Assembly: GCA_964528875.1 (NCBI GenBank)
Contig: CAZGUI010000004.1
Span: 3,627 to 67,626, forward strand
DNA length: 64,000 nt
Reading direction: 5' to 3'
DNA from: an uncultured Bacteroides sp.
Lineage (GTDB): Bacteria > Bacteroidota > Bacteroidia > Bacteroidales > Bacteroidaceae
The first letter of the stretch is position 1; each line of letters begins with the position of its first letter. Shown here in pieces: positions 1 through 64,000 of the stretch. A program made the translations under genes and the position numbers. The notes under the pieces are model-generated. The model was not told where the DNA came from. It did not search any database and saw only the letters and a program-made list of their open reading frames with translations.

Positions 1-1477
1 TTTTTTCTATGTTATAAATCAGATGTGTAGATTCTACTTTGGCTGTAGCATCATTCAATTGGATATTTGTTACTTCGTTTTGAACTTCTCCGTTTTTTGC
101 AAAATAAAGTAAAGCCTCATTTAGTTTGTTTTTCGGAGTGGCATAGATTAGGGATAGGATTTTTTCTTTTGACTCTCCCATAAAATAGTGAATGGTTTCT
201 CCATTCATTTTGTCATTATCTATGGTATATTTACAGTACAAACTGTCTGTGTTGATTTTTGAATCTAAAACAGGAATGCGATTTAAAATGTATTCATCTC
301 CATTTTCAATCATTACTTGACGCCCTTGAATACTTTGAGGATACTCTCCCACAGGCATATATTCATAAGTTGCATCTAAGTAAAAAACTTCATCATTGAA
401 GAAAAGTGTACAAATCATATGATTATCAACAGATAAATTAGGTGTACTATAATCATACGCTATGTGATTAGTGCCTAACCAAGTGAGTCTGGCATCAAAA
501 CCAAGGCTTTCAAGTAAAGATTTAGTTAGATTGGCCATTCCTTTACAATCTCCATATTTCTTACGTAAAACTTCGTGTGCATCATCTGGCTTAAATCCGG
601 CTATTCCATCTTCAAAAGCTACGTATCGGATATTACTTTGTACCCAAGCAAAAACATCTTTAATTTTATCAAAATCATCTGTACTTTTTTGAGTGATTTC
701 TTTGGCTTTCTCTTCTATGATTTTCTTATCATTATGCACTTCATTTACAAGGTGTCTATACCACTGATACTGGTCTTTTAAGGTATCAAAATACACGGTT
801 CTAACTCCATTGACATTAGACTGCTTATTCAGAACTAAAATTAAAGGATAGATATGAGACACTCCTTGCATCATAGACTCACTAACTATGGCTTCCTGGT
901 TTTCCATGGTATAAATATAGATCTGAGCATTTGTTTTAGGGTCTATTTCTACAGTTTTTTGGATACTTCCATTCATATTGTAATCCACCAATTCACACTC
1001 CATCCATTCCGGAACTACAATACGGACGGTTTTATTCTTTATGTAATATCCATACTCTAACAACGGAATAACCGTGAAATAACGTGGGTCCTTGAATGTT
1101 TTTTCAAATTCCAAACGTCCGGACTTTCCCTTTTTATCAAAATGCAGATCTATGTAACAGACCTTTGCATCAGTGTAAAATATTTCATTCGATTTATATA
1201 ATTGATATTGAGGATCTAACCCTTTGATACTCCGTACTCTTACTTTGTCAATGGTCGATTCATTGTCGTACATCTCATAAACAGAAGTATTGGTAGCCAT
1301 TCGTGTAGCTTCAAATGTAGTTTCATATTTCTCTTTGATCACCACATTTCCTTTTTCTAAAATGTACTCGTAGGTAACGTCTTTTTGTGTGATTATTACA
1401 TTATCATCATCCGTTTGACCAAAAATATATGAATGGGATAGAAATAAGAAAACAAATAGAATATTAAATTTGAACAT
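1..1477 (-). CDS. Transglutaminase-like (DUF3857-type) secreted protein; 3' end cut by the window edge
   Basis: Absent from the ORF track because there is no in-window stop. My own minus-strand translation from ATG at 1477 runs open to position 2. It starts MFKFNILFVFLFLSHSYIFGQ (signal peptide) and contains LRKKYGDCKGMANLTKSLLESLGF (transglutaminase-core Cys motif, around 520-570). The + ORFs at 471-1060 lie antisense inside it. Confidence 0.7.
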   Translation of the reverse strand, partial: MFKFNILFVFLFLSHSYIFGQTDDDNVIITQKDVTYEYILEKGNVVIKEKYETTFEATRMATNTSVYEMYDNESTIDKVRVRSIKGLDPQYQLYKSNEIFYTDAKVCYIDLHFDKKGKSGRLEFEKTFKDPRYFTVIPLLEYGYYIKNKTVRIVVPEWMECELVDYNMNGSIQKTVEIDPKTNAQIYIYTMENQEAIVSESMMQGVSHIYPLILVLNKQSNVNGVRTVYFDTLKDQYQWYRHLVNEVHNDKKIIEEKAKEITQKSTDDFDKIKDVFAWVQSNIRYVAFEDGIAGFKPDDAHEVLRKKYGDCKGMANLTKSLLESLGFDARLTWLGTNHIAYDYSTPNLSVDNHMICTLFFNDEVFYLDATYEYMPVGEYPQSIQGRQVMIENGDEYILNRIPVLDSKINTDSLYCKYTIDNDKMNGETIHYFMGESKEKILSLIYATPKNKLNEALLYFAKNGEVQNEVTNIQLNDATAKVESTHLIYNIEK

Positions 1478-1734
1478 ATTATTCCCTGAACTAGATTAAT
1501 AAATAATAAAAAAATAGGTGGTTTTTTATATTATATATGATAATCTAATATACCGCATCTACCCTATTTCTTCTGAAAGATAGACATTTTTTTGAAAAAT
1601 AAGTAAAATATTATAAAAAGAGTTCACCTCATGTATTCACATATAAAAATCAACATCTATTACTTAAAAGTAAATTGATACGCAAGACCTTTATATATGT
1701 AAATAAGTTCTCTAAATATTCACATTTTTACTCA

Positions 1735-2634
1735 TCAGAAAATCTTTTTATAGCTGTGACAATAAGGTAATTGTCCTCTTTTTTCATAATAATCTTGATG
1801 GTAGTCTTCAGCTATCCAGAAAGTCGTTACATCTGTTAATTGTGTGGCTACTTTATAGCCCTTCTCTGTTAAAAGAAGAATATATTTCTCTGCTGTTTCT
1901 TTTTCTTCCTCGTTATTATAAAAAATATAAGATAAATATTGAGAGCCTATATCCGGTCCTTGCCCATTAATCTGAGTAAAATCATGTGTTTCAAAAAAAT
2001 ATTGCACCAACTCTTCATAGCTAATCTTTTCAGGGAGATAAATTACCTCAATGACTTCTATATGCCCTGTGTTTCCTGTGCAAACCTCTTTATAAGTAGG
2101 TGATTTAGTATTTCCTCCCATATAACCTACACTTGTTGATTCTACTCCATTTAATTGTTGAAAATAGTATTCAGTACCCCAAAAACAACCTGAGCCAAAA
2201 TAAGCTTTAGAAAAGGTTTCTGAAGGTGTTCCAATAAACCTCATAGATAATGAATTTACACAATGCCTGGTATTTTTAGATGTAAATCCTTCCCCTATGA
2301 ACACATGACCCAAATGTCCTTTACATTGAGCACATACAATTTCTGTGCGCATGCCATCAGCATCAGGAATACGTTCAACCGCCCCATCAATTTCTTCGTC
2401 AAATGAAGGCCATCCACAATTAGAATCAAATTTACTCTCCGATTTATATAGTGGTGCATCACACTGCTTACAGATATAGATTCCTTGAGCTGTATTATAT
2501 AGTAACTCTCCTGTTCCGGGATACTCTGTTCCTTTATATTTGATAATAGACTCTTCTTTGGGAGTGAGTTTATTTAGTTTTAATTTGTCCATAGCTGTTT
2601 TAATTTTTAGTTGTTTTTTTAGCCCATGAATCAT
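1735..2634 (-). CDS. msrAB: Bifunctional methionine sulfoxide reductase, MsrB domain followed by MsrA domain
   Basis: N-terminal half has the SelR/MsrB motifs CKQCDAPLY, GWPSF and CAQCKGHLGHVF. C-terminal half has the MsrA motif GSGCFWGTEYYF. The real start may be the internal MDKLKL (ATG at 2592). Confidence 0.9.
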   Translation of the reverse strand: MIHGLKKQLKIKTAMDKLKLNKLTPKEESIIKYKGTEYPGTGELLYNTAQGIYICKQCDAPLYKSESKFDSNCGWPSFDEEIDGAVERIPDADGMRTEIVCAQCKGHLGHVFIGEGFTSKNTRHCVNSLSMRFIGTPSETFSKAYFGSGCFWGTEYYFQQLNGVESTSVGYMGGNTKSPTYKEVCTGNTGHIEVIEVIYLPEKISYEELVQYFFETHDFTQINGQGPDIGSQYLSYIFYNNEEEKETAEKYILLLTEKGYKVATQLTDVTTFWIAEDYHQDYYEKRGQLPYCHSYKKIF

Positions 2635-2775
2635 TTAAACCCTTTTATCGTAAATAATGTTCTAGTGAAAGATTGAACATTGTATCTATTAATATAAAAT
2701 AGTTGTCTTTTTTTGTTAAAGAAAAAAAAGTACCTATCTTTCTATCCTATACTTATAAATTAAAACTTGAATAAT

Positions 2776-3027
2776 ATGGAAGAGATGGAAAGCAGACTAG
2801 AGAATAAATCAGTGGTTAGTCTAGGTGATTGGTTAATTACTATGGTTATTATGATTATTCCTCTAGTAAACTTTATTATGCTGTTTGTATGGGCTTTTAG
2901 TAGTAGTACACCGGTAAGTAAAGCTAATTGGGCTAAAGCCTCATTAGTTTTTATGCTTATTGGTTTTGTTCTTCTCCTGTTGTTCTGGGGTTCAATAGCT
3001 GCCATGGTTGTTGGAGCATCATTATAA
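2776..3027 (+). CDS. Small hydrophobic membrane protein, unknown function
   Basis: The track ORF starts at a TTG (2767); the first ATG is at 2776. Two clear TM helices (WLITMVIMIIPLVNFIMLFVWAF and LVFMLIGFVLLLLFWGSIAAMVV). A hairpin plus T-run terminator follows at 3052-3081. Preferred over the antisense ORF 2760-3005. Confidence 0.55.
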   Translation: MEEMESRLENKSVVSLGDWLITMVIMIIPLVNFIMLFVWAFSSSTPVSKANWAKASLVFMLIGFVLLLLFWGSIAAMVVGASL

Positions 3028-3051
3028 CTAAGTTTATACCTACAAGAAAAA

Positions 3052-3081
3052 GGCTAAAGATATATTTCTTTGGCTTTTTTT
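3052..3081. terminator. Intrinsic terminator, usable in both directions
   Basis: GGCTAAAGA (3052-3060) pairs with TCTTTGGC (3067-3074) with one G-U pair. A T7 run follows on + and an A-run precedes it. Confidence 0.6.
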
Positions 3082-3231
3082 ATTATTGTCAAAGTTGAAT
3101 ATCAAAACTGATGAATTTTGTATATAAAAACAGGGTGAGTTCTCTTTGTTAGCAAATAGATCAGACAAATCAAAAATACAGCAAAAAAGAGTTTGTTTAC
3201 TGTGTACAAAAGAGTCGGAATTTCAGATACT

Positions 3232-3345
3232 AAACTATTTAAAATAAAGAAGGAGCAACGCTTTGCTCCAATCTTGTTAACCTTAAATCTAATACTATGA
3301 AAAACACAGTACAAATATAAGTGTACATTGACACTTATGCAAATA
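3232..3345 (-). repeat. 114-bp direct repeat, copy 1 (promoter-like boxes plus hairpin/U-tract)
   Basis: Identical base for base to 4170-4283. On the minus strand it reads TTTG-N20-TATATTTG, then about 60 nt later GGAGCAA-AGCG-TTGCTCC followed by TTCTTTATTTT. Confidence 0.95.
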
Positions 3346-3412
3346 ATTCCTAGAAAGAAGTGATCTAAGTAACATTTATTAAGAAACTCACATCTTTTCA
3401 TTGATATTTTAA

Positions 3413-3447
3413 CAAAAAGAGCAAGGATTATTTATTTCCTTGCTCTT
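3413..3447 (-). terminator. Intrinsic terminator of the FMN reductase gene
   Basis: AGAGCAAGGA (3418-3427) pairs with TCCTTGCTCT (3438-3447). On the minus strand the stem is followed by TTTTTG. It lies 24 nt past the stop at 3471. Confidence 0.65.
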
Positions 3448-3470
3448 AATCTTTATATCTGATAGAGAAC

Positions 3471-4025
3471 TTAATATTTTTTCATATAATCAATCCATTC
3501 AGTATATGCTTGTACATACTTCTTCAGAAACGCAAGTGTACCTTCATTCGCAATAGTATCATCTACTATAGCATTAACAATATTACCTAAATAGCACTCA
3601 GGTTGTTGCATGGTCGGAACATTTAACACAGTAAGTACTTGTCTTAAATGATGATTAGCACCAAACGCACCAATTGGTCCGGGTGAGACACTAATGATTC
3701 CGGCGGGTTTTTTACTCCATACCGCTTTACCTACAGGCCTTGAGCCAATATCTAATGCATTTTTCAATAATGTTGGAATGGATCGATTGTGTTCAGGAGT
3801 GATAAAAAGCAAAGCATCCATTGATTCTATTTCTTCCTTAAACTCAATGTATTCTTTAGGATAATCCGCATCATAGTCTTGATTATACAAGGGAAGATGA
3901 TCAATTTTTATGATATGAATCTCATAATTGGATGGCATAAAATCCACTACACAATTTGCTACACATTTAGTAAATGCTCCTATTCTATTACTTCCTAGTA
4001 AAACTCCTACTTTCATTTTTCCCAT
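3471..4025 (-). CDS. NADPH-dependent FMN reductase family oxidoreductase
   Basis: 184 aa. Flavodoxin-like N-terminus MKVGVLLGSNRIGAFT, then LFITPEHNRSIP and KPAGIISVSPGPIGAFGANHHLRQVL, typical of the NAD(P)H-dependent FMN reductase fold. Confidence 0.85.
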   Translation of the reverse strand: MGKMKVGVLLGSNRIGAFTKCVANCVVDFMPSNYEIHIIKIDHLPLYNQDYDADYPKEYIEFKEEIESMDALLFITPEHNRSIPTLLKNALDIGSRPVGKAVWSKKPAGIISVSPGPIGAFGANHHLRQVLTVLNVPTMQQPECYLGNIVNAIVDDTIANEGTLAFLKKYVQAYTEWIDYMKKY

Positions 4026-4169
4026 AAAATTAAATTTAAGTCAGTATTATGTGTCTTTATTATTAAAACATTTAGTATCAGTATATGACACAACAAGTTT
4101 ATAACGATTCTTTGTAAAACAGAGAACCGTTCCATAAATATAGGAATAAATGAGGATAATAAGAATAGA

Positions 4170-4283
4170 AAACTATTTAAAATAAAGAAGGAGCAACGCT
4201 TTGCTCCAATCTTGTTAACCTTAAATCTAATACTATGAAAAACACAGTACAAATATAAGTGTACATTGACACTTATGCAAATA
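4170..4283 (-). repeat. 114-bp direct repeat, copy 2, upstream of the FMN reductase gene
   Basis: Identical to 3232-3345. It ends 145 nt upstream of the reductase ATG (4025). I found no other TAnnTTTG box in between. Confidence 0.95.
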
Positions 4284-4492
4284 TCTAAGACAAAAAGGGC
4301 TTCTTTCTAACTTAATTTAATAAATACAAGATAGGATGCTGATTATTTTAACCAATATTTCTATTTGTATCCTTTTGTTACTAAATACAAGGTTCTTTGT
4401 AGGCTAGGCTAATAGAATGTTTATAATATATCTTTGATCATTGATAACAGATAAAAAGCAAAAAGAGAATCATTTGATCCTCTCTCCTTCTT

Positions 4493-5824
4493 TTATTCTA
4501 TAACAATGGGATATCCTCTATAAAAGTCTAGTATTTTGGCTCGAAATAAGAAATCATACTTTGCTTGAACTTGTTCAGACTGACTACTGACATATTTCAA
4601 TTTAGCTTCATTAAACTCAACTACTGTTGATCGACCTACATTGTATTTTTCTTGTGCGTAATGATATGCTTCTTTAGCGGCTTCCATAGCTCTTTCCGTA
4701 TAGTCATATTTAATTTGAGAAGCAATGGCACTTTGATGTGCCTGTTGTATTTCTTTATAAAACCCTTGCTTAACGTAATCTAATTCTAGATTTCTATTTA
4801 AGATCATCAGACGTGCTTCTTTTACACGGTTACGTGTTTGAAATCGATTAAATATGGGAATATTCAAATTGAAACTAAGTACTTCACTAGAGTTATCTCT
4901 TAACTGACGTTTGAATATAGTGTTTTTAGCTCCCGTAATTCGCCCATAACCGGTACCATAGCTCATACCAAAGCTGAGAGTTGGCCAAAAAGCTGACTGT
5001 GCAACTTTTAATCTGCTTTTCTCGCCCTCCAATCTAAAAGAAGCTTCTTTAATATGGGGTTTAATTTGAATAGCTTGTCTGTATATTTCTTCCGGGGGAA
5101 GGATACTACTTATATTATCAGAAATGACATCATCAATATGAGGTTCTTGTATATCAAAGCTATTTAGATCACGTACATTTAAAGCTTGAGCTAAGTCTAA
5201 AAGAGAAGCATCCAGATTATTTTTTGCGTTTTGTCTGTTTAACTCATCATTCGCTAATTGAGCTTTGATGTCATAGAGCTGAGCTAAGGGTACTTTATCT
5301 GCCTCATAAAGTAATCTGGTTTTTTCAACCTGTTCTTTAGTTTGTTCAACTTGTTCATCAGAAATTAGTATGAGCTCTTTTTTAAACAGAACATCAAGAA
5401 ATAAAGTAGTAACTTGAATTTCTAAATTTTCTTTTGCCTTATTAAGTCCTTCAACAGCTGCTTGCAAATCCAGTTTACTCGCTTTTATTTCATTGGGTAT
5501 TCTGAGACCTGTAAATAAGGGCACAGAAGAACGAAGACTAAAGTTACTAGACAAGGAGTTTCTACTTTCAGAGATTTGAGTAGCTACATTGGTAGATCTA
5601 CCAAAACTGAAGTTCTGTCCAACACCTGCGCTTAAATCAGGTAGACGACTGTATTGATTTGTCTTAACAGCTAAATCAGATTGGGCTACAGACACTTCCT
5701 GTTGTTTCAAACTAATATTGTTTTCTATAGCATATTCCACACACTGACGAAGGGTCCACTTGGATTGTGCAACCATGGAAAAAGATACAAATAATGCAGT
5801 GGCGAAAAGTAGTTTACGCTTCAT
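4493..5824 (-). CDS. TolC-family outer membrane efflux protein
   Basis: 443 aa with a signal peptide. Two-fold repeated coiled-coil/beta architecture, and the conserved start SKWTLRQCVEYAIENNISLKQ typical of Bacteroidota TolC-like OMPs. Last gene of the exporter operon. Confidence 0.9.
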   Translation of the reverse strand: MKRKLLFATALFVSFSMVAQSKWTLRQCVEYAIENNISLKQQEVSVAQSDLAVKTNQYSRLPDLSAGVGQNFSFGRSTNVATQISESRNSLSSNFSLRSSVPLFTGLRIPNEIKASKLDLQAAVEGLNKAKENLEIQVTTLFLDVLFKKELILISDEQVEQTKEQVEKTRLLYEADKVPLAQLYDIKAQLANDELNRQNAKNNLDASLLDLAQALNVRDLNSFDIQEPHIDDVISDNISSILPPEEIYRQAIQIKPHIKEASFRLEGEKSRLKVAQSAFWPTLSFGMSYGTGYGRITGAKNTIFKRQLRDNSSEVLSFNLNIPIFNRFQTRNRVKEARLMILNRNLELDYVKQGFYKEIQQAHQSAIASQIKYDYTERAMEAAKEAYHYAQEKYNVGRSTVVEFNEAKLKYVSSQSEQVQAKYDFLFRAKILDFYRGYPIVIE

Positions 5825-5843
5825 AATTGATTGGTTTCTTTAA

Positions 5844-6968
5844 TTATTTTTGAGCGTGTAATGCTTTCTTTTCAAAAATCTCATTACCTCGAATTTTCTC
5901 ATCTAAACTTAATCCCTCTTTTACTTCCACTTTGATGCCATCGGACAAACCAATGCGTATGGAACGTTTTTCAAACTCTTGTTTCTCTTCACTTGTCGAT
6001 TTCAACACATAAACGAAAGTTGAGTCACCCACAAATTCTATAGAGTTTTCGGGTACATGAAGAACATCTTCAACACGTGCCAGCACAATTTCAGCATTGG
6101 CACTATAGCCTGCACGAATTTTAATGGAATCAGGAATATTTGCGGCAGCCTTAATCTCAAATAAAATAGCACCACTCTCCTCTTTTCCTTTGGGTGAAAT
6201 GTATTCCAGTTCAGCATCGAAACTGTAGTTCTCTAATGCACCTATTGAGAGTTTAATAGGCATACCGGCATGAACACGTCCTACTTCTGTTTCATCCAAG
6301 TCTCCAATAAAAATCATATCTGTCATATCAGCAACCACAGCAATAGTAGTTCCTTCGTTAAATGTGTTCGATTGAATCACCGAATTACCCACTTTTACCG
6401 GAACATCTAAAATCATACCCGTAATGGTAGAACGAATTTGTGTATTACTGTATTGAGCTGTTTTAGAAGACATACCTGTACGCACAATATCAAAATTATC
6501 CTTAGCATTTTCCAATTCTTCCAATGCTTTTTTATAGTCAGCCTCCGATTGATCCATCTCTTCACGGGCAATCACTCCTTTTTCGAATAGCATTTTTTGA
6601 CGTTCGTACTCTGCTTGAATGCGGTTTAAATTGATTTCAGCCACATTTACGCGAGACTCAGAGCTATTTAGATCAATCATTTCAGGTACTACTTTTACGG
6701 TAGCAATGATATCACCCTCATTCACAAAATCTCCGGCTTCTTTCAGTACAGAAGAGATAATACCGGGAATCTGAGGTTTAATAAGTACCTCATCACGAGG
6801 AGCAACTTCACCTGTGGCAACAGAAGTATTTTCAATGTTTCCCTGTTCCACTTGTACTATTTCAAAAAATGTTTGTTGGGGCTTTGATTTACTCCAAAGC
6901 CAAACAAAAGTGCCTATAAACACTGCTCCAATAACAGTAAACACTAGAATTTTAAGAATCTTTCTCAT
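5844..6968 (-). CDS. Efflux periplasmic adaptor (HlyD/MacA-type membrane fusion protein)
   Basis: N-terminal TM anchor, lipoyl-like motifs (GEVAPRDEVLIKPQIPGIIS; GDIIATV), a coiled-coil hairpin and a beta-barrel region (ITGMILDVPVKVGNSV). Confidence 0.9.
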   Translation of the reverse strand: MRKILKILVFTVIGAVFIGTFVWLWSKSKPQQTFFEIVQVEQGNIENTSVATGEVAPRDEVLIKPQIPGIISSVLKEAGDFVNEGDIIATVKVVPEMIDLNSSESRVNVAEINLNRIQAEYERQKMLFEKGVIAREEMDQSEADYKKALEELENAKDNFDIVRTGMSSKTAQYSNTQIRSTITGMILDVPVKVGNSVIQSNTFNEGTTIAVVADMTDMIFIGDLDETEVGRVHAGMPIKLSIGALENYSFDAELEYISPKGKEESGAILFEIKAAANIPDSIKIRAGYSANAEIVLARVEDVLHVPENSIEFVGDSTFVYVLKSTSEEKQEFEKRSIRIGLSDGIKVEVKEGLSLDEKIRGNEIFEKKALHAQK

Positions 6969-7026
6969 TATTGTATCTTGTTTTATGTTTTCTATTTTCT
7001 TTATTTATCTGAATCGTTCTTTATTT

Positions 7027-8292
7027 CTATTCATCTCGAATAGCATCTATAGCTTTAATTTTCAAAGCTCTGTAAGCAGGCATTAATCCTGAGGCAATTC
7101 CAGAAATCACTAAAATGAGAATTGCAGTAGTAGCCACATTAAATGAAACAAATGGTTCAACAAAAAAGCTAAAGTCCTCACCTCCTCCAGTTGACATTGA
7201 CATCAGTGAACTTACTCCTTCCAGAACCAAAATACCAGCTATGAAACCAATGATTCCCGAAAGTGCAGTTAGTACAAAACTCTCACTTACAATTTGCATC
7301 ACTATGGTATAAGGTTTGGCTCCTATGGCCCTTCTTACCCCTATTTCTCGGGTTCGTTCTCTTACAGTAACCATCATAATATTACTTATGCCTATTATAC
7401 CTGATAGCAAAGCACCAATCCCCACAATCCATATCAAAAAGTCTACTCCTAAAAATAAATTGCTAAATAGCTTAAACTGTTTCTCGATATTAAAAGAGTG
7501 TAATGCTTTTGTATCTTCGGGCGCTATGTGGTTTGCCATTTTCAGAATCGTAGAGACTTGATCTTCAACCACAGAAGCTGCTATGCCTGGTTTTGCAGTA
7601 CAAGCCAAGAAGTGTACTATTTCTCCTTGATTAAAGGTTAGCTGCATAGTGCGAAAAGGAATAAAAATACTCTCTTCAGGTCTTCCTCCAATAGATGCTT
7701 TAGATTTGGGGCTAATAACCCCTATCACTTGAAAATAAATTCCATTTAATCGAATAACCTGACCGATTGGGTCTTCCCCCACACTGAAAAGAGTTTCGTA
7801 TACTGTTTCTCCTATAACACAGACCTTTCGGGTATCTTTATTATCCAGCTGATTAATTAAACGTCCTTGTAACAGATGCATCTGCTCAATTTGAAAGTGT
7901 TCACCATAAACTCCACGATAACCATACGATCCGGATTTCATTCCACGAACCACATTTTTATCTCCACCTCCACCAAACAGCATAGGAGAAATTAAATCTA
8001 CTGTGTTACCACGTTCTCTAATCAAATCCACATCTTTATTTGTAATGTTCCACCACCTGCCTTTACGAAAACCTTTATAAGCCACACTGGTGCGTCCGGA
8101 GCTAAAGAAACAAGAATTTGAAGCAAATCCTTCAAAGTTTTGTAACATACCTCCTTGAAAAGCATTGCCCATACCTATCAGAATGATAAGCATAAATAAT
8201 CCCCAAAACACACCAAAACCAGTCAAGAAACTTCTCAACTTATTTCGGGTAATGGTAGCCCATATTTCACTCCAGCTATCTAAATCAAACAT
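7027..8292 (-). CDS. ABC transporter permease, FtsX/MacB type
   Basis: MacB_PCD-type periplasmic domain between TM1 and TM2. C-terminal FtsX motifs VRERTREIGVRRAIGA and PAYRALKIKAIDAIRDE. Confidence 0.9.
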   Translation of the reverse strand: MFDLDSWSEIWATITRNKLRSFLTGFGVFWGLFMLIILIGMGNAFQGGMLQNFEGFASNSCFFSSGRTSVAYKGFRKGRWWNITNKDVDLIRERGNTVDLISPMLFGGGGDKNVVRGMKSGSYGYRGVYGEHFQIEQMHLLQGRLINQLDNKDTRKVCVIGETVYETLFSVGEDPIGQVIRLNGIYFQVIGVISPKSKASIGGRPEESIFIPFRTMQLTFNQGEIVHFLACTAKPGIAASVVEDQVSTILKMANHIAPEDTKALHSFNIEKQFKLFSNLFLGVDFLIWIVGIGALLSGIIGISNIMMVTVRERTREIGVRRAIGAKPYTIVMQIVSESFVLTALSGIIGFIAGILVLEGVSSLMSMSTGGGEDFSFFVEPFVSFNVATTAILILVISGIASGLMPAYRALKIKAIDAIRDE

Positions 8293-8303
8293 CTCTTTCT
8301 TTA

Positions 8304-9545
8304 TTATTCTGCTCTCATCGCTTCAATTGGACTTACTCGGGTTGCCTGTATAGCAGGAATTAATCCTGCTATTACGCCGCAAACAATTAAAAACAACGTT
8401 GCTAATACTACTGTTAATAAATCTACTGTTGGGTCTTTAAACATCGTTGTTCCATCCGAAGGCATATTATCTACTAAGGTAGCTACTCCTTCGGTTATGG
8501 CTACTCCAATTAATATCCCCACATAACCAGCCAATGTGGTAATCATAATAGACTCTAATATGATCAGTTTTAATATGGAAATAGGTTTGGCTCCCAAAGC
8601 TTTACGGATGCCTATTTCACGTGTACGTTCTTTTACTGTTATCAACATGATATTCCCAACACCTACTACTCCAGCCATTAAAGAGGCTATTCCAATAACA
8701 ATAACCACGAGTGTTATGGCATAGAACATACCTTGCATTTGAAGGGAGTCTTTAGCGGTGTTCCACACATACAAGGCAGACAGGTCAGTAGGTTCAAAAT
8801 ATTGTATTTTACTAATAGATTTACGTAAGTCTTTAATAAATAAATCGTTTTTTTCTTCTGTGTTCAAGTTAAGAACCGTAAAATCTATCCGATGAAAGCC
8901 ATAACCAAAACTGTATAACGTCTGAGCTGTTGTGAAGGGAATGTATGCCGGAGGATTACTAGAACCTTCTTCATCTTCGTAAACACCAACTATCTGATAA
9001 GTCAGATTATCTGCAATCACAAACTTTCCCATAGGGTTCTCTTCTGGAAAAAGCACTTTAGAAATATCATTATTGATTACAATGATTTTTCGTCGTTGTT
9101 CAATATCTATTTTATTGATAAAACGTCCTTTAGACATCTTAATATCAAAAATCTTAGAAGCGTCGGGCGAGACTCCATTCAGACGCCAAGAACCGTATTG
9201 ATTACCATAAGATAGCGTAACCGTTTTTCCAACCTGAGCCGATATATATTCCACTTCAGGCACTTGATTAGCAATAAAATTGTAAACCTTATTATCGAAT
9301 TTAATTCTGCGTACAGCAGGCATTCCTTTATAAGGCATGGATGTCCATCCGGGGAAAATAGTTACCGTGTTTTGAGCACGACCCGAAAAGTTGGATTGTA
9401 CTCCATTTTTAAGACCATTTCCTGCTCCTAACAGAATAATGAGCATTAATATACCCCAAGCCACAGCAACACCCGTAAGGAAGGTCCGTGCTTTATTCTT
9501 CTTTATAGTAGATGCTATTTCTCTAAACCAATCAAAGTCGAACAT
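8304..9545 (-). CDS. ABC transporter permease, FtsX/MacB type (second paralogue)
   Basis: Same architecture as the neighbouring permease: [16 protein letters not shown] and [17 protein letters not shown]. Confidence 0.9.
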
Positions 9546-10246
9546 TTGTCAATTGCTTCTTGAGGTGAATGTTGATGAACATCAATGGAACCTATGATAC
9601 CATCTTTTATATGTATAACTCGATCGGTAATATCTGCAACAGATTGCTCGTGAGTAACAATAATCATTGTTATTTTGCTCTCCATATTGATTTCTCTCAA
9701 TAGTCGCATCACTTCACGGGAAGTTTGGCTATCTAATGCTCCTGTGGGTTCATCAGCCAATATAACTTGAGGTTGAGAGATTAGAGCTCTAGCAATGGCC
9801 ACACGTTGTTTTTGTCCGCCTGATAGTTCATTGGGCATGTGATGAGCGTGTGATTTCAACCCCATTTGATCCAACAACTTTAATGCTAACTCATTTCTTT
9901 TCTTTCTTTTTACCCCTTGGTAAAACAAAGGAAGAGCTACATTTTCCATTGCATTTTTAAATGAAATTAGGTTGAACGACTGAAATACAAACCCTATTTT
10001 TTTATTTCTAATGCTTGCGGCTTCATTCTCCGACTGCTTACCTATTAATATCCCATCCAAATAGTAAGAACCGGAGTCGTAGCTATCTAATAAGCCCAAC
10101 ACATTCAACAGTGTGGATTTTCCTGATCCAGATGCACCCATAATGGACACAAATTCTCCTTTTTCAATAGATAAGTTAATTCCTTTTAATACGTGCAAGG
10201 GTGATGCACCAAAGTAAGTCTTATTTAAATCTCTTATTTCAATCAC
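9515..10246 (-). CDS. ABC transporter ATP-binding protein (MacB/LolD-type)
   Basis: Walker [10 protein letters not shown], signature [15 protein letters not shown], Walker [16 protein letters not shown] start. Overlaps the next gene by 31 nt. Confidence 0.92.
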
Positions 10247-10740
10247 TGTTGCGCTTATGTTTACAATTTTTCAGAAATATTGCATATATTCTAACAAATG
10301 TAGTTATTTATTATTGTTCAATTGACAAATAATAAAACAATATTCTGAAAAATAAAGTAGCTTTTTATTAAAGAAAGATAAACTTCTAATGAAAAATTCT
10401 TCATATTATTTATATTATTAGTCTAAAAAACATAAATACATGTCATAGCGAATAAATGATGTTAGATGCGTTATCTTCGTTACCCATTATTTACCTATAA
10501 TGCAATCAACCCTAAAAACACAGAATAAAATGGTTTCTTTCGATTATAATATACTCTTGTACTATTGAAGCAAACGGGTTGGAAGGTTTAGATATTGAGT
10601 TAGTCCTTTAATCCTGTTTATTGAGGTTATTTGGAGCAGCTTTCTAAAACCACAAAGTTTGGAGTTAGAATAAACAAAAACCTCTATTTTCAAACCCTTT
10701 TTCCTCCCCTCCTCAGAATGACTATAAAGCTTGTTTTATC

Positions 10741-10817
10741 GGTCCTAGACCGAAGGCCTGTCGGTCTAGGACTGAAGGGTGCTCGGTCTAGGACCGAGAG
10801 GTCTTGGGTCTTAGACC
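10741..10817 (+). repeat. GC-rich phased-palindrome element, copy 1
   Basis: Four motifs exactly 22 bp apart: GGTCCTAGACC (10741), GGTCTAGGACT (10763), GGTCTAGGACC (10785), GGTCTTAGACC (10807). The core 10738-10798 is identical to 30151-30211. Confidence 0.95.
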
Positions 10818-10979
10818 CTATAAATTAAGATCCCTTATATTGACTTTTAACAATGTTTTATCTCAACTTAATCATAAATTAAAAAGGAATGACTTACTTT
10901 AAATTTGAAAAGGTAATCGTTCTCATTAATTATGACGAGGACAGAAAAACCTTATGATTAAAGTTTAAATAAAAAAACA

Positions 10980-12284
10980 ATGATAAATAAAAAGAACAAT
11001 TTGTTCTCCATCGTTTTATTCCTACTTGCGTTTCTCTGTATAACTCCCCTTGTTGGTCAAGTAAAGGATGCCAATGAACATATAGGTCATTTGATTAATC
11101 AGAATAATCTTTTTGAATTAAACCGTGAATACCCTAAATATCAACACTCCATAAAACCGGCTTTAAGTACTCTTACCGAAGTGTTACTCTACAATGCAAA
11201 TAATCAAATAGATAAAACACTTGTTGCTGTAGAGAATCTGGTTAAAAATCATCAGGAACTAGGCTTTGACCCTGTTATGAATATGATACTTTTATGGGGG
11301 AAACTTTTAATTAAAAAAGGAGAATATAAAGAAGCCTATCAACTGTTACAGCATCAACTCAATGACCCTATTGTTCAACAACATGCATCCAAAGAGCTAC
11401 TTTTTCATTTGGATAATGTCCGTATTCAAGCTGAAGCATTACAGCATTGCCCTAAAAGTAGTCTAAAAAGAGGCTTATCTAACAGTGTTGTGTCTTTAAT
11501 TGATGGGAATAAAGTTCCAGCTAAAGTAAATGGCAATGACGCTTTATTTATACTGGATACCGGAGCTGATGGTCCTGCATTTGTATCTAAACAATTTGCA
11601 ATAGAACATAAAATAAAGATTTTTCCTCAGGTAATTCATACCAGTGGCACGGTAAACACAGGTAAAACAAATATAGGTTTCATTGATAGTTTAGAGATTG
11701 GAAATGTGGTTTACAGAAATTTTTGGACTTTAGTGTCTCCCGATAATCGTATTTTTTATAATGACACCGTTATAGCAAAAATAGATGCTGTACTTGGAAG
11801 GCATTTTATGGATGACATAGGTGAGATTCATTTTCTTCCTACTGAAAAGAAAATTATATTTCCAGTTAATCCCGTTGTACCTCATGCAGAAAAGAACATT
11901 TTATTGGTAAATGGACAACCTTATATTGAAGTATTAATCAATCGAAAAAAATACCCCTTACACCTGGATACAGGTGGAGGTATTGCTTTATACTCAAATT
12001 ATTTTAGGGAAAACAAAAGCTGGGTTATACAACACGGCAAGGAAGATTCCTTGGGTATAGGTGGTTTTGGGGGTTCTAAACGCTTCCCTATATATTCCAT
12101 ACCTTCCATGAAGCTCTCTATTGCAGGAGTTCCTACCCTTTTAGAAGAAGTGCCTGTTTTCATTACTGATGATTTTAATTTTTCTAAAAACAATTACGGC
12201 ATGCTGGGTATGGATGTATTGAGTCGCTTTTATAAAGTGATATTCAACTTCAAAGATATGTACTTCAAAATTGAACGATTGTAG
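10980..12284 (+). CDS. Secreted retropepsin-like aspartyl protease with two DTG motifs
   Basis: Signal peptide MINKKNNLFSIVLFLLAFLCITPLVG, a helical N-terminal region, then FILDTGADGPAF and LHLDTGGGIALY. Confidence 0.75.
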   Translation: MINKKNNLFSIVLFLLAFLCITPLVGQVKDANEHIGHLINQNNLFELNREYPKYQHSIKPALSTLTEVLLYNANNQIDKTLVAVENLVKNHQELGFDPVMNMILLWGKLLIKKGEYKEAYQLLQHQLNDPIVQQHASKELLFHLDNVRIQAEALQHCPKSSLKRGLSNSVVSLIDGNKVPAKVNGNDALFILDTGADGPAFVSKQFAIEHKIKIFPQVIHTSGTVNTGKTNIGFIDSLEIGNVVYRNFWTLVSPDNRIFYNDTVIAKIDAVLGRHFMDDIGEIHFLPTEKKIIFPVNPVVPHAEKNILLVNGQPYIEVLINRKKYPLHLDTGGGIALYSNYFRENKSWVIQHGKEDSLGIGGFGGSKRFPIYSIPSMKLSIAGVPTLLEEVPVFITDDFNFSKNNYGMLGMDVLSRFYKVIFNFKDMYFKIERL

Positions 12285-12360
12285 AATCAAAAACTTATCG
12301 AAATAAAAGTATATCTATCTGTTAAAAAGCTCCTTTTGAGTGATATGCTGATGTAATAAA

Positions 12361-13722
12361 TTAACTTACCCTATGTTTTTTGTGTTGAATTCGTTTGTAA
12401 ACAAAGAAAAACCATAAAGGTAGAATTACTCCTTTGCAAAAGGTAGATATAGCTATAGCCCACCATACTCCCATAATACTTCCCATAGATGTAGCCAAGT
12501 AGATAGCTAAAGGAATTCGTAACAGGTTAAAAGTCATACTTATAATAGCTGGCTCAATGGTTCGTCCTATACCATTAAACATGCCTTGTGATGTTAATTC
12601 CAACATTAAAAATAGTTGTACGGTTCCCATAACAAAAAGATACTGTGCTCCGGCATTCATTGCATCTTCATGTGGTACAATGATACCAAATAAATTTCTA
12701 CCATAAAAAATGAAAGTCAGGCTAACTATAACCCCTAAAACTCCTAGAATTTTCAAGGTATATTTATAAGCTTGAACTGCACGTTCCATTTTATTTGCCG
12801 CAAAATTTTGTGCAACAAAAGCAGTCAAAGCTGTAGAAAAACCTTGTGAAGTATTCCATGTTATGGCTTCAATCTGTCCTCCTGTAGTTTGCGACATCAT
12901 ACCCAAATGCCCCCCATGAATGGATGCAATACGTGCTAAAGTGAGATTGATAATGGCATAAATGCTATTCATGATTGAAACCGGAGTACCTAAGAATAAA
13001 ATTCGCTTCAAATAAGGTTTCTTTAAATGTGTAAGAAAAGGAAAATGACCAATAATACTTCCTTTGATTCGGATTTGATAATAAAACAAAAGGAAAACTG
13101 CAAACTGAGAAATCATCATTCCAACAGCAGCACCATGAAAACCCATATTAAAACCAAACATAAAAAGAGGATCTAGTGTCATGTTTAACGCTAACCCTAT
13201 GGCATTATTCTTAAAAGGAATGGTACTTCGCCCGGAACCATTATAGATTCCCGTGAAATTATAAGATAGAAACTGCAAGGGCAAAATTAAAACTACCATA
13301 CGCAAGAAAGAGACTGCCTCTGATGTAGTTTGTTCATCTAACTTAAAAAAAGAAAGTAAAGGATAAGCTGCAAAAAACAAAAATGATGCCCAAACTATGC
13401 CAATAACAACAGCTAGTGTGGTTGCATGTGATGCAAAAATTCTGGCTCGTCCCATTTTTCTGGCACCGATTGATTGTCCCACAGAAACTTCAACACCAAT
13501 CATTGATAGATAAGCTATGGATGATGACAACCACAAAAGCATTCCAATTCCTCCAATAGCTGCCTCATAGCGTGCTGCATTTTCCCCTAAACGACCAATC
13601 CAAGCCATTGCCATTAGGGTATAAGCCATTTGCAAAAAGCTGGTTCCCATTAAAGGGAATGCTAGTTTTAATAATGTGGGTAATACTTTTCCTTGAGTTA
13701 AATTGGATATTTTTATTGACAT
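12361..13722 (-). CDS. MATE family efflux transporter
   Basis: 453 aa with about 12 TM helices. Typical MATE N-terminus LLKLAFPLMGTSFLQMAYTLMAMAWIGRLG. Confidence 0.9.
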   Translation of the reverse strand: MSIKISNLTQGKVLPTLLKLAFPLMGTSFLQMAYTLMAMAWIGRLGENAARYEAAIGGIGMLLWLSSSIAYLSMIGVEVSVGQSIGARKMGRARIFASHATTLAVVIGIVWASFLFFAAYPLLSFFKLDEQTTSEAVSFLRMVVLILPLQFLSYNFTGIYNGSGRSTIPFKNNAIGLALNMTLDPLFMFGFNMGFHGAAVGMMISQFAVFLLFYYQIRIKGSIIGHFPFLTHLKKPYLKRILFLGTPVSIMNSIYAIINLTLARIASIHGGHLGMMSQTTGGQIEAITWNTSQGFSTALTAFVAQNFAANKMERAVQAYKYTLKILGVLGVIVSLTFIFYGRNLFGIIVPHEDAMNAGAQYLFVMGTVQLFLMLELTSQGMFNGIGRTIEPAIISMTFNLLRIPLAIYLATSMGSIMGVWWAIAISTFCKGVILPLWFFFVYKRIQHKKHRVS

Positions 13723-13859
13723 ATTTATTTTCTAAACAATGAATTAAAACAATTGGTTAAAGCATCAAAGCAGAAAGGAGACAACAATCCGAGGTCTTTT
13801 TTGTTTGATGAGTGTATATAAATTCTCTATTTTTACGCAAAATTAGAAATTAAGAAAGA

Positions 13860-14777
13860 ATGAATGAAAAAATTAAAGGAGGAATAACCGTATTCTTAGG
13901 AGGATGTAGCTTTGGTGTTCTTTCAACGATTGTAAAGTTAGCTTATGAACAAGGGTTTACTGTAGGGCAAATTACCGGGACACAAACCCTTTTGGGTGTT
14001 GCAATACTTTGGTCCATTTACCTACTTCAAAAATCATTTAAACCTCAAAGTGTCAAAATAAAAAACATAGAGGGACAGAATAAACGCACTCCACTTTGGA
14101 AAGTTGCTGTTGCCGGCTCTTTTACAGGGTTAGTGGGTATTTTTTATTATAATTCTGTTCATTATGTCCCTGCTTCCATTGCCATTATCTTATTGATGCA
14201 ATATCTTTGGATTAGTATCTTAATTGAATGGATATGGTTCAAAAAGCGTCCACATAAAATGCAGGTAATTGCTGCGGCTATTGTCTTTTTGGGTACTCTC
14301 CTAGCAGGGGGTGTTTTCAGTGATAAAGTAGATACACTAAGTTTAAAAGGTATAATATATGGTTTTTTAGCTGCTATCTCTTATTCCATATTCTTAATGA
14401 CTAGTGGAAGGGTTGGTAATGAATTACCTGTATTTAAGAAAAGTGCTTTAATGATTACAGGCTCTATGATACTGACATGGATAATTTTCCCTCCTCTGTT
14501 TTTAATCGATGGAACTTTCTTTAATGGATTATATTTATGGGGGTTAGCTTTAGCTTTATTGGGAACAGTAACTCCTCCCCTTTTCTTTTCCTCGGGAATT
14601 CCTCGTGTAGGTGTATCGTTGGGTGCAATTCTAAGTGCTTCTGAATTACCTGTAGCAGTAACCTCTTCATATTTCATACTTAAAGAAGATGTTCAGGCGT
14701 TACAATGGTTAGGCGTTTTTCTTATTTTAGCAGCTATCGCTTTAACAAACTTAAAAGTGAAGAAAGCAAAAAACTAA
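13860..14777 (+). CDS. EamA/DMT superfamily transporter
   Basis: 305 aa with about 10 TM helices arranged as two repeated halves, typical of drug/metabolite transporters. Confidence 0.8.
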   Translation: MNEKIKGGITVFLGGCSFGVLSTIVKLAYEQGFTVGQITGTQTLLGVAILWSIYLLQKSFKPQSVKIKNIEGQNKRTPLWKVAVAGSFTGLVGIFYYNSVHYVPASIAIILLMQYLWISILIEWIWFKKRPHKMQVIAAAIVFLGTLLAGGVFSDKVDTLSLKGIIYGFLAAISYSIFLMTSGRVGNELPVFKKSALMITGSMILTWIIFPPLFLIDGTFFNGLYLWGLALALLGTVTPPLFFSSGIPRVGVSLGAILSASELPVAVTSSYFILKEDVQALQWLGVFLILAAIALTNLKVKKAKN

Positions 14778-14815
14778 GATTGTACATTAGGTATTAAATA
14801 AGAATAGATAAAGCA

Positions 14816-14852
14816 AAAGAGACTGTTCAAGGGTTTACCGAACAGTCTCTTT
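14816..14852. terminator. Bidirectional hairpin between convergent genes
   Basis: AAAGAGACTGTTC (14816-14828) pairs perfectly with GAACAGTCTCTTT (14840-14852). Confidence 0.55.
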
Positions 14853-14892
14853 AAATTTATAAAAATGCATAAAGAGTGGAAAAAATAAAATC

Positions 14893-16224
14893 TTAATAAC
14901 TTAAGCGAAGTCCGGCATTAATGTCGAAATTAAAAGGACGATCACTACGTATGGTTTCAAAGTCCGAACCATCTTTGAAGTAGTATGCAACCCCTGGCTC
15001 TATATAGAAACCCACGTGTTTTGAAAGGTTGATTTGTGCACCAACGCCACCTGAAACTGCAAATTGCATTCTGTTATTAGTAACCTTCTTACTACCTTGT
15101 TTACCATATACTGCACGTTCAACACTTCCTCCTACTGAGGCATAGAGTTGAAAAACTTTGTGCTTATAAAAATCGTAGTTCACATGTACAGGTATTCCTA
15201 AATAGTGAAATTTCTGAGATAATTCAGCATTTTCATTATCTCCTTGAACTTTAATGTCAGAAGACAATAAAGTATATGTTATACCGGTTGATAAGGATAA
15301 TCTATCTGTGAAATATTTCCGAACAGAAACCCCGAAAGTAATGGGTTGGTTATGTTTATATTCCAATGCTTCATCGGACATACGATAAGCTTTACCTTTT
15401 ATCATAACAAGCTTTTGATCCATAGTTGCAGCCATACCATTTTCCAAACTTCTCACTTCATCCTCACTCATTAGTATAGTGGAAAGAGGAGAAATGCCAT
15501 TTACCGATGGCCCCGTATTATTAGCCATTAATCCGGCAGAACCAGCAGCTAAGCCCATTGACCAACTTTTATTTTGTTTGGCAGAACTACTTATAGGAAT
15601 ATGTAGTTTGTCTGAACTCGAACGTTGTCTGCTTTGTGTTTTAGTTGTTGATTCAGACCTCTTCTCTTTTTCAGTAAAGGGTTTGATATTGCTTTCAGAA
15701 TAAAGTTCTACAACGTTTGAATTTGTTGAATCTACATCGTCTTTATCATTATCAACTACCGAAGTTTGTTCATCAAGTACCCCTTTTTCTTCTAGGACAA
15801 TTTGAATTGTCTTAGGTTCTTCTGATAGAGAATTCAAAGAACCGGTTTTACTATCACTTGTTACAACCTTAGCTAAAACAGCAGTCTCTTCTACAAAAGG
15901 AATTAAATCAGTTGACTCTAAAGGCTCAGGAGCAGAAGGAAGAACATTAGGTGTCGACTCAGTGATTGCTTTTTGTGTAATATTTGTGATATCAGTTTCA
16001 GGTATCGTATTCACTAAAAACCAACTGCCTACCCCTAATAAAAGGGTTATAGAAGCAGCAACACCTATATATGCCCATCTCCTAAATGGTATGACTTTCT
16101 TTGGTGCAGATGCATTTAAGCTCTTATTTAAACGATCCCATCCTCCTACAGGAACTGCTTCCGAATGATCTTCAAGCTTATCTTTTAGAGCTTTAAGCCA
16201 TAAATCTTTATCATCTATCTTCAT
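14893..16224 (-). CDS. Anti-sigma-like N-terminal region fused to a C-terminal outer-membrane beta-barrel domain
   Basis: Sits directly downstream of the ECF sigma gene. Cytoplasmic N-terminus, TM helix WAYIGVAASITLLLGVGSWFLV, a long S/T/E/D-rich linker, then an alternating-hydrophobic C-terminal region ending NAGLRLSY. Confidence 0.7.
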   Translation of the reverse strand: MKIDDKDLWLKALKDKLEDHSEAVPVGGWDRLNKSLNASAPKKVIPFRRWAYIGVAASITLLLGVGSWFLVNTIPETDITNITQKAITESTPNVLPSAPEPLESTDLIPFVEETAVLAKVVTSDSKTGSLNSLSEEPKTIQIVLEEKGVLDEQTSVVDNDKDDVDSTNSNVVELYSESNIKPFTEKEKRSESTTKTQSRQRSSSDKLHIPISSSAKQNKSWSMGLAAGSAGLMANNTGPSVNGISPLSTILMSEDEVRSLENGMAATMDQKLVMIKGKAYRMSDEALEYKHNQPITFGVSVRKYFTDRLSLSTGITYTLLSSDIKVQGDNENAELSQKFHYLGIPVHVNYDFYKHKVFQLYASVGGSVERAVYGKQGSKKVTNNRMQFAVSGGVGAQINLSKHVGFYIEPGVAYYFKDGSDFETIRSDRPFNFDINAGLRLSY

Positions 16225-16253
16225 ATCTTCTCTCTATTATAATAAAAGCATCC

Positions 16254-16796
16254 TTACCTATTCTCTTCAAGCCAATGATTTATGCTGTCTGCTAATGAAC
16301 ATCTGGCTCTATACAACTGAGAGGCTGATGATTTCTCATTGATTCCCAGTAATTCTGCTATCTCTTTATGCGTTTTATTTTCTAATACAAAAAGGTTAAA
16401 TACCGTTCTGTATCCATCAGGTAATTCTGATATAAATTTCAAAAGCACCTGATTGGGTATTTGTTCCATCTGTTCCGTCTCAACTTCTTTCTCCGGTAGT
16501 TCTTCAACTAACACCATTTGATCATTACGTTGCCTTTCTCTTAAATATTGTAATGCCGTATTAACCATAACTCTCGACATCCAAGCTCTTAAAGAACCGT
16601 TGCCTCGCCAAGTGAATTGATCTATAGCTGAAAATATTTTGATAAACCCATCGTGTAACAAATCTTCCGCTGTGGATCGATCCCCTACATAACGTATACA
16701 GATAGCTAATAGTCTCCCCGCATAAAGCTCATAAAGCTCCTTGCGAGCAGTATTATTTCCCTGCTTACATTTTTCTGACAGCTCAAATTCTTCCAT
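16254..16796 (-). CDS. ECF-type RNA polymerase sigma-70 factor
   Basis: Region 2 (AEDLLHDGFIKIF) and region 4 HTH (THKEIAELLGINEKSSASQLYRAR). Confidence 0.9.
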   Translation of the reverse strand: MEEFELSEKCKQGNNTARKELYELYAGRLLAICIRYVGDRSTAEDLLHDGFIKIFSAIDQFTWRGNGSLRAWMSRVMVNTALQYLRERQRNDQMVLVEELPEKEVETEQMEQIPNQVLLKFISELPDGYRTVFNLFVLENKTHKEIAELLGINEKSSASQLYRARCSLADSINHWLEENR

Positions 16797-16987
16797 TCTT
16801 GCTAATGCGCATTTACTTATTAAATACTGATTGATACGAAATACTGCATGCTATTAATACCTAATTAATGTTTTTTGTTTTTTTAACAAAATCCCAAGCA
16901 ATACAAACGCTATACATGCGTTTTATGGTTAGAGGAATCAATATGAACAAAAATAGATTATTTTATAAAACTAAACTCATTTAAAGT

Positions 16988-17731
16988 ATGAAAAATATTA
17001 AAATACTCTTTACAGCTTTCCTGATGCTAGCTCTAGCAATGGGTGTAACTTCCTGTTTAGATGATGATGAAAACAATTGGCAACCAATTGCTGCGACATT
17101 TAGAGTGGTGGATGATAGTGACAATGATTATTATTTTGAAATAGAAAATGAAGGTAAAATAGAGAAAATGTACCCTGGATACAGAAGTAATTCAAAAAGA
17201 CCTGATTTACCCGATGGACAACGTGTCATTGTCTTTTTTGAATTATTAGAGGAGAAAGTATCCGGATATGAATACAATATAAAAATATATGGTATTAATG
17301 AGATACTAACCAAAAACATTATTCCAATTACTGAGGAAACTAACGATAGTATTGGAAACGATCCTATAGATATTGTAGGTTCTCGAATTAGTCTAGATAA
17401 AGAATTTATTCATATGAGTTTTCAGTATCATCATTATCGTAGTTCAACTGAGAAACACATGCTGAACTTAGTTATTAATGAGGATAGTCCTGAGGATGAT
17501 TATATCAATCTTGAGTTTAGACATAACGCTTATGATGAGTTAGGACCTGATGTAGCTTCTGGTTTAGTTACTTTCCGTTTAGCTAAGGTTGCAGATCAAT
17601 TAGAAACCAAGAAAGGCATCCGAATTACTTATAAGTCGATCAATAGTGGAACTAAGGTAAAAGAGCTTTCTTTAACAGAAAAATCTCCGATAAAACCTGA
17701 AACTAAAATGGGGGTAAATACCATTAAATAA
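16988..17731 (+). CDS. Lipoprotein, tentatively NigD-like
   Basis: Lipobox LAMGVTSC followed by an acidic stretch DDDENN. DGQRVIVFFELL...INEILTKNI resembles the NigD N-terminal OB domain. The family name is from memory only. Confidence 0.5.
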   Translation: MKNIKILFTAFLMLALAMGVTSCLDDDENNWQPIAATFRVVDDSDNDYYFEIENEGKIEKMYPGYRSNSKRPDLPDGQRVIVFFELLEEKVSGYEYNIKIYGINEILTKNIIPITEETNDSIGNDPIDIVGSRISLDKEFIHMSFQYHHYRSSTEKHMLNLVINEDSPEDDYINLEFRHNAYDELGPDVASGLVTFRLAKVADQLETKKGIRITYKSINSGTKVKELSLTEKSPIKPETKMGVNTIK

Positions 17732-17736
17732 TTGAA

Positions 17737-17774
17737 AATGAAAGAAGTGATTTTACTTCTTTCATTCGTTTTTG
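17737..17774 (+). terminator. Intrinsic terminator after the NigD-like gene
   Basis: AATGAAAGAAGT (17737-17748) pairs with ACTTCTTTCATT (17755-17766), followed by CGTTTTTG. Confidence 0.7.
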
Positions 17775-17800
17775 TTAACTTAGATTAAGTTCGTGTTTGT

Positions 17801-17849
17801 AAAATGTAGAAAGCAGGTATCTATAAGTGATGCCTGCTTTCTACATTTT
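17801..17849. terminator. 17-bp perfect hairpin downstream of holA
   Basis: AAAATGTAGAAAGCAGG (17801-17817) pairs with CCTGCTTTCTACATTTT (17833-17849). Confidence 0.6.
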
Positions 17850-17887
17850 GTTTCGATGAAATAATATTGTGATTAATAAAATTGAGA

Positions 17888-18916
17888 TTAATGCATTATC
17901 TTAAATAAGAGTTCTTTTAAGATGTCCCCATCAGACATAGATACATTATTTACACCTTTACTTTGTGCATCAGCATACCGAATATCACTAATTATATTCA
18001 TTGTCTTAATTCCAGAGAAGCGTCTCATACCTTGCATATAGTTTTTAGCTTGCCATTCAAAACGCAAACCTAGCATCTCGGCAATCCCTTTCTCTGTTTT
18101 AGATGGAGCATAATAAGCCAACATTAAGTTTGAAAAGTAGTTAAAAAGAACAGTCAGCGTAACTTGTATCGGGTTATTCCTAGGATTGTCATTGAAGTAT
18201 TTTATGATTTGATTTATTTTATACACATCCCCCGAAATTACAGCACTTTGTAATTCAAAATTATTATACTGTTTACTTATACCAATATTTTGTTCTACGA
18301 CATCCGGAGTTATAAACTGATCTTTTCCTGCACATACAATTAATAGTTTATCCAGTTCACTAGCTAAACGAGTTAAATCAGGACCAATAAAGTCACCTAA
18401 CATAGCAGATGCTTTCCCATCTATTCGTGTTCCACGTTGCTTTACGTAGTCTGATATAAATGTGGATAGATCTCTTTCTCTTACAGCAACTGAATCAAAG
18501 ATAACTCCATGTTTACGTATTAAATTAACTACTTTCCTGCGACGATCCAGCACCCCATGTTTATGGCAAAAAACCAAAATGGTACTAGGTGCCGGGTTCT
18601 GTAAATAATACTCCAGGTTATCGATATCTTTTATGTTCTGAGCTTCTTTAACAATAATCACTTGGTATTTTGACATCATGGGATATCGTTTAGCTGCTGT
18701 TACTATGCTAGCCATACTCGCTTCCATACCGTAAAAGATAGTTAGATTAAATTCTTTTTCTTCTTCGGTCAGAATGTTTTTCTCAAAGAAATCTGAGAGT
18801 TCATCAATATAATAGCCCTCCTCTCCCATTAAATAGTAGATAGGACAATATTTCTTAATGCGTAATTGTGATAAAATATCAAAATAGGAAATGTGTTCTT
18901 TAGCCATAATTACCAT
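17888..18916 (-). CDS. holA: DNA polymerase III subunit delta
   Basis: 342 aa. YLMGEEGYYIDELSDFF and IIVKEAQNI are typical clamp-loader delta motifs. An alternative start MAKEH at 18907 would remove the 7-nt overlap. Confidence 0.85.
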   Translation of the reverse strand: MVIMAKEHISYFDILSQLRIKKYCPIYYLMGEEGYYIDELSDFFEKNILTEEEKEFNLTIFYGMEASMASIVTAAKRYPMMSKYQVIIVKEAQNIKDIDNLEYYLQNPAPSTILVFCHKHGVLDRRRKVVNLIRKHGVIFDSVAVRERDLSTFISDYVKQRGTRIDGKASAMLGDFIGPDLTRLASELDKLLIVCAGKDQFITPDVVEQNIGISKQYNNFELQSAVISGDVYKINQIIKYFNDNPRNNPIQVTLTVLFNYFSNLMLAYYAPSKTEKGIAEMLGLRFEWQAKNYMQGMRRFSGIKTMNIISDIRYADAQSKGVNNVSMSDGDILKELLFKIMH

Positions 18917-19689
18917 TCGAACTTTAAATGACGTACTGTTTTTTTCTCGTCTATAATCATGCGTAAAGATGCAATGCCAATAGCTAAATGTTCAGAAACA
19001 AACTTGTTGGTTACTACAGAATCGCTTTTATCTGTTTTAACTCCTTCAGGAATCATGGGTTGGTCGGAAACAAGAAGTAAGGCACCAACTGAAATATGAT
19101 TTGCAAAACCCACACTAAATAGCGTTGCTGTCTCCATATCAACAGCCATAGCACGTGTTGAACGCAAATAGTCTTTAAACCTTTCATCGTGTTCCCAAAT
19201 TCTACGATTAGTAGAATAAACAGTCCCTGTCCAATAATCTTGTCCGTGATCTCTTATTGCTGATGAAACAGCACGCTGCAGCATAAAAGAGGGTAAAGAA
19301 GGCACTTCAGGAGGCATATAGTCATTAGAGGTTCCTTCACCACGAATAGCAGCTATAGGAAGAATTAAATCTCCTATTTTTGTTTTATCATCCTTTATGC
19401 CACCACATTTTCCCAAAAACAAACAAGCTTTGGTTTTAATAGCACTGAGTAAGTCCATTATTATGGCTGCATTTGGGCTTCCCATACCAAAATTAATGAT
19501 AGTAATTCCATTGGCTGATGCGGAACACATGTTAGCTTCACGCCCCACAACTTCCACATTGAAATGTTCTGCAAAAAGATCAACGTAGTGATCAAAGTTG
19601 GTTAATAATATATATTCATCAAAATCCTCTAAACGTCGTTTTGTGTATCTAGGTAGCCAATTCTTAACTATATCTTCCTTTGTTTTCAT
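18910..19689 (-). CDS. PNP/UDP-1 family nucleosidase (short AMP nucleosidase type)
   Basis: 259 aa. GMGSPNAAIIMDLL and AVDMETATLF are nucleoside phosphorylase-fold motifs. Confidence 0.75.
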   Translation of the reverse strand: MKTKEDIVKNWLPRYTKRRLEDFDEYILLTNFDHYVDLFAEHFNVEVVGREANMCSASANGITIINFGMGSPNAAIIMDLLSAIKTKACLFLGKCGGIKDDKTKIGDLILPIAAIRGEGTSNDYMPPEVPSLPSFMLQRAVSSAIRDHGQDYWTGTVYSTNRRIWEHDERFKDYLRSTRAMAVDMETATLFSVGFANHISVGALLLVSDQPMIPEGVKTDKSDSVVTNKFVSEHLAIGIASLRMIIDEKKTVRHLKFEW

Positions 19690-19766
19690 AAAAAATGAAT
19701 TATGTTTGTGAAGTATTCCATGTAAAGTAGAGCTATAGGCTCATTCACTATTTACAAAAATAACAA

Positions 19767-20222
19767 ATGTTAGCATTAAACTTACCAGAATACCCAATAA
19801 AAGTAAAGGAAGAAGCAGGTAAAAAAGTTGTTTTCGATGAAATAAGGAGACAGTATGTTGCGTTAACACCTGAAGAATGGGTAAGGCAACATTTTGTGCA
19901 TTTTTTAATAGAACACAAAGGGTACTCTAAATCACTCATGGGAAATGAAGTACTAGTTAAGTTGCATAATCAGAAGAAACGGTGCGACACTGTGGTTTAC
20001 AATAACCGCCTGGAACCATTGATGATTATTGAATATAAAGCTCCAGAAGTGAAAATAACTCAAGCTGTATTTAATCAAATTTGCAGGTATAACATTGTGC
20101 TTCGAGTGAAATATTTAATTGTAAGTAATGGATTACAACACTATTGCTGTGAATTAAATTATGATACTCTAAATTATCAATTCATCAATGAAATTCCCTT
20201 CTTCTCTGAATTGAAAAAGTAA
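19767..20222 (+). CDS. Stand-alone HsdR N-terminal-like PD-(D/E)xK nuclease-fold protein
   Basis: 151 aa. CDTVVYNNRLEPLMIIEYKAP fits the D...(D/E)xK core. No methylase or specificity gene is nearby. Confidence 0.65.
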   Translation: MLALNLPEYPIKVKEEAGKKVVFDEIRRQYVALTPEEWVRQHFVHFLIEHKGYSKSLMGNEVLVKLHNQKKRCDTVVYNNRLEPLMIIEYKAPEVKITQAVFNQICRYNIVLRVKYLIVSNGLQHYCCELNYDTLNYQFINEIPFFSELKK

Positions 20223-20238
20223 AATATTTAAAATAATT

Positions 20239-20814
20239 ATGACAGAAAAAGAGAAAGCAGCTAAAGGATTACTTTACGATGCGAATTTTGATAAAGAGAT
20301 TTTAGCCGAAAGAATGTATGCCAAAAACTTAACTTTTGAGTACAATCAAACCTCTCCTAATCAAGAAAAAGAACGTAAAGTAATACTTAATAAATTATTA
20401 GCTAAGTGTCCCAATAACATAATTATAGAGCCTCCATTTTACTGCGACTATGGATATAATATTGAGATTGGTGAGCAGTTCTTCTCCAATATGAATTTTG
20501 TAATTCTTGATGGAGCCAAAGTTACTATTGGTAAAAATGTTTTCATAGCTCCTAATGTAGCCATCTATACTGCCGGACACCCCATTTCTGTCCATCAGCG
20601 AATTACAGGATTGGAATATGCTTATCCTGTTACGATTGGAGATAATGTTTGGATAGGTGGAAATGTAGTTATACTTCCAGGGGTTACCATTGGCAAAAAT
20701 TGCGTGATTGGAGGTGGTAGTGTAGTCACTAAAGATATTCCGGAAAACACCGTTGCAGTCGGTAATCCTTGTAAAGTTTTGAGAGTATTAACAGCAGACG
20801 AGATAAAAGAATAA
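20239..20814 (+). CDS. maa: Maltose/galactoside O-acetyltransferase (hexapeptide-repeat)
   Basis: N-terminal Mac domain (MTEKEKAAKGLLYDAN) and left-handed beta-helix repeats (IGDNVWIGGNVVILPGVTIGKNCVIGGGSVV). Confidence 0.85.
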   Translation: MTEKEKAAKGLLYDANFDKEILAERMYAKNLTFEYNQTSPNQEKERKVILNKLLAKCPNNIIIEPPFYCDYGYNIEIGEQFFSNMNFVILDGAKVTIGKNVFIAPNVAIYTAGHPISVHQRITGLEYAYPVTIGDNVWIGGNVVILPGVTIGKNCVIGGGSVVTKDIPENTVAVGNPCKVLRVLTADEIKE

Positions 20815-20887
20815 TTTTTGACTTTAAGAGGCTATAAATTGCTCTAATTTAGTAACTTTGTGGTTTATTTATTGCAATAAGAAAATA

Positions 20888-21898
20888 ATGCATCAGCATA
20901 AATATGTGATTTTTCTTTCTGTTTTTTGGACATTCATGAGTTGTTCTCCAATAATACAAAAGAAAACAGAACTAGAGCAGATAGAAGATCTATTAGATTC
21001 TATAGAAGCTCAATCAATGGGGAAATTGGATTTCATTACTATCCAATTAAAAAAGGAACTTTTGTATGATAAATATACGTTAGATGATACGTATAGTTAT
21101 CAATCACAGGAACGAAGTTTTCAATGGGATAAAATTGAGAATAGATTGACTTATACCGAATACATACAGAATAGAAAACGTAATTGGGGAGTATTACAAA
21201 ACTACAGAAACCGAAATGGTGAAGCTGTTGTGGTTCCTAATTTTGTGAGAAATGCATACGGTAGGGTATCTGACACGCTAGGTGTTGAGCGTTATCAATC
21301 TGTACCTCTTTATTTCATTAATGATACAACTACTGCTATTCGTTACGGTAGAGATGGTTGGTTAGTTGAGGTTTTAGATACACTTTCTGACGATTTTGTT
21401 ACCCTTAGAGGTGTTTCCTTTAATGATACATGGAAAACGCCTAAACGATACATAAAACTATTAGGAGATACGCTTGTTTTCAATCATGTAATAGTGATAG
21501 ATGTTACCAATCAGAACATAGCGACACTTGATAAACAGTCTCCAACTTGGTCTATCCGAAGCATGAATCCTTCTACAACAGGTAGACACCGACCTCCTTA
21601 TGCACAAGAAACACCCACAGGATTATTTCTGTTACAAGAGAAAAAACCAAAGATGTATTATTTAAAAGATGGAACAACTCAACCTGGAGGTTTTGCACCT
21701 TTTGCTAGTCGTTTTACCAATGGAGCCTATATACACGGTGTACCTGTTGCCCATCCTGGTCGTTCCATCATTGAGTATAGCTATTCGTTAGGAACTACAC
21801 CTCGTTCACATATGTGTGTAAGAAATGTGTCTTCTCATGCACAGTTTATTTACGAATGGGGGCCATTAAATGAAACCCTTATTTATATCATCGATTAA
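20888..21898 (+). CDS. L,D-transpeptidase (YkuD) domain lipoprotein
   Basis: The track start at 20858 is a TTG. ATG at 20888 gives the lipoprotein signal MHQHKYVIFLSVFWTFMSC. YkuD catalytic region HGVPVAHPG...TPRSHMCVRN. Confidence 0.8.
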   Translation: MHQHKYVIFLSVFWTFMSCSPIIQKKTELEQIEDLLDSIEAQSMGKLDFITIQLKKELLYDKYTLDDTYSYQSQERSFQWDKIENRLTYTEYIQNRKRNWGVLQNYRNRNGEAVVVPNFVRNAYGRVSDTLGVERYQSVPLYFINDTTTAIRYGRDGWLVEVLDTLSDDFVTLRGVSFNDTWKTPKRYIKLLGDTLVFNHVIVIDVTNQNIATLDKQSPTWSIRSMNPSTTGRHRPPYAQETPTGLFLLQEKKPKMYYLKDGTTQPGGFAPFASRFTNGAYIHGVPVAHPGRSIIEYSYSLGTTPRSHMCVRNVSSHAQFIYEWGPLNETLIYIID

Positions 21899-21902
21899 TT
21901 TT

Positions 21903-22589
21903 ATGAAAAAAATCAAGTTTATAGCCTTATTCATCATCCTAACCATCACCTCTCTTCCACTATCTAAAGGTGAAGGCTACTCTTTATCTGAGGTTGAGCC
22001 ATTTCCTGCCGAGAGTGAAGTGCTATATACTGAAATGGGACTTAAAAATGCTATTACATACGATGTATTTAGATTAGCTTATCAAGGATTTAAGAAAATA
22101 GATGAACGCAAGAAGGATATACTTTCCATTGTTGATTTTAGTATGCCTTCCACTCAAAAAAGGTTACTGGTGTTAGATATGAATGCACATCGTGTTCTTT
22201 TTAATAGCCATGTCGCACACGGTAGAAATAGTGGATCGAATTATGCTACTGCTTTCTCCAACAAAGTGGGTTCTTATCAAAGCTCACTAGGGTTTTATAT
22301 CACAGAAAACACTTATCAAGGAGGTAATGGTTATTCTCTTATACTGGAAGGATTAGAGTGTGGTTTTAACGACAAAGCTAAAGAACGCGCAATTGTTATT
22401 CATGGGGCAGATTACTGTGAGTCTTCAGTTATATCCTCTAGTGGTCGATTAGGTCGCAGCTTAGGTTGCCCGGCACTCCCCCCTAAACTTTCACGTCCTG
22501 TAATTGATGCTATTAAAGGAGGGTCTGTACTTTTTATTTATGCTGATAATTCTAAATATTTGGCGCAAAGTTCTTATTTGAACGAATAG
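21903..22589 (+). CDS. Murein L,D-transpeptidase catalytic-domain family protein (YkuD_2-like)
   Basis: ATG at 21903 gives the signal peptide MKKIKFIALFIILTITSLPLS. VAHGRNSG and GRLGRSLGCPALP form the catalytic His/Cys region. Confidence 0.75.
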   Translation: MKKIKFIALFIILTITSLPLSKGEGYSLSEVEPFPAESEVLYTEMGLKNAITYDVFRLAYQGFKKIDERKKDILSIVDFSMPSTQKRLLVLDMNAHRVLFNSHVAHGRNSGSNYATAFSNKVGSYQSSLGFYITENTYQGGNGYSLILEGLECGFNDKAKERAIVIHGADYCESSVISSSGRLGRSLGCPALPPKLSRPVIDAIKGGSVLFIYADNSKYLAQSSYLNE

Positions 22590-22746
22590 TGGATATATAA
22601 CCTCTCCAACAAATTTCTGTTCTCCTATAATGACCATGGATAGATTTTAATTAAAAATTTCATTGGATTATGATATATAAATCATTAATGTTTTCTATCC
22701 AACAAAGAAAAGGAAGAGAACAGAATGATACTGAATAAAAGAGTTT

Positions 22747-22799
22747 AAAATCAAAAAGAGGATGAATCATATATAATGATGCATCCTCTTCTCTTTTTA
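22747..22799. terminator. Strong bidirectional intrinsic terminator
   Basis: AGAGGATG (22757-22764) pairs with CATCCTCT (22782-22789), extended by ATCAT/ATGAT around an ATATA loop. It is followed by TTTTGATTTT on the minus strand and TCTCTTTTTA on the plus strand. Confidence 0.75.
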
Positions 22800-23012
22800 T
22801 AAATAAGAAGCCGCATTGAGGGTGTGATAAAACTCCGAATGACAAGATTTGAGTGCCCACCTCTCTTTGTAATCCACCTCGTTAGTAAACTAACTACCCC
22901 GAAGGGCTATGGCCCGCCATCGAAAAATGAAGCATGTCTCGGTATTTTAAAATTATTGATGAGTTTCCCGATCCTTACCAATGCGGCTAATACCTTTTTC
23001 AATGAACTCTCT
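22748..23012 (-). ncRNA. Candidate stand-alone structured sRNA, family not recognised
   Basis: Consensus promoter just upstream (23017-23047). 10-bp terminal helix AGCCGCATTG/CAATGCGGCT (22979-22988 with 22809-22818). Minus-strand hairpins CCC-UUCG-GGG and GUUAG-UUUA-CUAAC. Terminator at 22757-22789. No credible ORF. Confidence 0.45.
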
Positions 23013-23016
23013 ATAA

Positions 23017-23047
23017 CAAATATAACTACTTTCATTCAATAAACAAA
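23017..23047 (-). promoter_or_regulatory. Bacteroidota-type promoter TTTG-N19-TATATTTG
   Basis: On the minus strand, TTTG (23044-23047), a 19-nt spacer, then TATATTTG (23017-23024). This matches the established -33/-7 consensus TTTG / TAnnTTTG. Confidence 0.55.
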
Positions 23048-23279
23048 TAATTATAGCATATTATTTCATTTATTTTTATCAGACAAAACAGGTTTCACTT
23101 CAGCCTCCAATAACACTTTGAGTACTACTTCATTGTATTCATTATTTTTTTCTGTTGAAATAAGACAATGAAAAAACGGTTTAACTCAAAAGAGCCTCAA
23201 AGCATAACAAATCTCTTAACACACATTGAGAAACATTCAACTTAAACATCAATGAAAGAATAAAAATCAGATGCAACAT

Positions 23280-24890
23280 CTACTTTTTATACACAAAATT
23301 TAAGTCTAATGAGGTTTCTTTAGACTTCACATCAAACTGATAGAACAGCCTAAAATTCTTTAATACCTCCGAATAGTATAAAACAACTGAAGGCAATATA
23401 AAACCACTATAGTGATTTGGTTTATCTAATAGCAGATCAAAATCCATATAGCCACTCAGTTGATAGTCTGATTTTAAGTGTAAGTTTTCAAATTCTTCAG
23501 TAAATACCTTTAAAGTATCAGAAGTTTCAATAAAACTGATATAGTTAACCAAACTATGCATTTGAGTTGAAATTAAAAGATTGTTTTGGTAAACAATAGC
23601 ATAATCATAATCGATGCCACTGGTTATATCACCTGTGAATTGATTTAATATTTGATTGATAGGCAAAGAATAAATAGTATATGCTTCACCATGAATCCAT
23701 TTTAATCTTCTAGGTGGCATTTGTTTATCGTCACGTTTTGCCTTAAAATAGAAATCTATCAGTTTTTGTTTAGCTGTTAAGGGTTCTTTCAAAGGAAAAA
23801 TCATTAGTGTATGGCAAGAATCTGCTTGTATGGAGTCTTTAAATTGTATTCCCGTTAAATTATCCGTTATTTGTTGTGCTAAAAACTCCTGAAGAATCAA
23901 CGTGTTTACTTTACTTTGACTAACATTCATTGAATCTGTGGCAACATCAGATTTAAAATAATAATCAAAAACAGCCTGAATGTTACTTACAGACCAATGT
24001 GACAAATAGCAGGTAGTTGATGGGATTTGTGGTATTTTTGATACAGAGGTTTTCTCTTGAAGTGCCAAAACATGATTTAAAGATTGTACTATAGAATCGG
24101 ATGTTTCAGACACACCTTTACAGAAAACTCCCTGAGATTTCATCTGAAAATCAAATGCCACCCAATCACAAATGTTTCTTGCAAGAGTAAATTTCTTTCC
24201 ATAAACAACACTATCTAGTTTTAAATAAAGATTAGATTTATGCTTAACTGTTTCTATGCAATTAGAATAAAATGAAGGATTTGTCAATATAGAGGTTTCG
24301 TCAAGGTATGTATCAATAACCTTCTCAATTAACTTTTTCTGAAAACTAACAGCAAAATACCTGGGTGTTAAATAAAAAGCTAAAAAATCACCGGAATCCA
24401 AAGTATAAATTCTTATTTCTTCCCCTCTATACATAAACAGCTTATAAGGAAAAGATTCTTCCACATTACGCTTTAAGTATTTTTGTAAAGCATTGTATCC
24501 TTTTCTGCTTAGCTTAGAGAAAAACACTTGATCTAAATGGGTGTACGGAGCGTGAAAGCTGATTAATACTTCGTTTGATTGATTTACTTTATTATCTAGT
24601 TTTGATGTAAAAGGTGTGAAATGTTGCAATGTCAAGTTGAGTAATTTTGAGTCAAAAACAGAATTACTCAACTTGTCTTTTATATTATTACTCAGTAGGT
24701 GAGCACAAACATCATCATATTCTTCGGTTACAAGAACAGCTTTGGTATCATTAGGAATTAATGTATAAATATTAAATTCTCTATCGTGCTCAGCATCAGA
24801 AATACCAAAGTAAAAAAAGCAGGCTAATAGTATAGCTAGAAGAAAAAAAGTAGCTAGAAGTATTTTCTTAAAGTTTGTTTTAGCTTTCAT
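23280..24890 (-). CDS. Hypothetical membrane-anchored protein
   Basis: 536-aa ORF with an N-terminal TM anchor (ILLATFFLLAILLACFFYF). No motif I recognise. Confidence 0.75.
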   Translation of the reverse strand: MKAKTNFKKILLATFFLLAILLACFFYFGISDAEHDREFNIYTLIPNDTKAVLVTEEYDDVCAHLLSNNIKDKLSNSVFDSKLLNLTLQHFTPFTSKLDNKVNQSNEVLISFHAPYTHLDQVFFSKLSRKGYNALQKYLKRNVEESFPYKLFMYRGEEIRIYTLDSGDFLAFYLTPRYFAVSFQKKLIEKVIDTYLDETSILTNPSFYSNCIETVKHKSNLYLKLDSVVYGKKFTLARNICDWVAFDFQMKSQGVFCKGVSETSDSIVQSLNHVLALQEKTSVSKIPQIPSTTCYLSHWSVSNIQAVFDYYFKSDVATDSMNVSQSKVNTLILQEFLAQQITDNLTGIQFKDSIQADSCHTLMIFPLKEPLTAKQKLIDFYFKAKRDDKQMPPRRLKWIHGEAYTIYSLPINQILNQFTGDITSGIDYDYAIVYQNNLLISTQMHSLVNYISFIETSDTLKVFTEEFENLHLKSDYQLSGYMDFDLLLDKPNHYSGFILPSVVLYYSEVLKNFRLFYQFDVKSKETSLDLNFVYKK

Positions 24891-24958
24891 TATTTTTGAT
24901 TAAAAAATAAAATGGATAGAAATTAGTAAATTAAAAGGACACAAACAAAACTTAGGCA

Positions 24959-25711
24959 TTAAATCTCTAAGTCATCATACGCAAAGAACACGCCATTAGG
25001 TAGCTGCTTCTCCATTTCAGCATGAAGTCCTATGTTATGACTCATATGTATTAAGTAGGTCTCTTGTGCCTGAATGCGATGAGCAAAGCTTAATGCTTCA
25101 TCTAAAGATTGATGTGTAGGGTGTTTCTGCACCCTTAGCGCATTAACTATTAACACATTTACGTTTTTCAATACATTATAAGTTTCATTTGGCACAGTAA
25201 GCATATCAGTTATATATGCTACATCATTTAATCTATAGCCTAGAATAGGAAGCTTTCCATGCATTACACGTATAGGTGTTATTTCAATGTCCCCAATAGA
25301 AAAAGAGTCATTTACTGCAATCTCACTCAAATGAATACGGGGAACACCCTCATACTTACTTTCAGCAAAACAATAAGGTATCCTATTGCGAATTCTATTA
25401 GATACCACATCCTCAGCATAAACTTCTACATCTCCAAAAACAGAATAAGATCGTAAGTCATCTAATCCGCCAACATGATCATAGTGTTCATGTGTTATTA
25501 AAACACCATCTAATTTTCGAAATGGGATTTTTAGCATCTGTTGTCTAAAATCAGGACCACAATCAATTAATATTGAAGTGCTATCTGTATAAAAAAGAGC
25601 AGATGTTCTTAAGCGCTGATCTCTAGTGTCTGATGATGAGCACACTGGACACTCACATCCAATTTGAGGGACACCGGTAGATGTACCTGTTCCCAAAAAA
25701 CGTACGTTCAT
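24959..25711 (-). CDS. MBL-fold metallo-hydrolase (PhnP-like)
   Basis: THEHYDHVGGLDDL (HxHxDH motif). N-terminal Cys cluster CECPVC as in PhnP-type enzymes. Confidence 0.85.
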   Translation of the reverse strand: MNVRFLGTGTSTGVPQIGCECPVCSSSDTRDQRLRTSALFYTDSTSILIDCGPDFRQQMLKIPFRKLDGVLITHEHYDHVGGLDDLRSYSVFGDVEVYAEDVVSNRIRNRIPYCFAESKYEGVPRIHLSEIAVNDSFSIGDIEITPIRVMHGKLPILGYRLNDVAYITDMLTVPNETYNVLKNVNVLIVNALRVQKHPTHQSLDEALSFAHRIQAQETYLIHMSHNIGLHAEMEKQLPNGVFFAYDDLEI

Positions 25712-25712
25712 A

Positions 25713-26723
25713 CTATAATTGTCCTATGTAATTAACCTCAGGATAAAGCATAACTGCAAAATTTTCTTTAACTGACTCTTGAATAGATCGAGCTAAATGA
25801 TATACTTCAGAACCTGTTGCTCCCCCATAGTTGATTAACACCAATGCTTGTTTAGGATAAACTCCAACATTTCCTATCCGTTTTCCTTTCCATCCACATT
25901 GATCAATCATCCATGCTGCCGGAATTTTATATTGATTATTGGGTAATTTATAAAAAGGCACATTAGGGTATTTTGCTTGAAGATTCATAAAAAAGCCTTC
26001 ATCTACTACAGGATTCATAAAGAAACTCCCTCCATTACCTATATCGGATGGATTGGGTAGTTTTTCTTCTCGTATTTTTATGATTACCTCTCTTACTTTT
26101 TGCAGTGTTACAGGGGCATCACAAAGTTCCTTGCGCACACTTCCATAATCTAAATGATATTGTTCTTTTTTACTTAAAATTAGGTTTACATAAGTAATAA
26201 AAGTACTCTTATTCTCTTGTTTCTTAAATCGACTCATGCGATAAGAATAATCGCACGCTGCAACAGGAACTATTTCTTTCTTTCCTTCACTAGTAACTGT
26301 TTCAACCGACTCAATGAAATCTTTTATTTCAACTCCGTAAGCTCCAATATTTTGTACTGCAGCTGCACCCACTTCACCGGGTATCAAAGAGAGGTTTTCT
26401 GTGCCATACCATTTTTCTTCTACACAATATGCCACAAATTCATCCCAGTTCTCACCAGCACCAACCTTAACCCATACTGCATCTACTGATTCCTTGGTTA
26501 CTTCTACTCCACGTATTGCTGAGTGTAAAATAAGTCCATCATAATCTGTCAAAAAAAGAAGGTTGCTACCTTCTCCTATATGTAAAAACGGGGTTTTAAG
26601 TCTTCCTTCTGAGATGAACTGAATTAATTCACCTTCACTATTATATTCTATAAAATGTTTCGCTTTAACATCAATACCAAACGTATTGTGTTTCAACAAA
26701 GAATAATTTTCTTTTTCTATCAT
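25713..26723 (-). CDS. murB: UDP-N-acetylmuramate dehydrogenase
   Basis: FAD-binding domain HIGEGSNLLF, and the C-terminal motifs GSFFMNP and AAWMIDQCGWKGKRIG. Confidence 0.92.
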   Translation of the reverse strand: MIEKENYSLLKHNTFGIDVKAKHFIEYNSEGELIQFISEGRLKTPFLHIGEGSNLLFLTDYDGLILHSAIRGVEVTKESVDAVWVKVGAGENWDEFVAYCVEEKWYGTENLSLIPGEVGAAAVQNIGAYGVEIKDFIESVETVTSEGKKEIVPVAACDYSYRMSRFKKQENKSTFITYVNLILSKKEQYHLDYGSVRKELCDAPVTLQKVREVIIKIREEKLPNPSDIGNGGSFFMNPVVDEGFFMNLQAKYPNVPFYKLPNNQYKIPAAWMIDQCGWKGKRIGNVGVYPKQALVLINYGGATGSEVYHLARSIQESVKENFAVMLYPEVNYIGQL

Positions 26724-26741
26724 TCTTCACTTTTTTATTTT

Positions 26742-27611
26742 TTAGATACTTGTATCTTCAAATTTAAATAATTTCCATTTGCCTTTTTCTTTTACAAAAG
26801 AGAGTGCATTAAAAAAGCCATTCCCTATTCCTCTAAACACTATAATTTTCTGAGAGGAGAGATCTTGACTATTTTGTCCATAATTAATATTAAATAGTTT
26901 ATCCTTGGGCATGGGTGGCTGAAAAGCAAACCATTGACCTGTTTCTAATTGTGTTTCTAAAATAGAGAAATCATCATCCGGATCTATTGTAGTAAATAAT
27001 AATGGTGTTTTTATGCGTTCAGCTTGAAAAACGCTATCTCTGGAAAACTGAGTATAGAAATCAAAGAAGTCTTCCTCTTTGCTCTTCTCCATTTCTCTTA
27101 AATTAATTGCTTCTAAAAACCACAATTCATTAATTCTCTCAAAGTAATATTTCTTTACCTTCTGTTCATTTAATAAATACCACTCTAACTGTACAGATTT
27201 AGAAGAGAGACTGTCAATACTATCCATTGCTTCTTCTGTATCAAACAATAAAGTGTAATAGTAGTTGTTTATAAATAAGCTGTCGTGTACCCACTCTTCT
27301 TCTTTAATGCGAACCACACCATCACCATCATAATAGGGTAAAGGGAAAATGATTCTTTTAAGTTGCATTTCAGAATTTGAGGCAAAAGAATAGATAAAAT
27401 CATCGAAGGTTCCGTCCGATTCCTCTACAACAGTATCTCCGATGAGGAATTGATACAATTCTTTTTCTTTCTCTTTTTCTTTATTTATTGCATTTGTATC
27501 TTCTACAACAACAGCAAAATCTGATCGGGTTGAAGAAGAAGATTCACTTTTTCTTCCACAACTCACCATAAAAAGGGTCAAATATAAAATTATAGGTAAA
27601 GACTTTCTCAT
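26742..27611 (-). CDS. Hypothetical lipoprotein
   Basis: Lipobox LFMVSCGRK. 289-aa ORF with no recognised motif. Confidence 0.7.
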   Translation of the reverse strand: MRKSLPIILYLTLFMVSCGRKSESSSSTRSDFAVVVEDTNAINKEKEKEKELYQFLIGDTVVEESDGTFDDFIYSFASNSEMQLKRIIFPLPYYDGDGVVRIKEEEWVHDSLFINNYYYTLLFDTEEAMDSIDSLSSKSVQLEWYLLNEQKVKKYYFERINELWFLEAINLREMEKSKEEDFFDFYTQFSRDSVFQAERIKTPLLFTTIDPDDDFSILETQLETGQWFAFQPPMPKDKLFNINYGQNSQDLSSQKIIVFRGIGNGFFNALSFVKEKGKWKLFKFEDTSI

Positions 27612-27862
27612 TTGTACACCAAGATAAGAATTAATTGCTGACTCTTAAATTCTTTCAGAGCAAAACAAGTTTTTTTCTACTTTTTACCCTTACCAGCATT
27701 CTTTTTTACTGATATATTTTAACACTAATATTCATAAACATAAATCTTTTAGGCTTATGAAATGATTGACAACAAAGTTAAATACTTTTTTGCATCTTAA
27801 TGCAAGATAGCTGTTGTTTATTCAAAGAAAAAGAGTGTTATTTGTTAGTAAATACAACTGAT

Positions 27863-28681
27863 ATGATTACATTTTCAAATGCAAAAATAAATATAGGGTT
27901 AAATATAATAGGTAAACGACTGGATGGGTATCACAATTTAGAAACTGTGTTCTACCCTATTCCTATTGAAGACCCTCTGGAGATACATATTAATGACAAG
28001 TCCGATTCAACAATTAGTCTTTTTACTTTTGGGAAAAAAATAGATGGAGATATCTCCTCTAATTTAGTGGTAAAGGCATATGAATTACTTAAAAAAGATT
28101 TTGAATTACCTTCGGTTAATGTCTATTTATATAAAAATATCCCTTCGGGAGCCGGATTAGGAGGTGGTTCATCCAATGCTTCTTTTGCCATTAAATTATT
28201 AAATAAAAAGTTTAATTTGAATCTTTCCAATCAACAAATGGAGGATTATGCAAAACAATTAGGAGCCGATTGTCCATTCTTTATCCAAAATAAACCGGTC
28301 TTTGCCGAAGGTATTGGCGAGCTTTTTACTCCTATACCTTTAGATTTAAGAGGGTATAAGCTTGTTCTTATTAAACCTCAGCTATTTGTTTCAACCCAAG
28401 AGGCTTTTCAGGGAATTCAACCTCATCAAGCAGAAAACTTACTTTTAGATTGTATAAAACTACCCATACATAAGTGGAAAGATTATATATTCAATGATTT
28501 TGAACGTCCGTTATTCAAATCCCACCCTGAACTAAAAGAGATAAAAACTTTTTTATATGATTCGGGAGCTATTTATGCCTCAGTGAGTGGTTCCGGACCA
28601 TCTATTTATGGAATATTCAAAGCACAAGACTCTCTTCCTGATCTATCTGCCTTTGAAGAGTTTTACATCTGTGACTTATAA
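27863..28681 (+). CDS. ispE: 4-(cytidine 5'-diphospho)-2-C-methyl-D-erythritol kinase
   Basis: MITFSNAKINIGLNI start typical of IspE. GHMP kinase motif IPSGAGLGGGSSNA. The longer track ORF (27800) adds an atypical Cys-rich extension. Confidence 0.9.
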   Translation: MITFSNAKINIGLNIIGKRLDGYHNLETVFYPIPIEDPLEIHINDKSDSTISLFTFGKKIDGDISSNLVVKAYELLKKDFELPSVNVYLYKNIPSGAGLGGGSSNASFAIKLLNKKFNLNLSNQQMEDYAKQLGADCPFFIQNKPVFAEGIGELFTPIPLDLRGYKLVLIKPQLFVSTQEAFQGIQPHQAENLLLDCIKLPIHKWKDYIFNDFERPLFKSHPELKEIKTFLYDSGAIYASVSGSGPSIYGIFKAQDSLPDLSAFEEFYICDL

Positions 28682-28766
28682 CAGCTATAAATGAAAACGG
28701 TACCTCGATTTTGCATCGAAGCACCGTTTAACACAAACACAAAATAAAACACGACAAAACTACTAT

Positions 28767-28823
28767 GTAGTTAAAGTTAGAACAGAATGATAGATTTATG
28801 TTCTACTTATTTGCTTTAACTAC
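28767..28823. terminator. Long imperfect hairpin between convergent ispE and galE
   Basis: GTAGTTAAAG (28767-28776) pairs with CTTTAACTAC (28814-28823). An inner TAGAACA/TGTTCTA pairing extends it. Confidence 0.4.
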
Positions 28824-28883
28824 AACTACTAAACGTTAGTCTTTTCTATTTTGTTCAATAAAACTTATTTTTTAACTATTCTT

Positions 28884-29918
28884 TTATTGTATTCCTCTTT
28901 CTCTCAATTTAAGCTGCCAATTCCATGCAGAAAGTAGTGTGTCTTCTATTGAAGTTTCTGCTTTCCAACCTAATTCTGTGTTGGCAAACTCAGGATCTGC
29001 CCATACTTGTTCTATGTCCCCGGCTCTACGTTCAGTGATTTCATAATTCAACTTAACCCCTGTTGCTTTTTCAAAGGCAGCAATCAGTTCTAAAACAGAT
29101 AGCCCATTCCCTGTGCCTATATTAAACACCTCAACTTCTTTCTTCTGCTTATCATTTAATATTCTGTCAATAGCTACAACATGTGCTTGAGCTAAATCCA
29201 CAACATTAATAAAGTCTCTTATACACGATCCGTCAGGAGTATTATAATCGTCACCGAATACACTGAGTTTCTCACGAAGACCTATTGCTGTTTGAGTTAT
29301 ATAAGGAATTAGGTTTTGAGGTACTCCTAAAGGTAATTCTCCAATTAAAGCAGATGGATGAGCACCAATAGGGTTAAAATAACGAAGTAAGATAGATTTA
29401 ATAGGTGCTCCTGACTTCACTGTATCTTGAATAATTTCCTCATTAATCTGTTTTGTGTTTCCATAAGGAGACTCTGCCACTTTAATAGGTGCTTTTTCTG
29501 TTACAGGTAACACATCGGGTTGCCCATACACTGTACAAGAAGATGAGAAAACAATTCCTTCCACATTATATTTAGGCATTAATTCTAATAAATTAATTAA
29601 TGACACTAAGTTGTTTCTATAATATAATAAGGGTTTTTGAACAGACTCTCCTACTGCTTTGCTTGCTGCAAAATGAATGATGGCTTTAATATCATTGTGT
29701 TTTTGAAAAAGAGCTTCTAAACCATCGTAGTCAAGGCAATCTAATTTTTCAAAAATAGGACGAATGCCTGATACTTTCTCTATGTTATCTACTACATCAG
29801 CTCCGGAATTAGATAGATTATCTATAATAACCACCTCATATCCATTGTTTTGAAGTTCAACAACAGTATGAGAGCCAATGTAACCTGTTCCACCTGTTAC
29901 TAAAATTTTTTGTTTCAT
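28884..29918 (-). CDS. galE: UDP-glucose 4-epimerase
   Basis: MKQKILVTGGTGYIGSH Rossmann start (ATG at 29918), the SSSCTVYG region and YGNTK (the YxxxK catalytic motif). Confidence 0.92.
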   Translation of the reverse strand: MKQKILVTGGTGYIGSHTVVELQNNGYEVVIIDNLSNSGADVVDNIEKVSGIRPIFEKLDCLDYDGLEALFQKHNDIKAIIHFAASKAVGESVQKPLLYYRNNLVSLINLLELMPKYNVEGIVFSSSCTVYGQPDVLPVTEKAPIKVAESPYGNTKQINEEIIQDTVKSGAPIKSILLRYFNPIGAHPSALIGELPLGVPQNLIPYITQTAIGLREKLSVFGDDYNTPDGSCIRDFINVVDLAQAHVVAIDRILNDKQKKEVEVFNIGTGNGLSVLELIAAFEKATGVKLNYEITERRAGDIEQVWADPEFANTELGWKAETSIEDTLLSAWNWQLKLRERGIQ

Positions 29919-30153
29919 AATTTCTTGCATTGAATGTATTTCTTGCAAACAAATGTAGTCAAAAATATTAAACTTAAATACTTCAAATAGCTCAAAAAGG
30001 GTAACGAATCAGTCAGATTACATTTTAGAGAAAGTAAAGAGACTAACTTCAATATGAAATTAGCCTCTTTCTGCAAAACAACCTGATTTTTTGAACACAA
30101 ATAATAATAGTAAGTTGAGATTTTTTTTAGAAAAGATATCAGACCCTTTGATC

Positions 30154-30230
30154 GGTCCTAGACCGAAGGCCTGTCGGTCTAGGACTGAAGGGTGCTCGGT
30201 CTAGGACCGAGCAACGTAGGGTCTAAGACC
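30154..30230 (+). repeat. GC-rich phased-palindrome element, copy 2
   Basis: Motifs at 30154, 30176, 30198 and 30220 (GGTCCTAGACC, GGTCTAGGACT, GGTCTAGGACC, GGTCTAAGACC). The core is identical to copy 1. Confidence 0.95.
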
Positions 30231-30313
30231 TAAACTGTGTAATTGATAAATGTATAAGAATCAGGCTCTTGTCATTCTTCTGTTTTTCCTGTGGTTTTTA
30301 CTTTATAGAACCT

Positions 30314-31399
30314 CTAATTTTCATTTTCAACCTTTGAAAATTCCGAGAATTCACAGCCGAACTTATCTACCATGTAATTATCTAATTCATCGGCTTTTTC
30401 TGACAATTTAATGATGTGTTGCTGAATCTCTTCACCTAAGTCGTTTGTAATGTCTGCTAAATGAATGCGATAGGCAATATAAACCTCTCTACCATCTACC
30501 CCAAGCTTATAAGGAGAGAACTCGTTGCTAAGTACAAAACGTAATACGGCTTCAATGTTTTTCTTAGGTAAAAGTACTATGGGAGAAACAGCAAATAAAT
30601 AATCATGCTGATAAACAAAAAGACGTATCTCTGAACTACCTTTATGAAAACGCCAAACCTCGTTACCGGCTCGTGCTGAAATGGGATTAATACCCATTTT
30701 CTCCAATGCTTCTTCACAAAAATATGAGATAGGAGAAATTTCTCGTTCTTCAAATATTTCCTCAATTAGTTTTTCTCCACATGAAGGACAATATTCAGTT
30801 GGCTCACTTATAAATTCTTCACAGCTACCACATTGAACATTATACGCTGCACGATCAATATCAGCAATATTTTCCAATAATTGTTTTAAGGTATCTACTT
30901 GAATACCAAACCCCATATTGTCAGCATCAGTAAATTTACTCACTGTAATAGCAATTAATTCCCCTGCTTTATTAAAAATAGGACCTCCTGAATTACCGGG
31001 ATTAACCGCAGCATCAGTTTGTACATAAAAACGACCATCAATCAGTTGTTTAGGAGCTGAAACAGATCCTTCGGTCATTGTAAAAGGCATACCAAAAGGA
31101 TATCCTGCTACATACACCTTATGGCCAATATTTAAGTTTGCACTATCTGATAAAAAAAGAGAAGGTAAATGAGAAAAATCACCGTCAGCCACAATCAAAG
31201 CCAAATCGGTTTCAGGATTAACCAATATTACTTTACCTAAATAAACATTGCGATCCTTATCGTGAATAGCTACATTGTGAAACCCTTCAACTACATGATA
31301 GTTTGTAACAAACAAATCATAATCTTTCAAATAAAAGCAAGTACCAGAACCTGCTGCATGGGTAACTTTGTATACTAAAGAATATATAGATTCATTCAT
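30314..31399 (-). CDS. Trypsin-like (S1) serine protease fused to a zinc ribbon and a YbjN-like C-terminal module
   Basis: Catalytic triad contexts TNYHVVEG (His), ETDLALIV (Asp) and GNSGGPIF (Ser). CGSCEEF...CPSCGEKL zinc ribbon. The C-terminal region VWRFHKGSSEIRLFV...LLPKKNIEAVLRFVL...YRIHLADI resembles YbjN/T3SS-chaperone-like domains. Confidence 0.8.
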   Translation of the reverse strand: MNESIYSLVYKVTHAAGSGTCFYLKDYDLFVTNYHVVEGFHNVAIHDKDRNVYLGKVILVNPETDLALIVADGDFSHLPSLFLSDSANLNIGHKVYVAGYPFGMPFTMTEGSVSAPKQLIDGRFYVQTDAAVNPGNSGGPIFNKAGELIAITVSKFTDADNMGFGIQVDTLKQLLENIADIDRAAYNVQCGSCEEFISEPTEYCPSCGEKLIEEIFEEREISPISYFCEEALEKMGINPISARAGNEVWRFHKGSSEIRLFVYQHDYLFAVSPIVLLPKKNIEAVLRFVLSNEFSPYKLGVDGREVYIAYRIHLADITNDLGEEIQQHIIKLSEKADELDNYMVDKFGCEFSEFSKVENEN

Positions 31400-31432
31400 A
31401 GTTCTATGTTTTTAATTATTGAATAATAGATT

Positions 31433-32737
31433 TTAAAATCCCTGTTGCATTTGTGCTACCAGGCGCATATATTCTTCCATATCTCCTTTAGCTAATGCTT
31501 CCATCATTTGCTTTTGCAACGCCTCTATTTCTGCCTGTATTTCTCCTGTTCCTTCTTGGACTGCAGTCATTGCTTCTTCTACAGCTTGGGTGTAATCATC
31601 CAAAAAACCAAAGTCATCAGAGTCTTCATCCAGGTTGTCATCCATAATCCGATTCATCATTTTATATAATATCTCGGCAGCTTCATCCCACGTTTTTCCT
31701 GATGCTTCTTTCAATGTGGCAGATACAAATTGGTTAATTGTTTCCATTACATCTGTATAGTAATACATTTCATAAAACTTATACAGAATTCTTAAGGCAG
31801 CTCCTTCTGTATTTCCCGATTGTATGGCTTGAGTTACATTTTCATAGGTATCTTCAAAGTTCGACTGAATATTACCCAATGATGAAGACATTTTTGTGGA
31901 AATTAGAGTATCTACAAAATATAAATCTTTGGCTAACTCTTCTTTAGGCATTGCAGCTAATTGTTCCAACACCTTAGCTCCTTTAGATACCACTTCCTGA
32001 GTAGTTAAATCTCTATTCATATCCGAAATAGCTTTATCTATCTCATTCAAAAGAGCTCCCTGAGGTGAAGCAAAGTACATTATTTGATAAAAAGCTACAT
32101 CCAGAATGTTCCAAGAATAGCCATAAGCTCTCTCTTGATTATATTCAGCAATGGCTTCGATTGTATACTTGCATATTTCTTGAATAGAGTTATATACATT
32201 ATCAATTACTTCTTGCGAATAGGGTTTAATGATAGGTTGATAGATACGCTGTGCATTAAATTCTGATTCAAACTCATCATCGTACTTATCACCTATTTCG
32301 CAAAATTCTCTCAATACATCATAAAGCTTATGAGGGTGTGTTTGTGAAATATGACAGTCGTATTTCATTCTCAAAATGTCATCATTGAGCTGAAAATTCA
32401 CTAATGTAGTTTCGTTTATATTTAAACCGGCCACCTGTCTTAACATAGGAAGACCACCCTTTTCCGGTAGTTTCATAAAGTCGGCATTCATTATTAATCG
32501 ATTGTCTTTTAATAGTAAATCGATTATAATTGAACCGTGAGGAATATGAAACTCTGTTCCCTCTTCATTACCATATTCTTTTCTGGCATTTGGGTTTAAG
32601 CTATCCAAGAAAGTATGAAAAGCATTCAAATACTGCTCTTCCTGATACAAATCGATGGCCGATTTGAAGATCTCAAAATTAAATAAGCTCTCGGTTGTTC
32701 CTAAAACCGGCTCATAATAATTAATTGCATTTTTCAT
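31433..32737 (-). CDS. Hypothetical soluble protein with an N-terminal YbjN-like module and an acidic coiled-coil tail
   Basis: TEFHIPHGSIIIDLLL...MKLPEKGGLPMLRQVAGLN...MKYDCHISQTHPHKLYDVLREFCEIGDKYDDEF aligns by eye with the C-terminal module of the adjacent protease. The tail is EIQAEIEALQKQMMEALAKGDMEEYMRLVAQMQQGF. Confidence 0.7.
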   Translation of the reverse strand: MKNAINYYEPVLGTTESLFNFEIFKSAIDLYQEEQYLNAFHTFLDSLNPNARKEYGNEEGTEFHIPHGSIIIDLLLKDNRLIMNADFMKLPEKGGLPMLRQVAGLNINETTLVNFQLNDDILRMKYDCHISQTHPHKLYDVLREFCEIGDKYDDEFESEFNAQRIYQPIIKPYSQEVIDNVYNSIQEICKYTIEAIAEYNQERAYGYSWNILDVAFYQIMYFASPQGALLNEIDKAISDMNRDLTTQEVVSKGAKVLEQLAAMPKEELAKDLYFVDTLISTKMSSSLGNIQSNFEDTYENVTQAIQSGNTEGAALRILYKFYEMYYYTDVMETINQFVSATLKEASGKTWDEAAEILYKMMNRIMDDNLDEDSDDFGFLDDYTQAVEEAMTAVQEGTGEIQAEIEALQKQMMEALAKGDMEEYMRLVAQMQQGF

Positions 32738-32824
32738 TTACTATTCGTTTATAAGATTATACATATTGTAATTTTCTAATGAGATAATAGGTAGTAAGAA
32801 GTATTTATTCTTTTGCTCAAGAGA

Positions 32825-33379
32825 TTAAATACTTTTTATGATTTTATAAAACTCTGTATATTCCGGATCAGTAACTACTTTGATCACACTCGCTCCCCTA
32901 AAATCGGATGAAGAATAATATTGCATCAATTGTAAATAGAAAGTCTTGCCAACTTCATCTTCATGAATATAAAGTTGTAATGGACGGTTATCAGCAGAAG
33001 CTTCATAAGATAACCCCTCCCAGTCTTTTTTATCAAACAACTCTTTAACTCTTCTGGCATCTTCTCCATTAAGATCACCTCCTTGTTCAGGATAGGCAAA
33101 CTTTTTAACGGGTAATTGTTTTATTTCTCCGTTGCTTTTTTTATTATACCAACTACTACCTTCGGTATAAAATGAAAAGCCACAATATAAAAGTCCAATT
33201 ATGGCTATCATTCGAATTAATAAATTACCAATGGGAATGAGTGAGGGATAGATAATGAGTAGCACACAAAGAGCTATCAATATCATATACATAATCCTTT
33301 TGGATTGATTTTTTCTTTTCTCAAAGTCTGAATTATTTTCGTAAAATTCATACAAATTATTGGGGTACTGTGAATTCAT
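32825..33379 (-). CDS. Hypothetical membrane protein (two TM helices plus a soluble C-terminal domain)
   Basis: TM segments IMYMILIALCVLLIIYPSLIPIG and LLIRMIAIIGLLYCGFSFY. No known motif. Confidence 0.65.
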   Translation of the reverse strand: MNSQYPNNLYEFYENNSDFEKRKNQSKRIMYMILIALCVLLIIYPSLIPIGNLLIRMIAIIGLLYCGFSFYTEGSSWYNKKSNGEIKQLPVKKFAYPEQGGDLNGEDARRVKELFDKKDWEGLSYEASADNRPLQLYIHEDEVGKTFYLQLMQYYSSSDFRGASVIKVVTDPEYTEFYKIIKSI

Positions 33380-33421
33380 GTTATGTTCAAATTTATTATA
33401 ACTACTATTTTATGATATATA

Positions 33422-34261
33422 CTACCAACTTAGTTTAACCCAAGGACTGTTCGGATTATTAAGCAAGTTGTGAGCAATTGAAGCAATCTCTTCCACTCCA
33501 CTCCAAGCAGCTCTACCAATGACATAACTTTTCGCAAAATCATTCCATGAAGTAAAGTGTTTTTGAGCTTTATCATATGCTTCATTAATAAACTCCCAGG
33601 CCTCTTCTTCTGTGAGATATTTGGCATCGTAACAAATGCGAGCCAGATAGCTTAATCGACCATAATCCCATCCCAAGACACCATAGAACTGAATATCTTC
33701 TTTAGAGCTTATAACATCCTCATTGATTAACTCTTCATAAGAATTTTGTAAGTTACTAACTTGAGCTAGAGCTTTCTCTATATCTTCTTTATAAGTTTCT
33801 TTTTCTTTCTCTGTAAGATTCCCATGAGGGTTTAATCCCGATAAAATAATTTTCTTTTGTTCATTTATACTAGCGTGTGAAAAAGCTTTATATACAGAAG
33901 GAAAATAATAATTGAACCCTTTATCTTTCAAATAGTTCAAAGTATCTAGAGCAGTCTCTTTATTATAAATGTTCCACCAGTCTTGGGCAGTCATACGAAT
34001 TATTTCATCATCCAAACCTGTGGTTAAGGAGTTTATATAAGCTTCTTGCATTTCACTGTAAATGGCACCTATAGATATTTTCTTATACTCTTCACTGCTT
34101 AGTGTAGAAGAGGGATTGAATGTAAGTGGTACAAAGTCATCATCTACATCCTTTGGATTATTTTGATTCTTTATAAAAGGAATCAGCTTAAAAAAGATGA
34201 AATAAACAGCAAGGACTGAGAGTAATAATAGTAAAAAAGAGTTTTCTGATATAAATTCCAT
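33422..34261 (-). CDS. DUF1266-like protein with an N-terminal TM anchor
   Basis: The track start (34270) is a TTG; the first ATG is at 34261 (MEFISENSFLLLLLSVLAVYFIFF). YGVLGWDYGRLSYLARICYDAKYLTEEEAWEFINEAY resembles the conserved DUF1266 core. Assignment from memory. Confidence 0.6.
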   Translation of the reverse strand: MEFISENSFLLLLLSVLAVYFIFFKLIPFIKNQNNPKDVDDDFVPLTFNPSSTLSSEEYKKISIGAIYSEMQEAYINSLTTGLDDEIIRMTAQDWWNIYNKETALDTLNYLKDKGFNYYFPSVYKAFSHASINEQKKIILSGLNPHGNLTEKEKETYKEDIEKALAQVSNLQNSYEELINEDVISSKEDIQFYGVLGWDYGRLSYLARICYDAKYLTEEEAWEFINEAYDKAQKHFTSWNDFAKSYVIGRAAWSGVEEIASIAHNLLNNPNSPWVKLSW

Positions 34262-34294
34262 AAGTTTCAATGTATTAGAACTATTAGTTTTTAT

Positions 34295-35359
34295 TTATAA
34301 ATTCAAATCGTTGAGTGTTTCTCTAACTGTTGTAAAATTATCGTACAGATCAGTTAACACCTCATTGCTTGAGGAGGATACCTTTCCTAAGGTCAAAAAA
34401 CCTTCGGGCATTGAAACAGCAAAATAGAACTGATTGCCGTTAAATGAGAGCATTATATCTCTGTTGTATTTCTTTTTTAACTCTGTTATTCTACTCATCA
34501 TTGCTGGAGTTAGAACATAACGTGCAGTAATTTCATCACTGGCATATACTGCGAAATAACGTTCGAACTCTATATCTTCTAACTGAACCAACTTATTGTT
34601 ATTTACATTCTTAAGAGATTGAATGTTTTTTGCTAAATAATCAAGATGTTTTTCTAAGTGGTCCGGTAAAATAACTACCGAACCTTTTATTTCCTTTTCT
34701 AATTTAGCCGAAGCAAACATTCCTCTAAAACTGCCGGTAATATTTTCTATTCGTGATGAAAATACGCCTTTGAATGTGGTCTTAAAAATTAGAAAAACAC
34801 TACCTAAAGTAGTGTTCGATAACCAATGTTCACTTTTTGATCCACTAATAAGTACATCTTGAAACATTATGTTGCGCTTTCCACTATCAAAAATAATTTT
34901 CCCAAACGACTGACCACAAGTATAATCCCGATGTGCACCACCGAAAAAATGACTTTTCATTATCTCCGACACTGAAAGGATTGAAGGGGTCAAACTCAAT
35001 CGTGCATCGGGAAATAGTTGATGAATAATTTTTTGGATAGCACTCTGTTCTGCTGCTGAAAATTTCTGCTGAAAGTAACTTAAACCATAACCTCCAAGAG
35101 TTATTAATACAAACAAAGGGAGCAGAACAAGTATGGTTTTATATCTTTCCCAAAAAGATGGATTCGGGTCTAATGTATGTAAGAAAGAGGTATCACCACC
35201 GGAAAATATAAATGCCTGCATTCCAATAAAGACAATAAAATAAAGCATTGCTCCACCATAACATAAAAAACGAGATATCTGAATTATTTCTCTATGTCTC
35301 TCAGCCTTTTTTAATACTTGAGATAACTCTTTCTGTAACTGCCCTATCTTTACATTCAT
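34295..35359 (-). CDS. Hypothetical membrane protein, tentatively DUF3137-like (a frequent LemA neighbour)
   Basis: Two TM regions (FLCYGGAMLYFIVFIGMQAFIF and ILVLLPLFVLITLGGYGLSYF) followed by a roughly 240-aa soluble domain. Sits directly downstream of lemA. Confidence 0.55.
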   Translation of the reverse strand: MNVKIGQLQKELSQVLKKAERHREIIQISRFLCYGGAMLYFIVFIGMQAFIFSGGDTSFLHTLDPNPSFWERYKTILVLLPLFVLITLGGYGLSYFQQKFSAAEQSAIQKIIHQLFPDARLSLTPSILSVSEIMKSHFFGGAHRDYTCGQSFGKIIFDSGKRNIMFQDVLISGSKSEHWLSNTTLGSVFLIFKTTFKGVFSSRIENITGSFRGMFASAKLEKEIKGSVVILPDHLEKHLDYLAKNIQSLKNVNNNKLVQLEDIEFERYFAVYASDEITARYVLTPAMMSRITELKKKYNRDIMLSFNGNQFYFAVSMPEGFLTLGKVSSSSNEVLTDLYDNFTTVRETLNDLNL

Positions 35360-35371
35360 AAGTATCTTTTA

Positions 35372-35932
35372 TTATTCAAATAAGGCTTTAACATCAACAT
35401 TAGCTTTCTCAACTTCAGGAATCGTTATTAAGTCATACAGCTGATAGCTCTTTAATGAAGCCACTAAAGAAGAAGGAAACATCTGAACATAATTATTAAA
35501 GTCCACCGCTGCAGCATTAAATGTGCGTCGAGCAGCTTGTAGTTGATATTCCATCTCTTCAATACTTTTTTCAAGATGAATAAACTGTTTATCAGCCTTT
35601 AGTTCAGGATAGTTTTCTACTGCTACTTTGATATCAGCAAGCTTACCGGAAAGTTCTGTTCCTATTTTTATTTGCTCTTGTTCATCTTTTGATTCCTGTA
35701 TTAATGCTCGTAACTCAGTAATTCTAGTTAACGTAGTATTTTCATATCCCATATAATTTTGCACTGCAGCAACTAAATTGGGTATCATATCATTCCGTTG
35801 TTTAAGCATTACAGAGATACTACTTTCTGTTTGTTTTACTTTATTGTTCTTAGCTATAAACTTATTGTAAGTAACTACAAACCAGAGTATCAAAATGATC
35901 AATAAAAGCAAAAAGGTTAAAGGATAAAACAT
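35372..35932 (-). CDS. lemA: LemA family protein
   Basis: N-terminal TM helix, then YNKFIAKNNKVKQTESSISVMLKQRNDMIPNLV, YPELKADKQF and RRTFNAAAVDFNNYVQMFPSSLVA, the canonical LemA signature. Confidence 0.9.
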   Translation of the reverse strand: MFYPLTFLLLLIILILWFVVTYNKFIAKNNKVKQTESSISVMLKQRNDMIPNLVAAVQNYMGYENTTLTRITELRALIQESKDEQEQIKIGTELSGKLADIKVAVENYPELKADKQFIHLEKSIEEMEYQLQAARRTFNAAAVDFNNYVQMFPSSLVASLKSYQLYDLITIPEVEKANVDVKALFE

Positions 35933-35966
35933 ATTCTTATTGTTAGCATATTCTATATATTCTTAG

Positions 35967-36611
35967 TTACTGAGGATCTAAATTGCCATCCAAATCTGCT
36001 TTGAATGTATACTCATCATAATAGTTATGACTGCTGTCCGATCCGGTATGTCTTTCTATTGTAAAGCGATGTTCTATTTTCTCCGGATTATTATGAAAGA
36101 TGATACTATATGTTCCTATGCCATCAGCAGATAAACTATCGGCAGCTAACATAGCAATTGCAGAATTTACGTTAGCTGCAATTTTCTCACAACCTAATTT
36201 CGTTACATTTTTTATCCCCTTATAAGGTCTATGATTCACTGAGGTATAGTAAAAAGCTGTTGTATCCTCAAAAGCTTTATTCTCCTTTAAGTCTATAGTA
36301 ATCAGACTTCTTTTTTTAGTGTTTTCAGAGTTAACAAAGAGAATCTCAGCCAAGCCTCTAGAGAATGAATAGGTAGAAACATCGCTATCAGCTTTTCTGA
36401 AAAATATTTCAAGAATTTCCATTTCAGGAGTAACATTTTTCTTGATAAGTTCTTCCAAATCCTGAATATCTTTTTCTTTTGTGAAATTTCGTCCATCATT
36501 AAACACACTAACAATGTCTTTACATCCTATTTGAACAAGAATTAAACCCAATAAAAGGATACCAGTCTTTAACCTGGAGTTTCTTTTTAGTATATTTTCT
36601 TTTATATTCAT
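35967..36611 (-). CDS. Hypothetical lipoprotein
   Basis: Signal peptide plus lipobox LILVQIGCKD. 214-aa ORF. Confidence 0.65.
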   Translation of the reverse strand: MNIKENILKRNSRLKTGILLLGLILVQIGCKDIVSVFNDGRNFTKEKDIQDLEELIKKNVTPEMEILEIFFRKADSDVSTYSFSRGLAEILFVNSENTKKRSLITIDLKENKAFEDTTAFYYTSVNHRPYKGIKNVTKLGCEKIAANVNSAIAMLAADSLSADGIGTYSIIFHNNPEKIEHRFTIERHTGSDSSHNYYDEYTFKADLDGNLDPQ

Positions 36612-36617
36612 TTCAAT

Positions 36618-37091
36618 TTATTTAGCGAATTTATCCATGAAAAAATCATAAAATGGTTGAAACTCTTGAGACTGTGAAACTCCTATAGTATAACCTCCAT
36701 TAGTTGAACCTGTTGGATCAATAAAAAACTCTAAGGGTTGTTCACCAAAAGCAGGGTGATCGATAGTGAATCTTTTACTTTTATCACTCAAAAATGCAGA
36801 GTTACATTCACTCCTCTTACAAATAATAGGAGGCTCAAACGATGAAAGAGTATTGTCTGTTGAAATAATTACAATTTCCGGATCATCACCATCTTTATAG
36901 CCCAAAATATAGTTGTAGTAAGTGGTTACATCTTTAAATAGTTTCTTCTCATAAACAATATTTATCACTGATAATGTTACATAACTTTCTCCATTCTCTA
37001 AAAGAGAATTAAATTTGTTGCGAATCTCTTGTTTTTTACTTTCTGATTTCGCTCCTCCCTCTAACCCTAATAATCGACTTAAAAATCCCAT
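36618..37091 (-). CDS. Hypothetical soluble protein with an amphipathic N-terminus
   Basis: 157-aa ORF starting MGFLSRLLGLEGG. Beta-rich, no TM helix. Only a 6-nt gap to the next gene. Confidence 0.6.
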   Translation of the reverse strand: MGFLSRLLGLEGGAKSESKKQEIRNKFNSLLENGESYVTLSVINIVYEKKLFKDVTTYYNYILGYKDGDDPEIVIISTDNTLSSFEPPIICKRSECNSAFLSDKSKRFTIDHPAFGEQPLEFFIDPTGSTNGGYTIGVSQSQEFQPFYDFFMDKFAK

Positions 37092-37142
37092 AATACGTTG
37101 TTTTATTTATTAAATAATTAATATCTGACACGTAAAAATGAA

Positions 37143-37328
37143 TCACATAAAATAAAAAATGACGCTACAAATCACGAAGAGAATGCCAGCTAATAAAATG
37201 GCTATATTGCGTGCTTTCGAATTATTTTCAGAATAAATCCATTTCCATTTTAAGAAAAACCCTAAAATAATAACTACGCCAACAAGCATTAGTACTGCGC
37301 ATCTCTCAAGTGTTCCTAAGTTTTCCAT
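37143..37328 (-). CDS. Small two-TM membrane protein, first ORF of the cluster
   Basis: 61 aa with an ATG start. TM helices CAVLMLVGVVIILGFFL and IAILLAGILFVICSVIFYF. Confidence 0.5.
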   Translation of the reverse strand: MENLGTLERCAVLMLVGVVIILGFFLKWKWIYSENNSKARNIAILLAGILFVICSVIFYFM

Positions 37329-37371
37329 AGTGTATTTATTGTTTACTTGCCTGAATTTTCATGCAAATTAC

Positions 37372-37406
37372 TTGATTGTCAAATCAAAAGTCTTGATGTA
37401 AATCAA
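37372..37406. promoter_or_regulatory. FNR/CRP-family operator: perfect TTGAT-N4-ATCAA plus an adjacent TTGAT-N6-ATCAA
   Basis: TTGATGTAAATCAA at 37393-37406 is an exact FNR-type consensus. TTGATTGTCAAATCAA lies at 37372-37387. The site centre is about 71 nt upstream of the ATG at 37328. A near -7 box TAATTTG (minus strand) lies at 37364-37370. Confidence 0.6.
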
Positions 37407-37906
37407 GAAATCATTTAATTCTATATAAATCACTAATTATCTAGTACAAAAGAGAGCTTCAGAAAGGAAATGGGGCTAATATGTTTACAGAATATTGTCT
37501 GATTGTTCTATTATAACTTGAAGGGTGATGTTTACAAGCTCCCTTCTCTGTCTTTTTTAATGCTTGATTCAGATCTTCTATTCTCTAATCTGGATCAAGA
37601 GATTCGGACACGTCTATGCTTTTTTCTAATTTTCGGAGAAACATTAAATGTGGAATTTTCCATTATGGATTCAAACCTTTGCTTGGGATAATACAAAGCA
37701 GAATCCATCTGATTTAATGGATAGTAATTACTGACAATATCATTCAGTGCATCAATCGCAATTATAGTGTCGGTAACATAAGTCAAAGATTGAAGAGCCC
37801 CCTCTAATATTTTATTATTCTCATTGTTTGCAGAATAAATCAGAAGCTAATTGGAGTTAAAGTTCAAAGTCTAATAAAACCTTTTATAGATGAGATTTCT
37901 TAATCT

Positions 37907-38497
37907 TTAATCATTGGTAAAAGTTATTTTTCTTCTAATTCTACTTAATGTTTCAGGTGTTACATTAATAAAAGAAGCTATGTCTTTTAATGTGGCTACA
38001 TTTAAAATGTCCGGATGCTTTTTAATTAATTTCTGATAGCGTTGCTCAGCTGTATCACAATACATGGACAATAAGCGATTATAAATATCAATTAAAAATG
38101 TTCGGGAAATTTCTTTAATGAGTGTGTTTTCTATCTCTTGAATGTCAGTATATGACACAGAATATATGACACTATCCACTATGGTCTGGGCATCGGTAAT
38201 TGCTAATGAATCAAAGAAATTATCAGAATAATTTTCAAGAAAAGAGGGAAGATCAGCAATAAAATCATCACCAAAACTAAACCCCACCGTTTTCATTTCT
38301 CCTTTGGATGTATAGTTGATGTATTTAACGCCTCCTGTTTCTATATATCCAAAGATATTCTTAGAACTTCCTTTCCTGATGATATATTCTCCTTTCTTGA
38401 ATCTTTTTTTTGTTCCTTTATCAATACAAAGTTGTTTAAGCAGATTTATATTTGCTATCTCCAGGTATTTATTAAATTTTAGTTCTTGTTGTTCCAT
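37907..38497 (-). CDS. Crp/Fnr family transcriptional regulator
   Basis: cNMP-binding-like N-terminal domain. C-terminal HTH ATLKDIASFINVTPETLSRIRRKI carries the E-x-x-S-R recognition motif. No FNR-type N-terminal Cys cluster. Confidence 0.85.
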   Translation of the reverse strand: MEQQELKFNKYLEIANINLLKQLCIDKGTKKRFKKGEYIIRKGSSKNIFGYIETGGVKYINYTSKGEMKTVGFSFGDDFIADLPSFLENYSDNFFDSLAITDAQTIVDSVIYSVSYTDIQEIENTLIKEISRTFLIDIYNRLLSMYCDTAEQRYQKLIKKHPDILNVATLKDIASFINVTPETLSRIRRKITFTND

Positions 38498-38640
38498 ATA
38501 GCACTTTACATTGAAATTTAGCTTCTTGTATATAACAATTTACAACATTAAAAAATATATACAAAATAAGGAATAATAATTATAATAATCGGTAAAATAA
38601 AAAAAACTTTTATTCTCCTGTATATTTTATTGAACCCTAT

Positions 38641-38672
38641 AAAAAAAGGTAGAACTGAAAAAGTCCTACCTT
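38641..38672 (-). terminator. Intrinsic terminator of the rnf operon
   Basis: AAGGTAG (38646-38652) pairs with CTACCTT (38666-38672). On the minus strand the stem is followed by a T7 run. Confidence 0.65.
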
Positions 38673-38697
38673 CTATATAAAGCTATAAAATAATTAA

Positions 38698-39270
38698 TTA
38701 TACGATTCCTGAGAATCCCATAAATGCCATAGCCAATAAACCTGCAGTAATTAATGCAATAGGAGTTCCTTGCATCCCTTTAGGTATATTCGATAATCCC
38801 ATTTGTTCACGGATACCGGCAAATAAGATTAGAGCTAGTGCAAACCCTAAAGCAGTAGAGAAAGCATACACTACTCCTGTTAACAGGTTATAGTCTTTTT
38901 GTATTACTAAAATAGCAACACCAAGAATACAACAGTTAGTAGTAATTAAAGGTAAGAAAACACCTAATGCTTGATACAATGCAGGAGATACTTTTTTCAA
39001 AATGATTTCAACCATTTGAACTAATCCGGCAATAACCAGAATAAAAGCAATGGTTTGTAGATAGCCTAATCCAAAAGCATCCAATACAAACTTTTGTAGT
39101 AAAAAGGTTACTATTGTTGCTAATGTTAATACAAAGGCAACAGCAGCTCCCATACCTACCGCTGTTTCAACTTTCTTAGAAACTCCCAGAAATGGACAAA
39201 TACCTAAAAATTGTGACAACACTATGTTGTTCACAAAAATAGCTGATATAAATATTAATATATATTCCAT
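38698..39270 (-). CDS. rnfA: Rnf electron transport complex subunit A
   Basis: 190 aa, polytopic. NNIVLSQFLGICPFLGVS and LPLITTNCCILGVA motifs. Confidence 0.92.
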   Translation of the reverse strand: MEYILIFISAIFVNNIVLSQFLGICPFLGVSKKVETAVGMGAAVAFVLTLATIVTFLLQKFVLDAFGLGYLQTIAFILVIAGLVQMVEIILKKVSPALYQALGVFLPLITTNCCILGVAILVIQKDYNLLTGVVYAFSTALGFALALILFAGIREQMGLSNIPKGMQGTPIALITAGLLAMAFMGFSGIV

Positions 39271-39281
39271 AATTCTTTAGA

Positions 39282-39902
39282 TTAAGCTTTTTTGAAGCGG
39301 TTAATAATAGCGATTAAATAACCTAAAGCTATAAACGCTCCCGGAGCCAAAACAAATAGTAACATTCCATATTGCTCAGAGTAGATAGTTATATCGAATA
39401 CCTTGCCTGTACCTAAAAGTTCTCTTACAGCACCTAACATAGTTAAAGCAAGGGTAAAGCCTAACCCCATACCTAATCCATCGAATAGAGAAGATAAGGG
39501 AGAATTCTTAGCTGCAAAAGATTCTGCACGTCCTAGAACAATACAGTTAACTACAATTAGGGGAATAAACAATCCTAATGTAGCAAATAAATCCGGAACA
39601 TAGGCTTGCATAACCATTTGTAATAACGTTACAAATGATGCAATAATTACAATATAGGAAGGAATACGAACCATATCGGGTATTAAGTTCTTTACCAATG
39701 AGATAACCACATTAGAACATACCAAGACAAACAGTGTTGCCAATCCCATACCTAATCCGTTAATTGCCGAAGATGTTGTACCCAAGGTAGGACACATTCC
39801 CAAGAGGAGTACAAAGATGGGATTCTCTTTAATAATCCCGTTCATCAATACTTTAAAATTATTCATAATATGACTCCTTTTAATTTGTTTCTGTTGTTTC
39901 AT
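39282..39902 (-). CDS. rnfE: Rnf electron transport complex subunit E
   Basis: NPIFVLLLGMCPTLGTTS and IPLIVVNCIVLGRAE motifs. The likely true start is MNNFKVL at 39866, which removes the overlap with rnfG. Confidence 0.9.
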   Translation of the reverse strand: MKQQKQIKRSHIMNNFKVLMNGIIKENPIFVLLLGMCPTLGTTSSAINGLGMGLATLFVLVCSNVVISLVKNLIPDMVRIPSYIVIIASFVTLLQMVMQAYVPDLFATLGLFIPLIVVNCIVLGRAESFAAKNSPLSSLFDGLGMGLGFTLALTMLGAVRELLGTGKVFDITIYSEQYGMLLFVLAPGAFIALGYLIAIINRFKKA

Positions 39903-40524
39903 CGGTTACTAAATTGGTAGCACCTGATGTTTGATCTACTTCACCCTCTAAATAGGCTTTATATGCAGCATTTACAGCATTTAAAAATGCTCGTGTAGTG
40001 ATAGTAGATGCAGTAATTGAATTTACCTCACCTCCATCTTTATCTACAGATAAGGATTTTTCTCCCGGGTTTTTCCCTATAATATCACCCGGTTCTCCTT
40101 TTTTAAACCAGATATCAGCCTTTGAGCCTAAACCCGGAGTTTCAGTATGAGCTAAAAGAGAGTAATTGTAAATATTTCCATTCTCATCGAATCCTACTAG
40201 AATTTTCATCTCTCCTCCAAAACCTAATGAAGCCGCTTGTACAGCAGTACCAACCCACTTTTCTCCTTTTTTAGCTGGGTACACAATAAAATCCACTACT
40301 TGAGTTTCTCCTTGCGATTTAAAGATGGTATCACTATCCTCAACCGGATTATTATCAAATTCAGGAACTACACTCATTAGAGCCTCATTTAATATTTTCA
40401 TATTTGCTTGTGCAATAGGCTCTTTAGTTACCTCATTAAAATAAGCTAAAATGGCTACTGCAAGTGCTGTTACTCCTGTTAAAACTAACAGCATATTGAT
40501 TAATGATGATTCTAATTTTTTCAT
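39880..40524 (-). CDS. rnfG: Rnf electron transport complex subunit G (FMN-binding)
   Basis: N-terminal TM helix. ETPGLGSK and the flavinylation-type motif ITASTITTRA. ATGA overlap with rnfD. Confidence 0.9.
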   Translation of the reverse strand: MKKLESSLINMLLVLTGVTALAVAILAYFNEVTKEPIAQANMKILNEALMSVVPEFDNNPVEDSDTIFKSQGETQVVDFIVYPAKKGEKWVGTAVQAASLGFGGEMKILVGFDENGNIYNYSLLAHTETPGLGSKADIWFKKGEPGDIIGKNPGEKSLSVDKDGGEVNSITASTITTRAFLNAVNAAYKAYLEGEVDQTSGATNLVTDETTETN

Positions 40525-41546
40525 TTTTTCTTAGCTACCTCCCCAAAGCGTTTAGGTTTAAAATAGGTATTAATTAGTGGCGTAAATGCATTCATTATGA
40601 GAATTGCAAAAGACATTCCTTCCGGATATGCTCCAAACTGACGAATAACAATAGTTAAAAATCCGATAGAAACACCATAAATTATCATTCCTTTAGGTGT
40701 CATGGGTGATGTTACATAGTCAGTCGCCATAAATATAGCTCCTAATAAAAGTCCTCCTGTTAATAGGTGAACTAATGGGGAAGCATAGATTGAAGGATTA
40801 GCTATATGCATGGCACCCGCCACAACAAACACAGTACCTAAAATTGAAACTGGTACATGCCAAGTAATGATTTTCCTCCATAACATATATATCAACCCAA
40901 TGATTAAGGCGATGGCACTAACCTCCCCTAGCGATCCCGGATTATTTCCCATTAAAAGTGTAAAAGCATCAGGTAATTGATCCAAAGAAGCTCCGGGTGC
41001 TCCGTTAATAATACCTTTCATTAAAGCCAATGGAGTTGCACCTGTAGTTGCATCAGTATACGACATCAATTGTCCTACCTCCGGCCAAGAAGTCATTTGC
41101 ACCGGAAAAGACAAGAGTAAAAATACACGTCCGGCCAAAGCTGGATTAAAAGGGTTATTTCCTAAACCTCCAAATGACATTTTCCCCACCCCAATAGCAA
41201 AGAACGCCCCTAAAATAATAATCCATAAAGGTAAATTAGAGGGTAAATTGAAGGCTAGTAATACTCCTGTAATAATTGCAGAGCCATCTAAAATAGTTAG
41301 TTGTTCTTTTTTCATTAAGAACTTACATATAGCCCATTCAAAAAACACACAGGCTAAAACAGAAGTTGCTGTAACGATAAATGCACCTAAACCAAAAAAG
41401 ATTAAAGAAACTATAAATGCAGGTATGAGAGCGATTAACACTCCATACATATTTTTTTGAACACTATCTCCTCCATGAATGTGAGGCGATAAGGAAACGG
41501 TTAATTTATTACTCATATTCTTCATTTTATTTTGCTTGACGTCCAC
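40521..41546 (-). CDS. rnfD: Rnf electron transport complex subunit D
   Basis: SLSPHIHGG start region. GATPL and VTSPMTPKG (flavinylation Thr context). The start is ambiguous (41546, 41525 or 41516). Confidence 0.9.
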   Translation of the reverse strand: MDVKQNKMKNMSNKLTVSLSPHIHGGDSVQKNMYGVLIALIPAFIVSLIFFGLGAFIVTATSVLACVFFEWAICKFLMKKEQLTILDGSAIITGVLLAFNLPSNLPLWIIILGAFFAIGVGKMSFGGLGNNPFNPALAGRVFLLLSFPVQMTSWPEVGQLMSYTDATTGATPLALMKGIINGAPGASLDQLPDAFTLLMGNNPGSLGEVSAIALIIGLIYMLWRKIITWHVPVSILGTVFVVAGAMHIANPSIYASPLVHLLTGGLLLGAIFMATDYVTSPMTPKGMIIYGVSIGFLTIVIRQFGAYPEGMSFAILIMNAFTPLINTYFKPKRFGEVAKKK

Positions 41547-42861
41547 GAATCATTCCTCCCACTTTGTCTTTTCCCAGTCTACAATAATCAAGTAGTGGAC
41601 GATAGGCAGGACAAGTAAATTGGCAAGAGCCACACTCAATGCAATCCATTATGCGTTCATTCTCCATGCGTTCAAAATCTCCTTGTTCAGCTACTGCAGC
41701 TAATAAGTAAGGTTCAAGTCCCATAGGGCACACAGAAACACATTTGGCACACCGAATACAATCTTGACTTTGTCCTCTGTTCGATTCTTTCTTTGTGAAA
41801 ATTAGAACTCCAGAAGTACCTTTCACAGTTGGGACATCGGTTGAAACCAATGCTTTTCCCATCATAGGTCCACCTGATACAATTTTACCTGTATCGTCAG
41901 GAATTCCTCCGGCCACATCAATTAACTCTTGAATAGGAGTACCGATGCGTACCTTTAAGTTTGAAGGTTTTGCTACAGATTTTCCGGTAACAGTCACTAT
42001 ACGTTCAAATAAAGGTTTATTTTTCTGAACAGCTTCATAAACAGCAAACACAGTAGCTACGTTTTGTACTATGGAGCCTGTTGTAATCGGCAATTTCCCA
42101 CTAGCAACTTGTCGTTTAGTTATTGCTTCAATTAACTGTTTCTCACCACCTTGTGGATATCTAACTTTAAGTCCAATAACCTCAATTCCGGCATAATCAG
42201 CTGCAACCTTAGTCATTAACTCAATCGCATCGGGTTTATTATTTTCTATACCAATAAATGCCTTGTTTACTTTGGAAGCCTTCATTAATATAGAAACCCC
42301 AACCATAATTTCTTCTGCTTTTTCAAGCATTAATTGATGATCGGCAGTTAAATAAGGCTCACATTCCACCGCATTCACTATGATGCATTCTGCTTTCATG
42401 GAAGGAGGAGGAGTTAGTTTTACCTGAGTGGGAAAACAAGCACCACCTAACCCTACAATACCTGAATCACCTATTATTTTTGTGATTTCTTCCGATGATA
42501 AGCTACAATTTTTAACTAAAGTCTCAGAACGATCAATAGAATCTTCCCATTCATCTCCTTCAACATTTATTATAATGGCATCTTTGGGATAGCCACTAGC
42601 ATCTATAACGGTATCTACCTTAAACACTTTACCACTCACAGAAGAGTGTATTGCTGAAGAGATAAAGCCACCGGGTTCTGCTATTTTTGTCCCTACTTTT
42701 ACTTCATCTCCACGTTTTACTAAAGGTTTTGCCGGAGCTCCAATGTGCTGACTCAACATGATAGTTACTTGTTTTGGAACATCAAGCACTGTTATAGGTT
42801 GATGAGCAGACAGTTTATTCTCTTTTGGATGTACTCCACCTCTTGAAAATGTCTTTAACAT
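41527..42861 (-). CDS. rnfC: Rnf electron transport complex subunit C
   Basis: GIVGLGGACFPT. Two 4Fe-4S motifs, CIRCAKCVSVCP and CIECGSCQFTCP. Confidence 0.92.
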   Translation of the reverse strand: MLKTFSRGGVHPKENKLSAHQPITVLDVPKQVTIMLSQHIGAPAKPLVKRGDEVKVGTKIAEPGGFISSAIHSSVSGKVFKVDTVIDASGYPKDAIIINVEGDEWEDSIDRSETLVKNCSLSSEEITKIIGDSGIVGLGGACFPTQVKLTPPPSMKAECIIVNAVECEPYLTADHQLMLEKAEEIMVGVSILMKASKVNKAFIGIENNKPDAIELMTKVAADYAGIEVIGLKVRYPQGGEKQLIEAITKRQVASGKLPITTGSIVQNVATVFAVYEAVQKNKPLFERIVTVTGKSVAKPSNLKVRIGTPIQELIDVAGGIPDDTGKIVSGGPMMGKALVSTDVPTVKGTSGVLIFTKKESNRGQSQDCIRCAKCVSVCPMGLEPYLLAAVAEQGDFERMENERIMDCIECGSCQFTCPAYRPLLDYCRLGKDKVGGMIRGRQAK

Positions 42862-42894
42862 AGAGTAATATATTATATCTTAAGTTTAACTTGA

Positions 42895-43842
42895 CTATTC
42901 TTCTGTTGTACTAGTAGATTGTTGCTCTTCAATTTTTGGAGCACTCTCCTTCTTTTCTACAACTACTTTTTCACTAGCACTCTTTTCCTCATGCTTAACC
43001 TCTTCTTTTTTAACACGAGGTTTCTTTGGAGGAAAATTAACTTCTATGATGGCATTTTGAGGACAAACTTCCACACATTTACGGCACAATTTGCATTTGT
43101 CATAATCAATATAAGCTAATTTGTTTTTTATGACAATAGCATCAAAAGCACAAGCTTTCACACAAATACTACAACCTATACAACTCACTTCGCAAGCTTT
43201 ACGAGCAACAGGTCCTTTATCCTCATTCATACATGATACGTATACTCTTCTGGATCGAGGTCCTTTAGCACGTAGTTCAATAATGGAATGAGGACAAGCC
43301 GTTACACATGCATTACAAGCGGTACATTTATCTTCATCTACTTCGGGCAAACCAGTTTCGGGATTTATAAATATTGCATCAAACTTACAAACATCGACAC
43401 AGTCTCCAAAGCCTAAACAACCATAAGAACAAGCGGTTTCACCACCATAAAGAGCGGCTGCAATAGCACAATTCTTTGCTCCATCGTAATCATTGGTTTT
43501 AGGTCTGTTATCACAAGTTCCATTGCAACGAACCACAGCCACCATCGGATCTTTTGCTTCTGCATCCAATCCTAAGATTGAGGCGACTTGTGCCATAACT
43601 TTTGCACCTCCGGGAGGACAGTTTAAATCCTCTAATGAGTCTGCTTCAACACAGGCAGTCGCAAAAGCACTACATCCGGGAAAGCCACATCCACCACAAT
43701 TCGCTTGAGGCAATGCATCTGCAACTTTTTCAATCCGTGGATCTTCATAAACGGCAAATTTTTTAGAGGTACCGTAAAGTATAAGAGCAATGACAAGTGC
43801 TATTACACCCAGCGATACTACCGCGATTAGAATCACATTCAT
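42895..43842 (-). CDS. rnfB: Rnf electron transport complex subunit B (polyferredoxin) with a K/E-rich C-terminal tail
   Basis: N-terminal TM helix, CGGCGFPGC, and several CxxCxxCxxxCP ferredoxin motifs. The tail is PKKPRVKKEEVKHEEKSASEKVVVEKKESAPKIEEQQ. Confidence 0.9.
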   Translation of the reverse strand: MNVILIAVVSLGVIALVIALILYGTSKKFAVYEDPRIEKVADALPQANCGGCGFPGCSAFATACVEADSLEDLNCPPGGAKVMAQVASILGLDAEAKDPMVAVVRCNGTCDNRPKTNDYDGAKNCAIAAALYGGETACSYGCLGFGDCVDVCKFDAIFINPETGLPEVDEDKCTACNACVTACPHSIIELRAKGPRSRRVYVSCMNEDKGPVARKACEVSCIGCSICVKACAFDAIVIKNKLAYIDYDKCKLCRKCVEVCPQNAIIEVNFPPKKPRVKKEEVKHEEKSASEKVVVEKKESAPKIEEQQSTSTTEE

Positions 43843-43849
43843 ACATTTA

Positions 43850-44266
43850 TTAATTTATAGGTTTTATAGTAAATGAAAATTTATTTTTCATAAAGCTTTG
43901 ATTGAACCATAGCCATATATAATAAGGTACTAATGTACCTAAAGCAATCAAAGCTGCAATCAACTCATTATTTATCCAACTTGTTAACGCAAACAGAGAC
44001 ACAACGACCAAAAAAAATGGAAATACGAAAGCCCATAAAACAGCTTGCATTCCCATTGAAACGGTACCAGTAATTAAGACTTTATCCCCTATTTGATAGT
44101 TTTCTGTAGGAGCATAAATCTCAATAATTTTCTCTTTGCTTTCTGCGGAAGAACACATACTTTTTGCGCTACAAGATGCACATGCAGTTGTTTGGATTAT
44201 TTGTACAAAGACTTTTCCATTCTTTATGTTTTCCACAGTACCAGCGTGTTGTATTTCTTTTGTCAT
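43850..44266 (-). CDS. RseC/SoxR-reducing-system family protein preceding rnf
   Basis: The track start (44275) is a TTG; the first ATG is at 44266. CASCSAKSMC Cys motif followed by two TM helices, as in RseC/MucC. Confidence 0.75.
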   Translation of the reverse strand: MTKEIQHAGTVENIKNGKVFVQIIQTTACASCSAKSMCSSAESKEKIIEIYAPTENYQIGDKVLITGTVSMGMQAVLWAFVFPFFLVVVSLFALTSWINNELIAALIALGTLVPYYIWLWFNQSFMKNKFSFTIKPIN

Positions 44267-44440
44267 ATTTTGCAAAGTCCATATTACAAATCAAGACAAA
44301 TTTAATCATAATTTATAAATTAAAAACTATTAAGTCTGCATTAATATCTAATAATTATTAAAATAGCAGACACCTTTCTTATGAAATATTAACAACATAT
44401 ATTCTGTTGCGTGAAACGCATATAAAAAGCTTTTTTCATC

Positions 44441-44517
44441 GGTCCTAGACCGAGCACCCTTCAGTCCTAGACCGACAGCCCTTTGGTCTAGGACCGACAC
44501 ACTCTCGGTCTATACCC
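44441..44517 (-). repeat. GC-rich phased-palindrome element, copy 3 (inverted orientation)
   Basis: Motifs at 44441, 44463, 44485 and 44507 (GGTCCTAGACC, AGTCCTAGACC, GGTCTAGGACC, GGTCTATACCC). Its reverse complement matches the copy 1 core with 3 mismatches. Confidence 0.9.
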
Positions 44518-44616
44518 CCTTATCTTTAATAAAAAAAGCAGCACAAAAAAAGCACATTTAAGAAGCAAATCTCAAACATGCTTTCAACTATTTTTATTGT
44601 AGATTATATCAGTAAA

Positions 44617-46065
44617 TTACCATCTATAATTCAACCCAAAACTGAGTAACTCTTGTAGCTGAAAGTAACTTTTATCATTTACTCGCTTGGCTCCATCATC
44701 GAAACGCGCATGGACAAATAGACGGGTAGAGAGATACCTGTTTAAAACAAAGTCTATAGAATTTTCCCACTCAGCTTCAACTTTTTCATAATTGGTGAAA
44801 TAATATAATCGGGTATCTAATTTAATAGATGAAATTATATTCCATGAAAAACGAATATCTACCTTAGAACCGATATCGTGTAACACCTTCTCTCCCTTTT
44901 CCAAACCAAATTGTGTTTCATCCACATCTTTATTTCCAATGTATCTCAAATTATAAGACCCCGGAGAGATAATAGCTGATAAATTCACCTTCTTGTTTTT
45001 AAACTTGTAATCCATACCTAAACTCAGGGATAAATTGGCAGGTGCTAAGAATGAAGAAACTTTCTCTTCAGAATTCTTTTTATAATTAGTAAAAAACTGC
45101 GTATTAAACTCAGCAGAAAATGTATAATACCAATTGGTTATGGCTTTAACTCCTAACTTTGACGTTAATCGCAAAAGGTCGGTATTGATTCTGTATTTTC
45201 GTACAGTATCGGAAGAAATGGTATTAAAACCAACTTTCCCTTCAAACATTCCCTCAAACTCCACTTTCTTTTGATCGTTATATTTTAAGACCAATTTTAA
45301 TTGTCCATTTAAAGAGTTTGTACTTTCCCCTCCTTTATGCCAGTTTTCAGAAATATAATTTTGAGAAAGTTGGAACGACCCCAGCCCTTCTGTTGACCAC
45401 CAATTAGGTTTTCTTAAAAATAACTGTGGGTCTTCGTGCTTAAATTTACTCTCTTCGGGTTCAGGTTCAAACAACTTTAATATTGGGGTTTTAAGTGTTT
45501 CTTTTTCTGCACTTACATACTCATATTTAACAACATGGCCCATAATTTGATCTTCTGTTTTATGTACAAATTGAGGATTATCAGTATATACTGCTAGAAG
45601 AGATTTATTCACAAACTCATCTGCACGTTTAAAACTTGTAAATTTCAGGGTGTCAAAAGGTAGAAGTTCTTCCGTGGGATAGTCCACACCTTTGAATTCT
45701 TTTAAATGCCAATCCACATGAGAGTACTCTCCCATTGCTGAACGATAATAAGTAAGAGGTATAAATAACTTATAATAGTTTGGATCGGATTTAATATATC
45801 TTGCCGGAACAGAGTCGTGATTTAAATACTCTAACTGTCCTATATATTTATTGTATAGATACGAAACAGTATCCATTCGGACTCTTCCATGTTCATCTCT
45901 ATCCAAGCGCAAGAAAAAGTGCTCCTTCATTAAAGGGGATAAATCTTGTTTAATTGCATGTTTCACTTGTTGATTTAAATCTTGAGAATCAGAGTTGAGA
46001 CTTTGTCCTGCAACAAACTTGCATGAAATAATAAAAAGAAAAATAAACAAGTAACGACTTTTCAT
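44617..46065 (-). CDS. Outer-membrane beta-barrel-like protein (tentatively DUF3078-like)
   Basis: The track start (46086) is a TTG; ATG at 46065 gives the signal peptide MKSRYLFIFLFIISCKFVAG. C-terminal alternating pattern ending LSFGLNYRW. Confidence 0.65.
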   Translation of the reverse strand: MKSRYLFIFLFIISCKFVAGQSLNSDSQDLNQQVKHAIKQDLSPLMKEHFFLRLDRDEHGRVRMDTVSYLYNKYIGQLEYLNHDSVPARYIKSDPNYYKLFIPLTYYRSAMGEYSHVDWHLKEFKGVDYPTEELLPFDTLKFTSFKRADEFVNKSLLAVYTDNPQFVHKTEDQIMGHVVKYEYVSAEKETLKTPILKLFEPEPEESKFKHEDPQLFLRKPNWWSTEGLGSFQLSQNYISENWHKGGESTNSLNGQLKLVLKYNDQKKVEFEGMFEGKVGFNTISSDTVRKYRINTDLLRLTSKLGVKAITNWYYTFSAEFNTQFFTNYKKNSEEKVSSFLAPANLSLSLGMDYKFKNKKVNLSAIISPGSYNLRYIGNKDVDETQFGLEKGEKVLHDIGSKVDIRFSWNIISSIKLDTRLYYFTNYEKVEAEWENSIDFVLNRYLSTRLFVHARFDDGAKRVNDKSYFQLQELLSFGLNYRW

Positions 46066-46285
46066 AAGGTTTATTTTACAAAACAATTATTACAGTTACC
46101 TATCTGATAACCAGAGAAATACGATTCATTATAGGCCAAAATAGAATGTTCTTTTGGATTAATAAGTAAAGATATGGAAAAAAGAAGCTTATTACAAAAG
46201 ATTAATTCTCTAAATTCCTTTTTTATTATTTTGTTTCTAATAATAAGTTCGTTTCTTCTTTTTTTTAATAACTTTGTGAGTTTGA

Positions 46286-47938
<1,653 letters not shown>

Positions 47939-47961
47939 AAACATAAAACACATTTTTTGAA

Positions 47962-49812
47962 ATGGATAAAAACACCATCACAGGTTTAGTGCTGATTGGG
48001 CTACTATTAATTGGATTTAGTTGGTTTAGTCAACCTAGCAAGGAGCAACAAGAAGCAATGCAACGCTACAATGACTCCATTGCTCTTATTCAGCAAGAGG
48101 AAAATGCATTAAAAGCAAAACAAGAAGCAGCATTATCTCAAGAAACACATGTTGCTAAGATTGATTCCACCTCTCTTTTCTTTTCAGCAAGTGAAGGAGA
48201 AAACAACACTGTAACCTTAGAAAATAAGGTAATGAAAGTAATGCTTTCAAGTAAAGGAGGACGAATTTCTTCTGTTCAGCTGAAAGAGTACAATGATCAA
48301 AAAGGTGCTCCTTTAGTTCTGTTTGATGAAAACGACTCACACTTGAATTTCAATTTTTACAATGTCAATGAGATTATTCAAACGAAAGATTATTTCTTCA
48401 CTCCTATTATTGAAAGTGATGAAAAAGTCATTATGCGTTTATCTGTTGATGCGGAAAGTTATATTGATTTCATATACGAATTGAATGCCGAAACCTACTT
48501 GGTTGATTTCAAAATTCAAGCACAAGGTATGGAAGATAAGTTGGCTCACACAAACTATGTTGATATCAATTGGAAAGAACATGCTCGTCAATTGGAACAA
48601 GGAGGTTCTTTTGAACAAAGATTATCCCGATTAACTTACAAGATTCAACATTCTAAAACTAAGGATTTATCACCTGCTAAAGATGATCAAAAAGAGGTTG
48701 AAGAAAAAATAAACTGGATTGCATTCAAAAACCGTTTTTTCTCTTCTGTATTTATCACTGATCAAGGGTTTGAGAAGAGTAAGCTTGATTCTAAAGCTGA
48801 ACCACAAGGAGCCGATTATGTAAAAGACTATTCAGCCGAAATGAATACATTCTTTGATCCAACAGGAACAACTCCTACCTTGATGCACTTCTATATGGGG
48901 CCTAATCATTATAAAACGCTTAGAGCTTTAGATAGTGGTAAAGCAAAAGTAGATCAATGGGACTTGGATCGTTTGGTTTACTTAGGATGGCCTATTTTAC
49001 GTTGGGTCAATCAACTGTTTACTATTAACATCTTCGACTGGCTATCAGGATGGGGATTAAGTATGGGAGTGGTTCTTCTTTTCATGACTATTATTGTAAA
49101 ACTAGTAGTATTCCCTGCTACATGGAAAACATTTATGTCATCGACTAAGATGAGGGTATTGAAACCTGAAATTGATAAGATAAATGCTAAATATCCCGAT
49201 CAAGAGGATGCAATGAAAAAGCAGCAAGAGGTAATGGCATTGTATAGTCAATACGGTGTAAGCCCCATGGGTGGATGTTTACCTATGTTGTTACAGTTCC
49301 CTATTTTAATGGCCTTATTTATGTTTGTACCTAGCGCTATTGAACTTCGCCAAGAAAGCTTTTTATGGGCAACAGATTTATCTACTTATGACTCGTTCAT
49401 TAATTTGCCCTTTAATATTCCATTTATGGGAAGCCATATCAGTTTATTCTGTTTATTGATGACTGTAACTAATATATTAAACACAAAGTTCACCATGGCT
49501 CAACAAGATACAGGAGCACAAGCTCAAATGCCAGCCATGAAGTGGATGATGTATTTAATGCCTGTTATGTTCTTATTTATCTTGAATAGTTTCCCTTCCG
49601 GATTAACTTACTATTATTTTCTCTCTACTTTGATTAGTATCATCACTACATTAATACTTAAAAAAGTAATTAATGAAGATAAGGTATTAGCTGAACTAGA
49701 AGCAAAAAAATCAACAGAGAAAAAATCGTCCGGTTTTACTGCTCGGTTAGCTGCAATGCAGGAGCAACAGGAAGAGTTATTGAAGAAACAAAAAGAGAAA
49801 AGGAAAAAGTAA
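47962..49812 (+). CDS. yidC: Membrane protein insertase YidC (long Bacteroidota form)
   Basis: 616 aa. N-terminal TM helix, a large periplasmic domain, the conserved [16 protein letters not shown] segment and a basic C-terminal tail. Confidence 0.93.
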
Positions 49813-49833
49813 ATCTTCCTTATCCATTCAATA

Positions 49834-49876
49834 CATTAAAAAGTCCAATAACTCACTGTTATTGGACTTTTTAATG
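49834..49876. terminator. Bidirectional terminator, 19-bp perfect palindrome
   Basis: CATTAAAAAGTCCAATAAC (49834-49852) pairs with GTTATTGGACTTTTTAATG (49858-49876) around the loop TCACT. It lies between convergent genes. Confidence 0.8.
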
Positions 49877-50020
49877 TATTGGGTTTTTATAAAATCATTT
49901 AGAATTAAGAGATTTATATCTTTTATGGAGAGGTCATTAAGAAATCTTTGCTACAGGATGTATTGCATCAACTGTTATTGAAGCAATCATTCCAAACCTT
50001 GTTCCTTTTGTATCAAAGCG

Positions 50021-50290
50021 TCAAGTTTTGCTCCATCTTTTTAATGTAGGAAAAAATTCTTTCATCTTATTTATAGCTGCTTCTCTATTTATTTTATTAT
50101 CAGCTCCCACATTGAAACGATCGAAGAAAGAGACACAGTGTGCAATCATTTCATCCATAGTACAAAGTATTGTAAACTTTCCTTTATGATAACAATAGGT
50201 GCAATACTCTTGGTTTAGACTTTCATCGGCATTTGTTCCTTTTAATTCATCTGAATCAATAGGCATACCACAACTTTGGCAAAGACTCAT
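50021..50290 (-). CDS. Zinc-ribbon domain protein
   Basis: 89 aa. CQSCGMP...CTYCYHKG four-Cys zinc ribbon at the N-terminus. Confidence 0.7.
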   Translation of the reverse strand: MSLCQSCGMPIDSDELKGTNADESLNQEYCTYCYHKGKFTILCTMDEMIAHCVSFFDRFNVGADNKINREAAINKMKEFFPTLKRWSKT

Positions 50291-50522
50291 AGTTTGAAGG
50301 GTTTTGAGGTTATTCCACTAGCTGTAATTTAGCATTTCTTTTGTAGTTATACTAGTTATCTGATGATTATTTTTTGTTGCAAATTAATTTAAATTCATTC
50401 TAATCATTCTTTCTTGTTTTCGGTTTTTAACTAATTCACAATAACTCTCTATCTGAAAGAACTTTATTTTAGAGAATATTGTCTTTTTGTTGTATTTTTG
50501 TCGGAAAATAGAATATGACCTT

Positions 50523-53015
50523 ATGATATATCCTTCTAATTTTGAACAAAAGATAGAGTTTGATCAAATCCGACAACTGTTGAAAAACAAGTGCCTCAGT
50601 ACGTTAGGAGAAGAATGTGTGGATCATCTCACTTTCTCATCGGATTTTGAAACTATATATAAACAGATTCATCAAGTCAATGAATTTGTCTCCATATTGC
50701 AAGAGGAAGCCGGTTTTCCGGATCAATACTTTTATGATATTCGTCCCTCATTGAAAAGAATACGTATTGAAGGATTATATCTTAACGAGCAGGAATTATT
50801 CGATTTCTGCCGCTCATTACAAACCATTCAGGATATTCTTTCTTTTTTTCAAAAAGCAGTAAACGAAGAAACTAATCCTTCTTATCCCTACCTGGTAGAG
50901 TTAACAGAATCGGTAGCAACTTTTCCTCAACTCATAAAAGCTATTCACTCCATATTAGATAAATATGGTAAAATAAAAGATACTGCATCTACTGAGTTGG
51001 CACGAATAAGAAGAGAGTTAGCTAATACAACAAACAGTATTTCACACTCTTTGCAACGTATTTTACGTTCAGCACAGGCAGATGGTTTTGTAGAAAAAGA
51101 CGTAACCCCTACTATGCGTGATGGGCGTTTAGTAATCCCTGTATTACCCGGTTTGAAGCGAAAAATAAAAGGTATCGTTCACGATGAGTCTGCAAGTGGA
51201 CGCACAGTCTATATTGAACCTTCGAGTGTTGTAGAAGCGAATAACAGAGTTCGTGAACTTGAAAATGATGAACGCAAGGAAATTATACGCATTCTTGTTG
51301 ATTTTTCAGCAAAAATAAAACCGTTTATACCCGACTTAATTAATTCATACCAGTTTTTGGCTATTATAGATTTCACTAGAGCCAAGAGTTTATTTGCCAT
51401 TGAAACAGAGAGTATTGCTCCTACATTGGAAAACAAACAACTCATAGAGTGGAATAAAGCGATACATCCATTGTTAGCCAAATCTTTAGCTAAAAACAAC
51501 CGTACAGTTGTTCCTTTGGACATCATACTAAATAAACAACAACGTATATTATTGATATCGGGACCAAATGCCGGAGGGAAATCTGTCTGTTTGAAAACAG
51601 TTGGACTATTACAATATATGTTGCAATGTGGACTTTTAATTCCAGTTCATGAAAGTAGTTCTGCCGGAGTATTTGAATCTCTATTCATTGACATAGGAGA
51701 TGAACAATCTATTGAAGACGACTTAAGTACCTACTCTTCTCACCTTACCAATATGAAGATTATGTTAAGAAAGACAACGCCAGAAAGTCTGATCTTAATT
51801 GATGAGTTTGGAGGAGGAACAGAACCACAAATTGGTGGAGCTATTGCTCAAGCCATTCTTAAGCGTTTAAATGAACGAGAGACTTTTGGAGTTATCACGA
51901 CACATTATCAAAACCTTAAGTTTTTTGCTGAAGATAATGAAGGTATTGTTAATGGTGCTATGTTATATGATAGACATCGCATGGAGGCACTTTACCAGTT
52001 ACAAATTGGTAATCCCGGAAGTTCTTTTGCGGTGGAAATAGCACGAAAAATAGGCCTACCTGAAGATGTTATACAAGAAGCATCTGACTTGGTGGGTACT
52101 GAATATGTTAACGCTGATAAATACCTCCAAGATATTGTTCGCGATAAACGTTATTGGGAAAAGAAACGCCAAAACATACGCAGACAAGAACGTCAGTTAG
52201 AAGATTCTATTAATAAATATCACTTTCAAATTGAAGATCTACATACTAAAGAAAAAGAAATTATTAATAAAGCCAAAGAAGATGCTCAACGCCTATTGAA
52301 TGAATCGAATGCAAAAATTGAAAATACCATTCGAGTTATAAAAGAAGAACAGGCAGAAAAAGAGTTAACACGTAAAGTAAGAGCTGAACTGGAGCAACAT
52401 AAAAAAGAGCTTGAAGAATTTTCTCACAAAGAACGCAATGATATTGCTAAAAAAATGGAGCAAATCAAGGCTAGACAAAAACGAAAGGATCAAAAGAAAA
52501 AAGAGAAAGATCAACTCTCTACCTATACAACACCCACAGCTAAAGTGAAACCTTTAGCGGTAGGTGATAATGTACGTATAAAAGGACAACAGGTCATAGG
52601 TGAGATTTTAGAGCTTAAGGAGAATAATGCTGTGGTATTATATGGACAGATAAAAATGAACATTAAGTTAAACCAACTGGAAACATCTGATGCAAAACCG
52701 ACCCATAAACAACAAGTAAAAGCTACTTATATTAGTGAACAAACACAAGAACATATTCACGATAAGAGACTGGACTTTAAACAAGAAATAGATGTTAGAG
52801 GTATGCGAGGAGATGAAGCGTTACAAGCTGTAAATTACTTCATCGATGATGCTATTCTTGTTGGAGTAAGTAGAATTCGCATATTGCATGGTACGGGTAC
52901 AGGAATACTTAGAACATTAATTCGCCAACAACTGGAAGTCTCTCCTTTAGTAAAAAGATATCATGATGAACACATTCAAATGGGAGGAGCCGGTATCACT
53001 GTTGTTGAACTATAA
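50523..53015 (+). CDS. mutS2: Endonuclease MutS2
   Basis: The track start (50487) is a TTG, and that extension contains a TATTTTTG -7 box (50493-50500). ATG at 50523 gives MIYPSNFEQKIEFDQI. Walker A GPNAGGKS, Walker B LILIDEFGGGT, and a C-terminal Smr domain (IDVRGMRGDEAL, ILHGTGTGILR). Confidence 0.93.
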   Translation: MIYPSNFEQKIEFDQIRQLLKNKCLSTLGEECVDHLTFSSDFETIYKQIHQVNEFVSILQEEAGFPDQYFYDIRPSLKRIRIEGLYLNEQELFDFCRSLQTIQDILSFFQKAVNEETNPSYPYLVELTESVATFPQLIKAIHSILDKYGKIKDTASTELARIRRELANTTNSISHSLQRILRSAQADGFVEKDVTPTMRDGRLVIPVLPGLKRKIKGIVHDESASGRTVYIEPSSVVEANNRVRELENDERKEIIRILVDFSAKIKPFIPDLINSYQFLAIIDFTRAKSLFAIETESIAPTLENKQLIEWNKAIHPLLAKSLAKNNRTVVPLDIILNKQQRILLISGPNAGGKSVCLKTVGLLQYMLQCGLLIPVHESSSAGVFESLFIDIGDEQSIEDDLSTYSSHLTNMKIMLRKTTPESLILIDEFGGGTEPQIGGAIAQAILKRLNERETFGVITTHYQNLKFFAEDNEGIVNGAMLYDRHRMEALYQLQIGNPGSSFAVEIARKIGLPEDVIQEASDLVGTEYVNADKYLQDIVRDKRYWEKKRQNIRRQERQLEDSINKYHFQIEDLHTKEKEIINKAKEDAQRLLNESNAKIENTIRVIKEEQAEKELTRKVRAELEQHKKELEEFSHKERNDIAKKMEQIKARQKRKDQKKKEKDQLSTYTTPTAKVKPLAVGDNVRIKGQQVIGEILELKENNAVVLYGQIKMNIKLNQLETSDAKPTHKQQVKATYISEQTQEHIHDKRLDFKQEIDVRGMRGDEALQAVNYFIDDAILVGVSRIRILHGTGTGILRTLIRQQLEVSPLVKRYHDEHIQMGGAGITVVEL

Positions 53016-53219
53016 GGTATCGTTAATTTCCTATTTATCGCTTGGATACCAAAGGAGATAATCTGCTCATAAAAATCATAATAACACATTTTATGCGTTA
53101 TTTTTTTACTATTCCATTAATACTTCCTTATTTTCATCAAATAAAGAAATAATAGTGTTAAATTGTTATTTGTAATTTTCTAGTTGTACCATTAATAATG
53201 ATAAATACATTTTTTAGTA

Positions 53220-54428
53220 ATGAAAACCATAAAAGAATTATATAGAATAGGAACAGGACCTTCCAGTAGTCATACCATGGGACCACGCAAAGCAGCAGAA
53301 ATATATCTGGAGCGACATCCTGAAGCCCAAGCATTCGAAATTACCTTGTATGGTAGTTTAGCTGCTACAGGAAAAGGTCATATGACAGATGTTGCTATTC
53401 TTGATACTTTGGCACCTCATGCAAAGGTGGATATTATATGGAAACCCAAAGAGTTTCTCCCCTATCACCCCAATGCAATGACATTCAAAGCGCTTGATAA
53501 AGAAAATAAATTCATAGATGATTGGACGGTATACAGTGTAGGTGGTGGAGCTTTATCGGAAGGAGCTGAAGATTCTAGTATAGAAACACGAGAAGTTTAC
53601 TGCATGCATTATATGACAGATATTTTGGAGTGGTGTGAGAAAACAGGAAAAAACTATTGGGAATATGTAGAAGAGTGTGAAGATTCAGATATTTGGGATT
53701 ATCTAGAAGAGGTATGGATGACTATGAAAGAAGCCATAGAGAGAGGGTTAGATAAAGAAGGTGTTCTACCCGGCCCTTTAAATATAAGAAGAAAAGCTGC
53801 CACTTACTACATAAAATCAAGAGGGTTTACGGATTCATTACGAACCAGAGGATTAGTTTTTGCTTATGCTTTAGCTGTAAGTGAAGAAAATGCATCGGGA
53901 GGCAAAATTGTAACTGCTCCTACTTGTGGATCTTGTGGCGTAGTTCCTGCTGTTTTATATCATCTATATAAAAGCCGTGAATTCACCCGTGCTCGTATTT
54001 TACGTGCTTTAGCTACTGCTGGTCTTATTGGTAATGTAGTAAAACACAATGCCTCTATTTCCGGAGCTGAAGTAGGTTGTCAGGGAGAGATTGGTGTAGC
54101 CTGTGCAATGGCAGCGGGTGCTGCGAATCAGCTATTTGGAGGAAGTCCTGCACAAATTGAATATGCTGCAGAAATGGGATTGGAACATCACCTGGGTATG
54201 ACGTGTGATCCTGTAGCAGGTTTAGTTCAAATACCTTGTATAGAGCGAAATGCATACGCTGCTGCTCGTGCTTTAGATGCAAATTCTTTTTCTGCTTTTA
54301 CAGACGGAATACACCGAGTATCTTTTGATCGTGTGGTTGAAGTAATGAAACAAACAGGACACGATTTACCTTCTTTATACAAGGAAACTAGTGAAGGGGG
54401 ACTAGCAAAAAATTATAAACAAATGTAG
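53220..54428 (+). CDS. sdaA: L-serine ammonia-lyase, iron-sulfur-dependent, single-chain form
   Basis: GTGPSSSHTMGP start motif. TAPTCGSCGVVPAVL and GAEVGCQGEIGVACAMAA. Confidence 0.92.
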   Translation: MKTIKELYRIGTGPSSSHTMGPRKAAEIYLERHPEAQAFEITLYGSLAATGKGHMTDVAILDTLAPHAKVDIIWKPKEFLPYHPNAMTFKALDKENKFIDDWTVYSVGGGALSEGAEDSSIETREVYCMHYMTDILEWCEKTGKNYWEYVEECEDSDIWDYLEEVWMTMKEAIERGLDKEGVLPGPLNIRRKAATYYIKSRGFTDSLRTRGLVFAYALAVSEENASGGKIVTAPTCGSCGVVPAVLYHLYKSREFTRARILRALATAGLIGNVVKHNASISGAEVGCQGEIGVACAMAAGAANQLFGGSPAQIEYAAEMGLEHHLGMTCDPVAGLVQIPCIERNAYAAARALDANSFSAFTDGIHRVSFDRVVEVMKQTGHDLPSLYKETSEGGLAKNYKQM

Positions 54429-54509
54429 TTTTGTTTTAATAATATGAAATCCAAAATCACTTCATATAACTCACTAGAGTCTTTATAACTTCAAAGTGCA
54501 TCTATAATC

Positions 54510-54542
54510 GGTTTAGGACTGAGGATGTTTAGGTTAGGTTCC
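54510..54542 (+). repeat. Probable decayed copy of the GC-rich phased element
   Basis: GGTTTAGGACT (54510) and GGTTAGGTTCC (54532) keep the 22-bp phasing. CGGTTTAGGACTGA matches CGGTCTAGGACTGA at 13 of 14 positions. The remainder is degraded, largely by C-to-T changes. Confidence 0.4.
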
Positions 54543-54630
54543 CAAAAATAAAATTAGCACAGTACTCACTTTGATAGCTCTCAGAGTGAGTAAAAGTTTA
54601 ATACACATCGATTTTATTTACGTTTAGTAC

Positions 54631-54669
54631 AAAAAGGCACTCATTATAGGAATAATGAGTGCCTTTTTT
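54631..54669. terminator. Bidirectional intrinsic terminator between sdaA and mgtE
   Basis: AGGCACTCATTAT (54635-54647) pairs with ATAATGAGTGCCT (54652-54664). Flanked by an A5 run and a T6 run. Confidence 0.8.
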
Positions 54670-54694
54670 ATTGTATTGAGGCTTATTCTATAGC

Positions 54695-56056
54695 TTAGGC
54701 TACAAAATCGGGTATTAGTTTTGTGGCTAGCCAGAAATAAATCATTAAAGCACAAGCATCTACTACTGTAGTAATCAGTGGACCTGCCATAACTGCCGGA
54801 TCAACTTTTATCACTTTAGCAAATATAGGAAGAAGTGAGCCAACGACCTTTGCTAAAATTACAGTAGCATATAAACTTAAACAAATAACAAAGATTACGT
54901 TAATAGGAACATCAGTATCAAAGAAATAGACACGAATGAAGTTAAGGATTGCGAGGATAACACCCACAATTATACTGATACGAAACTCTTTCCATAAAAC
55001 CTTTAAAAAGTCTTTAGGTTCAATCTCACCTAAAGCCATACCTCGAATAACCAATGTAGAAGCTTGTGCTCCTGCATTACCTCCAGTATCCATCAACATA
55101 GGTATAAAGGCTGCCAACATAACCGCAGATTGAAGAACCTCTTCATATCTACGAATAATCAAAGCGGTAAATGTGGCTGAAACCATTAATACAATTAACC
55201 AAGAGATACGATGTCCTGCATGAGATAGAACAGACTCTTTAAGGTACTCATCTTTCGATGGATCAATAGCCGCCATCTTATGAATATCCTCCGTACTTTC
55301 ATCAACGATAACGTCCATAATATCATCTGAAGTAATAATACCAACTAAACGGTTTTCTTTATCTATGACAGGCATCGAGCTTAAGTCATACTTTCTAAAT
55401 AGTTCTGCAACAACCTCCTGGTCTTCTGTAGTACCTACTGCTACTACATTGGTATCCATGATGTCTTTTATTAAGCTAGTTTCAGGTGAAAGCACCATAT
55501 CTTTTAAAGAAAGAACTCCCTCCAGCTTACGTGTTTCGTCAATAACAAAACACATATTGTTGTTGTTTTTTTGATCCGCCATTGTCTTGTAAAAAGCCAT
55601 AGCTTCACTTACTGTCATATAACTTCTCAATGGAACATATTCAACCGTCATCACGCTACCCGCACTGTCATCAGGATATTGTAAGAATGTATTAATTTGT
55701 TTTCTTATTTCAGGAGAGGCATGTTCCAATATTCTATTAACCAAGTTTGCAGGTAACTCTTCTATGAAATCCACCGTATCATCCAATTGCATCTCAGTTA
55801 TAATCGATTGAATTTCCTCATTACTAATTCGTTCAACAACATCCTTCTGAATATCGTGAGGTAAATTACTAAAAACCTCTGCTGAAATATCTTTAGGTAA
55901 AATTCGGAATAAATACAACGATTTCTCATGAGATAAATCATCAAACAGACTGGCTATATCAATAGGGTTCATTGTTGCCAACATCTGACGAGCACCTTCA
56001 AATCGATGTTCTTTAATTTGTTTTGCCAATTCTTCTAAAACTTCCTCTCTGTACAT
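54695..56056 (-). CDS. mgtE: Magnesium transporter MgtE
   Basis: MgtE N-domain, tandem CBS domains and a C-terminal 5-TM domain with FIPMLMDTGGNAGAQAST. Confidence 0.93.
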   Translation of the reverse strand: MYREEVLEELAKQIKEHRFEGARQMLATMNPIDIASLFDDLSHEKSLYLFRILPKDISAEVFSNLPHDIQKDVVERISNEEIQSIITEMQLDDTVDFIEELPANLVNRILEHASPEIRKQINTFLQYPDDSAGSVMTVEYVPLRSYMTVSEAMAFYKTMADQKNNNNMCFVIDETRKLEGVLSLKDMVLSPETSLIKDIMDTNVVAVGTTEDQEVVAELFRKYDLSSMPVIDKENRLVGIITSDDIMDVIVDESTEDIHKMAAIDPSKDEYLKESVLSHAGHRISWLIVLMVSATFTALIIRRYEEVLQSAVMLAAFIPMLMDTGGNAGAQASTLVIRGMALGEIEPKDFLKVLWKEFRISIIVGVILAILNFIRVYFFDTDVPINVIFVICLSLYATVILAKVVGSLLPIFAKVIKVDPAVMAGPLITTVVDACALMIYFWLATKLIPDFVA

Positions 56057-56625
56057 TCTTATTTATTTTATGGAAAACAAATGACTCCCTTATTCCAAAA
56101 ATCCTTGTTTTCTCATATGAATAATTCATTTAGTTATCACGTAAAGAACACAGTAAAATACTGTATACTAACTTTGTTTTTCCATAAGTCATAACACTAA
56201 AAAAAGTAATCTTTACTATTAAAAAAGAAAATAAAAGGATTTTAGGGATTAGAGAATCTAAAAAACTCCTTTTCAATGCAAGATTTTACTTGCGACTTAT
56301 AGATTGGCTTATTTATAAACTGGAGCTACACAATCGATCCGGTTCTCGGAAAAGATAAATGTGGAATTTTCGGTAGGAGAAAATAAAATAAGCAACATCG
56401 AAATCACCTGATTGTTGCCTATAAACACTCTTGACCAGATTTTCAATAGTAAATATCTGGCGTTTTCTTTTATCTTTATTTCTTACACTTAATATCATAT
56501 CTAAATGAAATAAAGCTATTAAAAACTTTTTGATTAACTGTGTTCTCTATTATTATGCAGTAGATATACTTCTGCACTACAAAGAAACAAAATGATAATG
56601 AAACAGCCAAAGGAAAGGTTTTTTT

Positions 56626-57879
56626 TTACCAACCTAAATCACTCCACCCGCCTGCTCTATACCATTGATGCGTTTTGTAATGTTCTGTCATAGGTTCATA
56701 ACCAGTACGAGGAATATAGAAAGAAAGACCGTGAGTACCTTCAACAGAAAATAAATTATATCTATCATGTGAAGAATAAATTTTAGGAGTATGACGATAA
56801 TAAACCATTTGATAATAGATAGATTTCCATTCATTAAACAAGAGTTTATAATCTTCGTCATTAATATTCACAGACTCTAGAAATGCATAAATATCATGAT
56901 AAAACCTTAGAGAAGAATAATCTCCAGATCTTCTTAAATCATAAAAAGGCAGCTCTTTTAAATAAATATTTTCTTTTTGTAGATAAGACAATAGTTGACG
57001 AGTTATTTGTGTTAGTTCTTCGATGTATTGTATATCAATAGATGATAAAGCAATTCCCCCAGTCCAATTATCATTACTATTTTTAAGAGCATCATCTACA
57101 TATTTAGGTGCATAATAATCAAAATATGAATCTAAAATCTTCTTAGAGCAATTTGTGCTTAGATCAAAAAGAGAAGGAAGTAAAACATTATAAGGACCTC
57201 CAGGTCCTGGTACTTCAGTAGGCGAACCTATTAAATGTTTTACCGAGTGACGTAACTCATAGGCAACTTCAATGGATTGCATAAAACAAGCATCAAATAA
57301 GAGATAATCTAACTTAGTACCTATATTATTTGTTACATTCTCTAATATTTTGGCCAAATCGGTAATATTAATAGCCTTTCCGTTATCATCACCAAAAGCA
57401 CGTACTTTAATGGATGGATAAGGTAACCATCCATCGGCATGAGATTCCATTACTAAACCATATGACTCACTTGGATATTTTGAGTACGCATCAATGAGTA
57501 TATCTCGCATTACATCTGGGTCTGTAGAATTCATTTGCTCATCATAGGTTTCTAGGATTTTCTCCACTACTCTTCCTTGCTTATCTTTTTCTAATTTTAT
57601 TAATTGAGGAACTATATAATACTTAGAAATACTAATAAAAACGATTAGAGTAAAATCCTCCTCATTGTTGAGCTTGGAAAATCCTTCTTTAATTTCGTTA
57701 TAATCCGTTTTTAAATCATTATAGATAGTATTTTTCCCAATAAGATACACGAGTACAGTACGTTTACTTTTTTCTCGTTGTGGTTCAGGGTCTGATTTTT
57801 CACAAGAAGTAAATAAAAATCCCAAGAGCAAAAAAGATAAAAGGAAGGATAGAACAGAAGGCTTCATTATTTGCATCAA
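56626..57879 (-). CDS. Clostripain-like (C11 family) cysteine peptidase lipoprotein
   Basis: Lipobox LFTSCEKS. Catalytic His context VMESHADGW and Cys context LLFDACFMQS. Confidence 0.8.
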   Translation of the reverse strand: MMQIMKPSVLSFLLSFLLLGFLFTSCEKSDPEPQREKSKRTVLVYLIGKNTIYNDLKTDYNEIKEGFSKLNNEEDFTLIVFISISKYYIVPQLIKLEKDKQGRVVEKILETYDEQMNSTDPDVMRDILIDAYSKYPSESYGLVMESHADGWLPYPSIKVRAFGDDNGKAINITDLAKILENVTNNIGTKLDYLLFDACFMQSIEVAYELRHSVKHLIGSPTEVPGPGGPYNVLLPSLFDLSTNCSKKILDSYFDYYAPKYVDDALKNSNDNWTGGIALSSIDIQYIEELTQITRQLLSYLQKENIYLKELPFYDLRRSGDYSSLRFYHDIYAFLESVNINDEDYKLLFNEWKSIYYQMVYYRHTPKIYSSHDRYNLFSVEGTHGLSFYIPRTGYEPMTEHYKTHQWYRAGGWSDLGW

Positions 57880-57884
57880 TTAAA

Positions 57885-58301
57885 TTATTCGTTATCTTCT
57901 GATGTCAAAGGATTCTTAAACTCAAACTCATTAATAGAGATAGGAACTATGGTATATGTAGATTCCTTTTTATATCTACGAAGTAATGAAGATAGATTTT
58001 TCTCTAATTTATTTTTGTCTTTAGAAAAATAAATAGCACAAGTAGGATTAAATCCCTCTTTCTCCACTTCTAAATAGCCTTTTAGTTGGTAACTGTATCT
58101 ATCTCTACCTTTAAGAAGACCGTTTACTAATTCACCGTTAGGCAATTCTTGCACATCAGTATAGTAAATAATGGGAGATTGAAAAGACATAGATACCCCA
58201 ACAACGTAAATTTTATTTTTCTCTTTCTTCCCTGCTTTAAGAGTGGCAGTACTCAATGTAAATCCTAAAAACAAACAAAGAAAAACTTTTAGATATCTCA
58301 T
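57885..58301 (-). CDS. Small secreted protein, unknown function, co-oriented 5 nt upstream of the C11 peptidase
   Basis: 138 aa with the signal peptide MRYLKVFLCLFLGFTLSTATLKA. No known motif. Confidence 0.6.
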   Translation of the reverse strand: MRYLKVFLCLFLGFTLSTATLKAGKKEKNKIYVVGVSMSFQSPIIYYTDVQELPNGELVNGLLKGRDRYSYQLKGYLEVEKEGFNPTCAIYFSKDKNKLEKNLSSLLRRYKKESTYTIVPISINEFEFKNPLTSEDNE

Positions 58302-58434
58302 AATTGATTTTTTTCTTAAAATAATACTACAAATATAATAAAAAGGTCTTTCTTAACTTAGTTATCAGGCATTATATTTCACTATTCAATAAGTACATAC
58401 CTCACCCAAAAGAATAGCTAATGTTTAAGAGAAC

Positions 58435-58462
58435 AAAAAAGCCAGCAAATAAATTTACTGGC
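58435..58462 (-). terminator. Intrinsic terminator after rpoD
   Basis: AGCCAG/CTGGCT stem (58440-58445 with 58458-58463). A T6 run follows on the minus strand. Confidence 0.5.
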
Positions 58463-58497
58463 TAGTATTTTGAACCTTAACCTTTAAGGTATTTAGT

Positions 58498-59358
58498 TTA
58501 TCCTAAATAAGATTTTAGTAACTTGCTGCGATCATCTTGACGTAGTCTACGAATTGCTTTTTCTTTTATTTGGCGAACACGCTCACGAGTTAATCCGAAG
58601 CGATCTCCAATTTCTTCCAAAGTCATTTCTTGACGTCCAATACCAAAGAACATTTGAATTATCTCTTTTTCACGACCAGTTAAAGTAGATAATGCACGAT
58701 CAATTTCTTTTGATAAAGATTCATCAACCAAGGTACTATCGGCACGAGGAGAATCATCATTAACTAAAACATCTAACAAGCTATTATCTTCACCTTCCAC
58801 AAAAGGAGCATCTACAGAAATATGACGACCAGAGACCTTCAAGGTATCACGAACTTTGTCAACAGGCATATCCAGTTCATCAGCTATCTCCTGAGGAGAA
58901 GGACGACGTTCATTTTCTTGTTCAAAACGAGAAAAGGCCTTGTTGATTTTGTTGAGTGAGCCTACTTGATTCAGTGGTAATCTAACAATTCTAGATTGTT
59001 CAGCTAAAGCTTGTAATATAGATTGACGAATCCACCAAACAGCATAACTAATGAATTTAAATCCACGAGTTTCATCAAATTTTTCTGCTGCTTTTATCAA
59101 ACCCAAGTTACCTTCATTAATAAGGTCTGGTAAACTTAATCCCTGATTTTGATACTGTTTAGCAACAGATACAACGAATCGTAAATTTGCTCTTGTTAGT
59201 TTTTCCAAAGCACGACGATCGCCTTGCTTTATTTTTTGAGCCAATTCCACCTCTTCTTCTACAGTAATTAAGTCCTCACGACCTATTTCTTGTAAATATT
59301 TATCAAGAGATGCACTTTCTCTATTCGTAATGCTTTTAGTAATTTTTAACTGTCTCAT
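58498..59358 (-). CDS. rpoD: Primary RNA polymerase sigma factor (short Bacteroidota RpoD)
   Basis: 286 aa. Region 2 [17 protein letters not shown]...[13 protein letters not shown], and region 4 [27 protein letters not shown]. Confidence 0.93.
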
Positions 59359-59534
59359 TCTGTATAAATCGATTTTTCAGCTCGCAAAGATAATTATAAT
59401 ATACTTAATATTAAAACTTTGCACCACATTTTACAAACACACACTCTACTATAACAAAAAATAGGCTGACATGTTTTAATGCCAGCACTATTTTTTGTTT
59501 GTTTATAGTTAATGTAATCTAAAAATAAGAAATC

Positions 59535-61073
59535 TTAATCTTGAATTAAATCAACTGCATAGAAAGCTCTTTTTCCTGAAGGGAAAATACCAGTTATAAA
59601 CAACACCGGATTAGTTGACTTAGATGCTGCTTTCATCTCTTCTTCAAGATCACTCACCTTACGCATTGGTTTATCATTTACACGTAATATAATAAATCCT
59701 TTCTTTATTCCTGCTTTAGCCATTTTACCAGCAGTTACACCAGAAACTTCTAATCCATAGCCAAGATTTAACTCTTTTTTCTTTTCATCAGAAAGCTCAA
59801 CAAACCCTGCGCCTAACAATTCCATGTCAGCATCTTTTACAATCTTGGTTGTACCTTGCTCGTTCTTTAATACTACATCAATCTCTTTCTCTTTTTTCTG
59901 ACGTATAACTTTTACTCTTACTTTATCACCGGGACGATGTTTAGCCAAAGCTTCTTGAAGAGAAGCAAAGCTAGATACTTTTTTACCATCTATGCCTATA
60001 ATAACATCATTCTCCTTTAAGTCTGAATTAGCAGCTGCACCACCATCAACAATTTCTGAAATTAAGAACCCTTCGGAAACACCTAGTTCCTTAGCTTTTT
60101 CTTTTACTTCTTCGGTTAAACTTGGATCACTATAGAAGAATCGATCATCAGATAAAGACATTCCTTTAACTCCTAACAATGCACGTTGGACTGTACCATA
60201 TTGTTTGATATCAGTAATAACCTTTGTCATAATAGACGAAGGAATAGCAAATCCATAACCTGCATAAGTTCCGGTTGGAGAAGTTAAGACAGCATTAATT
60301 CCTATTAATTCTCCTTTTGAATTAACTAGTGCACCTCCACTATTTCCTTGGTTAATAGCTGCATCTGTTTGAATAAACGATTCTATACCACCATTATAAA
60401 CACCTAAAGACCGTGCTTTTGCACTTACAATACCTGCAGTTACAGTAGACGTTAAGTTAAAGGGATTACCAACAGCCAACACCCACTCTCCTACTTTTAT
60501 GTCTTCAGAATTTCCAATAGGGATAGTGGGTAAATCATCTTTCGCTTCTACTTTAACCAAAGCCAAATCTGTACTAGGATCAGTTCCAATTATTCTACCA
60601 ATAAATTCACGATGGTCGTTTAGTTTTACAGTAATTTCATCGGCTCCTTCAATGACGTGATTATTAGTAACGATGTAACCATCTTTTGAAATAATTACCC
60701 CAGAGCCAAATCCAACACGTGGTTCAGTTTGATATTGACGTTCACCTCCTCCTCTTGGATCACCAAAGAAGAAATCAAAGATGTCGGGAGCACGTCTTAT
60801 GGTTTTTGTTTTTGAAAGCTGAGTGGAACGTATGTGAACCACAGCATTTACAGATGATTCTGCTGCAACAGTTAAGTCTACAGGTTGGGCATCCATACGA
60901 TTAAAAGCTGCTGTCTGAGTTAACGGACTTTGCTCAAACACCTCATTAAATGTTTTCACTGACTCTAACTTGTTTGAACGCTCTGCAACTTTATAGGCTG
61001 TAACTCCAGCCACTCCTGCAGAGAGTAGAACAAGCAGAGAAATTCCTAAAATGTTTTTACTTATTCTTTTCAT
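59535..61073 (-). CDS. htrA: Do/HtrA family periplasmic serine endopeptidase with two PDZ domains
   Basis: Triad contexts TNNHVIEG, STDLALVK and GNSGGALVN, followed by two PDZ-like regions. Confidence 0.92.
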   Translation of the reverse strand: MKRISKNILGISLLVLLSAGVAGVTAYKVAERSNKLESVKTFNEVFEQSPLTQTAAFNRMDAQPVDLTVAAESSVNAVVHIRSTQLSKTKTIRRAPDIFDFFFGDPRGGGERQYQTEPRVGFGSGVIISKDGYIVTNNHVIEGADEITVKLNDHREFIGRIIGTDPSTDLALVKVEAKDDLPTIPIGNSEDIKVGEWVLAVGNPFNLTSTVTAGIVSAKARSLGVYNGGIESFIQTDAAINQGNSGGALVNSKGELIGINAVLTSPTGTYAGYGFAIPSSIMTKVITDIKQYGTVQRALLGVKGMSLSDDRFFYSDPSLTEEVKEKAKELGVSEGFLISEIVDGGAAANSDLKENDVIIGIDGKKVSSFASLQEALAKHRPGDKVRVKVIRQKKEKEIDVVLKNEQGTTKIVKDADMELLGAGFVELSDEKKKELNLGYGLEVSGVTAGKMAKAGIKKGFIILRVNDKPMRKVSDLEEEMKAASKSTNPVLFITGIFPSGKRAFYAVDLIQD

Positions 61074-61440
61074 ATTTTTAAGTTTAGTGTTTTTATTTCT
61101 CTACGTTAAACTAATAACAAAAACCATTCTAACCTATATTTGGTTCTCCTTTTTCCTGAATTTTAACAGCGATTAGAGTAAAAATCGGACATTTTTACAC
61201 TCCTTATGACACTTTTCGCCAGATTAGGCAGTTATCATCTATTTTTAATAATCGCCCGTTTATTTTTAAAAGTATCTTAAAAAACAAGACTTTATGAACA
61301 TTGTACATCTTTTATTCTAATAACTCCTATTATCTATACCTTAATATCAACGTCAAAAAAGACAGCCCTAATTATTCAGTTAGAAGCTTTATTTTCTTTA
61401 AGTTATTATTATAACTAAGGTAAATTATATAGAAAACAAA

Positions 61441-61469
61441 AGAGCAGAAAGTATGAAACTTCCTGCTCT
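61441..61469. terminator. Hairpin terminator downstream of the repeat-containing lipoprotein gene
   Basis: AGAGCAG (61441-61447) pairs with CTGCTCT (61463-61469). A-rich upstream and TTTGTTTTT downstream. Confidence 0.55.
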
Positions 61470-61497
61470 TTTGTTTTTAGACTTTTATATTAAAGAC

Positions 61498-61887
61498 TTA
61501 TTTCAATAAATCTTTAGCTGCATTAGCTGCTTCATTTACAGCATCAGCTGCTTTTTCTTTAGCAGAATCAACAGCTTCGTTCACAGCGTCAGCTGCTTTT
61601 GCTTTAGCTGTTTCAACAACTTCTTTTAATTCTTCAAGTCTTGCTTTTTCTTGTTCAGTTAATTTTTCTGCTTCATTTTTAGCTTTTTCAACTAATGCGT
61701 TGTATTCAGCTTCTAAAGCAGCCAACTGATCAGTAGTATATTCTACAGCGTTGTCTACATTGTTTTCAACAGCTTCTTGTGCTGCATTTACAACTTCATC
61801 AACAGTAGGTTCTTCTTTTTTTGCTTGAGAACCTCCACAAGCTAATAGCAACGATATAGTTGCTATCATTAATAATAATTTCTTCAT
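61498..61887 (-). CDS. Small helical lipoprotein with an internal tandem repeat
   Basis: Lipobox LLLACGGS. The A/E/K-rich sequence contains KAADAVNEA twice (AKAKAADAVNEAVDSAKEKAADAVNEAANAAKD). Confidence 0.7.
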   Translation of the reverse strand: MKKLLLMIATISLLLACGGSQAKKEEPTVDEVVNAAQEAVENNVDNAVEYTTDQLAALEAEYNALVEKAKNEAEKLTEQEKARLEELKEVVETAKAKAADAVNEAVDSAKEKAADAVNEAANAAKDLLK

Positions 61888-62007
61888 AAGTTAATAATAA
61901 TTAATTTGTTTCTGAATAGCTCACAAAGTTAGTGTATATATTCATATAATTAACAAGATTCTACTCTTTTTTTACAATTCGATGGAAAACGATTGAATTA
62001 TCTAAAA

Positions 62008-62853
62008 TTACCTAATCGTCAAATAGAGTAGTTCTTCTTTATTACCATTGAAAACATTTAAATCGACAAGTTCTTTTATTCCGGGTATAATACCAACATC
62101 CGTATATTGCCAAAACTTCCACTCACCCTCATATTTTACTTTGGGCACATAGTAATGTGCAATCCAATAAGGATACTGATTGAAATCACTGTGAGAAAGA
62201 TGATGCGATTTGAATTTATATGATGTATATAATATGGGCTTAACCTTGTAATGTTTCTCAATGATGTCTAACCAGATTTTTACACTATCTTGAAGGTCTT
62301 GAGAAGACATATTTCGAGGTTTAACCTCAATATCTAATACGGGAGGTAAATCGCCTAATTCTAAAAGAACATTATTTATAAAAAAGTCGGCCTGTTTCTT
62401 AGCTGGGGTTTTGGGTATATAATAATGATAGACACCACGAATTAAATTTGCTTCTTTAGCCGATTTGAAGTTTCTTTCGAAACTTTCATCCTTAAAGTCC
62501 CCCCCTTCTGTTGCTTTAATAAAAACAAAATCTAAAGGTACAGTTGTATTTTTGGTTTCTGTGATTTTCTCCCACTCAATGTTACCTTGATGTCTCGATA
62601 CATCTAATCCATAAATGTAATCACCATCAGGGATACAAACCCCATAGGCACGAATCCCTATGCATTTTTGCCAACGATATTTATAAGGAGAGATGAAAAA
62701 GTAATAAAAAGCCAAGAAAAAAACACAAGCTAATACAGCAAATAGCAAATAATGAACCCAAAGAGGAAGAATAAATTGTTTCCTTTGTTTTTTACGAACA
62801 GAAACTTTCTTCTTTTTCTTCTTTTTTTTAGGTGATGTTTTCTTAGCTACCAT
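62008..62853 (-). CDS. Glycoside hydrolase family 25 muramidase with a poly-Lys N-terminus and a TM anchor
   Basis: GLDVSRHQGNIEW, DFVFIKATEG and GVYHYY are GH25 motifs. N-terminus MVAKKTSPKKKKKKKKVSVRKKQRKQ, then a TM helix. Confidence 0.85.
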   Translation of the reverse strand: MVAKKTSPKKKKKKKKVSVRKKQRKQFILPLWVHYLLFAVLACVFFLAFYYFFISPYKYRWQKCIGIRAYGVCIPDGDYIYGLDVSRHQGNIEWEKITETKNTTVPLDFVFIKATEGGDFKDESFERNFKSAKEANLIRGVYHYYIPKTPAKKQADFFINNVLLELGDLPPVLDIEVKPRNMSSQDLQDSVKIWLDIIEKHYKVKPILYTSYKFKSHHLSHSDFNQYPYWIAHYYVPKVKYEGEWKFWQYTDVGIIPGIKELVDLNVFNGNKEELLYLTIR

Positions 62854-62922
62854 AAATTAAAATAAACCGATAGTGGTATATGTAAAGTAACCACTATCGG
62901 TAATTATGAATAATAAGTATGT

Positions 62923-64000
62923 TTATTTATTATTTTGCTCTAATTGTAGAGTTTTAGTAGATTGATCACAAACCTCTGTTGGACCAAAGTATTGAATAGG
63001 TCCTGGATAAACATAACAAGTTTCCTCTGCCCATTTTTCTCTATTGGCTACAAATTCCTTGAATGGGGCAGCATCTAGTTCAACTAAAGCTTTTTGTATA
63101 ACAGGTTTCATCTCTCCGTGACGACGCTCCATATTCATCATCATTGTAATAGGCACACCACCTGCAATCCATTCTTCAGCAGGACTTGTTGTGTTTCTAA
63201 TGGATGACATATAACCCGTTTTACCACTTTCAATTAAAGCAGCTGCATTGTAACCTAAAGAGTAGCAATAGTCAGCATCAAAGTTGGATGGAGCTGCACA
63301 ACGCCCTTCATAACCAAAGAAGTGATGTAAAGGAGCGAATGATCCTACATATTTACCTTCTGCTTTCCATTCGTTCAGCTTGTTGTCAACCATTTCTGAA
63401 AGTAGTTTCTCTGTTTCAATTCTTGAAACTTGTACATTTCCATGAGGGTCACGATCCATAGATAACTGAAGAGCTACAGCTTCGGGAAGACTAGCATAAG
63501 TTGCAGCATTCTCTGAAGAAAGTTTACTAATGATATAGTCTCTTTGATGACCTGCTTTAATATGTGAGAATTCTTCTGCATTTTCTGCTAAGAAGTCATT
63601 TAACTCAGCAATTAAACGTTTCATTGCCGGAATAAACTCTATGATTCCTTCTGGAATAAGAACAGTACCAAAGTTATTTCCTTGAGCTGCACGCTGTGCA
63701 ATAACAGTAGCAATTTGTTCTACAACCTCATCTAAAGAGTATTCTTTTTCAGCTACCTCTTCTGAAATTAAACAAATGTTAGGTTGTGTTTGTAGTGCAC
63801 ACTCCAATGCAATGTGAGAAGCAGAACGTCCCATTAATTTAATGAAGTGCCAATATTTTCTAGCAGAGTTACAATCTCTTTGGATGTTCCCAATAACTTC
63901 TGAATATACTTTACAAGCTGTATCAAAACCGAAAGAAGTTTCTATCCAATCATTTTTCAAGTCGCCATCGATTGTTTTAGGACAACCTACTACTTGGATA
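62923..64000 (-). CDS. pfp: Diphosphate--fructose-6-phosphate 1-phosphotransferase (PPi-PFK); 5' end outside the window
   Basis: The frame stays open past the track Met at 63960 to the window edge. The C-terminal two thirds of a PFK-fold protein ([33 protein letters not shown]), typical of the long PPi-dependent form. Confidence 0.85.

Follow-up and report, generated by a model that had tools for sequence, protein, structure and literature searches.

Layout of the nine-gene array

The window, the whole 64,000-nt stretch of DNA that was analysed, contains an array of nine ORFs at 30314-37328, all on the minus strand (Table 1). The preliminary description had reported nine co-oriented genes separated by 6-87 nt, and the ORF list agrees on both points: the gaps from G1 to G9 are 51, 6, 34, 12, 24, 42, 87 and 33 nt. 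Its count of six products with a transmembrane (TM) segment or lipobox was reproduced in a hydropathy scan, which showed two TM segments in each of G1, G5 and G7, one in G4 and G6, a lipoprotein-like G3, and no TM segment in G2, G8 or G9. As described, the genes are uncharacterised, the majority of the products are membrane-anchored with predicted cytoplasmic domains, and a chaperone-like protein (G8) and a chaperone-tagged protease (G9) are both encoded. Operon-like packing of nine genes is by itself not unusual. The cluster is modular, consisting of module B (G8 and G9), module A (LemA and DUF3137) and the lineage-specific genes G1-G3.

Table 1. Features of the array and of the DNA on either side of it.
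Feature	Position	Strand	Length	Description
G1	37143-37328	-	61 aa	Two TM segments; lineage-specific
G2	36618-37091	-	157 aa	Acidic, soluble; lineage-specific
G3	35967-36611	-	214 aa	Putative lipoprotein
G4	35372-35932	-	186 aa	LemA (Pfam PF04011); module A
G5	34295-35359	-	354 aa	DUF3137 (Pfam PF11335); module A
G6	33422-34270	-	282 aa	TM-anchored DUF1266 (Pfam PF06889); module A accessory
G7	32825-33379	-	184 aa	Two TM segments; module A accessory
G8	31433-32737	-	434 aa	Acidic cytoplasmic protein; module B
G8 TY-chaperone-fold domain	32243..32680	-		Residues ~20-165; model, Foldseek, hhalign
G9	30314-31399	-	361 aa	S1C/HtrA-type protease, zinc ribbon, TY domain; module B
G9 protease domain	30860..31375	-		Residues ~9-180; Pfam Trypsin_2; catalytic H35, D65, S137
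G9 zinc ribbon	30770..30838	-		C190-x2-C193 ... C204-x2-C207; conserved Cys; weak Zn-ribbon Pfam matches
G9 C-terminal TY-chaperone-fold domain	30350..30742	-		Residues ~220-350; model, hhalign vs G8
First palindrome, TTGATTTACATCAA	37393..37406	.		Perfect TTGAT-N4-ATCAA, Crp/Fnr-type consensus; centre ~71 nt 5' of G1 start codon
Second palindrome, TTGAT-N6-ATCAA	37372..37387	.		Directly 3' of first palindrome; read from sequence
Crp/Fnr-family regulator gene	37907..38497	-		Upstream of array; cNMP_binding 29 bits vs cut-off 27.5, E=1e-6
GC-rich array	30154..30230	.		22-nt-spaced GGTCCTAGACC palindromes; 3' of G9 stop codon

The perfect palindrome upstream of G1 had been described as an FNR-type operator. 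The pattern stands (0.24 matches expected in the window, two found), but the site is not conserved: it has one mismatch in the closest relative, locus L003, and was not found at any other homologous locus. The second palindrome is kept in L003. The gene described as a flanking Crp/Fnr regulator does encode a protein of that family; however, the protein has only two cysteines and is thus no FNR-type iron-sulfur sensor, and the gene is not adjacent in L003. It is the neighbour of the array and only a putative member of the cluster. The GC-rich repeat reported after the cluster was found, as one of three arrays in the window (13 matches to GGTCCTAGACC against 0.61 expected). It is a REP-like element and may mark a transcript end.

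Membrane proteins and lineage-specific genes

G4 is a full Pfam member of the LemA family (135 bits vs cut-off 26.2, E=1.7e-39). G5 and G6, described earlier as DUF3137-like and DUF1266-like, are likewise full members of those families (110.8 bits vs 26.1, E=6.1e-32, and 138 bits vs 27, E=4.2e-40). Gene callers start G6 at an ATG three codons in, giving 279 aa. G4 has an N-terminal TM segment and a predicted cytoplasmic helical domain, and G5 a predicted cytoplasmic C-terminal domain; G7 has a conserved C-terminal domain and no match to known families. The soluble domains of all four are predicted to face the cytoplasm, an orientation assigned by the positive-inside rule only.

In homologous loci LemA lies directly upstream of DUF3137 wherever the contig permits, and the two form an obligate pair. 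They are variably accompanied by DUF1266, G7-like proteins and further unannotated membrane proteins. DUF1266 adjoins the pair both with and without G8-G9. Homologues of G7 adjoin it in L013, L057, L059, L095-L098, L110 and L111, and in L022 and L047 one occurs at the same locus, several kb away. LemA genes elsewhere have partners of the TPM, GIDE or DUF2207 type; the partner here is DUF3137. The LemA family includes the magnetosome protein MamQ, but G4 matches the NCBIfam model weakly (59 bits vs 250) and is no MamQ equivalog.

The other context documented for DUF1266 is in E. coli, where ybeR and ybeU overlap djlB and djlC, beside hscC. G6 is similar in that DUF1266 is genomically coupled there to a chaperone machine thought to be active at the cytoplasmic membrane face. 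The E. coli locus encodes an Hsp70 and tail-anchored J-proteins, whereas the window encodes a TY-fold chaperone and a protease, and here the DUF1266 protein is itself TM-anchored, unlike the E. coli arrangement.

G1-G3 are lineage-specific additions. Homologues of G1 and G2 were found in L003 only. G1 has a weak, sub-threshold Pfam match to Imm17 (21.9 bits vs 25). G2, which begins MGFLSRLLGL, had no match in Pfam, NCBIfam, PHROGs, PADLOC or PDB sequences and no profile similarity to G7 or to families f23 and f15. G3, whose hydrophobic N-terminal segment has a Cys at its end (LVQIGC), is deleted in L003. In hhalign it was colinear over ~180 columns with f7, a lipoprotein family that accompanies G8-G9 in Alistipes, at P of only 6e-4 to 0.025; it is possibly a remote relative.

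The protease G9 and the chaperone-fold protein G8

The call of G9 as a trypsin-like protease was confirmed by a match to Pfam Trypsin_2 (99.9 bits, E=2.8e-28) and by HtrA-type structural matches. The best Foldseek matches were the protease domains of HtrA1, DegS, DegQ and Deg1, at 30-39% identity; the S1C domain of the anti-sigma protein RsgI9 was also among the matches. In 53 diverse homologues, H35, D65 and S137 are conserved in 49, 47 and 47 sequences and C190, C193 and C207 are invariant. A CP[SC]CG motif containing C204 is present in all 21 sampled orthologues. The C-terminal domain has the secondary-structure order a-bbb-a-bb-a in a predicted model of moderate confidence (pLDDT 64.7). 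The YbjN-like module claimed for this region has no Pfam match but is homologous to the N-terminal domain of G8 (hhalign probability 97.2%, E=4.6e-11, 107 columns), of which it is a paralogue. The order protease, zinc ribbon, TY domain is nearly invariant over 182 representative G9 clusters; variants have extra TPR repeats, or G8 fused to the G9 TY domain. Neither a PDZ domain nor a signal peptide or anchor was found in G9, so the protein is predicted to be cytoplasmic.

In HtrA proteases, peptide binding to PDZ domains is an allosteric activation, and bacterial HtrAs are secreted or located in the envelope (PMC11642142). G9 shares the chymotrypsin-fold domain and His-Asp-Ser triad of the HtrA/Deg S1C family (DegP, DegQ, DegS, HtrA1, Deg1) and by analogy would work without ATP and be coupled to a regulatory module that binds peptides. 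It differs in its predicted location, in having a zinc ribbon and TY-chaperone-fold domain where HtrA has PDZ, and in its obligate upstream partner gene, G8. Scores against NCBIfam HtrA models were all far under the cut-offs (126 bits vs 416).

The YbjN-like module claimed for G8 was borne out by its fold. In the AlphaFold2 model (pLDDT 80.5), the N-terminal domain has the T3SS class-I chaperone/YbjN fold, with Foldseek matches to 2plg, ExsC, SycN/YscB, SicP and YbjN (probability 1.0, target-normalised TM-score ~0.5-0.69). A helical domain (residues 175-366) had no structural match in Foldseek; it is followed by an acidic disordered linker (residues 371-398) and conserved C-terminal helices. 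The G8 alignment contains invariant columns. The protein of the window falls under the Pfam cut-off for TY-Chap1 (23.1 bits vs 27), though orthologues are annotated as such. TY-Chap1 was described from ADP-ribosylglycohydrolase-centred systems (PMC9503650), and such systems are absent here.

The 'TY chaperones' of Aravind and colleagues comprise T3SS class-I chaperones and the YbjN family (ExsC, SycN-YscB, SicP, CesT, YbjN/AmyR, Tll0839), and the TY domains of G8 and G9 have their a-bbb-a-bb-a fold. With paralogous TY domains on the products of two adjacent genes, the pair resembles the heterodimeric SycN-YscB chaperone. T3SS chaperones are free-standing proteins of ~130 aa, whereas the domains here are fused to a large helical domain or a protease; the hosts are Bacteroidales, and the neighbourhood is without T3SS or effector genes.

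Conservation of the G8-G9 pair

In 79 of 80 species-representative Bacteroidales genomes, G8 and G9 are neighbours on one strand; in the 80th the contig ends inside the pair. They are also adjacent in four of the five distant loci with readable flanks. These four have a G8 homologue as the next gene upstream (hhalign E = 1.9e-49, 1.6e-19, 2.3e-16 and 9.9e-12), even though identity over the G9 C-terminal domain is just 23-36%. In strains ~97% identical to B. cellulosilyticus, G8-G9 is cleanly deleted and LemA-DUF3137 is intact; the pair is therefore dispensable, not essential.

The preliminary description had speculated on quality control or on a conflict or abortive-infection system, in which the membrane proteins would sense phage or toxin and a chaperone-held protease would be released onto host or invader proteins. 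Partner-held proteases are common defence effectors, and the variable accessory genes and polymorphic presence of G8-G9 among close strains are consistent with such a system. The division of Rikenellaceae into two G9 clades hints at some horizontal transfer; however, G9 identities (80% between Bacteroides and Alistipes, 58-68% across families) are far above those of arms-race genes and cluster mostly by genus. The G9 protease domain matches the PADLOC RT-Protease and PDC models, but these matches are confined to the generic protease domain, and no significant PADLOC match was seen for G8 or the other seven products (G5 gave two weak, partial matches, E ~0.005-0.007). LemA has phage homologues (phrog_1383), whereas G8 had no match in phage or plasmid collections. 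The array is flanked by housekeeping genes (Rnf, galE, murB) of equal GC content, and no integrase or defence-island neighbours were found. With no specific signal for conflict, we consider this the least probable of the readings weighed here; the quality-control half of the speculation fits better.

Association of modules A and B

Several of the array families are found together again in other genomes, and the gene association is therefore real, as the preliminary description held. Its proposal of nine genes as one conserved unit did not hold. The order is common only to L003, which itself lacks G3 and an adjacent Crp-like gene; G8-G9 occurs without any other array family in 46 of the 80 genomes, and LemA-DUF3137 often occurs without G8-G9. 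The locus is best explained as a lineage-specific joining of two independently conserved modules into an operon-like array.

About a quarter of the genomes (21/80), from three G9 clades, have LemA-DUF3137 no more than 10 kb from G8-G9; one further locus, at a contig end, shows DUF3137 alone. No membrane family lies that close in the 46 bare loci, so dedicated membrane partners are either not required or encoded elsewhere. When the dereplicated DUF3137 clusters were restricted to the 19 whose sequence continues for 3 kb or more downstream, 13 lacked a following G8-G9.

The two modules could be functionally unrelated, their adjacency an inherited chance arrangement and the array a mere co-oriented run. 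Each often occurs without the other, G8-G9 has been excised with LemA-DUF3137 left in place, and the largest gap in the array (87 nt) falls exactly at the boundary between them. This reading is unlikely, as three divergent G9 clades and no fewer than five groups at family level show the linkage, which outlasts rearrangement. The modules may be directly joined, separated by DUF1266, by G7 and f93 or by the f7 lipoprotein, or divergent at a distance of 3 kb, as in L013; accessory genes f7 and f15 are found on either side of G8-G9, and both families are common to A-only and B-only loci.

A further alternative is that G8-G9 is a dedicated switch that cleaves one factor, such as a membrane-spanning regulator or anti-sigma-like protein. 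Site-1 proteolysis of the DegS type offers a precedent (PMC11642142), and the RsgI9 match points the same way. Regulators also occur nearby: the Crp-family gene adjoins the array in the window, and 15 of the 80 genomes have a member of a TPR-TM-HTH-type family (f6reg) close to the module. These neighbours, however, vary in family and position, and most loci have none; the FNR-type site is unconserved, and the bare loci have no conserved candidate substrate beside G8-G9. We regard a dedicated switch as distinctly unlikely.

Proposed role

Our preferred reading, to which we give a tentative probability of about 0.4, is that modules A and B combine in membrane-proximal, chaperone-gated proteolysis or quality control. 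Gene anatomy, folds, homologies and patterns of linkage were observed directly, whereas the pairing of G8 with G9, gating by peptides, the membrane clients, the topology and the physiological role are inferred from them. G9 would be an ATP-independent cytoplasmic HtrA-type serine protease in which a zinc ribbon and a peptide-binding TY domain replace PDZ domains, and G8 would bring a TY domain paralogous to that of G9, together with a helical scaffold and acidic tail. By analogy with heterodimeric T3SS chaperones, the two TY domains may pair, bind a stretch of polypeptide that is extended or unfolded, and so gate or feed the protease, much as PDZ peptide binding activates DegS and DegP. LemA and DUF3137, here with DUF1266 and G7, may serve as membrane tethers, sensors or clients of G8-G9. 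The combined locus would then act in membrane-proximal quality control or regulated proteolysis; in at least some natural settings it is dispensable.

Conservation of the nine-gene array

The nine minus-strand ORFs of the preliminary description (G1 to G9) are present in the window, separated from G1 to G9 by intergenic gaps of 51, 6, 34, 12, 24, 42, 87 and 33 nt. A hydropathy scan agreed with its count of six products carrying a TM segment or lipoprotein-like signal (G1, G3, G4, G5, G6 and G7). The identical array was found on a 210-kb metagenome contig, where it sits between an Rnf operon plus Crp-like gene and galE, ispE-like and murB genes. GC content did not differ between the cluster and its flanks.

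Three of the membrane proteins were assigned to Pfam families: G4 is LemA (PF04011; 135.4 bits, gathering score 26.2) with a TM at residues 1-28, G5 is DUF3137 (PF11335; 110.8 bits, gathering score 26.1) and G6 is DUF1266 (PF06889; 138.2 bits, gathering score 27). The LemA protein also has a match (E=1.7e-14) to phrog_1383, a phage family with the annotation 'virion structural protein', and its match to NCBIfam MamQ was far under threshold. Pfam returned no match for G1, G2, G3 or G7; a sub-threshold Imm17 match of G1, a hydrophobic two-TM protein, was taken as compositional. Profile searches against the PDB with G2, G5, G6 and G7 gave chance-level matches only. None of the nine proteins carried the PspA/Vipp1, PspC, LiaI/F or Toastrack Pfam domains of Psp-type envelope stress. 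LemA, DUF3137, DUF1266 and the YbjN-like proteins are, to our knowledge, large families with no known mechanism.

To assess conservation, G8 was used as anchor: many Bacteroidales have full-length homologues at 41-54% identity, and loci were fetched from 80 species-representative genomes, with isolates of Bacteroides, Alistipes, Mediterranea, Odoribacter, Butyricimonas, Rikenella, Millionella and Gabonibacter among them. By tblastn and family HMMs, G8 and G9 were adjacent and co-oriented in 79 of the 80 loci, and the remaining contig ends inside G8. Within 10 kb of this pair, LemA with DUF3137 occurred at 21 loci (22 with a contig-end locus showing DUF3137 only), G7 homologues at six, DUF1266 at three, and G1 and G2 at one. 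That one locus, L003, is the closest relative (G9 94% identical); it has lost G3, and neither a Crp-like gene nor Rnf adjoins its cluster. At 46 loci none of these families lay near G8-G9. The nine genes, proposed earlier as a single candidate system, are therefore not a conserved unit. At these 46 loci the gene upstream of G8-G9 is often divergent or more than 200 nt away, which makes the pair an autonomous bicistron.

The converse test was anchored on DUF3137 in metagenomes, where 80 loci reduced to 31 clusters at 90% identity. LemA lay directly upstream of DUF3137 wherever the contig allowed. G8-G9 followed DUF3137 in only 6 of the 31 clusters; a further 13, each extending 3 kb or more downstream, were without it, and among these are the DUF3137 proteins most similar to that of the window (56-61% identity). 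Loci of this kind carry DUF1266, G7 homologues and the unannotated families f23, f15 and f7; the last two are also neighbours of G8-G9 at LemA-less loci of Alistipes. There are two obligate pairs, LemA plus DUF3137 (module A) and G8 plus G9 (module B), and they draw on a shared pool of accessory membrane proteins. A main rival explanation holds that A and B have no functional link. It has on its side the frequent separation of the two pairs; on the other side, A and B are juxtaposed in several arrangements, in three G9 clades. The window holds the most elaborate A+B version.

Coordinates and sizes of features in the window and in compared loci
Feature	Location	Coordinates	Size	Description
G1-G9	window, minus strand	37328-30314		nine ORFs, G1 start to G9 end
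TTGAT-N4-ATCAA	window	37393-37406		FNR consensus, promoter region
TTGAT-N4-ATCAA	window	9572-9585		second perfect palindrome
Spacer upstream of G1	window	~37500-37700		resembles L003 segment
Spacer counterpart	L003	~4560-4700
GC-rich array	window	10741-10817		REP-like intergenic repeat
GC-rich array	window	30154-30230		REP-like intergenic repeat
GC-rich array	window	44441-44495		REP-like intergenic repeat
G8-G9 segment	L118	~6919-9331	~2.4 kb	absent from L113 and L134
P0205	L084	8001-10613		G9 homologue with TPR extension
P0227	L083	1818-3383		G8-like/G9 TY-domain fusion
ybeR-djlB, ybeU-djlC	L171, E. coli K-12	676711-681663		DUF1266 genes beside hscC
f23			236 aa	unannotated
f15			151 aa	2-TM protein, unannotated
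f7			~214 aa	lipoprotein, unannotated

G9 is an HtrA-type protease with a different C-terminus

G9 matched Pfam Trypsin_2 (E=2.8e-28). Foldseek placed its protease domain with HtrA1, DegS, DegQ and Deg1 (E ~1e-10 to 1e-12), and identity to these enzymes and MucD was 30-39%. The catalytic triad was kept in most of 53 diverse homologues (H35 in 49, D65 in 47, S137 in 47). Zinc-ribbon residues C190, C193 and C207 were invariant (53/53), a count that took in three of the four cysteines and left out C204. NCBIfam cut-offs for DegP, DegQ, DegS and HtrA were all missed, the best score being 126.3 bits against a cut-off of 416.2.

HtrA enzymes, whose basic unit of function is a trimer, carry at least one C-terminal PDZ domain, whereas G9 ends in a zinc ribbon and a domain of the T3SS class-I chaperone/YbjN (TY) fold. 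No PDZ domain was found by Pfam at E<=0.1 or in the alignment of the C-terminal domain, and Pfam gave no match to the C-terminal half. Full-length Foldseek was swamped by HtrA structures, and the C-terminal fold was therefore assigned from secondary-structure order and hhalign: residues 223-347 of the model run a-bbb-a-bb-a, and with deeper alignments the domain matched the TY domain of G8 at 97.2% probability (E=4.6e-11, 107 columns; E=0.0074 in a shallower comparison). The protease, zinc ribbon and YbjN-like module first read from the sequence are all upheld by these results. HtrA/DegP-type enzymes are also extracytoplasmic, whereas G9, with its catalytic His at residue 35, showed no hydrophobic N-terminal segment or signal peptide in a hydropathy scan and has no membrane anchor. 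The four-Cys zinc ribbon suggests that G9 works in a reducing compartment. Characterised bacterial HtrAs are located in the envelope, and their PDZ domains mediate peptide-dependent allosteric activation (PMC11642142).

G8 carries the same chaperone-like fold

The AlphaFold2 model of G8 (pLDDT 80.5) has an a-bbb-a-bb-a domain at residues ~20-165. By Foldseek this domain matched Tll0839, ExsC, SycN/YscB, SicP, SigE, YbjN and AmyR at probability 1.0 (entries 2plg, 3kxy, 1xkp, 1jyo and 6vu7 among them), so the YbjN-like module recognised earlier is confirmed by its fold. Tll0839 was also reached by profile search. Of the rest of G8, a helical domain had no structural match in Foldseek; residues 371-398 are an acidic, disordered linker, and the helices at the C-terminus are conserved. 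The window's G8 scored 23.1 bits to Pfam TY-Chap1 (PF22551), under the gathering score of 27, and many G8 orthologues carry PF22551 in precomputed annotation. The TY-Chap1 family has been defined elsewhere, in ADP-ribosylglycohydrolase-centred systems (PMC9503650). T3SS class-I chaperones accompany T3SS apparatus or effector genes, whereas none lay near G8-G9 in the window neighbourhood or at related loci. In G8-G9, an HtrA-type protease comes with a regulatory module and a partner that are novel.

Breadth and variants of the G9 family

An exhaustive HMMER search of 1.84 billion proteins with the zinc ribbon and TY region of G9 yielded no more than 182 representative clusters. With few exceptions these are 355-370 aa long and share the same architecture, down to ~23% identity; a word-indexed homologue search with the G9 C-terminus brought up gene calls that were mostly truncated, none with a new architecture. 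At four distant loci a G8 homologue lies directly upstream of the protease gene. Variants were few. Long C-terminal TPR-repeat extensions occur on the homologues P0200, P0205, P0216 and P0262, and the G8 homologue upstream of P0205 is without the acidic tail and C-terminal helices. P0240 has an N-terminal membrane anchor and no G8 homologue directly upstream. P0227 and P0246 are independent, divergent fusions of a full G8-like protein with the G9 TY domain; both are without protease and zinc ribbon, and no protease gene adjoins P0227. P0250 (L089) has Trp at conserved Gly positions, e.g. NPWNSWW for NPGNSGG, the pattern expected if its source reads UGA as Gly, and the family may thus reach Gracilibacteria-like lineages.

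Accessory neighbours and a proposed mechanism

Pfam gave nothing for f23, f15, f7, f93, a 223-aa protein or f6reg. Comparison of accessory families by hhalign (G2/f23, G7/f15, G7/f93 and others) gave no relationships; the sole exception was G3, which matched the f7 lipoprotein weakly and colinearly. The f6reg proteins (~560-615 aa) combine helical repeats with a TM segment and an HTH-like region at the C-terminus, resembling a TPR-TM-HTH regulator, and neighbour the module in 15 of the 80 genomes (loci including L007, L013, L025, L027, L028, L043, L047, L059, L066, L074 and L076). Such neighbours bear on another main rival, in which G8-G9 is a dedicated regulatory switch. The recurrent neighbours are all membrane-anchored, and their soluble domains are predicted to be cytoplasmic by the positive-inside rule.

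In E. coli K-12 the DUF1266 genes ybeR and ybeU overlap djlB and djlC by 4 nt, beside hscC. A Sel1-repeat gene flanks each of these pairs. The J-proteins of this locus are tail-anchored, with a presumed role as chaperones for cytosolic domains of membrane proteins (PMC8215388). This DUF1266 context and the membrane anchoring of the neighbours point to a membrane-proximal role for G8-G9, in quality control or regulated proteolysis.

A segment has to be accessible and extended for an HtrA-type protease to cut it, and a peptide-binding domain switches the enzyme on; T3SS chaperones of the TY fold, such as SycN-YscB among the matches of G8, act as homodimers or heterodimers, which bind a client segment in extended form. 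We propose that the TY domain of G9 takes the place of the HtrA peptide-binding domain, and that a G8:G9 TY heterodimer would capture a client segment and gate proteolysis. The heterodimer is suggested by the paralogous TY domain in the obligate upstream gene and by the dimerisation of T3SS chaperones. In full, G8-G9 would be an unrecognised, widely conserved cytoplasmic protease system that has a heterodimeric T3SS-chaperone-like platform in place of the HtrA PDZ sensor and that surveys cytosolic domains of membrane proteins (such as LemA, DUF3137 and DUF1266), a tentative reading to which we give a probability of roughly 30%.

Four families, LemA, DUF3137, DUF1266 and YbjN-like, converge here on a PDZ-less, putatively cytoplasmic HtrA-type protease that is conserved, with its obligate chaperone-fold partner, across dominant human-gut Bacteroidales. 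If the proposed reading holds, it would give three large function-less families (LemA, DUF3137 and DUF1266) their first functional handle, and membrane proteostasis in gut Bacteroidales would gain a new branch in G8-G9. Gating as proposed would carry the peptide-activated, ATP-independent HtrA paradigm beyond the envelope, to the membrane's cytoplasmic face, and would give T3SS-chaperone-fold proteins a non-secretion role. In our literature searches on DUF3137, DUF1266, LemA, TY-Chap/YbjN and PDZ-less HtrA, neither a functional description of the gene set nor a paper on the G8-G9 pair or the LemA-DUF3137 association was found.

Defence, mobility and a natural deletion

The third main rival is a conflict system. 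In PADLOC-DB v2 the generic protease domain of G9 matched RT-Protease_XI and PDC-M35A, and G5 had two weak, partial matches (E ~0.005-0.007); the other seven proteins, G8 included, gave no match, and beyond these matches no system-specific protein model was recovered. PHROGs gave only generic protease-domain matches and the phage LemA-like family. G8 had no match among 72,556 plasmids and 50,697 phage records. G9 identities mostly followed genus: 79-99% among Bacteroides species, 88% in Alistipes and 75-91% across Odoribacter, Butyricimonas and Gabonibacter. Conservation between Bacteroides and Alistipes was striking at 80%, closer than that of Alistipes to Rikenella and Millionella (65-66%; L013/L014 against L057/L059), which suggests some ancient horizontal transfer, or sorting of paralogues, within Bacteroidales.

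Bacteroides cellulosilyticus DSM 14838 carries LemA-DUF3137-G8-G9. Two human-gut contigs with 96-98% nucleotide identity to this strain (L113 and L134) are without exactly the G8-G9 segment when compared with L118 and L011, and have kept LemA-DUF3137 and the downstream genes, a clean natural deletion. The pair thus behaves as a unit and is dispensable in these strains. Experimental material is therefore at hand, in DSM 14838 and in natural strains with the clean deletion.

Regulatory sequences and repeats

The preliminary description placed a perfect FNR-type operator before the cluster. The site is there, in the promoter region, and matches the FNR consensus; it is not conserved, having a mismatch in L003 and being absent from all other homologous loci. 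E. coli FNR requires four Cys for its iron-sulfur centre. FNR has an N-terminal Cys cluster for this centre, whereas the Crp-family protein neighbouring the array has only two Cys, at ~24 and ~146, and no such cluster. With the site unconserved and only two Cys in the regulator, any link to redox or FNR is at best lineage-specific. The window contains one other perfect TTGAT-N4-ATCAA palindrome.

An initial idea, that the FNR-type site lay at a class-II position, was dropped: the Bacteroides -7 motif TAnnTTTG was not enriched (98 against 95 expected) and had no match at the putative promoter. Sigma-70 promoter sites were at background level (39 against 39.6 expected). Terminator-like sites numbered nine where 3.2 were expected, and none of them was taken as evidence for an internal terminator. 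Part of the long non-coding spacer upstream of G1 resembles a segment of L003 by eye, although the genes further upstream are not the same in the two. A conserved leader or the remains of a decayed gene could account for this similarity; Rfam had zero matches in the cluster and its 578-nt upstream spacer.

The window holds three GC-rich arrays of GGTCCTAGACC palindromes at 22-nt spacing (13 motif matches against 0.61 expected). One of them follows the G9 stop codon, where a copy of the repeat had been noted before.
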